Origin: Asterias rubens
Lineage: Eukaryota
Direction: 5' to 3'
NCBI RefSeq assembly: GCF_902459465.1
Contig: NC_047074.1
Span: 8,494,001 to 8,558,000 of the forward strand
Length of the DNA: 64,000 nt
This document shows, piece by piece, positions 1-64,000 of this stretch. The position numbers and the translations under genes were made by a program. Each line of letters starts with the position of its first letter. Position 1 is the stretch's first letter. The notes below the pieces were generated by a model, which searched no databases, was not told the DNA's origin, and worked only from the letters and a program-made list of their open reading frames with translations.

Positions 1-12889: not shown

Positions 12890-15800
12890 ATGGGTGACCA
12901 GGTCTACTATGTGAGACAAACTGGGACCATGGGACGAGGAAGAGGACGGGGAGGAGGTCGTCGTTCAATGTCTCGGTCCCCGACTCGTATGGCTATGAGT
13001 CAGAATGGCCGTAACACCGTAAGACGCAAAGGCGGTCCGCATGCACGGGGAAGAAGCAGTTCGAACGGCCCGGGAGGCAGCCGTCAAAAGACCTTTTCCC
13101 GGCTGATCTTCCTCGGTGCTTCCAAAATGAGGAGTGGCGAGCCAGGTGTGCAGGAGTTGTCACAACTGGTAGAGGAGATCCGAGGGCGCGCTAAGGCGTA
13201 TAAAGAGCGAGGTGTCGCCATACCTTTCTACGCCATGAATATCACCGAGAAACAGGTGTCTTTTATGGAAGTCCGTAAGTTTGTAGTGCTCTAATCATAA
13301 TCACCACAAATCCGTCAAATCATCGCGAACACTAAACCCTCGATAGCGTTAAATATCGCAGGCCCGTATAATTGCTCGTTCGTTTTTGAAAGAGCAAGGG
13401 CACTGAGGCATCCTTTGTAAAGGGCACCCTATGAGGAAAATTGTAAATTATTTTCTACTTGAGCATTTTCATCAAGGCAATTACTAGAGGCATCGGGGCA
13501 ATTGCATCCAATGCCTCCGTGAAGTATCAGACCTAATATCGCCAATCTCTCCGGATAACATGCAACCAATGTTCTGCTTCATGAGTACTAAATATTAAAT
13601 CAACCCGAATCCACTTTTCGTTCACTGTAAAGGTTGAAAAGGTTTCTCTGCCAGCCCTATACAATGTAGTTGATGACTGGGCCCAATTTCATAGAGCTGC
13701 TAAGCACAACAATTTGCTTAGCATGAAATTTCTTCCTTGATAAAAACAGGATTACCAACCAAATTTTCACGTGATTTTCAGGATAAGCAAAGAACAGCTA
13801 AATACCAGTAACACGCAATATGCAACAAATGGAAATTTGGTTGGTAATCTTGTTTTTATCAAGGAAGAAATTTCATGCTAAGCAAATTTGTTTGCTTAGC
13901 AGCTCTATGAAATTGGGCCCAGATTAAATTGACCAACTTATTCTGTAGTTCATCTTGTTATAATGCTTGTATTTTAAAACCCACTCCCACATTGTGCTCA
14001 ATGTGTGAACTTGACGAGACGAACAAAGGCGCGCATAAGTTACAATTTTGATTACCAGTCAAAGAGCACGTACACGGACCAAAGGCCGAAGCCGTGAAAC
14101 TGTTCTTCCATCCCGTATAGTTGGGAATGCAGTTTCGATACATTTGGTTTCTCAATGTGTTAATGAGTTTATAGTTCAGTTACTTATTCACCTGGTATTT
14201 ATTTTGTAAAAACTAGTTTTCGTTTAGAGCTTGTGGTTGGATTTGATGTCAAATTAATACGTCTACAAAATATAGTTGGGCCTAAAGTTAGTCAGACTTT
14301 TTACTTCAGAGTTTCTTGCGTTCGTGTTTGGTTGTTGTAATATGCTGCTGCTGTTCTTTAACAAATGCTGCTGTTGCTGACTTTCTTTTTGCCTCCAAAT
14401 GAAGGAAATGTTACGGCATAAACCGGGCCCAATTTCACAAAGCTGCTTTTTGCACTGCGCGATTTCCACTTCATAGCGATGCACACGAAAAGGTATGTTA
14501 ACCTTACGTAAAGTGCACGAACATGAATGACGTCACAATGCAAATCCATGTGAACGTGTCAGATGGCCGCCCAGTTGACACCTTAGCAAATTTGTCTGCT
14601 ACAGTAAGCACGAACAATTTGCCTTCCGTAAAGCAGCGCTACAAATTGGGCCCTGGTTTTAATTAAGGTTCTCGTCGGCCGAAGCTCTCAGTCTCAATCT
14701 GACACTTTATACTGGAGTTTGAAACTTCTTGAAAAGTGCCTAGTTTAGACGACAAAGTACCAATCACTGACTCCTTTCCCCTGTCCTATCTTTGACAGAG
14801 ACGAGAGATGTTCAGCACATCCCAATAAATCTGATCCATTTCGTCGCTGCCGACCCGCGTCATAGCAACATCTTCTCCATGGTGGCCAGAGGTAAAGGGA
14901 ACCGTTTCGTGTGCCACGTCTTCGAGTGTAACACCCCGAGGCAGTGCGGGGTCATCACGTCCACCCTGTCCGAGGCGTTCCGTGTCGGGTATGAGAACTG
15001 GATCCATGTGGAGGAGAACCAACGCAGATTGGCCGAGAGGAGGGAAATGGACATGGGAGGACTTGGTAAGTTTAGGATTAGTGGAAATGGACATGGGAGG
15101 ACTTAGTAAGTTTAGGATTAGTGGGATGGACATGGGAGGACTTGATAAGTTTATGAATAGTTGAAAAGGACATGGGAGGACTTGGTAAGTTTAGATTAGT
15201 GGGAATTGACATAATAATTATGGGATGACTTGGTAGGATAAGTGGGAATGGACATGGGTGAACTTGGTAAAGTTTATGAATAGTTGAAAAGGACATGGGA
15301 GGACATGCTAAGTTTATGAGGGATTGACATTGGATAAAGTAGGACTTTTACAAGTTTGGGAATGGGGTTTAAAATTGGTAGTCGGGCTTAGACATATAGG
15401 AGGGCTTGGGAAAATTGATGATAATGATACTACATCCTGAAAGGTTTTGAAGTTTTGAAAAATTATTAATGGTGGCCAAATTTTCAGAAAAATTACATCA
15501 AACTGATTTTTAATTTGTTTTCCCACTACATTAGTTATGAAATCAAGACCATTTGTATTATTATTATTTTGTGTTTGCAATACTTTCAGTAATAAATATT
15601 TCTCAAAACAATCGGAACTGAAGAAAACAAGCAAGCTTCATTTCCCCCCAAAATACTTTATTTAAATGTTACATTATTACCATGCAGTAAGATTAGATAT
15701 GTTGTCCATATAGACCTAAGGTTTGGATGCTGTATTAAAAATTATATGCTTTTTGAGGTTGAACAAAGAATTGACTAGAGTGGGATTCGAACGAACGACC

Positions 15801-16292
15801 TCCGGATTAACGTGCCGGCTCTCTACCAATTGAGCTATCTAGCCCATGTTGGTGGTGTCCCTAGTTTGTCAATATCTTTGTTTGGGGGTGCCCAAAATTA
15901 AAAGCAAATGAAATCTTACAGAACACTTGATCAAAATCAAATGTTGATAAAATGTTAATTTTTCTCTTAAAGACTATTTTCAAGAATGGGACGACCACGC
16001 CCCACATGGCACGCCAGTCGTCAACATCGTCGAACGCTACAACAGGGGCATCTCTTGTCCAAGAAACTTCGTGAGGCCCCAAGACGAGTTACCTGTCCTC
16101 CCGGACCGCCTCATCGTCACCCAGGGCGGCCGAGAGGTCAATGGAGAACCCTCATCCATGAGGTACTCGTTCGAGGATGAAGAAGAGGAGTTTGATGACT
16201 ACCCGGTGGAAGAGGTCTACGTTAGGTCTGGTGGTGGGGGGCGTCGCCGGAACCAGCCTGTTGTCTACGACGTACGCCCTGACTGGGACTAA
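12890..16292 (+). CDS. PTB/PID-domain adaptor protein, isoform with first exon B (319 aa); exons 12890-13274, 14799-15065, 15985-16292
   Basis: Canonical splice sites; exon lengths 385+267+308 = 960 nt keep frame. PTB motifs IFLGA, IPINLIHFVAAD, FVCHVFEC and ITSTLSEAF, with an acidic Tyr-containing C-terminal tail ending in TAA. Confidence 0.85.
13680..13919. mobile_element. Harbinger-like MITE (family H, complete)
   Basis: TIRs ggcccaatttcatagagctgctaagca / tgcttagcagctctatgaaattgggcc, flanked by CTG and CAG. Confidence 0.75.
14426..14652. mobile_element. Harbinger-like MITE (relative of family H)
   Basis: ggcccaatttcac...aaattgggcc termini, flanked by ccg and ctg. Confidence 0.6.
15047..15330 (+). 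repeat. Minisatellite of about 40 bp spanning an exon end and its 5' splice site
   Basis: Unit atggacatgggaggacttggtaagtttaggattagtggaa, about 7 degenerate copies; the first two begin at 15047 and 15087. Confidence 0.85.
15773..15846 (-). pseudogene. tRNA-like element with a GTT (Asn) anticodon loop; probably a SINE head or tRNA pseudogene
   Basis: The reverse complement gggctagatagctcaattggtagagagccggcacgttaatccggaggtcgttcgttcgaatcccactctagtc has A-box and B-box motifs and an anticodon arm. The acceptor stem is imperfect. Confidence 0.55.
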
Positions 16293-16312
16293 GGCCAGGT
16301 ACTAGATCAGAC

Positions 16313-16660
16313 GTTGATTTCACAAAGATAGTCCTAACTTAGGGTTAGTCCTAGACTTGGTTCCAAGTCTTTGATCGTGGCTTTTTGAGTCCTCCTGCTG
16401 ATAGCTTCTACATTATTGGCCGAAACAGTGCCCTCTTGTTTCGGGTTAGGCGCTTGATTACTAATAATGTGGGGGCGTTTTTCGTGGCTGAGATGCAGAG
16501 GAATAACCCGATCTAAGACTTGAAATCGAGTCTAGGTTAGTCCTTACGTAGGGTTAGTCCTAGGACTCTGATAAGCTGAAAAGTAGCATGCCTGTATAAG
16601 TTCAGACGAAAAGCTCATCGTTACTGGAGATAAGACTAGTCTTTAACTCTTTGTGAAATC
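16313..16660. mobile_element. MITE with gatttcacaaaga...tctttgtgaaatc TIRs and internal agtccta motifs
   Basis: Inverted termini; a shorter relative lies at 57851-57985. Confidence 0.6.
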
Positions 16661-17443
16661 TACATCTGATGAGGATAGGACGTTGAATATACAAATTTCT
16701 ATCTTAAGGTGGAATTCGAAATAATTATTTACTCATATCTGTAATGAGAATTTTAATCACCGGTTACAAGTATAGCCAGCATTTTGTTTGTTTTTTTGCC
16801 ATCATGCCACGCACTGGAATACCCAGTCTAGTCTCATGAAACTACATAGTAGATCTTTTGGAATAAAACAGAAAGTCTCACCAGTCCAGTTATTTTGGCT
16901 GAATTTCACAAAGCTGCTTAAGCTGAAAATACTTCTAAACAAAATTCTGCTGTGCATATTAAAGCAGAATACCACTCATCGATGGTACATGTGAAATGGA
17001 ATTTTGGTCGATGACTTTACTTCCATAAGGAAAATTTGGTTTTGCTTAGCTGTTTTGTGTGCTTAAAAGCTACTCTATGAATTTGGGATCAGTTAGCAAA
17101 CAAAATTTTATAAACTGGACTGCAAAGTTTTGCTAATCAAATGGGTTTGTGATGGTGGGAAAACAAAAACCTCACAAATCACACAAATCAGACAACCATT
17201 CAAGATTCATTGTTACGTAGTCGCACTGGTGTCCATGCAAATTTCTGCACAACAAGTACTCCTCAATGGGATTAATGTAGTAGGTTATCAAAACAAAATT
17301 TGGTCTCTAGTTTTATGACGGATCAAGAAGCAATAATGTTCACACATTTACAAAACTTTGAGATTGCTTGGAATTGTCGTTTGTGGAGACCATGACCAGA
17401 ACATCATAAGAGATTGAATAACAAAAACTTTCATTGGTCTTCT

Positions 17444-17821
17444 AGACAGTGGACACTATTGGTAATTTTCAAAGACCAGTCTTCTCATTTGGTGTATCTC
17501 AACATGTGCATAAAATAACAAACCTGTGAAAATTTGAGCTCAATTGGTCGTCGAAGTTGCGAGATATAAATTTAAAAAAACCACCCTTGTCACTCGAAGT
17601 TGTGTGCATTGAGATGGTTGATTTAGAGACCTCAAATTCTAAATCATGAGGTCTCGAAATCAAATTCGTGCAAAATTACTTCTTTCTCGAAAACTATGGC
17701 AATTCACAGGGAGCCGTTTCTCACAATGTTTTATACCATCAATATCTCCCCATTACTCATCACCAAGTAAGGTTTTATGCTAATAATTATTTTGAGTAAT
17801 TACCAATAGTGTCCACTGCTT
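17444..17821 (-). mobile_element. Kolobok-like MITE, family A
   Basis: agacagtggacactattggtaatt ... aattaccaatagtgtccactgctt-TTAA. Confidence 0.85.
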
Positions 17822-19332
17822 TTAAGTGCAGAGACTTTGTCAACATTAATCCACTCTAAAACTCAATCAAAAGGTTTTCACTGATAAGTCCAACCTCTAC
17901 AAGGTCCCCCGAAATTTCTCATCAGTGAAAAATAAAGTTCACATGTTTTCCATGGGATCGCCAAAAAGGATTTCATTCAAAACAAAATGCAGCCATCAAT
18001 GAAGCCTATACGCTGTGACCTTCCTTCCCATTCAAGTTTGATCTTTTAAAGTTAAAAGGAATCAACGAACCTCCAATCTGAAGGTTTTCTGGTGAAACAC
18101 TTTGTTCAGGTTGTGAAATAATATCCCAAATAGCTTTCAACTTCATTTTTGCCTATGACCCTGAGTTGCTTTGTGATCAAATCTTGATACAAAGGAAACC
18201 AGTAAGGCATCAAAGATAAACTCGCATGGTTGTTTGATTTTCCTCTCAATTAGTTATCAGCAACTCTGTTTTTTCTAGGGGATAGTATTTCACATGGCAG
18301 CCAGTAGAGGATTGTCTGGCCTTTGCTGAGAATAAAACCACAGGGCATGTTTAACAATAGCTGGGATCCTGTTTTATGCTAAAATGCTTGGATGTGGAGA
18401 GCTTTAGTTTTGTGTGTGTGTTATATGCAGCAATCACTGTTAAGAGGTTCACTTGAGTTTCACTTGTAGATTTAGTTTTTGGTACTTTTCCATTGCTTTA
18501 ATTCTATACAGTAAAACTGGAAATTTGATTTCGGAAGGTGGTAGCATTTTCAAGATATCACCAAAAATCTGGAGCAATTATGTCCAAGCAGAAATAACAA
18601 TCCATAATTGGAATACACAATCTGAGAAGTGTACATTTATCTGACTGAAATGTTTCTCAGATCTTGGGGGATAAAAACTGGTATAATAATTTTCTATTAC
18701 CACATTCTTTCATTGTAAAAAAAACTCTCAAAATGCTTTATATTATGAAAGCTGCAGTACTTGTAAATAAGTAAGTTGTTATTGCCATTACATTTAAGAG
18801 TGATAAACAAATGCATACCTTTTTAAGCAAAAACCTTTGCATATCCTTTGCATACTATGCATAAATGAATGAGTTACCTGTGTTTTAGTTAGCAATTTAT
18901 TCATTAAACATGTCTTTGAAGGCAATTTTGTGTACATAACAGATACTGCTGTAATTTGTTTTTAAAATTAAATTCACAAAGTAAGCAAGTAATGTATGCA
19001 TACATGGATGTTAACGAGATGGGGTTCTTATTAATGAGGATATTAACATACAATTAGTTTTAGGTTTTTCTGTATTATATAAAGCAATGCATACTTAATA
19101 GATGTTAAATTTGCATCATGGTTAAAGAATATTTATTTTGGTTTTACCCATAAGTATACACCGTTGTGTTTGCACTGTATATTCAGTATTTCACAGAACT
19201 CATGAAGTACCGAGTATACAGTGCTCACAGACTTCTCGATGTATATGGGTAACACCAAAATAAATATAATGTATGCTTAATTTGTTCAGGGGTGCGATTT
19301 GACGAATTCGAAAGGGGATCCCCCTTATTTAA

Positions 19333-19494
19333 GGGTGCGTTCGTTTAGCTTCCCCCGGTCGACCCCGGTGTGTAGCGTTTTTTTATCCCAGAACCAATGT
19401 GTGTAGATAATTTCCCACGTTCGTTTTGAAAAAAAAAGAAACAAAAAAAAGACACACACCGGGGTCGACCCAGGGAAGCTAAACAAACGCACCC
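19333..19494. mobile_element. Short MITE with long TIRs
   Basis: gggtgcgttcgtttagcttcccccggtcgaccccggtgtgt is inverted as acacaccggggtcgacccagggaagctaaacaaacgcaccc. Confidence 0.7.
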
Positions 19495-20024
19495 AGTTTC
19501 AGATGTTACAATTCATGTTGATATACTGTACTGTGGTTGAAATACAAAACTAGGGGGTTCGGACACAATGTGGACAACTTTTTTTTTTCAATTTGGTGAT
19601 TGTTTTCTTTCGAGGAAATTTTGGAGGCTCAAGGAGTGTTTGAGAAAAATAGTGTATAGTTTTGCATCCTTAGCTTGTTAAGAAAATGCAATTGAGAACT
19701 GATAGTTCCTTAAAATCGATGACAACGGATCTTTCATCACTGAATTACTTGAATTATAAAAAACAGTTTTAGCAAAATGTTGTCATAATAGAAGACAGCA
19801 TTTATCTGTAACTTATGTATTTTTGTATTAAATTTTTAAGGGGAATACAATTATTGTACATAATACTACTGTATCGGTAATAGGGAATTAATAGCCTATT
19901 GAGGATTTATAGATTTTTGTTTAGAATAACTCATTTTTTTTTTATAAACTCTTCACTAAAAATCAGAGATGTGACTTGTTGTTGCATATAATTATTGTTT
20001 ATTATTATTTCATGTACAAATCAG

Positions 20025-20215
20025 GGTCCAATTTCATAGATCTTCTTCAGCAAAACAAGTTGCTGAGCACAAGAAACATGCTTAGAGGAATAAGGTTACC
20101 AGCCAAAATAGTATGTCACATGATGTACCATCTGCAGCTGGTACCCTGCTCATTTTCGCTTAGCAGAAAACAGTTTAGCAACATCCTCTGCTTAAGTAGC
20201 TCTATGATTTGGGTC
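20025..20215. mobile_element. Harbinger-like MITE (family H, degenerate)
   Basis: cag-ggtccaatttcataga ... gtagctctatgatttgggtc. Confidence 0.55.
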
Positions 20216-20560
20216 TAGGAAAACAAATGTAATGTACACATTATATAGACACTTAAGACTAGAAATTATTCTAACGCAATGTTTGCCAAGTTTTGGAGTT
20301 ACAAAATCAAAACCCCAGCGTTGTAAATTGCCTAAATTTGTAAAGTATGTCCGATATGTCATGCTTTCCCAAGTGCTCTTGCAATTAAATGAGTAAAACG
20401 CATTTATAATATTTATGTGTGTTGCTGCTTTTTATTCATAATTTTCAATATGAAAATTTAAGTTAAAAATCTTACTATATACTGTCTGTTACTTTTGAGT
20501 GAAATGTTTTAGTTAAAAAAGCAAGAGTTTGTTCTAATTCTTTGATAAGGGAATAAAAGG

Positions 20561-20698
20561 GTAGCGACGAGTTCTTTGACGGCCGTTTAAAACTGGGAGG
20601 GTTGTTGCCAGGTAAAAAAGGCCTGAGCAGAAGGCGAGGGCCTTATCGAACGGCAACAACCCTGCAAGGTTTTAAACGGCCGTTTAAGGAGTCACTAC
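20561..20698. repeat. Imperfect inverted repeat (foldback element)
   Basis: The arm acggccgtttaaaac...agggttgttgcc pairs with ggcaacaaccct...gttttaaacggccgt. Confidence 0.6.
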
Positions 20699-20844
20699 TC
20701 TTTTATTCCCATTCATCGATAAAGTAAGAAACTGTGTAAAACTTAATGTTTTTGGATGTGCTTGAGCTCTGTACGTCCGTGTGTTGTACTGTTATGACTG
20801 AGACGCCTATTTCCAACAGTTTCCGGATTCGTTCGTGCGCGTAC

Positions 20845-20946
20845 AGTCTTGGTGCAAGACGTTCTCGTTTTCCTTTCACACACAGCGTGGCCAACTCACC
20901 GACAGCGCCCGCATCACCCGTAACAAGAAACGTCTTGCACTTAGAC
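20845..20946. repeat. Imperfect inverted repeat (foldback element)
   Basis: agtcttggtgcaagacgttctcgtt pairs with aacaagaaacgtcttgcacttagact. Confidence 0.6.
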
Positions 20947-21874
20947 TAACCGGTTATAAACAGAGTTCAGCTGGTCATTATCAACCGTTTAAACACCCCC
21001 ACGTGATGCGCTCTCCACCACTAGGAATAGCAAAACTGTCTGAGGTATTTATGAATGTTAATTTAACTGACTATGGTTTGACGCTTGATGTATGATATTT
21101 GGTCTTGTGGAAAAAAGGAAAATTTTGTAAAGTAAAGATTATAAGGGAAGAATTTTGTTGCTGTTGGTACAGAAGCTCTGTGGCTGACGTGTGTACAACC
21201 TAACTATCAAAACAGAACCAAACATGGCAGTCTCATTTTTTGAGAAAGCATCGACCAAGAGTTTGTGTTTTGAACAGATTTTTTGCAAGTTTTAGTTTTT
21301 GGGTTTCTCCCATGTTGGTTTATCTGGAATCTGGTCTGATACGTGTTTTCAAAATCTTAGAAGTATCGTTACTCAGTATATTAAACTTAAAATTGCAAAT
21401 CTCCCTGGCCCAGCTTCACTGAGCTGTCTCCACACAATCAGATAGCTTAGCGTTTTCTCTACTGCAAGCAAAAGTATGATGAGAACCAGTCAAACATAAT
21501 ACCAGTCATACTGTCATTTGGCTGGTAACCATTCCCCCACTAAGCAGGTCTATGAGATTGACAACCGTGACAGAAGTAGCACATAGAGAATGCTGAGCTC
21601 AATCAAAATCCGTGTCTGCTGTGCACGCACTCTTAGTAGTATCAATACCATGTGACATGCCTGTATGGCAAAGTTAAACCAGCTCAACCAATGGGAAAGC
21701 TAGAATATGCCATAGGCCTACAGCTTAAATGGCCGCTCGACCCATATTCACACCGACTACGACACACACAAAATGCTCTGAATTCTATTTCAAATGATAA
21801 CTGAAAACATCTTCTGATATCTACATGTAGAACCAAGAAATCTGTACCATTGATGGATGGCCATTGATGGTTCA

Positions 21875-24800
21875 TCACCTCGACCTCTTTGCCGTCTTGA
21901 TCAACCCATTATCTGTTTGGTATTGTAGTATAAGCCCCTCTTGCACGGCTGGTCTACACGGCTGGTAGTGACTGTACTCCATGCTGTATTCTCCTTTTCC
22001 CTGCGTGGCTGAACGAAGTTCAGTGGCATACCCAAACATATCATTAAGTGGCACCTGCAAAGGAATGGAAGATCAGAGCCAAGCGTTTAGCCAAAACATT
22101 CATGGGGTGATGGAGCATTTGCAACTCAAACTCCTCGGGTGTGGAACCAAGACGTGCGAGATTAAATAGTTTGCATCGAGGATAAAGAATAGTAATTTTG
22201 GTTTAACACATGAATATCGTACTCGGTACTTTCCCGAGCTCTGTGAAAAAAATCACAGGCATAATTACTCGCGTGGGATTCGAACCAACGACCTTTACAA
22301 TTCTAGAGTAGTGTCTAACCAACTAGACTACCGAGATTGCCCGGAAGCTAGGGCAGTTTGATTTTTTTTTTTTTTTAGCGGGTACCATAATGAAATATAT
22401 ACCCATATATACACTTGTGAGATTGTTGGTGATTTCGAGGGCAAACTGATGTCACACCCAATGACATACTGAAACACACAGTAACATGTCATTACCCTTT
22501 CTTATAAATGAAATTATCAAATCTGATTCACTTCAGGACCTCTCCAGAGCGTAAACTCTCATGAGATAATTTCATGGTGTTGAAAAGAACCTTCCCGTTA
22601 CTGTATCTTAGGATGGTACAGGTGGCTAGAACGTAAAGCGCTTTGCCTCTCAGCACTGTGGCCCTGGTTCGATTACCGGCATAGGCCATAAATGATCAAA
22701 ATCGTGCACTACTTCTCTTCTACAATGTATGCCACAAGAAACACGAACACTTCTGATCGCTGGCTGTGCTCTGTGGTTGTACATGTATATGAGCGGATGT
22801 GGCCGACTACCAAAAGGCACCTAAACATGCGTGCGACTCGACCACGTTTTACCAACGATCTTCGCAATTTAGCTACTCAGCTGCAAGTAAAGACGACTAG
22901 CCCCCATAATAATTATGAATGGTTGTTATCTCGGCATGGATGCAAAGTCCCTTCCAACTTACGTCACAGGTGATTGAGAAGTAACCCTCTCCTCCGTCAG
23001 ACCCACTGATGACTCCATTGCGTTTGTTGATCCCTGACAGAACTGCTCCGTGAAACTCTGAGGGCGCTGTGACCTCAACGTTCATGATTGGCTCCAAGAC
23101 ATGGCATTGTACTTCGCTCATTGCTGGTATAACGAACAAAAGATAATATTGCTTTAAGTTGGACCAGATAATAAAAATAATTATAGGTTCTTATTATATC
23201 GCTTTATCACACCCCTAAGGTTGTCTCAAAGCGCTCTGTATTTATTCTTGCAAGGTATGTCGAGCATTCTAAGTATGAGATATTCCTTTCTAGCACCATG
23301 TAATGCTTTACAAGGTGCTGTGGCGCAATATGCTGCAAATCAGACCAGGAACACCGGGGCAAACCCCCTTCTCTTAGGGATATTAATGTGCACTGGGTTC
23401 TTTTACGTGCATTTCACAACACACAGAGCCTACAGCTTTATGTCCCATCCATAGGACGAAGCATCATGGTGAAGTGTCTCGCTTAAGGACACAAGTGTTC
23501 ATGGATTCAAAGATCAAATTCCAGGAATGGAGGCCAGTACAAAGTCTAGACTGTTTGGTGTTTATAGCCAAAGGAATTAAGCAAACCATTTGTTCCTACC
23601 TTCCCTGATAGCACCCAGCCCGGCCAATCTGAATGAAAGCTCACTGGAGTCCACCATGTGATGCTGTCCGTCTTGAAGGCGTATGCAGATACCTGTCACC
23701 TTCTGCCCAATCTGAGGACCTTTCTCTGCCCCTTCTAAGAAACCCTATAAGGATAAAACAGGCAAAAAAAAAAAAAAAAAACATGTTACATGTACCGCCG
23801 GTAACAGTTTTTCTGTTTATTGCTTGCTTAGCAGAAAAATCCTAGGAAAACCTTTTAGCTTAAACACCATGTCACATGTACCGCCATTAACAGGTTTTCT
23901 GTTCATTTTTGCTTAGCAGAAAAATCCTACGAAAACTGTTCAGCTTAAACACCTTGTTACATGTGTCGCCAGCAACAGGTTTTCCCTTTATTTTTGCTAA
24001 GCAGAAAGTTTCTAGGAAATCTTTAAGCTTAAAAACCATGGCGCATGTATCGCCAGTAACAAGTTTTCTGTTTTTTTTTGCTTAGCAGAAATTGTGACAC
24101 TTTCTGAAACATTTATCACATTTGGCTGTGGCTGTTGATTAATTCTTTTCAGTGATCTGGTTTATGAGGCATGGCTGTTGGCTGCAGCGAGCAACCATGG
24201 TTGGAAAGTTCTTTATGTTTTGGAAGCGTACCTTAAAGCCATTATACACTTTCGGCACAGAAAAAAAAAAAAAAGTTCACAGATTTATAACTTACAGGGT
24301 TTACAGAAGGTAATGGTAAAAGACTTCTCTTGAAATATTATTCCATGAAATGCTTTACTTTTAAAGAAAACATTAAAACAATTATCAATTCTCGACATCG
24401 ATAATTACGGATTATAGTAAACACATGTCATGACACAGCGAAACAAGGGTGGGTTTTTTCCCGACTCCAATGACCGATTGAGCCTAAATTTTTACAGGTA
24501 TGTTATTTTATATATAAGTTGTGATACACGAAGTGTGGGCCTTTTGACAATACTGTTTACCAAAAGTGTCCAATGGCTTTAAAGATGAAGCATACCTTTG
24601 GAATTTTGAACTGTTTGATCGTTTTAGTCCTCTATAATGATTGATATATACAAAGTACATCTAACCTGCATGCAAACTGTTTATACATGGCTGATTGACG
24701 TGATTCTTGTTCGAATTCTGAGGCAATTCATTTTTGGTTTCTGATTAATTACCAGTTATCACCATCAGATTGTTTTCATGCTATGCCTTTAACAGGTAAC

Positions 24801-27800
24801 TTTCTTAAAGTCTATAAAAATAACTACTTAACACTCGGCCAAACCACCATCCAGTGGTGGAAGCAGGCACCAGCGCCACCACCCGACTGGTGGTGCCTTG
24901 TTCTGAGGATGACTAGTGAAACTAGTCGAAACGTAAACAAAATTACGTGGGTATTTGGCTGTGTTTCTTAGAAAATACATTTAATAAATTAACTATTTAG
25001 TTTTTTTCCCTAAACTTGTAAATCAAACCGGCTTGCAAAAATTTAACCTATCATCTTTAAGGCCTTGTGTACAAACCTTTTCAACTGCTGGAACAAACTG
25101 CTTAGGAATATTGGTGCCTACTGTGTCGTCATGAAACTCAATCTTGGTGTACGAATCTGAAGGGAGAGGCTAGAAATCAGATACACAACAAAAATTAATG
25201 ATTTTTTTTTAAATTGTTAAAAAAAATCTTTTGCAATGAGAAATAAAAATACAAAACTGGTTTGCGGTAACACCATGTGCCAAGTAATTTTGGTCATGAG
25301 AGAACTGTCTTACTATCTATTCTACTACCCCGGAGTATTTTTTTCCGATTTTGAGAGATTTGTCAGTTCTGAAATGTTCTGCCTTTTAATTACTACCTGG
25401 GTGGAAGGTAAAAAACCGACTGGGACTTCTACTTTGAGTTCTGTGAGTTCTTAGACGGTCTCAATGTTAAATTAAAAATTATTATAAATTTTTGATTTGG
25501 GCGGTTACTTGCACAAATTCAACAGCCACCTGTAGAAAAATTCATCTAAATATTATTATTTTATTTGCCATAACAGTACAAAACAAAATACAAGCGATAT
25601 ACCCCGAGATGGGCAAGGGACAACAACAAAAGCAAATACATACTATGATCCGTAGATCTGTTGCCCCACATCTGGGGTACACAATATATTAATATAGATT
25701 TAACATGATATAGTACACACAGCAATAATAAATTTGATAATGAACCAACACCCTCTTTTTGGTATATTATCCAGAACTTGAATGCATTCCAGTGTTATTG
25801 AAAGACAGTCATTCTTTTATTATTTCAAGAAATTTTCAGTTTACCATCAAAGCATGCATAATAGACACTCCACCTATCAAATTTCTTGACCCAACCTTAT
25901 TATGAATCATCTCTAATTTGTCACCACCATAGCCTTTGATATTCACTACACACTGTACCAAGTTACCATTGAGCTTTCTCCAGGCTATATATCCCAACCC
26001 ATTAGGTTGTGTGTGAGTACTTCAGCATGCATTATTGCACTCACTTGGTCCAAAGCCTTGGAAAGTTTTTTAACAACAGAGTTTCTGTACTCCATACAGA
26101 CTAAACCAGGCAGAACTAGGCTTTTCCCAGGCTAACCCAGCCCATGAGATTTCCGATTGGCGCTGTAGCGTGAATGATTGCATTGCGATCACACACACAC
26201 ATTTGTCACAGCCTCATTTCGACTGACCTCTATTGTTCCGATGACTTTTCCGTACTGCCCAGCTCCGCCTGACTGCTTCTTGTGAAGGAAATCAAAACTA
26301 AGAAAGACAAACAAGAAATTAAACAGCAATGTTTTATTGAAATAAACTAATATTTGTCCGCCTCCAGCTTTCACAAATAGAGAGCCACAGAGGGCGCTAT
26401 ATCAGTAACCAATAAGTACCAATAAAAACCCCAAGCATGGTTTAAAATAACAATAAGTCTTATATAGCGCACGTATCTACAAAATAAGGTATTCAAGGTG
26501 CTGAGTATATACAAACTTGAAACACTTTAGAAGAGAAAGTGAAATATAACAAGTGAATTTAAGTGTATTGTGCAGAGATGACTTTTGGCCCTTGGAAAAC
26601 AAGTAGGAACATTCTCTCAAGTACAATGGCTGATCTAAATACACACTTGGTGTAGGCTTATATAAACCCTTCAGGCAATTCAATTTTGTGTTTTGTTGCA
26701 ACATGGAGGTGTAGAAAAAGCAACATTCAACAAATGCCATTACAGTATTGTCATTTTGACCCACAAAGTCAATGCTCGCAGGAGTGTAGCTAGTTTTTCA
26801 AAACCTTCAGGTTGGGGCCTAATTTGTTGAGCGAATATTACGAATAGTTAGAAGTGCACAAATACCAAGTATATAACTAAATGATAACTTTATATAACTA
26901 AACTAACACATTATAAACAAGATTTAGTTGCATTCACATAAATTTTGTTTCCACTCAAGTAGCCGTGTTAAAAAAAGGATAAGAAAAAGAATTATGGCTC
27001 ACTCTACTGGTCGTGTGATGGACTCTCTAAAGGCCACTTTGGGTTTGCCTGTTACCACAGGACAGCTGTACTCATTACCCATCCTCTGGGCGTAGATCTC
27101 CAGGTGAAGCTCTCCCATACCAGACACGATAGTCTGCAAAATGACAAGCAAGAACAAATAATCACTGTACTATATATATTTGGTTGTGTGGTAATAGTTT
27201 CTGCTGGAAGTGAGTGATGTTGTGCATTTGTCGGAGGTCTTCAGGAAGTGAATTCCCAGAGTCTTGGTGCTATGTTGGAAAAGGCCATATCTCAGTAACT
27301 GGCCAAGCGAGTTCCAGGAACATAAAGCGTATTGCTGATAGATCTAAGGCCTGGTCTCGTCAAATAGGGTGTCAACAGATTTTGTACCAATATTGGTAAT
27401 TATCAGGAAAAAAGTTTGAATCTTATCGTTTTTTCAGCGATTGCCATTATAAATCCTTTAAGAGAATAAGCAAATTACACTGTTTGAAGCATTAAGCCTG
27501 TAACATGTGAATGAGGATGTTTGAAAATGAAAAACACTGAACATTTTTAGTAGACTAGTAGATGCATACCTCCTTGCTCTCATTGTCGAAGTGAACGGTG
27601 AATGTTGGATCTTCTCGAGTGAAACGGTTAATGGCCTTGGAGAAGTTGTCAACATCGGTCTGAGGAAGGAATGAAACATTTTTTTAAAGTTTAATTCTTG
27701 GTAATTATGAGAAACATAAATTGACACATTTAGTAAAAAAAAATGATTGTTATAGAGTTGTTATCAGGACCAATTTGGATGATTCACAGTACAGAGTAAG

Positions 27801-30800
27801 GGGTTAAATAGCAGGGAAAAAGCCCCAATAGTAGGAGGTCAACTAGCAAGAAAATTGCCCCACGAGAAGAGGGTCAACTAGTAGAAAAGTTGCCCCGAGA
27901 GTAGAGGCCAACGAGCAGGAAAATAGCCCCAGGAGTAGAGGTCAAATAGCAGGAAAGTTGTCCCAAGAATATGGTCAACTAGCAGGAATGTTGCCCCAAG
28001 AGTAGGGGGTCAACTAGTAGGAAAGTTGCCCCAAGAGTAGGGGGTTAAATAGCAGGAAAGTTGCCCCAAGAGTAGGGGTTAACTAGCAGGAACAATGCCG
28101 CAACTGTATGGGGTCAACTAGCAGGGAAGTTGCTCCAAGAGTAGGAGATCAACTAGCAGGAAAGTTGCCCAAAGAGTAGGAGATCAACTAGCAGAAAAGT
28201 TGCCCCAAGAGTAGAGGTTAACTAGCAGGAACAATGCCCCAAGCATATAGGGTCAACTAGCAGGAAAGCTATCCCATGAGTATAGGGTCAACAAGCAGGA
28301 AACATCACCCCAAGAGAAGGGGGGCAACTAACAGGAAAGTTGCCCCAAGAGTAGGGGTTAACTGGCAGGAACAATGCCCCAAGCATATAGGGTAAACTAG
28401 CAGGAAAGTTATCCCATGAGTATAGGGTCAACAAGCAGGACAAATCACCCCAAGAGAAGGGGGGCAACTAACAGGAAAGTTGCTCAAAGTTTAGGAGGTC
28501 AATTAGCAGGAAAGATAACCCTACAGTAGGGCGGGGGCACAACATATGCGAAAGTTGCCTAAAGAGTAGGGGGTCAAGAAAGAGTTGGACGAAAAACACT
28601 TTTTGTGACTCCTACCTTTTTCTGCGGCCTCATGGCAAGAGAGATGACTGGTTCAGGTACATGCATAGATTCCATGGACAACTGGAATTTAGGTCGAGAG
28701 ACGAATGTGTCACCACTGGCACAATCAATACCAAAGAGGGCGCTAATATCACCTGCGAATATCTCACTCACATCCTTGCAAAGGAGATCAAAATTCAATT
28801 GATACGACCACAATTATTCTTTCTGTAGAGATTAATCTGTACTTACACAATGTATACAAGTATTAATATCTAGAGATGGTCAATTGAAAAACATTAAGAA
28901 CTACAATAATAATTAGATGAGACATAAATAAATCAAAGGCAAATGTGAGCTGCCTATAAGGTTGGTTCAAATATGGGGCGAGTGGAATTTCTCCACAGAT
29001 TTTGGGAAAGTACCTAGTATACATGGCTTGGTGTTCTAGCAGTAAGACATCTGCTACATGTATAGCAATGCAAAAGTTGCTTGTTCGAATCCCACTAGAG
29101 AGATTTGCCAGGGGAACTTTTCACAGAACTTGATACAGTGCTTTAAATATACATCTGTGTAAGGTTAAACAAACAAAATTCTTATGATGCTGACATAATA
29201 TGACGACCTACCTCCATTTTATCTGCATGCATGCGGACAAGCCGTGACACCTTGACTTTCTTGTTTGTCCTTGTGTTATAAATATACTGCCCCTTGTTCA
29301 GATGGCCTTGGTACACTCTCATGTAGGTCAACTGACCAAATCTTCCAGCCTTTTTTTTTAGACAAATAAAAGTGCAATTAAAAACAGTTTTTAAAATGGC
29401 TGAATCAAATACTACATATTGAGAAATTTTTCCTGGTGAAGACAATATATGATATATACACAACGAATTACGTATTTGTTATTCTTAAGGTTACTGAAAT
29501 GACTTCAGGTTAATCTGGCAGGGTTCCCATTGGTAAAATGGCAGAAATCTTGTTGCGAGTTGTGATGGGTCTAAAAAAAAACTGGTGCTGGTGTAGAAGG
29601 GGTTCGCCCCGGTGTTCCTGGCTGGATTGGCAGCATATTGCGCCACAGCACCTTGTAAACCATTACATGGTGCTTAAGAATTAGGTCTTATATCTAAAAA
29701 TTCCCCCCCACTCCTGGCGCTTTGTATCCTTTGGCAAAAGGCGCATTATAAATACGGTTATTTTTAGTATTATTATTATTATTATGCTGTAATAACTCAA
29801 CATTTTGATCTGTGCTCTGATCAATTTCAGATCGTCTTCTCTTGAAGACCATCAGAGCATACTGATCAAAACGTCGAGTTGTGACACCAACAATTTCATT
29901 TAGAACAAACACACCTGATTAGACAATATTTTCAGTGTTTATGGGCTCTGCAAAAATGAGTCACAAGGTGGACAATTGACATATAGACCGTATTGAATAA
30001 CCCCTTTTTGCTATGAAAAGTCGCCAGCGTGTAGGGCAAACTGTATGCGCGTCCAAATGCGTACATCATCGAAGCACGCAGCACGCAATATTCCCGGTTT
30101 GATTTCTACGGCACATGCACGCACACACCCACACGCACAGACGCCATCTTGTAGGTCAGATATTTGAGCAGCGTGATGTCATATTCAATTGGTCTATTGG
30201 GTTTAATACGTAGCTGAAAAGAGCATTCAAGGAGCTTCATTTTGACATATCTTATACAGTTGTACTATGAACTTTTGAAAATATATTATGTCACAATCTG
30301 AAAATAACCCATACTGGGGAAATAAAAACCTCAACTATTGATGTCTAGGGGATATTGATGTCTAGGGGATGAACAAAAAGTACATGTTTTATTCACCTTT
30401 ACCGTTTTTTTCTTCAGAAAATGTAAAAAATATAGACCCTAAAGAAACATAGAACCACACAAAAAAAATTAATTAATGAAACATAGAACCACACAAAAAA
30501 AAAAATTAAATAAAATAAAATTCACCCTCTGGAAAGCGGGTTTTGCGTCAAGCGACTCATTTTTTTAGAACCTGTCACAAATATACCCCTAGGCCCTACT
30601 AAATTTCCCTCCCGTCATAGTCCTACTCATGATCTAAATTTGTGATGAAATGTGGGCAGCATACCTCAAGTTTAAAAGCGAGAGCAACAAATGGGTCGGA
30701 ATCATCTCTAGCTGGACTCATCTTTAGCTTCTCATTCTCACTGTTACATAAAAACAAAAAAATTGCTGAAGAATCAAGGAGAAATTTTGTTATTTTAAGA

Positions 30801-33800
30801 AACATTACGTTAAGCTGTTCAAAAAATTAGCAGGGTATAAAATTCCTTGTCAAAACATTTCTGACACTTTAAGTTGGATTCCAACCATTAACATTGAACA
30901 CAAATTTTTGTTGTACAATGCGTGTCGTGGCCGAGCGGTTAACCGCACTGGATTCAACCTCTGTGTTTCTGGTCAGCAGCGTGTGGGTTTGAATCCTGGT
31001 TGTGACACATGTGTCCCTATGCAAGACAATAAACCATGATGCTTCGTCCTTGGGAATGGGAAATAAAGCGGTAGCTCCCATGTGTTATTATTAACAGTAC
31101 TTATATAGCGCTATTACAAAATAAAGTCTCTAAGTGCTTCTGTGATTGAAAAGATGGATTTTAAGTTTAGATTTAAATGTTTCTAGCGTGGCACAGTCTA
31201 TGATATTGTTGGGTAGAGAGTTCCATAGTCTAGGAGAAGCATATTTGAAGGAGCGTTGACCGTAGAATTTTGTGTGAAATGGAACTGCCGTGAGAACCTT
31301 TTGAACTGGAACGAAGTTGTCGGGGAGGGTGATAGTGTTGAATTAATTCCTGGAGACAGTCTGGTGCTGATCCATTTTTGCATTTGTAGGTGAGTGTTAG
31401 GAGTTTGAAAACTATCCGTGATTTAACAGGTAGCCAGTGGAAATTGTGAAGGATTGGAGTAATGGGTTCAAGTGATCAGTAATAATAGTAAGACTTGTAA
31501 TGCGCACATTTCCACCCTGCTGGGTGTTCAAGGCACAGGTGTCTTGTGTAATGCATGTATGAAAAGGGGTTTGCCCCGGTACTTTCTGGCATGGTTGGCT
31601 GCTCAATGTGCCACAGCACCTTGAAAACTATTACTGTGTACATCCATGGTGCTATTTAAATAAGTCTAGTTCAGGAGAGTACTGAGCCAAGACGCTCTGT
31701 GCTTTTAAAAAAATTCCATTTTACTTAATCAACTAGGAGCATTATATGGCAAACTTGACTCACTCGTTGAAAGCAAAGTTGTCAACTTCAGATGGGTTTG
31801 GAAGATAGTCAATGACTGCATCCAGCAGGGGCTGCAAGAAAACATTGAAACAGGGCGGGTCAATGAGTGACACAATTTAAATAAAAGGTAGAGTTCCGAA
31901 AGAGTTTCTTTTATAAATTTTTTATATTTTTTAAATTTTTTTATATAAATTTCTTTGGGGGGAGGGGGAAATTAAATTAATTTTACCTGAACTCCTTTGT
32001 TCTTTAGAGCTGTTCCGACTAAGACTGGCGTGAAGGCCTGTTTGAGGGTCGCTCTACGGATGGCAGCCTGATTGGAAACAAAGGAAAATTACTAAAATAT
32101 CATCTGATTTTTTGTTACATATTTTAATTGATTTATTATCACTCATCTTTTTATAGCTGTTTGACATAAAATTTCGCTTTAACAGGAGCTCCAAGGTCAA
32201 TTGAGGTTCAAATTGTTAGAGAATTAAATGAAAATGGGGCAGTTACATAATAATAAATAATAATAATAGTAAGACTTGTAATGCGCACGTATCCACCCTG
32301 CTGGGTGTTCAAGGCGCAGTAAAAACCAACAACAAAAAAAAAAAAAAAAAAAAAATTAGTCCTTGAAAAACTGTGACATAAGATAAGTTTTGAGAAGAGA
32401 TTTGAATGATGTGGTACAAAGACAAGATCTAAGAATAAGTGGTAGAGAGTTCCAGATGTCCCCAATATGTGTAAACAAATCCTCAAATGTCATAACTTTT
32501 TATACACTTTCAGAAAATCCTCACCTTTATCTGGTCTTCATTTGGTTGTAACTCTTGAAGGAACATGTCGCCGAGCTCTTCATCTGCATTGGCGACACAC
32601 TCTGAAATCAAGAACAAAAACAGACAGCCACTTTAATGCGAGGGCTACCCTTAACTGATATGGGCTATCGACCCAAATCAATAGACCGATCCATTAAGCT
32701 CCGCCCCATTGCATATGCTTGGCGCGTGCGACAGAGTTGTGCAGAATGGCATTGGAGAGGCTCAATAACTCTACAATTAACACAGCGCCTCACAAGAAAA
32801 ACAAAATAACATAAGTAGAAAACAAAACAAAAGAAAAAATACTAGAGGCTCTCAGTGGGGAAACAAAAACGCTTTGACCTCAGTGTGTTCTTGCTCAAGT
32901 GGGCGGAGCCTGATGGATTGGTGTATTGTCACCAGGGGCACGTTGCCACCTACTCTAAAGGCTGAAACGGGGTTCCCCCTTCACTTTGCAGAATGCAATG
33001 CTGTAATTTATATTTTGTCTTTTTAAATGATTGAGTGTAAATAAATTGAACAATGGACTATGAACCACCTGCACAACTAATCTTTTAACTCCAGTGGCTG
33101 ATCCTCTGTGGGGCACTGAGGTCAAGTCCATTGAGAGAGAGAGAGAGAGAGCTTGGAGGGAGGAGGGGTGGGTTGAGTACTTGAAGCTACATACCAATCA
33201 TTTCCTGACGTCTGTCCTCCATCTCGGACAGCATTTCTTGTGGAACGTCTGCAAATCTGATATTCTGTCTGTAGGATGCAAAAGAGGGAAATCGCAAAAA
33301 TTGAAATTAACAACAATTTAATTTCCACTACCCTCCATCCTATGTTCAACAATTTGATCAGGCATGGAATTACATGCAGACGACAGAGCCCATGGCCTCT
33401 GTTGCCCCTGGTCTTGGCCTTGATGCCCTGTCAAAAGTTTCCAATTGACAGTAAGATTTTCCAGTTGAAGTGCCCTTTTCAAAATAAGAATCGCATGGGC
33501 CTTTCAACATGTTCAAAGATGAAACTCCAGGCCTGTTTGATTGCTTGATGCTTTCAAAAGTGAACAGACTGATCCATTGACCCTTTTAAGAAGTTTTTCG
33601 GGGGAATAATCTCACTGACTTACCCCTGTTCTCCATCGAACAAGATCGCTCGTCTGTGGACGAGGTCTACCACACCTTTACACTTGGACTCCAGTCCGAT
33701 GGGGAGCTGCAGAAAGGCAGCGTTGTGGTTCAGCTTGGCTCGGAGCTGAGACAAGACGCGGTTTGGATTGGCGTTCAGTCTGGATAAGGTGTCATAAAAA

Positions 33801-36800
33801 ACAATGAATCTTGGTGTGTTTGTACTTCACAGAAAATGAAGAAAAACAAACAGAAACTGGAAACAGTCTTCTTGGACAAAAGATGAAGAAACTAACAGAC
33901 TTTCTTTGCCTCTCAGGAGAAATTGACATTAGCATAATCTGATAAGCACAATATTGACACCACAAGCACACAGCACAAATGGATTTTGCAACCCAACCTC
34001 TCCAGGATAGCAGCAATGTTTTTAGAGAGTGTTCAAGGATCAAGATCAAACTTTCCCTTTATATTCACCAACCTGTCTAGTTTGTTAATGAAAGCAAGTC
34101 GAGGCACATTGTATCTCCTCATCTGTCTGTTGACGGTGAAGGTCTGGCTTTGGACTCCCCCGACCGCACAGAGTACAAGCACAGCACCATCTAGTACGCG
34201 CAACGCTCTCTCCACTTCCACAGTGAAGTCAACATGACCTAGACAGAAAACAAATGGAATATGTAGAGTAGCAAGATACCGGAAACTTATAACAAAATTA
34301 TTTTACTTATTTATTTCTTATTTATCCTGGAGAAACCTCTCAGTGACACACTGTTTTTCAGAGGTGCCCAGCAACTACAAACAAACCAAATAAGATTTGT
34401 AAAATTATTATCAAACATTCAAATTTTAAAATTATTACAACAACAATCTTATGTGTCACTCAGAGCAATTGTCTGTTTGCTTCATGTTTGAAAGGGCGAG
34501 GGCACCAAGGCATTTTCTACTTGATTAAAGGCACCCTATGACGAAATTGTACATTTCTACAGGAGCATTTTAAAGGCACCAAGGCAATGAACAGAGGGCA
34601 TCATCGCAATCCCGTTCATTGCCTCCATGAAGTATCAGGACTGCTGTGACTGTGTTGATATTCTGGTTCTGATCAGTTATAAGAAACGATACTTTTATGT
34701 TACATTTTGTCGAATTTCTAAAACTAAGACATTCAAGGCAGAACATCGGAATAGATAACAATTTTGACTCACAATTTTCGTTCTAATTTTTTGATTTTCA
34801 TTCCAAGATTCTTCTGCTTTTAGTCAAATTTTCATTTTGCAAAGTCGGATTCCTGGCAAAGTTTTGAATAATCTGGGAACGAAAATCATAAGAAGTTTCC
34901 AAAATTTTTTAATAAAATTTTCATAATTGAAAGCTTGGATTTCTGAAGAAAAAAAAAACCCAGAAGAATCTTAACCTTGGTAAGTTATGGGTGAAGCCAA
35001 AATCACACTTGTTTTTCCTAAAGCAATCATTAGCCTAAATCTATTAAAGGTAAGGTAATAGATTGGTGATAACTCCAGAAATGAATGACCGGGACTCGAA
35101 TCCAAACTCTAGACCAGGACACTCTCTTTGGCCATTTGCATGATGAGTGTAGACAAACACTTCCATGAAATGGATAAAATATTGAGTTGGTCTGAGGTTG
35201 GTTCAAACCCTACCTGGGGTGTCGATGATATTAACAGAGTAATCTTTCCATTCAACGTGAGTAGCTGCTGACTGTATGGTGATGCCTCTCTGGCGTTCTA
35301 GCTCCATCGAGTCCATGGTAGCGCCTACATTGTCCTTTCCCTTCACCTGAAAATTCATTCAAATTATCTTAAATAGGAAGTTTGAAACAAGACGTCATTG
35401 GATTTTAAAGACAGTGGACACTATTGGTAATTGTCAAAGACTAGTCTTCACAGTTGGTGTATCTCAACATATGCATAAAATAACAAACCTGTGAAAATTT
35501 GAGCTCACTCGGTCGTCGAAGTTGCGAGATAAAAATAAAAGAAAAAACTCCCTTGTCAACTGTAGTTGTGTGCTTTCTGATGCTTGATTTTGAGACCTAA
35601 AATTCATGGAAAATTACTTCTTTCTCAAAAACTACGTCACTTCAGAGGGAGCTGTTTCTCACAATGTTTTATACCATCAACCTCTCCCCATTACTTGTAA
35701 TCAAGAGTAATTACCAAAAATGTCCACTGCCTTTAACAACCAATGGGTCTTTACATTCCAGTGAATGATTTCATTGTGTCCACTGAATGCTAATATTGAG
35801 TAGCTAATGGAGATTTCTGAGTAGCAACTGTAACATTTTGTGTAGCATTTTGCTCTGCTATACAAGGGAAAACGTTCACTGTATTCAGCGCCGGGGGTGG
35901 GGGGGGGGGGGAAGGGTGGAAGAGAAGTTGGTAGCATAAATATTGCTTCTAAGTAAGCATACTGTTAAGGTTGATCTTTAGACAATGAATAGTGCTGCAT
36001 GCAGGAAAGTTAACTTATAGAATTAGGCCTATGGGTTTCTAACTTTTAGTACAAGGTGTTTTGGTCAGGGAAATCGGGTTAGACTGGCGTAGGATGGGTT
36101 CCAGTATGTAGAGTAAAAGCCGAGTTTGAACTGGGTTTCACTGGGCGTGACTGGGTGTCACAGCTAGACCCATGGAAGATGATTGAAATTGTTATTTTGT
36201 ATGTTCTGTGTACACTAAATTAAGGGCCATGATTTGCTTCTGTAAATAAATGCTGATGGAGGTGCTACTGTGCAAGTGCTACTGCAGGCGCTACTGTGCA
36301 GCACCTGCTGTGTTTGGTTGTAAATAGTTTTGGCAGGTGTGCAAGCGCTACTGTGCAGCACCTGCTGTGTTTGGTTGTAAATAGTTTTGGCAGGTGTGCA
36401 AGCGCTACTGTGCAGCACCTGCTGTGTTTGGTTGTAAATAGTTTTGGCAGGTGTGCAAGCGCTACTGTGCAGCACCTGCTGTGTTTGGTTGTAAATAGTT
36501 TTGGCAGGTGTGCAAGCGCTACTGTGCAGCACCTGCTGTGTTTGGTTGTAAATAGTTTTGGCAGGTGTGCAAGCGCTACTGTGCAGCACCTGCTGTGTTT
36601 GGTTGTAAATAGTTTTGGCAGGTGTGCAAGCGCTACTGTGCAGCACCTGCTGTGTTTGGTTGTAAATAGTTTTGGCAGGTGTGCAAGCGCTACTGTGCAG
36701 CACCTGCTGTGTTTGGTTGTAAATAGTTTTGGCAGGTGTGCGAGCGCTACTGTGCAGAACCTGCTGTGTTTGGTTGTAAATAGTTTTGGCAGGTGTGCAA

Positions 36801-39078
36801 GCGCTACTGTGCAGAACCTGCTGTGTTTGGTTGTAAATAGTTTTGGCAGGTGTGCAAGCGCTACTGTGCAGCACCTGCTGTGTTTGGTTGTAAATAGTTT
36901 TGGCAGGTGTGCAAGCGCTACTGTGCAGCACCTGCTGTGTTTGGTTGTAAATAGTTTTGGCAGGTGTGCAAGCGCTACTGTGCAGCACCTGCTGTGTTTG
37001 GTTGTAAATAGTTTTGGCAGGTGTGCAAGCGCTACTGTGCAGCACCTGCTGTGTTTGGTTGTAAATAGTTTTGGCAGGTGTGCAAGCGCTACTGTGCAGA
37101 ACCTGCTGTGTTTGGTTGTAAATAGTTTTGGCAGGTGTGCAAGCGCTACTGTGCAGAACCTGCTGTGTTTGGTTGTAAATAGTTTTGGCAGGTGTGCAAG
37201 CGCTACTGTGCAGCACCTGCTGTGTTTGGTTGTAAATAGTTTTGGCAGGTGTGCAAGCGCTACTGTGCAGCACCTGCTGTGTTTGGTTGTAAATAGTTTT
37301 GGCAGGTGTGCAAGCGCTACTGTGCAGCACCTGCTGTGTTTGGTTGTAAATAGTTTTGGCAGGTGTGCAAGCGCTACTGTGCAGCACCTGCTGTGTTTGG
37401 TTGTAAATAGTTTTGGCAGGTGTGCAAGCGCTACTGTGCAGCACCTGCTGTGTTTGGTTGTAAATAGTTTTGGCAGGTGTGCAAGCGCTACTGTGCAGCA
37501 CCTGCTGTGTTTGGTTGTAAATAGTTTTGGCAGGTGTGCAAGTGCTACTGTGCAGCAGCAGTACTTGCAATATAAGCACAAAGGCATTGTTTGGGTCTGT
37601 CTTTTGTTCTGTGGGGTGTAGTCGCTCAGGAATGTCTTGGGAATTTCACTGGTGTACATGAGTGAACAGAGTGGTAGTTTAATAATTGAGGTGGGGAAAA
37701 GTGAATTGATGCCCAGAGTACCAGTTTTTAAGTCAGTGGGGTGAGGTGTGTGTAGTTAGATATGGGCACATGGCAGTCAGAGTTCTTGCTTGCATGCTAC
37801 AGCACAGATTGGATCTGGTGAGGCACAGAGGAGAGCTGAGTTGGCAAATGGTAAGTTCTCTTAATAATGTTTATTGAGAAAACCCTTTGGATTGTAGTAG
37901 TGTGTTTCATTAATTGAAAAGCACTTGGTAAAAGCATTTTTTCAGTTCGAAGGGTCTATGTTCTTTTTTCTAACATAAAACACAGATTTACATTAAACTT
38001 ACACAGTTTGAAGATATAGTAGAAAGCTTCCCTTAAAATAATACTTTCTGAGGTGCTGTAGTTTTTGAGAAATGAGTAAAACATTGTCACACAAATAATT
38101 TCTGTCTCAGTTTTAGCATGCGGGGGTAAAAATGTATTAACCGGCTATGGTATGTTATGGTTAACTACCATAATTGTTTAATATGTTTTTACCTGCTAAA
38201 ATAATTGTTATTTCATTGAGAAAAAAATTATTTTGTGACATGTTTCACTTATTTCTCAAAAAACTTCAGCACCTCAGTAAGTAATATTTGATAGGAAGCT
38301 TTCTACTATCATTATCTTCAAACCCTGTAAGTTTAATGTGAATCTGAGGTCATTTTTAAAAAGTACCCGAATCCTTTAAAGGAATTGTTGATCCCAAAAT
38401 GGGATGCAATTGTTACCTCGTGCATCTTGTTGATCCTGCCGGTGTAAAATAGAAGCCGTTCTGTTAATGTCGTTTTGCCTGAATCAATGTGGGCTGAAAT
38501 TCCAATGTTGCGAATCTTTTGTACATCCTTATAAATAAAAAAGAATAAACAGATATGATAATTCAGTGACACTTTAAAAAAAGATAATTTCTGGCATGGC
38601 CAAAATCTCCTAGTTATTTTAACCTTAAAATATTTGCTTCTGGTAAACATGGTAGGCTATACATTGTAGCCCCCTCACCAAGAGTGGCTTTTAGCCTATT
38701 TTGGGCGAACCTGCATCAAAAAGAAACAAAAACAACAACAATAGGAACTAGAATGGTTGTTAGCTAATGATTAAAAACAATCACAGGAATTTGAAGTATT
38801 TTTCTAACCAGCAAATTGCTCCACGGTCTTACATTATGAAACACTAAGATTATCCTCAAATACAATAAAAAACAGACTTAATATACACAATCATTATGCA
38901 GCAGTGTGAGTCTTATTCCTGAAGATGACAAATAAACAAAAGTCTTTGGGAAAATGTCTACTCACTAGTTCGACGTTGCCACTGACAGAGGAAGCGCTTC
39001 GGACCATAGAGAACAAAATCTACAAATACAAATGGAAGAACAATTTATTGCTTTTACTCTCACTAACATTACCTGCAT
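21875..39078 (-). CDS. GFM1: Mitochondrial elongation factor G1 (about 722 aa). Exons: 39073-39078, 38966-39019, 38417-38527, 35214-35346, 34073-34238, 33624-33779, 33195-33268, 32525-32601, 31987-32067, 31764-31831, 30665-30740, 29212-29349, 28616-28774, 27570-27659, 27003-27133, 26228-26297, 25077-25169, 23600-23744, 22963-23123, 21875-22054
   Basis: All introns are GT-AG and the phases chain correctly (2169 nt in total). EF-G motifs: [90 protein letters not shown]. The start codon and first micro-exon are the least certain parts. Confidence 0.95.
22255..22345 (-). mobile_element. tRNA-derived SINE head
   Basis: The reverse complement ggtagtctagttggttaga...ggtcgttggttcgaatcccacgcgag has A-box and B-box motifs. 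Confidence 0.5.
23300..23500 (-). mobile_element. SINE body/tail (family S)
   Basis: Reverse copy of ggggttcgccccggtgttcctgg...gcagcatattgcgccacagcaccttgtaa, also seen at about 29595-29670 and 31565-31630. It joins the sequence found in the head at 30918-31080. Confidence 0.6.
23783..24090. repeat. Tandem repeat of about 85 bp, about 3.5 copies, in a GFM1 intron
   Basis: Units start catgttacatg/catgtcacatg at about 23783, 23868, 23953 and 24038. They contain ttgcttagcagaaa, as family H does. Confidence 0.7.
24237..24578 (+). mobile_element. Kolobok-like MITE, family B (complete)
   Basis: TTAA-agccattatacacttt ... aaagtgtccaatggct-TTAA. Confidence 0.8.
27215..27400 (-). mobile_element. Degraded L2/CR1-type LINE 3' fragment
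   Basis: The reverse strand has gcaccaagactctgggaattcacttcc, a frameshifted APRLWNSLP typical of LINE ORF2 C-termini. Confidence 0.5.
27800..28580. repeat. Degenerate minisatellite of about 35 bp, about 20 copies, in a GFM1 intron
   Basis: Unit ggggtcaactagcaggaaagttgccccaagagta; a multi-unit block near 28230-28350 recurs near 28350-28470. Confidence 0.85.
29983..30197. mobile_element. Short MITE-like element
   Basis: atagaccgtattgaata is inverted, with mismatches, as tattcaattggtctat. Confidence 0.4.
30918..31080 (+). mobile_element. tRNA-derived SINE 5' portion (family S)
   Basis: A box gtggccgagcggttaa, B box gggtttgaatcc, then gacacatgtgtccctatgcaagaca. Confidence 0.65.
31085..31420 (-). 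mobile_element. L2/CR1-type LINE 3' fragment
   Basis: The minus strand encodes [10 protein letters not shown], followed by a gcgctatataag...ttaataata tail. Confidence 0.65.
32255..32470 (-). mobile_element. L2-type LINE 3' end
   Basis: The minus strand encodes IWNSLP, then gcgccttgaacacccagcagggtggatacgtgcgcattacaagtcttac and a (TAT)n tail. The same tail recurs at about 31480-31535. Confidence 0.65.
35409..35732 (-). mobile_element. Kolobok-like MITE, family A
   Basis: TTAA-agacagtggacactattggtaatt ... tgtccactgcct-TTAA. Confidence 0.85.
36290..37558. repeat. Near-perfect 57-bp minisatellite, about 22 copies, in GFM1 intron 3
   Basis: Unit gctactgtgcagcacctgctgtgtttggttgtaaatagttttggcaggtgtgcaagc. 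It produces the three long 19-aa-periodic ORFs. Confidence 0.97.
37950..38372. mobile_element. MITE with long TIRs, TTAA at one end (Kolobok-like family C)
   Basis: cagatttacattaaacttac..gtttgaagat..atagtagaaagcttcc is inverted as ggaagctttctactatcattatcttcaaac..gtaagtttaatgtgaatctg. Confidence 0.65.
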
Positions 39079-39148
39079 GCCGCTTATAACACAACATTTG
39101 GAACCAGTACTAAATAATTTACAGGATAATTTTGATGTGGATGCATTT

Positions 39149-39213
39149 TAGTTGCGATAACGCAACCCTCCTCCCTAGCGGCCATCGGGAGGAGGGTTAG
39201 GTTGTCGCAACTA
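39149..39213. repeat. 27-bp imperfect palindrome with an 11-nt spacer, just upstream of the GFM1 start
   Basis: tagttgcgataacgcaaccctcctccc versus gggaggagggttaggttgtcgcaacta; 3 mismatches. Confidence 0.8.
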
Positions 39214-41086
39214 GACCTATTTCTATCTGTTTCAAAATCATGTAACTGGTCCAAATTAAAATCCGATTATTCGCGATTGTATGTGGTAAGCAGTAAATAA
39301 CAAAAGTTAACATACATATATAATTAAATTGTGGATCAAAGTTATTAAAATATTAAGTGTTATATATTTGCAAATTTTACAACATTTGGCAATGTTTTGG
39401 TCCCCACCCTCCCCTTTCATTTCACTCCTGAGTCCTAGTCCTACTTTTTTTAAAACTTTATAATTTTAATTTATATAAATATAAAACTTTATAATAGTGA
39501 TTCACTCAAAATAAGATATTGTTTGGGATGTCCTGTTATTATCGTATGATCAAGTCCTGTTATTATCGTATGATCCAGATGGAAATCGTCTTCTTGTTGA
39601 GCCTAGCGAATAATTTTTATTAACGAACTGTCGGAAATACACGCAAAATCGCTTACACACATGTAAGGAAAGGCTGTTGCGCAAATGAACGGAAAAAATC
39701 ATGTTAGTTTTTAACCTTTTTTCTGAGATCCAGTGTGTTGAAGACATTTCTTTTACTTGCCCTGTTCAGAAAGAGGGTGGCCCTCATAATGCCCATCTTG
39801 AAATTGATTTTTTGTTTACACTTTCCGGCGATCGGGTGTCTTTTTTAACAGGGACTTTCCGGATTCTCCGCATGCACATATCCAGAGGCACCGGGTCCAA
39901 ATTATGCAATCAATTTTGTCACTGCTCAATTGAGGGCGCCCTCCCAAATTTGAAAGGCGTTGAAAAAGGTTTATTTCCACTGTATCCTACTGTAGTCAGC
40001 CTAAGATTTGTCTACAGAAATTTTCATGGTAAAAAAAATTAATGCCCCACCAATGTTCCTCCATACTGGGTGTTTCTGCTTGCAGAAAAATTCTCAAAAT
40101 TACATGTTGGAGGTTGCATTTACCACTATTGCGAAGGGAGGTTGTTCCATTCGGAAAACTATTTTGGAGAAGAATTTTTTTTATGCAGTCCAGCCCAGTT
40201 TCTTTAGTCCTGGTTTGTACAGCTTTGTGTTGTCATGTCTATGAAGAAGCTAAATTTAACTAAATTAAACATTATTTTCGGACAACTAAACTTTAAACTT
40301 CTAAATAATTTAAACTTCTTGCTGCTGTCGAACTCGTCTTGGCAAATACTGTCCAATCCTGCGTCCATTCCGCACCTAGGTGGACCGGATACATTATTGA
40401 TATACGGATGGGCACTATTCCAGCGTTCACTGCATACAACAGCAAGGGAAACTATTGGCAGGGGACACTTTTGTCTAGCCATTGCGACTCGGTCCAGGGT
40501 CCGCCCCAACCCTGGACCCCATTGTGTAAAATGTACGCTCCATTGGTGTACCCTCGCTCTTTGATCATCATCTTAGTACAGTTGTCATTGTTTTTAGGGC
40601 TAGGGTAAACTTATAAACATTGGTCCGTGGTGAAACCCCTCAGGACAATTAAAAAGCGTTTGGGCAGAAATGATTTTGTTCAGCCATTTTCAATTATAAT
40701 TTTTTGTGTGCGACTGAAATTTATTTTGTTTCCCCAGTCAGTGAAAATGAGGAGGGGCGGGGGGGGGGGGGGGGTGGGGAGCCCGCTGTGCCCATCCCTA
40801 AATCTGCGTCCTTATCAAACCTGAGATTTTGTGCCGACATGAGGAAACATTAAAAGTGTTTGTTTTACATTTGGTGTTATTGTTTGACAACTTGAGGATT
40901 GCGTTTGAGAAAAACTGATGACAAAGCTAGTTGGCAACAACAACACGTTCGAGGTGGTTCTTTGTGGGATAAGGCAAGCCAACAGCAGCTGACCTGCCAA
41001 AAGTTTATAAGAAAAGTGACAGATGGAGATTCGTTTTTCTCACAACAATGAGAGACCCCTGCTATGGATTATGGACCCAGTCTTAA

Positions 41087-41477
41087 AGGCAGCGGACACT
41101 ATTGGTAAAATTACTCAAAATAATTATCATCATAAAACCTTTCTTTATTACGAGTAATGGGGAGAGGTTGATAGTACAAACCATTGTGAGAAACAGCTCC
41201 CTCTGAAGTGACGTAGTTTTCGAGAAAGAAGTAATTTTCCACGAATTTGATTTCGAGACCTCAAGTTAAGAATTTGAGGTCTCGAAATCAAGCATCAGAT
41301 CAGAAAACACATAACTTCGTATGACAAGGGTGTTTTTCTTTCATTATTATCTCGCAACTTCGACGACCGATAGAGCTCAAATTTTCACAGGTTTGTTATT
41401 TTATGCATATGTTGAGATAGGCCCTACACCAACTGTGAAGACTAGTCTTTGACAATTACCAATAGTGTCCACTGCCT
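41087..41477 (+). mobile_element. Kolobok-like MITE, family A (complete)
   Basis: TTAA-aggcagcggacactattggtaa ... ttaccaatagtgtccactgcct-TTAA. Confidence 0.85.
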
Positions 41478-41859
41478 TTAAAAGGGGATTTACACCAAGG
41501 CCAATAGGAGTTATCATAAAATAGGGTGATTGGCCCTCCTACCCTGGCGAAGAGCAAAGTGGAACCAGTTGGAACCAATGGAAACCGGATAGTGTATCCG
41601 GGTTTGCGTGCGTGTTTGTACTTTGAACGTCTGCTTAAAATTAAAGACGCCTCGCCCTGCAGTAGCTGAGATAATTTCGTTTTGAAAAGTGAGGGTGTGG
41701 TTAATAATAGATGACTTTAGTAGGCTTAGGAGGAATAAAGTTTTGTTTGTATGTATTTACAAACAAACCCAACAAGGATGTTTTTTTTGGGGGGTTATTT
41801 TAATGTTTTTTGTTTGTTATGCAAGTTCGCCCCAAACAAGGCTAAAAGCCATTCTATAG

Positions 41860-42060
41860 GTATGGGGCTACAAGAAGAAACTGATTTAAAATAAAAATAA
41901 CCAAGGAGAGCTGGAGAATTGATATTTTAAAACAGTCCAGATTGTAGGATTGGGGAAACATCCACGAGGCAAGGAGTTCCAAAGAGATGCAGAAGGCTAC
42001 GTGGAATAAAGGTTCTGGAATAACTCTTTGTTCCACACATCTCAAAAAACTAGTTTGGCA
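41860..42060 (-). mobile_element. L2/CR1-type LINE 3' fragment
   Basis: The minus strand reads ctttggaactccttg, encoding LWNSL. Confidence 0.5.
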
Positions 42061-42074
42061 GTGGCTGCATCATC

Positions 42075-42400
42075 TTCATTTATAGGCTGTGTTCATCCAA
42101 TGTAGCCCTCCTCCTCATGTAAATGTCATTCGTTTCTTGTTCTTGCAATTCTTGTCCATGTTGTCTCTGCATGTATACTATGATATCATCTCTCCATCTT
42201 CTTTTTCTCTCACCCCTGTTCCTTTCCATTGTCCTTGGTTGCCAGTCCATTATTCCTGATGTGTTGTCCATCCATCTCATTGACATTTCTTTTGGGCGCG
42301 GTGTGTGCCCTTCCCCATTTAGCTTGTTTTATTGCCCTCATGATGTCGGTTACTCCAGTTTTCAAAAAATGGTTGCACGTGCGTATCCGTGTGAACATTC
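42075..42400 (-). mobile_element. RTE-type LINE 3' fragment, frameshifted
   Basis: Minus-strand pieces IMRAIKQAKWG and RNRGERKRRWRDDI match RTE-clade ORF C-terminal motifs. Confidence 0.65.
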
Positions 42401-43093
42401 AAATCGGGACCTGTGACAATGGTCCCGGTTGGCGGTGTAAGGTGATACCAAGTTCGAAAGTGTGTACGAAACTAATGGGAGCTATTGCCAACAAGTTTAA
42501 GCTACAAACAAAGGGGCAAAGGAGGTCCCTGATTGCAGGTATATTTACACACAAAGCTAATACATTAATGTCCGTATCAGTGGATACAATAGTGTTCAGA
42601 ATTAACAGACAAAGAATGAGACAATAACAAGCAAAACCGTGACGGGGGTGGGTGGGGGGGGGGGGGTGTATCCCTCCTCCGAGAATTCCACTCGTCACCA
42701 GTAGAACGATTACGATTACTTTATGTTGCATGGGATTGAATATAGGGATGATCACTGTTGGGGTGGGGAAGGGGGGGGTGAGGGTAGTCGATTATTCAGT
42801 TTCCTTTTTTAAAATTTGAAAGATTTTTCAAAGAATAGACGTATCTACCTTTAGTAAAACCCAGATCAGGAAGGCAGACAGTTTACTGTGATTTTGGTGT
42901 GGCACGAACCCGGATATCATGATATCAAGGGTTAAGAAAACGACCCCCATGCGTTACAAACAGTATAGTGGTATATAACTTTATACTTATTTATTATAAC
43001 TATTGGGTTTTTTTGTGGGAAAAAAAACTTCAGCACGCACTAAATTCAAAACAAATATTAAGCAAAACTAAAAAAAAATAATTCTTGAAAGCG

Positions 43094-43102
43094 TATATAA
43101 AG
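43094..43102 (+). promoter_or_regulatory. TATA box of the secreted amidase-like gene
   Basis: TATATAAAG lies about 130 nt upstream of the ATG at 43223, which has good initiation context (gccATGg). Confidence 0.5.
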
Positions 43103-43222
43103 GAGCCCAGGGCCTCACTCAGCCACTGTTTTGACTGTGAGCTATCGCGCTTGAAACCGTTCTCAGTCATTGTCGTCAGAGAGATTTCCCTGATTTCATC
43201 GGTTGTTCGATCATCTTCTGCC

Positions 43223-45862
43223 ATGGCTCTGCGCATACTTGCAATCTTGACGGTACTGACACTGGTGTTGACCAGCTGGGTGAGTATTTTTTAAGATAAT
43301 TATTTTAGACCCAATGATTATGAAGCCCCACTTAAGCCTTCTGACTGGGGGGGGGGGAGGGTGCAGAGAATACACTGATTTGCGGCCGTGAAAAGATAGC
43401 AAGTTGCGGCCGTAAGAAGATAGCAAGTTGCGGCCGTAAGAAGATAGCAAGTTGCGGCCGTAAGAAGATAGTAAGTCGCGGCCGTAAAAAGAAGGTTATA
43501 GTTGCGGCCTTAAAAAAGTAGTAAGTTGTGGCCGTAAATAGATAAGTTGCGGCCAAGATACCAAGTTCGTTTTTTGGCATGAATGTTGACCTATGAACTT
43601 TAAGTTTATGTATGGAAAGCGGTTTTCATCTTTGTGTAGAACTTTGGTTTTGTTAAGAAACAGCAAAAAGGCCAGATCAGTGTTGCTTTTGCAGCAATGA
43701 ATAGAAAACAATACTGTCGTTTTCACTTCGACGCGCCTGTACAGATCTATTGACAAATATCCCCGGTTTGTTGAATCAAGGTGCCCAGCGGAAAAATGGC
43801 TCAATTACCCTGTTTCCAGGTACACAGAGTATGTTGTCTCGGTACCAGAACGCTGCAAGCAATAAAATAAATGGCTCCAGAAAAAAGTGCCATTACTGTA
43901 TATTTGCTGAATCACTTCTAGTTGTTTTCCCAAACATCGTTTACAGGCAGGGCTTACTCTCTCTTGCTGTATTCCAACATGATTAACTAAGGTGTTATGC
44001 TAATAATTATGTTGAGTAATTACCAATGCCTCTTAAAGTGTCTGTATACGTTTGGTTAACGGCTCTATAAATTAATGGTAATATAGGCCCTATTGCAGAA
44101 ACTTTTCCGAAACTTTGAAGTACTGCGGTTATGGACAAAGATATCACTCGTTATCCCCTAAAATGTAAATGAGAATCGTTTCTGACAGTAACGCTTCTCA
44201 GATTTTATATCCCATTTAAAGATTATCTGCTTGGACCAAACGTTATCAATTAACTTAACTTAACTTTAACTTAAATGCATTTATAAAGCGCTTTAAATAA
44301 CAAAAAAAGACGTTTTTTATGGCCATAATCACCTAATCCTAGGAACGTCTACCTAAACAATAGCAATGGCAAAAAACAAAAACAAATAAACTTTCGCGTC
44401 CATTTTGTTTGACATAGGTTTATACCTAGTTTGCACATATTGCCTTCATTGGTACTGTTGCATAACCGTGACGTCATATCTTGAGTCACACAAGAAATAT
44501 ATAGGGTACATTATAATTTATTGTTATTGATTATTTAGTGTACATTAGGGTAATTTATTTGCATCTAGGAAATGGGCATGATTTCTAATGGGAGACTGTT
44601 GATCGCTAGGTGGCAGCAGACTTACCAGGTGAAGTCACAGACAGACATAAAGAACCTAGGGCGAATTCGAAATCCATTGTTTTCGATAATGTGCACATGA
44701 TAAAAACTACGTAAACATTCGAAATTTACCTGGCAAGTCTTCTGCCACCTAGCGTTCCAGTGTCTCCCATTACTATAATGCAGTGCGTCCGCTTGTAAAT
44801 GCAGACACGAGCTAATGTGGTTTCATGCTTATACAAAACTACGGACAAAAAACAAAACAAAGAACGTTTTGTTTTCATTACTGAATCATTCCAATGCAAT
44901 GCTTAATGGTATACTTTGACACAGGTTGGCACGGCAGAGGCGGTGTCAGGCACTACTATCGCCAACAAAGCAAAGGCCTACGCCAATGCAGGCAGGACTG
45001 ATTGGACATTTGCTGCGGCTCACCCCGACGCTGGTGGGTTCTTCAGTGATGGGAGAAACACGAACAAATGCAACCTCTTTGTGGCAGATGTGCTTGAGGC
45101 GGTTGGGGCAACGGTCCCGCATAGGTAAGACCATTTCTTACAACAAAACCATAATAATCTTATAGGAATCTTTAAGTAATCAAAGAAGTTACGAAAAATC
45201 TATAAGCGTTTTATATAAATCCTGTAAGATTCTAAAGGTATTTTCCCTATACATAGGACTTTCCTGTAAGGGATGGAGGAATAAGTACAGGGATGAACAT
45301 CTATGACCTAGCGCAGCCAACTGTAAAGACGTTTAACTTACCCTAAAAAATAATAATAGTGTAAAATACCCATTTACTTGTTCCCCTGTTAATGTAGAGG
45401 GCAGCAGACTTACCAGGTAAATCTCCGTTGTTCTTGGAAATGTTTGAGCATGCTCAGAACGGCATGAACAATGGAAGTTATCCTAGTAAGTCTGATGACC
45501 CCTAAGCGTTCAATAGTCTCCCATTTGGACACGGCTAACAAATTAATACTACCAGCCCGACTCATTTCTTGATTCCAACTCCTTATCTATTTAGAAACTG
45601 GGGTTTTTCTGGCCCTATCGGTGCAGGGGAGTGGGGCAGCTCATCTTCCTCTTACTTGACAAGCGCATCGTGCTGGGAGTATAGATCGAGTTCATGTACA
45701 GGCTGCGTCATCGGAGATGGAAGACACGTTGGGATTGTGACCGGATGGAGAGAAACAACCAGTGCCACAGATACCCAACTTGTGTCCAACGACTGGGGTT
45801 TTCGCGCATCTGGATCTGGAAGCAGTTCTTCTATAACTGCCTTTTGGAAATACGTTTGTTAA
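43223..45862 (+). CDS. Secreted NlpC/P60-CHAP-like cysteine hydrolase, putative peptidoglycan amidase (174 aa); exons 43223-43279, 44925-45124, 45595-45862
   Basis: Canonical splice sites; 57+200+268 = 525 nt in frame. Signal peptide MALRILAILTVLTLVLTSWVGTAEA. Motifs KC68NLFVADV and GRH130VGIV, plus a C-terminal NDWGFR. Confidence 0.8.
43380..43560. repeat. 24-bp minisatellite, about 8 copies, in intron 1
   Basis: Unit gttgcggccgtaagaagatagcaa. Confidence 0.85.
44588..44770. mobile_element. MITE flanked by TA, with CTCF-like motifs in both TIRs
   Basis: TA-atgggagac...cgctaggtggcagcagacttaccagg / cctggcaagtcttctgccacctagcg...gtctcccat-TA. A degenerate second copy lies at 45390-45525. Confidence 0.7.
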
Positions 45863-47302
45863 GCTCTCAGACCCACGAGGCGTTTTGCGGGGACCTAGTC
45901 ATTATAACCTCCACTGCTATTCGCGAAAAAAAGTAAAACACGAAAAAGAAGAGGAGGAAAACAAAAAAGCTTTCATATAATTATAAATCTTCATGTGTGT
46001 CGTAGAATAATCGAAGCTAAAAGTGGGCGTAGTTTGTTGCAGAATATGTGGGGGGGGGGGGGGGGGCATTAACAGATGTTCAAAAAATGAGATCTTCGAA
46101 AATTATGTCATTTAGCATCATTACTAATTATATACTGAATATTGCGAGAACATCACATCCGGATATCCATTTACTCATTTCCTTCAGTCCGTCTGAATTG
46201 TGTAGTTCTTAATCTGACGCTCGCACAGAAGCAATGCAAAGGGATCCCGGGTCAAATTTGACTCGGATGCTGGGTTACCGGGGTGGGATGGGGTGGGGGG
46301 GGGGTCTGAAACATTTCTTGAGTCAGAATGACCATGAAACTATAATTAAGAAATGTAGATATCTTCTGTAGACAAAGTTTTTGGCCATGACTTCCTACTC
46401 GCTATAATTTACATTATACTGGTTGGGAACATAGGATTTCTTTAGTTTGTAATTAGTCTCCTTCAAATGATTTTACCTGCTAAATATAGAAATGTGAAGT
46501 TCACATGCTCTTTTCATTTAGCTCCTAAAGTTGTTACAACACTTATTAGAGTGTGGACATCACCTCACCGTAACTCACCGTCTTAGTTCAAGACGTCACT
46601 ATCTCATACTCGTAACGGAACATGATAACCCGACAGAGGGCGCGACTTTCTTCTAGAATTCTTAACACGCCTTATGGTCAAGTTTTAATATGCCAATTGT
46701 ATAATTGTAACGATGGTTGTTTTCTGTTAAAGATTTTTAAACAAGACAATAAATGTGTGTGCTGCTTTTGCAAGGTTGCTGATAAACAGTTTGTCGTTTT
46801 CACTTTTGTATTGAGTTATATCCCATCAAATGTCCGCCATTGTTATACTAGTATTTGTCTGCCATTTTTGACATGGCACATTAATTTGAATAGGGCACAC
46901 CCAAGAATTAGGATCATGTAATTTACACATAATTTATTTGGATAGTCTCGAAGACCTCTAGAATAACAAATAAATCAATCAATATCCTCCCAAATGCTGC
47001 CTGGTCAAAATATCAGCCATCTTGAAAAATTTAGGACTGAACATGCAGTCCCACACCTTTAAATGCACCTTTAAAACTCCTTGGCTTTGGACCTATAAAC
47101 TGTACAGCAAAATGAAGATCATTTTGCGAAATGGCCATACCTTATTATGCCCACCATCTTGTAATGAGCGGACACTATTTGGCAGCGAACACTTTTTGAC
47201 ATGGCGACACCGGTGAGTGCTCGTAACAACAAGAGAACCACATTCAGGCTTCAGCTTGAATTGATTTATTCTTCGACAGTAGACTTTGAAAAAAATGTTT
47301 AA

Positions 47303-47693
47303 AGACAGTGGACACTATTGGTAAGTGTCAAAGAGTATTCTTCACAGTTGGTGTGTCTCAACATAATATGCATAAAATAACAAACCTGTGAAAATTTGAG
47401 CTAAATCGGTCGTCGAAGTTGCGAGATAATAATGAAAGAAAAAACACCCTTGTCACATGAAGTTGTGTGCTTTTTGCCTTTGCTTTCTGATGCTTGATTT
47501 TGAGACCTCAAATTCTTAACTTGAGGTCTTTAAATCAAATGCATGAAAAATTACTTCTTTCTCGAAAACTACATCACTTCAGAGGGAGCTTTTTCTCACA
47601 CTATTTTATACAACCAACCTCTCCCCATTACTCATAATTACGAAAGGTGTTATGATGATAATTATGAGTAATTACCAATAGTGTCCACTGCCT
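47303..47693 (-). mobile_element. Kolobok-like MITE, family A (complete)
   Basis: TTAA-agacagtggacactattggtaa ... ttaccaatagtgtccactgcct-TTAA. Confidence 0.85.
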
Positions 47694-48112
47694 TTAAGCA
47701 ATGTTTAGGGTTTAAGCATGCTTCAAAGAAAACTCAAATCAAAGATTGCTCACACACAAACGCTGGAGAATGGATAAAAATGCCACTATGCTTCTATACA
47801 GCAAGGACCAGAGTACAAGGCTGTGCTCGCACAAAGGTCACTAACCAGCGACTCACAATCACGATAAGGCCAGCTCACAAAAGGTCAAGCTCTATACAGC
47901 TCGGCGCCATTGTTAATCCGATCTCATCAGAGTTCGACATACCACACTGTCTCTATATGCTGGAGTGCATGCATGCATACATGTAATAGCATACACGCAG
48001 TGATAAAGGCAAGCGCTCTTTCCGGGTACTAGTAATAGTACCATACACATTGCTCTAGCTCTATATGCAATCATACACAACACACACAGCAAGGAACACA
48101 GCTCAAACATTC

Positions 48113-49794
48113 ATGATGTCTACCAAGCGGCTGCATTTTTCAATTTTGGAACGCAATTTTTTACTTCGACTCCTCGAAGAAAACATAGACATCGTTGAGT
48201 CCAAGTGCAACGATGGAATTACGATGAGACGCAAGGACGAAACGTGGGCAAGGATTGTCTCAAGATTCAATGCCGAACCCAGCGTTGTGAAAAGGACACC
48301 GAGACAGCTGCGCAAATGCTGGACCAACATGAAAATGCGCGCAAAGAAGTCAGACGGTTCGTCAAGTCTACCGGGGTTGGTTGCGCGCCATACTCCACAG
48401 AAACATGAGACGAGGGAGGGACCTGTTTCTGTGCGCTTGCAACCGGACTCAGATCAGATGGGTGTGAAATATGATTCGGTCTTTAGCGGTAGTGGTGAAA
48501 GTGGTGCAGACAGTGCCAATGGTACAGATGTTAAGATGATCCCTGTGGAATGCTGGTCAGACAACGAAGTTGATGGCTCATACTCGGGGCTTGGAGGTGG
48601 GAGCGAAGATGAAGATGGAGATGAGGGAAGTTACCACCAGCAAGATGTAGAAGAACGAGGTTAGTGTTTGGAAACATTTGGGGTGGTTCGTTTATGATTT
48701 ATGATAAAGTAACGCATAGTAGATAAACTGTACTCTGTTTCAGGCCTCGAAATGGCACGCAAAATACTAGCCGTTGTGCCCTGTGCTTGAAATTGCGCGG
48801 TGCCGGCCCTGTGCAAGGTTCATAATATACATTTAAATATTCCTCATAAAGTTTCCCCTACCACGCAGAGTGAAATTGCTGTACCCCTTCAAGAGCGAAG
48901 TTCAGGGCCTGCTGTTTTCTCTGGTTAATATAATAGAGCCTTGGCGTGTGAGAGGAGGTCCCCACCCGTATTGTGTAAGTCAATAGGTGACAACGACCGA
49001 AGAAAGGCACGATGAGACAATGTATGGTTATTATAAATATTATAATAAGGTGAATTATTGATATAATTGTACATAGATGCTGGATACAGCTCGTAGGTAT
49101 TTGAGCGGCGAGTCTCTTGCACGCGGCATTGTTTATCTGTAAAATATAAATCTCAATTCAGCCTGAAACAGACCATGGAGTAAGAATTTCTTCCTCCATG
49201 AACAAACCAAAATCATTGAGGGAAACTCGAAGGAGTAGTCAAACCCCAGAGAGAAAGTTGGGGATATCTTCATGTGCACCATTATTCTGCATAATGGTCG
49301 AGGCATTGTGCAGAGAAAAGAGAACATTTTGCTTTCTTTGCAAAGTCAACCAGGCAGTATTTGCGATTGAGTTGTGGTTGCACCTTTCACTTCTTTCACA
49401 AAAATGGAGTTATAAGTCGAAAAGAACATGGTAAGCGGGAAATTTTGTATTGACTTTAAAGTTGTTAAAGCTGTTCTTGATTTACTCTTGTCTCCCCCCC
49501 TCCACCCCAGCAAGGGCAGATTTCCATACAAGTGAAACAGACTTTAGACATGAAACAGCCGCTGATTCCAACAACAGCCAATGGACAGGCATGGATTACA
49601 CGCGCAATGAGCACGAGGCCAAGATGTCGCTGTTGACAATCCAGATGGAGACGGCTCATGAGCAGCGGGAGCTAGCCCGGGAGATGCGGGAACAGACGAG
49701 ACAGAGACACCGTCTTGAGATGCAGGTACTGGAAGAGAAGAGGCGATACAGGAGGATGAAGATGAACAGGATGTCTTCTCAAGGAAAAAGCTAG
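48113..49794 (+). CDS. Myb/SANT-like DNA-binding protein, MSANTD3-like (276 aa); exons 48113-48659 and 49511-49794
   Basis: N-terminal HFSILERNFLLRLL...KDETWARIVSRFN...RTPRQLRKCWTNMKMRAKK is a Myb_DNA-bind_5-type domain. An acidic linker follows, then a C-terminal coiled coil. Phase-1 GT-AG intron; 831 nt in frame. Confidence 0.85.
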
Positions 49795-52700
49795 CAAGGG
49801 GGACGGACCCAAATTCATAAAGCTGCAGAAAATACTGCTTGACAAAAAAATCAATTTCTTTGCTCAGCAAAACATGAGATGAGTAAGTTGACAACCTCAT
49901 GCAGATAGGCGACAATAATAAACTGACATCGTAACACTGAGGCATGTGCTCGATTTCATGAAATTGAGAAACAAAAGATTACCAAATATCACCACGATGT
50001 TGCTCTATGGTCAAACTATAAAGAACACACGCTGTATGAACATCAAACTCTCGGTCAATGAGAAACTCTCTCTTCTATTGTAAAGTATTTTTGTTTTGTT
50101 TATCCTCCATATCAAACCATAGTCGGGGATCAAATGATTCACTTCATAATGATTGTAATGTATGACCGACAACATATAAAATGAGCGACATGTCGGATAT
50201 GTAGATGGCGTAAATGAGTGTAAAGAACTACCTATTTCAAATTGCTTTTTCAACCAAAAGGACCTATATGAAAATGCACAAAATTGTCACTGGCCTGGCG
50301 TTTCGACCCTAGCAGAGTCATTGTCGAAAGGCGCCCGTGCATGCCGACGGCTAGAACAGGAACACGTTGATGCCATATCTTTCTCAGCTGCAAGGATGAT
50401 TAGCCTCCAAAAGTTATTGTTTAATTATTAAAGTTCGCGATTTAAGTTCAGATCACACGAGACTTATAGTTGTTATACTCGGATCAGCCTTTTTTTGCAG
50501 TTTTGTTTAGAGTCATATACACGGTTTTGAAGAAATGTATTAAAGTCTTGTTTTTGTTTTTATAAACTTATCTTGTTTTACTGATTAGTGCGGAGTTATT
50601 TCCTAACCCAGCCCCTCCCCCGCCCCCAAATAGAAAAAAAATCACAACAACCGAAACCAAAACCTCAAAAGCCTTTGTTGTCGGTGTTTTTTGTGTGTAA
50701 AGATGGCGACTTCATTAGGTGAAACGTTCACAAATTAGTGTTGATTATGACTGTTCACTGTTCATTATTACTGATGAAGCCAAATCTCTGATGGTGTGTT
50801 GGAGAAACTTTCATGGGATGCAGTTCGATCTTTGGCAGATTGTCAATCATTCAAATTTTGTCAAACGCCCGGGCAGGCCTGTATGCTTCGTTTTTGAAAG
50901 GGCAAGGGCACCAAGGCATTTACTCTTTGGCAAAGGGCACCCTATGAGGAAATTGTAAATTTCTACTGGAGCATTTCAAGGGCCCCAAGGCAATGGCAAG
51001 GGGCAACGGAGGCAAAACGGACATTCCATACAAACGGGTTCACTAGGCTACAACTTTTAACTTGCAAACCGCATGGATGCACATGTAGGCCTGTGCTTTC
51101 ATGCTTACCACATTATTTTTTGTGGTGTATCTGATGAAAATCATGAAGAGATTGGCCGAAGGGAATCAATGAGACGGATTCAGACCTAGTCGAGCTTTGG
51201 GGTATAATTTTTTTTAATAACGATCATGCGCACAGAGGGCGCTACAGCGTCCAACTGCATGTAGCGAAAACCCACTCTACCCACTGCTACATAATAGCAT
51301 GTACATGTACACTGTATGACGGGTTCACTGTAAATACCCCATATCCATGTTCACACACACAACCATGTAGGCCTACATGTTATTGCGTACACACTGAAAT
51401 ACCCCAGAAAAGTAATAGAATTGACGGCGACTATTGCAAGCTATGGCGTACAATGTAAAGCAATCATGTATTTTAGCAGTGTTGGGCTGCCCAAATTGAT
51501 GAGCGCGGTCTTGAACCAACGGTAAAGAAATGCACAATTGTTGGTTATTTTTTCGTGTACGTTGACCAACGTGTACTGGTTAGCTGTAAAGGGCTGTCAA
51601 CTGTGGAAGGCATACATCGACAGGTACAATTGCGGCCACGGGAGTAGACATTGGACAAGTGAGTGCAGTATTCTTTTCAGTAGTGAATTTACGTTTTGTG
51701 GGGAATTCGAAAAGAAAAACAGAAAAAAGGTGCTGTGATGTCACTGAGGTTCCTTTCTGCATGCTTCCTTCCTCCATAATAATATACTCTATGCCATGTT
51801 GCCGGTATCAAACCAAACTTCCTGAGCAAAGTGTAAACATTCGATCGAAGCATGATGATCCACCAGATAGTTGCCATAGACTAAAGGCCTCAAACAAGTA
51901 ATTACTAATATTACACACCTTGGCAGTCGAAATCGTATACATCATGATCTTGTATAGTGTACGGTTGTGTGTACAAAAATGGCATTCAATTTCGTGTACC
52001 GGCACTAATAAATGGCACACATTCTCGAATAGTAAATCCCCCACTGGGACATCTTTTGTTCTTTTTTTATCCCTTTTTGTCCTTGTCATTATGACATATT
52101 CCAACAGACTTTGTATACTTTTCTGTGGAACACCCCACTTTTTAGAATTTCCAACATGGAGTCCTTTTAGTTTCCAATTTGATATTGTCATTTTTGTCTC
52201 CTCTAATAGAAAATTAGCACAAGCACAACAAACAACCTTGCTGTTATAAGAGATGTTAAATTTGCATCGGGGATGCTTGGGTCATAATGTTCTATTGAGT
52301 GTCCCTTTATACCAAGCAACATTCCGCAAATTCAAGTGACTGACTGGTATCCTGCTAATTTCTGCCTAGAAAGACATTTTTAAAGCAATATTTTTTGCTT
52401 CAGCAGCTCTATTTCGCCACAGGGAAAATTTTCATAGATAGATATATAGATAGATACGTGTATTCAATGTTGGAATAATACAGAGTATTATTCCAAAATT
52501 GTTGGAATATGGTCATAATTCAATATGGTCAAAATTGTTGTAAAATAAAAAAGAGATTAAAAGGTGAAACTTAAAACAAAGGGCAACATCTAGGTCCGGG
52601 GAGAAGCAAGCACAGCTTTTGTACCCAAGCCTTTGAACAGACGAACCAAAACAAAACCCAGACAGACATTACAAAAATACAGGACAAAACTAACAGGTGT

Positions 52701-52814
52701 AAGACAGAAAACAAAGCTGTTACTTTTTCTACATACAAAAATTCCATCAGTATCTTAGTATTCATTAATAGAAAACGAGTGTTAAGCTTTTAAGCAGCTC
52801 TATGAAAAGCTTAA

Positions 52815-53191
52815 AGGCAGTGGACACTATTGGTAATTACTCAAAATAGTTATTGGCATAAAACCTTACTTGGTGACGAGTAATGGGGAGAGGTTGATAG
52901 TATAAAACATTGTGAGAAAAGGCTCCCTCTGAAGTGCCATAGTTTTTGAGAAAGAAGTAATTTTCCACGAATTTGATTTCGAGACCTCAGATTTAGAACT
53001 TGAGGTCTCGAAATCAACCATCTAAATGCACACAACTTCGTGTGACAAGGGTGTTTTTCTTTTGTTATTATCTCGCAAGTTCGATGACCGATTGAGCTCA
53101 AATTTTCACAGGTTTGTTATTTTATGCATATGTTGAGATACACCAAGTGAGAAGACTGGTCTTTGACATTTACCAATAGTGTCCACTGTCT
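52815..53191 (+). mobile_element. Kolobok-like MITE, family A (complete)
   Basis: TTAA-aggcagtggacactattggtaa ... taccaatagtgtccactgtct-TTAA. Confidence 0.87.
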
Positions 53192-53596
53192 TTAAAAGCA
53201 CAACAAAATAGCAGACTACGTTGGGGAGCCGATGGATATTCTCTGTATCCTCATCAGTTTATAGCAGCGAATCGCTAAAGCATAATTTTCTGCCGAAGCA
53301 GCTCCATATTGGGCCCTGATGATACTAAAAGTTCTTGAAACATTACATAATTGGTAAGAAAAACTCGCCCAGGATCACAGATTTGCATAAAACTTAGAGA
53401 TGATGACAGTTGAAAACACCCCTTGAAATGTTTTTGTCTGTAATGTTTTGGTAATGGATGAGAGAAAAAAAAAAAAAAAAAAAATCCCGTTTGTAGTTTA
53501 TCGCTTAATGATCGGTTTTTCCCTATTTTCTCGTGACCCAGATCGACCTCAGAAACTTCTAATTCTGGAATTGTTCCTATATAGGTCACAAAAACA

Positions 53597-56473
53597 ATGA
53601 AGTGCTGGAAGTGTGGCGTCCAGAAACTTTCGAAAGAGTTCCCGCCATGGACCATAATGGAGACGTGCCAACATGCGGCATTGCATTGCCTCAGGGTAAG
53701 ACATATATTATCATTCAGACTTTAAGTGAATGCTCAAACTAGGCACTGAACAATTACACAATTTTTTTTACTTGGTAACAAGCAATGGAGAGCTGTTGAT
53801 AGTATAAAACATTGTGAGAAACGGCTCCCTCAGCTCTGAAGTAATGTAGTTTTCATAAAAGAAGTAATTTTCAACGAATATGATTTCGAGACCTCAGAAT
53901 TAGATTGAGATCCCGAAATCAATCATCTAAAAGCACACAACTTCGTGTGACAAGGGTGTTTTTTTCTTCCATTATTATCTCGCAACTTCGACGACTAGTT
54001 GAGTTGAAATTTTAATTCTTTTTTTTTTGTGCATATGTTGAAATACACAAAGTGAGAGGACTGGACTTAGACGATTACCAATAGTGTCCAGTGTCTTGAA
54101 AGTTAACGAAATGTTGATAACAAACTAGCCCCAGCCCCCGATCATAAAGGTCTAACAGTTTCGTCTTTCAAATTCCTATCGATACACGAACAACTATCAA
54201 AACAATGTCCATATCCAAGAAACTTTGTAGCCCACTTTGCGCCGTCCATTTTTACCCGTCCATTTTCGGAGGGGACGCAATGGTTATAACTTCGCAACTT
54301 GATATTGCTGGCAAAATTGCTGGCAACTCAAATCCAAATCCAAATCAACTGAATCGCTGGCAATCTCCAATAATATACACTTTTCTTTTGCAGTAGGATA
54401 CGTTGTACACTTAAAAAAGAATTAATTAACCAAACAGTAACAGTCAGAATTTGGTAATGTGATATCTCCATAGAGATGGTCCAATTTTGACGGTGCCTTA
54501 AAGTCATGACACTTGGTATTTACTCAAAATAACTATTAGCATAAAACCTTACTTGGTAACAAGCAATGGAGAGCCGTTGATAGTATAAAACATTGCCAGA
54601 GAAACGGCAATAGAGTATGGAGGCATCATCTGGAAGCCGAGGCTTATGTAGGGATGCCTGGGGACAGACAATATACTGCCAAGAGAATTACCATACACAT
54701 ACAAAGGGAACAACCTTTCTCACTATGGTCACTATTAAAAGTGCTTCAAATGTCACTTGTCTTTTCTGCAATTATTTTTTACTAATACGGCTACCCACCA
54801 CACAAAATAATATACTAGAATTTATTATACGTTGTTATTTTCTTCTTCTCCAGTGCGTGACGGCTCATGTCGAGCAACACGGCAATTGCTCCCAATGTGA
54901 AAGTCCAGTTGGTCTCGATTCAATTCGTCTTAAACACTGCCACAGTATGCTGGACGCTATGTTTCCTGAGTACAAGATCACTTACGAGCCCACTTTGGAA
55001 GCGGACACGGCTGGTGAGAAAGGCTACATCAGTCTGGCAATGCTGAATGGTGACAGCACGAGTGTTGAGCTGAACGCGGCCATGACGGTCTTCAAGTTGA
55101 GAGGGATCGTCAAGAAAGAACTTGGAGTGCCATTTGAGAATCAACAACTGATTTACAATGGAACGGAAATGAAGGTGTGTTGAACTGTTTCGTATTTTAA
55201 AGAAGGCACTGGACACTAATTACTCAAAATAATTTTAAGCATAAAATCTTACTAAGTAACGAGCAATGGAGAGCTGTTGATAGTTAAAAACATTGTGAGA
55301 AACGACTCCCTCTGAAGTAACGAAGTTTTTGAGAAGGAAGTAATTTCTCAGTAAAATATTTGAATTGATTTCGAGACCTCACGCGTGAGGTCTCGAAATC
55401 AACCATCTGAAAGCACACAACTTCTTGTGACAAGGATGTTTTTTTCTTTCATTATTATCCATTGTTCAACAATTGGGTACAACTCAAGTTCACAAGTTGC
55501 GGTAACTGAGCAAAGTCTTGATGAAACAAAATTATTCATCCCTTCTCTACGGTGAATGCTTGCTATATATTTGCCCACAGGCATGAGTAACCTTGAAAAG
55601 GAAGATGGATTACTTAGAAATGGCTTCTAGGCGCTGGTCATGGGGCGAAGTTCAATCAGGGGTCAACCATAGAGCAGGGAAAAACACATGGTGCAACCAT
55701 AGGATAGTAGAAGTAGTAGAGCAAGAACCAATTTATTCTGTAGAAGTAACCGTAGAGCAAGGGCATAGATCTGTCCTTTGCAGGTTACGAAGTAACACAC
55801 CAACGACCAGTTTTGTATCATTACTTTACGCATATTATTTCCCCCCATTCCATCTTTAACACAGGAATATACAGAAGATCAAGCCACAACAAACCTCGGC
55901 TACTACAAAGTCCCCCCTTCAGCAACCATCTACGTCAGACGTCTTCTGTACGCAGTTCAAAACAGCAACTTAAAGAAGGTAGTCTTCGATCTCAACTGGG
56001 GCTATCCAGCAGGGGGAAAAGACTTTCTGGACGCAACTGCGATCATCTTCAGCGGTACCGAGTTGGTAGACTATCTGGATTACAGAAAACTATCCCATGA
56101 CTCAATGAGTCATTCCGGTGACGTCATGGACAACCACAGGAAAAAGGGGCACCATTTAATCACCGTCAATCTTCAGGAAGTTCCCGATGAGTTCACACAC
56201 ATCTTCTTCACATTGAGCTCGTATGAGTCACCCACCATCTCAAAGTTCCCAAACCCGAGTTTGAAGTTCTATGAGAAGGACCGGCCAGATGAGATGCTGT
56301 GTGAAGACACGGTGGAGAAAACCAATTTCTCGCAGGCGATCGTCATGTGCTGGATTTCCAGGGATAAGGGGAAGTGGTGTGTGTATAGTGCCGGGAAGGC
56401 GTCGGCAGGCAATTCGGAGGACTATGAGCCCCTTTATAAGACAATCTCGGACATTATTGCTAATGGACTGTAA
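53597..56473 (+). CDS. RING-ubiquitin-like-TerD fusion protein, paralog 1 (342 aa); exons 53597-53695, 54854-55174, 55865-56473
   Basis: Two phase-0 GT-AG introns. RING C-x2-C-x17-C-x-H-x4-C-x2-C-x10-C-x2-C. Ubl ISLAMLNGDSTSVEL...VPFENQQLIYNG. TerD-like FLDATA, HSGDVMD and ITVNLQEVPDEFTHIFFTLSSY. Confidence 0.85.
53731..54094 (+). mobile_element. Kolobok-like MITE, family A (degenerate), intronic
   Basis: Family A body ending accaatagtgtccagtgtct. Confidence 0.7.
55203..55480 (+). mobile_element. Kolobok-like MITE, family A (partial), about 30 nt after a donor site
   Basis: aggcactggacactaattactcaaaataatt followed by the family A body. Confidence 0.7.
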
Positions 56474-57184
56474 ATAGTAGGTGTGTGCATCTGAAACAAC
56501 AACAATTACAAAATATGCAGTAACTGATCAATTTATCTTTCTCTTTGATGGTATTGGTTTATTATCGTATTTTTTGAATAGGTGTAGGGTTCGCCAAAGG
56601 ACAACGGGTTGATCAAAAACGACTGCACTTGTGTACCATCTCGTGTTATCTTTTGGGGGTATTAGTTGTTTGAGTGGTGAATACGCACAAAATTTGATTA
56701 TAAAAAAGGTTAACGAATTCATGGACTCTAAAATTTAGTTTTGCTGCGGTCGTACTTCGAAAAGCAAACCAAGCCTGCTGAGATGATGAACAATTTTATA
56801 ATATGGAACTAGTTGAAGTAAATTTGTATTTATTTTATAAAATTTTACTTGATGTTTTTGGTTTATTTGTACTCTCTTAATGTAAAAGAGTGAAAAGGCA
56901 CTCTTTGAAGAGCCATAATGAAGGACAACTCTTTTTCGAGTGGTCTTCCACTCTTTTAGATTGACGTTTGCATCTTTTTGAGTGACTTTTCACTCTGTCC
57001 TGGAGTGAAACCCCTCTAAAAGAGTGAAATAACCACCACTCTTTTTTAAGAGCCATATGAGGGACAGCTCGAAATGTAAAGAGTGGTGTTTTTCACTCTT
57101 TTACATTTAGAGAGTAGCCTGTTGACACGATTTCAATAGATTTTAACAGACGATTATTTAAAGCAAAGCTTGATAACTTCTTAA

Positions 57185-57545
57185 AGGCACTGGACACTAT
57201 TGGTAATTACTCAAAATACATAGCTTAACATTTTCTTGGTAACGAGCACAGAGAGCTGATGTGGATAATGAAAACAGTGTGAGAAACGTCTCCCTCTGAA
57301 GTAACGTATTTTTTGGGAATGTAATTTCTCACTAAAACATTTGAATTTTATGAGAAAGACTTGACAGGCATGATGCCTTTCTCACACAAATTTGTACACC
57401 AATGATGTTTTTTCTTTCATGTTTTCTTGCAACTTCGATGACCAATTGAGCCCAAATGTTCACAGACTTGTTGTTTTACGCATTAATTGGGATACACTAC
57501 GTGTGGGATATACTACATAAGGAACACTGGTCTTCGGTTATTACC
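57185..57545 (+). mobile_element. Kolobok-like MITE, family A (degenerate)
   Basis: TTAA-aggcactggacactattggtaattactc at the left end. Confidence 0.7.
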
Positions 57546-58229
57546 AAACCTGGCCAGGGCTTAGCTGGCAAACCTGTAGAAGATTGAGACCAATCGGCCA
57601 TCTGGGTCACGAAAGATGTAGTGTCAAGCCGATTACACGTTTTTGCACGACATCGATTTCTCATCAAAAATGACATTAACATACAGAAATATTTCAAGGG
57701 ATGTTTTTTATCTATCGTCATCGTTAGACCGTGTAAGTTTTATGTAAATCTGTGATCTCATTTTTTTTCTAACAAGTTCGGTGACCGGTAGCAGTCTTGA
57801 CAAAACAAGTGACAGTGATTAGTTACCGGGATACTTGAAACACTTACAGGGGGTCGATTTCACAAAGAGTTAGGACTAGTCCTAGGAGATATACAAATTG
57901 CATGGATAGTCCTAAGTTTGGACGAGTAACTGGTCCTAACTCGAGATCTAGAGACTAGACTAGTCCTAACTCTTTGTGAAATCCACAGGTCCTTAAGTTT
58001 TATTTTACAAAGAACAAAAATATGTCCTTTTGATTTGATAGTGTAAATGTTCAACGTTCTGGCTGGGAACCATAGTCCGTTGAATAGAGGGAGCCGTTTC
58101 TCACAATGTTTTATACTTACCATAGCACCAGCTTTCCATTGCTCGAGCGTTACTAAGTAAGTTTTTGAGCTAACAATTACTTTGAGTCATTCACAATAGT
58201 GTCCAATGGTTTATTTTAACACAAATCTG

Positions 58230-58471
58230 GGGCCAATTTCATAGAGCTGCTTAAGCAAAAAAAATGCTTAAGCACGAAAATAGCTTGCTTATTTTACACA
58301 TGTTACTGGCAAAAATGTCATGCCATATACATTGCTTGTGATAGGTATTTAGTGGTTGTTTACTTAGCATAACAATTGAGTGGAGTCTTGGCCGGTAATC
58401 TGATTTTACTAAGCAAGGATTTTTTTGCTTAAGCAAAATTTTGCGCTTAAGCAGCTCTATGAAATTGGGCC
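58230..58471. mobile_element. Harbinger-like MITE (family H) with a CTG target-site duplication
   Basis: CTG-gggccaatttcatagagctgcttaagc ... gcttaagcagctctatgaaattgggcc-CTG. Confidence 0.8.
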
Positions 58472-58858
58472 CTGAGATTAATTCGAGTTAGTTCTTGCGA
58501 TTATTATGATGTTGAACAAAAAATGGATTATTGTCAACTTTATATTCATTTTTGTGAAATGTGACTCGTGAAATGCACATATAACTTTATGCTGGGAATA
58601 ATTAACCCCTTGATAGTTTCCAGTTGTTGTATGTAGAAATAGACTGAAATAAATTGAGTCAGGAATGCTATTGTGTATGATTGTTGTCCACTCGATTTAA
58701 TACGATTTCGTGTATAACTTTACAGGGCAAAACAGTATACCAAAATGAGTGTAAAGCAATCGGAACGTATTGAAGAATGCATGTTCAGCTTTGCAATGAT
58801 ATATACCATCTGGATTGAAAAAAAGTTTCCTTACTTTTTGTGAGCAGTTTAATTGAAA

Positions 58859-59807
58859 GGGACTTTCCCATTGTAGGCAATCATGACCTCAAACCCCTGT
58901 AGAAAATGGCTGAACAACACTTTAAAGGTGATCAATACAAACTGTAACAATGGATAATGCAAATAATGCTGTTACGTAGTGCTGCACCTGGCTCGTAGTA
59001 AAAGCATAGGGCATGATAAAGGAAAGTCCAAAAAGAGATGTAGGATTTTCTGTGGTTGGGGATAATCTTGAATTAGAAATAATGATAAGTGACAAAAACT
59101 TGCTATATTCGAACAATCAGGCCCTAGTAGTATGTGGTGTGGTCAACAAGGGATATTCCGGTTACCACTAATGGGACCTTGAGGTCCTATAGCGTCAGGA
59201 ATGTGTTTGGAGAATTTACAACTCAAAGAAAATGGGAGTGACATGTTAATTTACCATAGACCCTTTGTTGACATGTACACACGTACAAGACCTAACCTAC
59301 AGTACAATGTATTGAGGGTCTAAATATATTTTTACAATCTTCAATATAATTTCAATAAAATTCATAAGCCTAACTGTATCTGAAATTATGTGAAAACGGA
59401 TACCATGGCTATATCAATCTGTCAAAGAAAAAAACAAGTCAGTGGTTTTGCAGTAAAACTAAAATACCAGACAGGTTGACGACTGCGACAGCTAGACAGC
59501 TAGACAGCAAGTCAAAGGTCACAGCGACTGAATAGGCGTATAGCTGGCGTTTCCATGTAATGAAATGTACATGTACATACATTCACTCAAGGGGAAATAC
59601 CCACCGTGAGCAACACCATCAGTGCATACAGTGAGAAATAGCAGGTAGTTTGCATATTACCATTATTGAACCATTATTTGCATATGAATAAACATTGACG
59701 TACAAGTCTGTGTCCACGGAGAATGTCTAATGTCATATTAAGTTCAAATCTGATATGAGCAAGATTTGGGATTTCCCAGTCAAGTATTTCCAGTCCTGGG
59801 AAAAACC
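58859..59807 (+). promoter_or_regulatory. NF-kB/Rel-like sites upstream of RING-Ubl-TerD paralog 2
   Basis: GGGACTTTCC at 58859-58868, GGGGAAATACCC at 59591-59602, GGGATTTCCC at 59768-59777 and GGGAAAAACC at 59798-59807. Confidence 0.4.
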
Positions 59808-60079
59808 ACGGTTGCGAAATCACCATTGCAGTGTATGGACGGCCGCTTGTATCAAATCAGAGTGTCAACATGGCTGCCGACTAGGCATATTGGATATAAT
59901 GTACACACAAATACCTGTATGTACATAATGCACGAGGTTTGTAAGTCTGTAACCATTTATATTATAGCGTTGCTCCACGGACATTTTCTAAGTGAGAATA
60001 ACGGGATCGTGAGCTCAAGAACGTCTTGGACGAGGAAGAGTCGGGTTTTATCATCGAGGGATTCGTCGTTGATTTCACA

Positions 60080-63000
60080 ATGAAGTGTCGTAATTGTGGC
60101 GTTCAGAAACTGTCAAATGAGTTCCCGCCATGGACCATTATGGAAGAATGCAAACATGCCCCTCTCCATTGTCTTAGGGTAAGTGTGTATTAGGTGTCAC
60201 CTTGTTAATGTGATCATGAACATTTCAGCGCATTTTCTGAAGGACATTGACCATAGTTTATACCTCCATGGTTTAAGTTTAATTAATCAGTGTACAATTT
60301 TCTGTTCTCACGGTGGGTCACGCAGAAAGTGCATTAAGTTACGAAGTTTTCATCAAATAGTAACCTAGCTTTTCTGTATACAGGATGATATTTTATTGAG
60401 TTGTTGTAAAACATCAACATAACTTGGGTGGGGCTGAAATGTTCAGTCTACACTTCCTCCATGATCATTCTAATCAAAATAAATGAGATGACTCGATAAG
60501 AAGTGTCAAATGATTGATAAGATTTTAGAGTACTCATCACAATTTACGTGAGGGGCCAGGGGGCACTGGGTTTTCATGCTATGATGCAATATACCCGGTT
60601 TAGTAATATCAACGATGTAAACTACATTGTAATTAGAGATTGTCATGAAGGCTATAATGCTTTTGTTTTTTGTATATTTTTTATACTGCCTTTCTGGCAT
60701 GCGAGATACTACATTGCTCATGTGGGAATTATATACTTTATTATAATTGCCATAAATAATATATTTAAAGTTCAATCATTTTAACAGCTGAACATGTTGA
60801 GATATGCTCCCCTCTTCATATCAAAGTTGATAAACAAAAACAGACAGTACACTTTCAATCAATGCAATGTTGTGGTTTTTATTATGTGTTCTTCAATTGA
60901 GATGTAGTACCACGGGATTAAGACTCTGTGACTTTTTTTTTTTAAACATGCGAGGTCACATGCATGGTCTATTCTGTCCACATGGACGGGGTGGGGGCAT
61001 TCAGTGGTTTTAACCAGAGAATACCCCAACCCTGTTTAAAACACGGGGCAATAAACTGAGATCGTTGACCCGTGTTCCAAAAAGGATGTGGGCCAGAGGA
61101 ATGTTAACAGGTTGTTTTTTTTGTAAATGTCAATAGTATCCTCATCTCGTTTTCTTTGTTTTATCTTACTGAGCTTTTGAAGGGACACGTGAAAAAGAAG
61201 GGACGTACGTGAAAAAGAAGCCATATTTTCATGTAGATTCAAGGTTGTTAACTGATATAATTATCTGTTTCTCTAAACTTATCTCTACATCAAAGGGGTA
61301 ATTTCTCACAGTGTTTCATACTACAAACAGCAAATTGCCAAATAGGTTTTTGTGAAATTAGGCCTTTAACTTATTTAGTAATTACCAACAATATTTTATT
61401 TTTGGCCTAATTATTGTTCTTTCCAGTGCGTGGTTTCCCATGTGGAAGAACATGGCGAGTGTTCCCAGTGTGATGGCGAAGTGGGTCCAGATTCCATCCG
61501 TCTCAAGCGATGCCACAGCCAGCTTGAAGCCATGTTTCCAGAGTGCAAGCTGAACTACGTCCCCAAGGCGGAAGGAGCACCTACGCCCAGTGGGAAGGGC
61601 TTCATCAGCCTGGCCATGCTGAATGGTGACAGTGCAAGTGTACAGCTGAACTCGGCCATGACGGTGTCAACATTGAAAGCATACGTGAAAAGTAAACTTC
61701 AAGTTCCACTGGAGAATCAACAGCTCATTTATAATGGGACTGAAATTAAGGTAGGTACAATTTGTACATGGAAGAGCAAAACTGTGTGGTCATATGCAAA
61801 TTAATGCACTGTTGTTATAGGCCTGTGTTGAACTAAAGAGAAGAAACGTCAAATTTGAGTAGAAAGTTGATTGGCACCTGGCCCATCTTTTTACAAGTGA
61901 CTATAAAAGTATTATTTATCCGCAGATAAGATTATCTTCCATTAAGTTATATAATGTGTGAAATATTGGTGTCAAATAATTGTGAACAATTTTGTCATTA
62001 TTAACTATTCGGCGATTTCTTTTCATGAGTTAACCAGGTGGTTCGAAACACATTAATGTTGTGATTGTGATATGATTTAAGTTGAATGTGCACATGTTTG
62101 TTTGGGTAAGTGTTCTGTTAAAGGCAGTGAACACTATTGGTGATTACTCAAATTAATTATCGGCATAAAACCTCATTTGGTAACGAGTTATGGGGAGAGG
62201 TTGATCGTATAAAACATTGTAAAACTCCCTCTGAAGTGACGTAGTTGGGTCTCGAAATCTAAGCATCTGAAAGCACACAACTTTGTGTGATAAGGTTATT
62301 TTTTTCTTTCATTATTATCTACCAACTTTGACGACCAACTGAGCTCAAATTTCCACAGGTTTCTTATTTTATGCATATGTTGAGACACACCAAGTGAGAA
62401 GACTGGTCTTTGACAACCACCAATAGTGTCCACTGTCTTTACCATATACATGTATTTTTAAAGTTTAGTAATTTGAATTTTGTATCTGTTTACATGGACA
62501 GGAGGTTACTGATACGAAAGCTACAGCAACACTGGGATATTATCAAGTTCAGCCGAATTCTACCATCCACGTGAGAAGACTCCTCTACTCGGCACCTAAA
62601 GACCTTGATAAAGTGGTTTTTGACCTTAACTGGGGTTATCCATATCATGGGCGTGATTATTTAGATGCAAGTGTTCTAATTTTTGAAGGGATCAAATATG
62701 TTGGCGTTCTTGACTATAACCACACCAGTTTCCCACCAGCCATGCAACATTCTGGAGATCTAATGGATGATTTCAACTGCACAGGTCACCATTTGATCAA
62801 TGTAGATCTCCATAAAATTCCCGCAAATATCACCCATTTCTTCTTCACTCTGAGTGCTTGGAACTCCCCCACTGTGTCCAGTTACCCAAACCCCAGCCTA
62901 CGGTTTTACAAACAGTCTGAGCCGGGCAAGATGCTGTGCGAGGACACTATAACCAAACTGAATTACTCTCAGGCCATCGTAATGGCGTGGATGACCAGAC

Positions 63001-63110
63001 AAGGCGGCCACTGGTGTGTCTTTAGCGCTGGGAAGCCTTCAGCCGGTAACGCGAAAAACTATAGTTGCCTGGTGTCGACAATACAAGGCATTATTTCTAA
63101 TGGACTGTAA
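60080..63110 (+). CDS. RING-ubiquitin-like-TerD fusion protein, paralog 2 (343 aa); exons 60080-60178, 61427-61750, 62502-63110
   Basis: Same three-exon structure and phases as paralog 1. MKCRNCGVQKLSNEFPPWTIMEECKHAPLHCLRCVVSH...CSQC; Ubl ISLAMLNGD...VPLENQQLIYNG; TerD-like YLDASV, HSGDLMDD and GHHLINVDLHKIP. Confidence 0.87.
62122..62438 (+). mobile_element. Kolobok-like MITE, family A, intronic
   Basis: TTAA-aggcagtgaacactattgg ... ccaatagtgtccactgtct. Confidence 0.8.
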
Positions 63111-64000
63111 ACCGTGTAAAATAAATAAACAATGGATAGTCATACATTCCCACCCCAAACATATTGTCTGTTAACCTGATAAACCATGGGGCAATTAATC
63201 GTTCTCCTCTTGATCCCCTCTTTCTGTTGGTCAAACTATAGACCAGACCTCCTTCTGTTATATAGACTCCCTGATTTCAAACTGTAGATATAAAACAAAA
63301 CAAAGGTGTATATAAAGATTATAAATTGTACTGTATGCAGAGATCATTGCCATTTTATTGGTGGAACACTTGTTGTTTGAACATGCGTCGGCCGCGATGC
63401 TCCAAATTTTATCTTGAGTCCTATATTGATAATTAAAGGACGATTGGTAGAGCCATAACCAAAAACATCTCTCTTCTGCTTGTTTGTCCAAACGAGGCAC
63501 GGGTCGTATCACGGTAGACAAGGTTGGTGTGTATTTGGAGTCGTCCATTTTGTTTCGAATGGTTTTTGTTGTTTAATCTTCAAATCTTCAGACTTGTGAT
63601 TTGGAAGAGATTCCCTTTCTATGTTGTACTTATTTGTTGTACTTAAAATAAAAATGGGAAGATCTTATATGTATGATTTATGTAAAACAAATATTGAAAG
63701 TATATAAAAGAATTTGTAATTCATAACAATTGAAAGTATTTCGTTCGTGCGTTGTCACAGAATATTTAAACCCCTTTGCGAAGTCTGTTCACTGTATGGG
63801 CTCGCCCCTTTGGAATCGATTAATTTAATAGTCTATTTTACCTCGCGATTGCATTAGGCAGAAGTGCATTCATGCATGCAATAATTAATTTGTTAAATAG
63901 TAATACCATAAAGTAAATTCAAAGTATGTTTCATTATTTACAAGGTTGGGGCATTCATTGCTTATCATTGCTACCAATCTAAGAGTGCACTGAGCCGTTT

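Follow-up and report, generated by a model that had tools for sequence, protein, structure and literature searches.

Tandem Genes for a RING-Type, Ubiquitin-like and TerD Domain Protein in the Sea Star Asterias rubens and Their Place in an Old Eukaryotic Family

Introduction

TerD is a common bacterial domain involved in stress and phage resistance. TerD, TerZ and TerE of bacteria, Gsp16U and SCP2 of Bacillus, and the cAMP-binding proteins CABP1/2 of Dictyostelium share their fold and sequence family with the C-terminal 170 residues of the two sea-star proteins described here. The bacterial members, products of ter operons, have a single domain or consist of TerD only, whereas in the sea star TerD forms the tail of a protein that begins with a RING-type and a ubiquitin-like domain. 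When the TerD part was compared with plasmids by tblastn, just ordinary terZ/terD genes were returned, plasmid TerZ with 29% identity; the motifs LDAS and HSGD are retained in the sea-star TerD, while the acidic calcium loop of the bacterial proteins, GDGDDE, is replaced in the sea-star family.

As for the ubiquitin system, RING ligases switched by small molecules are rare and valuable, and the textbook case is RNF146, in which a RING is joined to a WWE domain; activated by iso-ADP-ribose, it is the best-known RING to be allosterically switched on by a small molecule. RNF146 resembles the sea-star proteins in its small size and in having a RING followed at the C-terminus by a domain that binds a ligand (a putative function in the case of TerD); it differs in that its sensor, WWE, is unrelated to TerD and in that it has no ubiquitin-like domain. 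The likeness is one of logic only, with homology probably limited to the RING. Parkin and other E3s with a ubiquitin-like domain combine it with RING-type zinc domains in a single chain, as the sea-star proteins do, and this domain serves in Parkin to regulate the ligase. However, the domain order in the sea star is the reverse of that of Parkin, with the RING first, and the IBR, the RING2 and the catalytic Cys module are missing; Parkin models appeared as weak multi-domain structural matches, driven by the ubiquitin-like domain.

Two other groups of proteins deserve mention. The bacterial MXAN_6230/SCO0854 family (NCBIfam NF041916, Pfam Prok-RING_4) is also named after a RING, and positions ~547-619 of the 842 in the NF041916 model match the start of TerD in 7 of 40 members of the family studied here (best E 5.1e-6); these bacterial proteins are far longer, and the match scores 25 bits against a cut-off of 600. 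Fungi have a second eukaryotic fusion of TerD to domains of the ubiquitin system, probably of independent origin: these proteins of ~930-980 aa (an Atlas cluster of 51 from Ascomycota; AFDB A0A507FQ17) carry E2 (UQ_con) and F-box domains as partners of TerD, in place of the RING and ubiquitin-like domains of the sea star. Together with a study in which specialised nucleotide derivatives are considered as possible ligands of TerD (PMC7159879), this fusion was counted as independent support for a link between TerD and the ubiquitin system.

Gene Structure of the Tandem Pair

Both gene models were reconstructed, manually and by script, from the sequence of a 64-kb stretch of A. rubens DNA (the window), in which they form a tandem pair (Table 1); no third copy of the gene was found within the window. 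A preliminary description of this DNA had reported two intact paralogs with the same three-exon, phase-0 structure, and the rebuilt models agree with it: all four introns are of the GT..AG type and all four are in phase 0. The spliced copy 1 is identical, letter for letter, to the A. rubens RefSeq protein XP_033638196.1 ("uncharacterized protein LOC117298923"), which means that an independent RefSeq model joins the identical exons.

Table 1. Exons of the two paralogs and the protein regions that they encode (positions are those of the window).
Feature	Position	Strand	Content
Copy 1, gene	53597..56473	+	342 aa
Copy 1, exon 1	53597..53695	+	aa 1-33; ATG at 53597, GT donor after codon 33; RING ligands C3, C6, C24, H26, C31; motif KLSxEFP
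Copy 1, exon 2	54854..55174	+	aa 34-140; AG acceptor, GT donor, phase 0; RING ligands C34, C45, C48; helix, linker; first half of the ubiquitin-like domain
Copy 1, exon 3	55865..56473	+	aa 141-342 and stop; end of the ubiquitin-like domain, entire TerD
Copy 2, gene	60080..63110	+	343 aa
Copy 2, exon 1	60080..60178	+	aa 1-33; first five RING ligands; structure as in copy 1
Copy 2, exon 2	61427..61750	+	aa 34-141; remaining RING, linker, first half of the ubiquitin-like domain; phase-0 junctions
Copy 2, exon 3	62502..63110	+	aa 142-343 and stop; end of the ubiquitin-like domain and TerD

Regarding the domains, the ligand positions and the domain boundaries bear out the layout first proposed: the coding sequence of the RING is divided between exons 1 and 2, the latter beginning at C34, the ubiquitin-like domain (~aa 88-168) crosses the junction of exons 2 and 3 between K140 and E141, and TerD is confined to exon 3. 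The absence of the RING exon from the track of open reading frames, also noted at that stage, agrees with its size: the exon 1 frames (42 aa in copy 1 and 55 aa in copy 2) are both shorter than the 60-aa default limit of the tool. The two proteins are 62% identical, and the only sequence common to their introns consists of pieces of a dispersed repeat of ~340 bp, which lie in non-corresponding introns; conserved proteins with diverged introns are what the preliminary description had pointed out.

The TerD Domain

The assignment of the C-terminal domain (aa ~170-342) to TerD was correct. Pfam TerD (PF02342) scores above its cut-off of 25.3 bits in copy 1 (39.4 bits) and in copy 2 (27.3 bits), and a family profile finds the solved TerD structures 3ibz (E 3e-13) and 2kxt (E 1.8e-12). 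In an AF2 model built from a seven-sequence alignment, aa 170-342 have a pLDDT of 80-94, and the top Foldseek matches in the PDB are the TerD structures 3ibz, 2kxt, 2qz7 and 2qng, with a TM by target of 0.74-0.77; the closest Swiss-Prot models are TerZ, Gsp16U, SCP2, TerD/E and the Dictyostelium CABP1/2.

Klebsiella TerD has two calcium sites, formed by residues 40, 41, 42, 78, 79 and 89 (Ca1) and 29, 82, 84 and 88 (Ca2) (PMC8779313), and they were mapped onto the family by a HMMER alignment to 2kxt combined with the ligand numbers of that study and with column counts over 44 sequences. Asp42 and Asp78 of Ca1 are kept as D196 (42/44) and D226 (34/44), Asp40 is deleted and has no counterpart in the family, and Glu89 is replaced by H237 (His in 36/44, Gln in 7/44), which adjoins the conserved H223; Asp88 corresponds to H236 in the sea star, with His in 23 of the 44 sequences and variable residues in the others. 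As judged from this alignment, the classical TerD calcium sites are not retained and the site is remodelled, with the change of Glu to His; such a site would suit calcium less well than a transition metal or some other ligand. The TerD family takes in both metal-binding and non-binding paralogs, so that the loss of the calcium sites alters the likely ligand, not the membership of the domain in TerD.

The Ubiquitin-like Domain

As proposed earlier, a ubiquitin-like domain precedes TerD, and both Pfam and the fold identify it. Pfam ubiquitin matches aa 60-107 of exon 2 in copy 1 (E 6.4e-5) and gives 29.4 bits for exon 2 in copy 2, with the cut-off at 25.4; orthologs reach up to 41.8 bits. With Foldseek, the domain matches NEDD8, ubiquitin and ISG15 with a TM by target of 0.8-0.86. 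The surface of the Gln41/Leu43/Ile44/Gly47 type is retained, Q130 being kept in 40/44 and L132 in 43/44 sequences. The C-terminal Gly-Gly is absent, and the last strand, VRRLLY, continues into the TerD domain; this is an internal beta-grasp domain that cannot be conjugated, an integral ubiquitin-like unit and not a modifier.

The RING-Type Zinc Domain

No RING family in Pfam matches the sea-star proteins, either as single exons or at full length, and the RING (aa 1-70) first became detectable through the use of a family profile. This profile was built from 40 members, while the column counts refer to 44 sequences; the Logan transcript contig P0007 was left out of the RING analysis, because a spurious GTG start replaces exon 1. 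Among PDB sequences, the profile gives its best E value with RNF4 (1.3e-7), followed by RING1B/BMI1 (9.7e-6), BRCA1 (2.9e-4) and, more weakly, the RING domains of RNF8, COP1 and RAD18. At the level of single family members, Pfam detects zf-RING_2 in 11/40 (best E 5.9e-6) and zf-C3HC4 in 5/40 (best E 1e-5). The eight zinc ligands listed for copy 1 in Table 1 follow the C3HC4 order and are kept in 43-44 of the 44 sequences, with the spacing C-x2-C-x(13-18)-C-x(1-2)-H-x4-C-x2-C-x(6-20)-C-x(2-4)-C. By these ligands and the family profile, the RING-type module of the preliminary description is confirmed and the N-terminus is classed as a RING-type C3HC4 zinc domain.

As for its structure, a first AF2 run with the seven-sequence alignment gave a pLDDT below 50 for the N-terminus; aa 1-75 were remodelled with 40 sequences, with a resulting pLDDT of 94. 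With regard to a putative cross-brace fold, RING or U-box domains make up nearly all structural neighbours of the latter model, among them the RING-WWE of RNF146 (4qpl), although with weak scores (Foldseek E ~0.1, TM 0.46-0.59, Z up to 4.4).

Selection, Distribution and Age

The comparison of the two paralogs is uninformative for dS, which is saturated (2.75); for this reason, selection was assessed on the orthologs of Asterias amurensis, which carries the same tandem pair on a chromosome of 21.9 Mb. With these orthologs, copy 1 has a dN/dS of 0.19 and copy 2 one of 0.12 (0.11 for its TerD part); exons 1 and 2 of copy 1 are 100% and 97.5% identical to their A. amurensis counterparts, and exon 1 of copy 2 is 99% identical to that of the second A. 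amurensis gene. Judging by these ratios, both copies are under purifying selection; the preliminary description had suggested selection on both. The duplication is older than the split of Asterias, Acanthaster and Patiria.

The RING, ubiquitin-like and TerD architecture is widespread across eukaryotes and is not special to sea stars. In animals it also occurs in a crinoid, a brittle star, amphioxus, a lamprey, bivalves and corals, and outside animals in glomeromycete fungi, a choanoflagellate, amoebozoans, Naegleria, a centrohelid and Picozoa; the full-length protist homologs, which have the matching N-terminus, are unbroken ORFs in transcriptome assemblies. The family tree approximates the species tree, with animals, echinoderms, cnidarians, bivalves and glomeromycetes grouping separately, and intron 1, which divides the RING, lies at the identical codon position in a coral, an oyster and amphioxus. 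On account of this tree and this intron, a recent bacterial import of the TerD domain was rejected. The two genes are expressed-type, selectively maintained paralogs from an old eukaryotic gene family.

The common model animals seem to lack the family, a possible reason why it has escaped study. The preliminary description had allowed for an architecture "already well characterised and widespread", and only the latter holds: all named members are labelled "uncharacterized" or "hypothetical" or bear an automatic domain label, and no functional study or paper on the architecture or the locus names was found in the full-text literature. It should be noted that the fusion may be listed by Anantharaman, Iyer and Aravind, who surveyed Ter systems in 2012; PMC3417536 makes no mention of Ter. 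The initial remark that TerD is not part of the standard vertebrate repertoire is beside the point, the host being a sea star, and the lamprey has the gene as well.

Putative Function and Alternative Readings

The reading preferred here, to which we give slightly less than an even chance, is that the protein is a putative RING ubiquitin ligase gated by a small ligand or a metal, with RNF146 as the working model. In such a protein, the ligand of TerD would be an ion or a small molecule, perhaps derived from a nucleotide, and the occupancy of the domain would alter the engagement of the RING with E2~ubiquitin or with a substrate; the ubiquitin-like domain may regulate the protein internally or offer ubiquitin receptors a handle. 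The preliminary description had likewise inferred an E3-ligase-like protein of this kind, with a putative part in stress or immunity. The main competitor, rather unlikely and yet of appreciable probability, takes the RING as a non-catalytic zinc module that would serve to dimerise or to bind a partner, like those of BMI1, BARD1 and MDMX; the protein would be an adaptor or sensor with TerD and the ubiquitin-like unit as its working part, and another active ligase would be needed, or none at all. Several features of the domain agree with this: position 5, before Cys2, is K, N, S or G in the 44 sequences and thus lacks the canonical Ile, or any hydrophobic residue, that usually contacts the E2; the sea-star, brittle-star and coral copies have Ser in place of the Pro that follows ligand 7 in most members; and the last Cys is not followed by a conserved Arg/Lys linchpin in the 44 sequences. 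Several RINGs with such deficits in E2 contact are inactive on their own. Moreover, the gap of four residues between the His and the next Cys, two longer than in the aligned RINGs, was counted against an E3, the loop motif KLSxEFP, nearly invariant in the 44 sequences and specific to this family, could be a docking site instead of an E2 surface, and the partner-type BMI1, PCGF5 and MDM2/MDMX are among the best matches by profile and fold. However, the top profile matches also include the active RNF4, RNF8, RAD18 and COP1, the Cys-Pro at ligand 7 is present in 28/44 members, and the eight ligands and the central helix have been retained across more than 1 billion years of divergence, all of which speaks against a non-catalytic RING.

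Strict conservation of the N-terminal RING is also what is left unexplained if the protein is of the substrate type or a ubiquitin-like shuttle, which would bring TerD and its cargo to the proteasome or to ubiquitin receptors and keep the zinc domain for structural purposes only. We regard this as improbable, even though the residues of the Ile44-type patch are retained, weak Rad23-type matches occur in 15/40 members (best E 2.9e-6, far under the model cut-off), and the ubiquitin-like and TerD domains superpose as a unit (256 residues, 1.8 Å) on an independent Atlas model from a related cluster; the Rad23 matches are limited to the generic ubiquitin-like fold, and a UBA or other shuttle domain is absent. 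Finally, TerD is mostly bacterial and exon 1 is short and separated from exon 2 by an intron of 1.2 kb, which could indicate a recent bacterial transfer, a contaminant, or an artefact in which exon 1 is not truly joined to exon 2. The probability of this is close to nil: the genes have spliceosomal introns and a host-like base composition, the full set of zinc ligands needs exons 1 and 2 to be joined, and the A. amurensis tandem pair, the unbroken protist transcripts with the same N-terminus, the separate grouping of the main lineages in the tree and the shared position of intron 1 all contradict it, so that recent transfer, contamination and artefact are refuted for practical purposes.

As for the significance of the ligand-gated ligase reading, the family is compact (~340 aa), soluble-looking and deeply conserved, which makes it a tractable handle on what TerD domains sense and on whether eukaryotes retained a Ter-type signal that feeds ubiquitination. 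The result for the window itself is modest, the two genes being ordinary orthologs, annotated before, from a family that is interesting and unstudied. In a broader and doubtful scenario, these proteins would be ancient, possibly LECA-age, ligand-gated ubiquitin ligases whose remodelled, His-bearing TerD pocket reads a transition metal or a nucleotide-derived signal and converts it to ubiquitination; TerD would have been wired to ubiquitin more than once, in the RING-Ubl-TerD and in the E2-F-box-TerD proteins, and the RING-TerD pairing may have a bacterial root of the MXAN_6230/SCO0854 type, with later loss in jawed vertebrates, insects and other models. If true, the architecture would be a remnant, within the eukaryotic ubiquitin system, of a Ter-type pathway of prokaryotes for stress or defence. 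Common descent of the RING-TerD pairing with the MXAN_6230/SCO0854 proteins, compared through the family model alone, is only a lead; in structural comparisons, the superposition of actinobacterial proteins of 722-729 aa on the AF2 model covers its residues 13/30-342, with a TM of ~0.53.

Gene structures and selection

Gene models were obtained by reading window positions 53400-56700 and 59900-63300 and splicing them by script; the window has a G+C content of ~39% and contains no N. The two genes (Table) have only GT..AG introns, all in phase 0, and their proteins are 62% identical; a tblastn search of the whole window with both proteins matched the six known exons only and gave no further copies. 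Spliced copy 1 equals XP_033638196.1 (Asterias rubens 'uncharacterized protein LOC117298923') residue for residue, so an independent NCBI model joins the same three exons. The tandem RING-ubiquitin-like (Ubl)-TerD pair of the preliminary description is confirmed.

Table. Coordinates of the features (window positions; L001 is the A. amurensis locus with the orthologous pair)
Feature	Position	Strand	Protein
Copy 1, exon 1	53597-53695	+	342 aa
Copy 1, exon 2	54854-55174	+	
Copy 1, exon 3 (with stop)	55865-56473	+	
Copy 2, exon 1	60080-60178	+	343 aa
Copy 2, exon 2	61427-61750	+	
Copy 2, exon 3 (with stop)	62502-63110	+	
~340 bp repeat matches	53760-54110, 52866-53196, 55249-55459, 62250-62439, 4076-4409, 17440-17770, 41150-41482, others		
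A. amurensis copy 2, TerD exon	L001:20088-20696		
A. amurensis genes on either side of the pair	L001:23781-23853, L001:3645-5381		292 aa (Myb_DNA-bind_5), 4899 aa

The tandem arrangement also exists in A. amurensis, where a 21.9-Mb chromosome carries a gene for 342 aa followed by one for 343 aa. Exon identity between the two species is 97.5-100%, except for exon 3 of copy 2 (92.8%), against mostly 84-95% in introns and flanking sequence. Compared with A. amurensis, copies 1 and 2 have Nei-Gojobori dN/dS ratios of 0.19 and 0.12, respectively, and each single domain stays below 0.35; between the copies, dN is 0.29 and dS is saturated (2.75). The paralog introns have in common only fragments of a dispersed ~340 bp repeat, in non-corresponding introns. 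Given these low ortholog ratios and the introns sharing only the repeat, the earlier statement that motifs are conserved, introns have diverged and both copies are under selection was correct.

As for the repeat, it is SINE- or MITE-like and has 19 matches in the window (68-83% identity). Both genes contain such elements in their introns, and elements also lie upstream of copy 1; the non-coding parts of the two genes resemble each other in nothing else. Measured against A. amurensis, dS reaches 0.27 in the TerD exon of copy 2, versus 0.05 in that of copy 1, while dN/dS of the copy 2 exon is still low, 0.11; a local mutation-rate difference or past gene conversion could account for this. Regarding the flanking genes in A. 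amurensis, a Myb_DNA-bind_5 gene lies upstream of the pair, and a 4899-aa protein with faint AAA matches starts ~3 kb downstream; in A. rubens this neighbour is out of view because the window stops 890 bp past copy 2.

Domain architecture

In Pfam, the sea-star sequences on their own gave no RING family match; zf-RING_2 was reached by 11 of 40 family members and zf-C3HC4 by five. Across 44 members, C3, C6, C24, H26, C31, C34, C45 and C48 (sea-star numbering) are invariant or nearly so, and the family profile matches the RINGs of RNF4 (E 1.3e-7), RING1B/BMI1, BRCA1, RNF8, COP1 and RAD18. An AlphaFold2 model of residues 1-75 from a 40-sequence input had a pLDDT of 94; its structural neighbours were nearly all RING/U-box domains, at the weak scores that zinc domains of 50 residues usually give. 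In this domain, two extra residues stand between His and the fifth ligand, and the first zinc loop bears a nearly invariant motif, KLSxEFP, that is specific to the family. The RING first read from the sequence is thus supported at family level, and we accept the N-terminus as a C3HC4 RING-type domain.

The Ubl domain was confirmed by Pfam ubiquitin (up to 41.8 bits in orthologs) and by Foldseek matches to NEDD8, ubiquitin and ISG15. It retains the Gln41/Leu43/Ile44/Gly47-type positions (Q130 in 40/44, L132 in 43/44) and has no Gly-Gly, its final strand continuing directly into TerD.

The C-terminal domain is TerD, as had been proposed: exon 3 scores 39.4 bits (copy 1) and 27.3 bits (copy 2) with Pfam TerD, above the gathering score of 25.3, and a 40-sequence profile of the domain matches TerD in the solved structures 3ibz (E 3e-13) and 2kxt (E 1.8e-12). 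The A. amurensis ortholog, 98% identical, was modelled with AlphaFold2 (pLDDT 80-94 across the last 250 residues); the model had TerD crystal and NMR structures as best PDB matches (TM by target ~0.75), and TerZ, Gsp16U, SCP2, TerD/TerE and Dictyostelium CABP1/2 as best Swiss-Prot matches.

Klebsiella TerD binds two calcium ions, Ca1 through residues 40, 41, 42, 78, 79 and 89, and Ca2 through 29, 82, 84 and 88 (Pan et al. 2011, as quoted in PMC8779313). When these sites were mapped by HMMER alignment and column counts over 44 sequences, Asp40 had no counterpart in the family; Asp42 corresponds to D196 (kept in 42/44), Asp78 to D226 (34/44), Asp88 to H236 (23/44) and Glu89 to H237 (His in 36/44, Gln in 7/44), and the HSGD motif contributes an invariant His, H223. 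With its Asp/Asp/His/His make-up, the pocket would suit a transition metal or other small ligand rather than calcium. Specialised nucleotide derivatives have been proposed as TerD ligands (PMC7159879).

Distribution and ancestry

When 1.84 billion cluster representatives were searched exhaustively with a profile, 266 proteins matched at E <1e-30, with dozens of these 50%-identity clusters covered over the full length, from residue 1 to the end. A sample of the matches comprises sea stars (Asterias, Acanthaster, Patiria), the brittle star Amphiura (at least three copies), the crinoid Anneissia, amphioxus, lamprey, bivalves (Crassostrea, Ruditapes, Pinctada, Mercenaria, Mactra, Potamilus, Sinanodonta), octocorals and one stony coral, the glomeromycetes Rhizophagus, Gigaspora and Dentiscutata, and, among protists, the choanoflagellate Salpingoeca, the Amoebozoa Planoprotostelium and Mastigella, Naegleria, the centrohelid Pterocystis and Picozoa. 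In the sample, all names are 'uncharacterized', 'hypothetical' or an automatic domain label. No paper on the RING-Ubl-TerD family was found in the literature, a result that does not extend to the 2012 Ter survey, a likely source. The pair consists of already annotated orthologs of a widespread, old and unstudied family.

In a maximum-likelihood tree of 25 members, the animals form one group, inside which echinoderms, cnidarians and bivalves each cluster. Intron 1, between the fifth and sixth zinc ligands, lies at the same codon in amphioxus, oyster and octocoral, and their Ubl intron is at about the same place as in the sea star. The family history is one of vertical inheritance with many losses; a recent bacterial import is rejected by the grouping of animal lineages and the common intron 1 codon. 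The tree dates the sea-star duplication after the brittle-star split and before that of Asterias, Acanthaster and Patiria; copy 1 clusters with LOC110980997 and LOC119723498 (support 100/99), and copy 2, more weakly, with LOC110980998 (84/90). In Patiria, a third copy, LOC119723497 (P0192), adjoins LOC119723498; in Amphiura filiformis, the copies (at least three; P0201, P0205) are on different chromosomes.

Possible function

Beyond the architecture and its conservation, which are established, we infer a mechanism: the likeliest, in our judgement, would be a RING ligase gated by its sensor in the manner of RNF146, with the Ubl domain regulating it from within or offering a handle to receptors, as in Parkin. 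A non-catalytic RING is a serious rival to an active E3, because three features count against a fully canonical one: Cys2 is not preceded by the hydrophobic residue that contacts the E2, sea stars have Ser in place of the Pro that follows ligand 7, and no linchpin Arg is conserved (column counts, 44 sequences). The E3-ligase-like sensor envisaged in the preliminary description would be a plausible function, and the family can be viewed as RING proteins whose putative sensor domain is unusual.

Other TerD fusions

TerD is far commoner in eukaryotes than the mention of 'Dictyostelium CABP1' implies. A second fusion to ubiquitin-system parts, E2 (UQ_con) + F-box + TerD, occurs in fungi: ESM Atlas and AFDB clusters show it for Ascomycota and for an AFDB model of 981 aa. 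Further eukaryotic architectures are C2 + TerD (diatoms), EF-hand + TerD (P0157, 877 aa) and BRCT + TerD.

The bacterial MXAN_6230/SCO0854 'RING domain-containing' family (Prok-RING_4, NF041916) has a TerD-like stretch, at profile positions ~547-619 of 842, that matches the start of TerD in 7 of 40 proteins of the eukaryotic RING-Ubl-TerD family (E 5.1e-6 at best). A RING and a TerD-like domain thus also occur in one protein in bacteria. Actinobacterial proteins of 722-729 aa superpose on most of the model (TM ~0.53). A bacterial origin of the RING-TerD pairing may be considered a lead.

Finally, in two unionid mussels a Pfam VWA (von Willebrand A) domain precedes the RING-Ubl-TerD unit in a single protein (P0018, Potamilus streckersoni, 592 aa; P0206, Sinanodonta woodiana, 594 aa); in bacterial ter clusters, the vWA proteins TerY and TerF accompany TerD.
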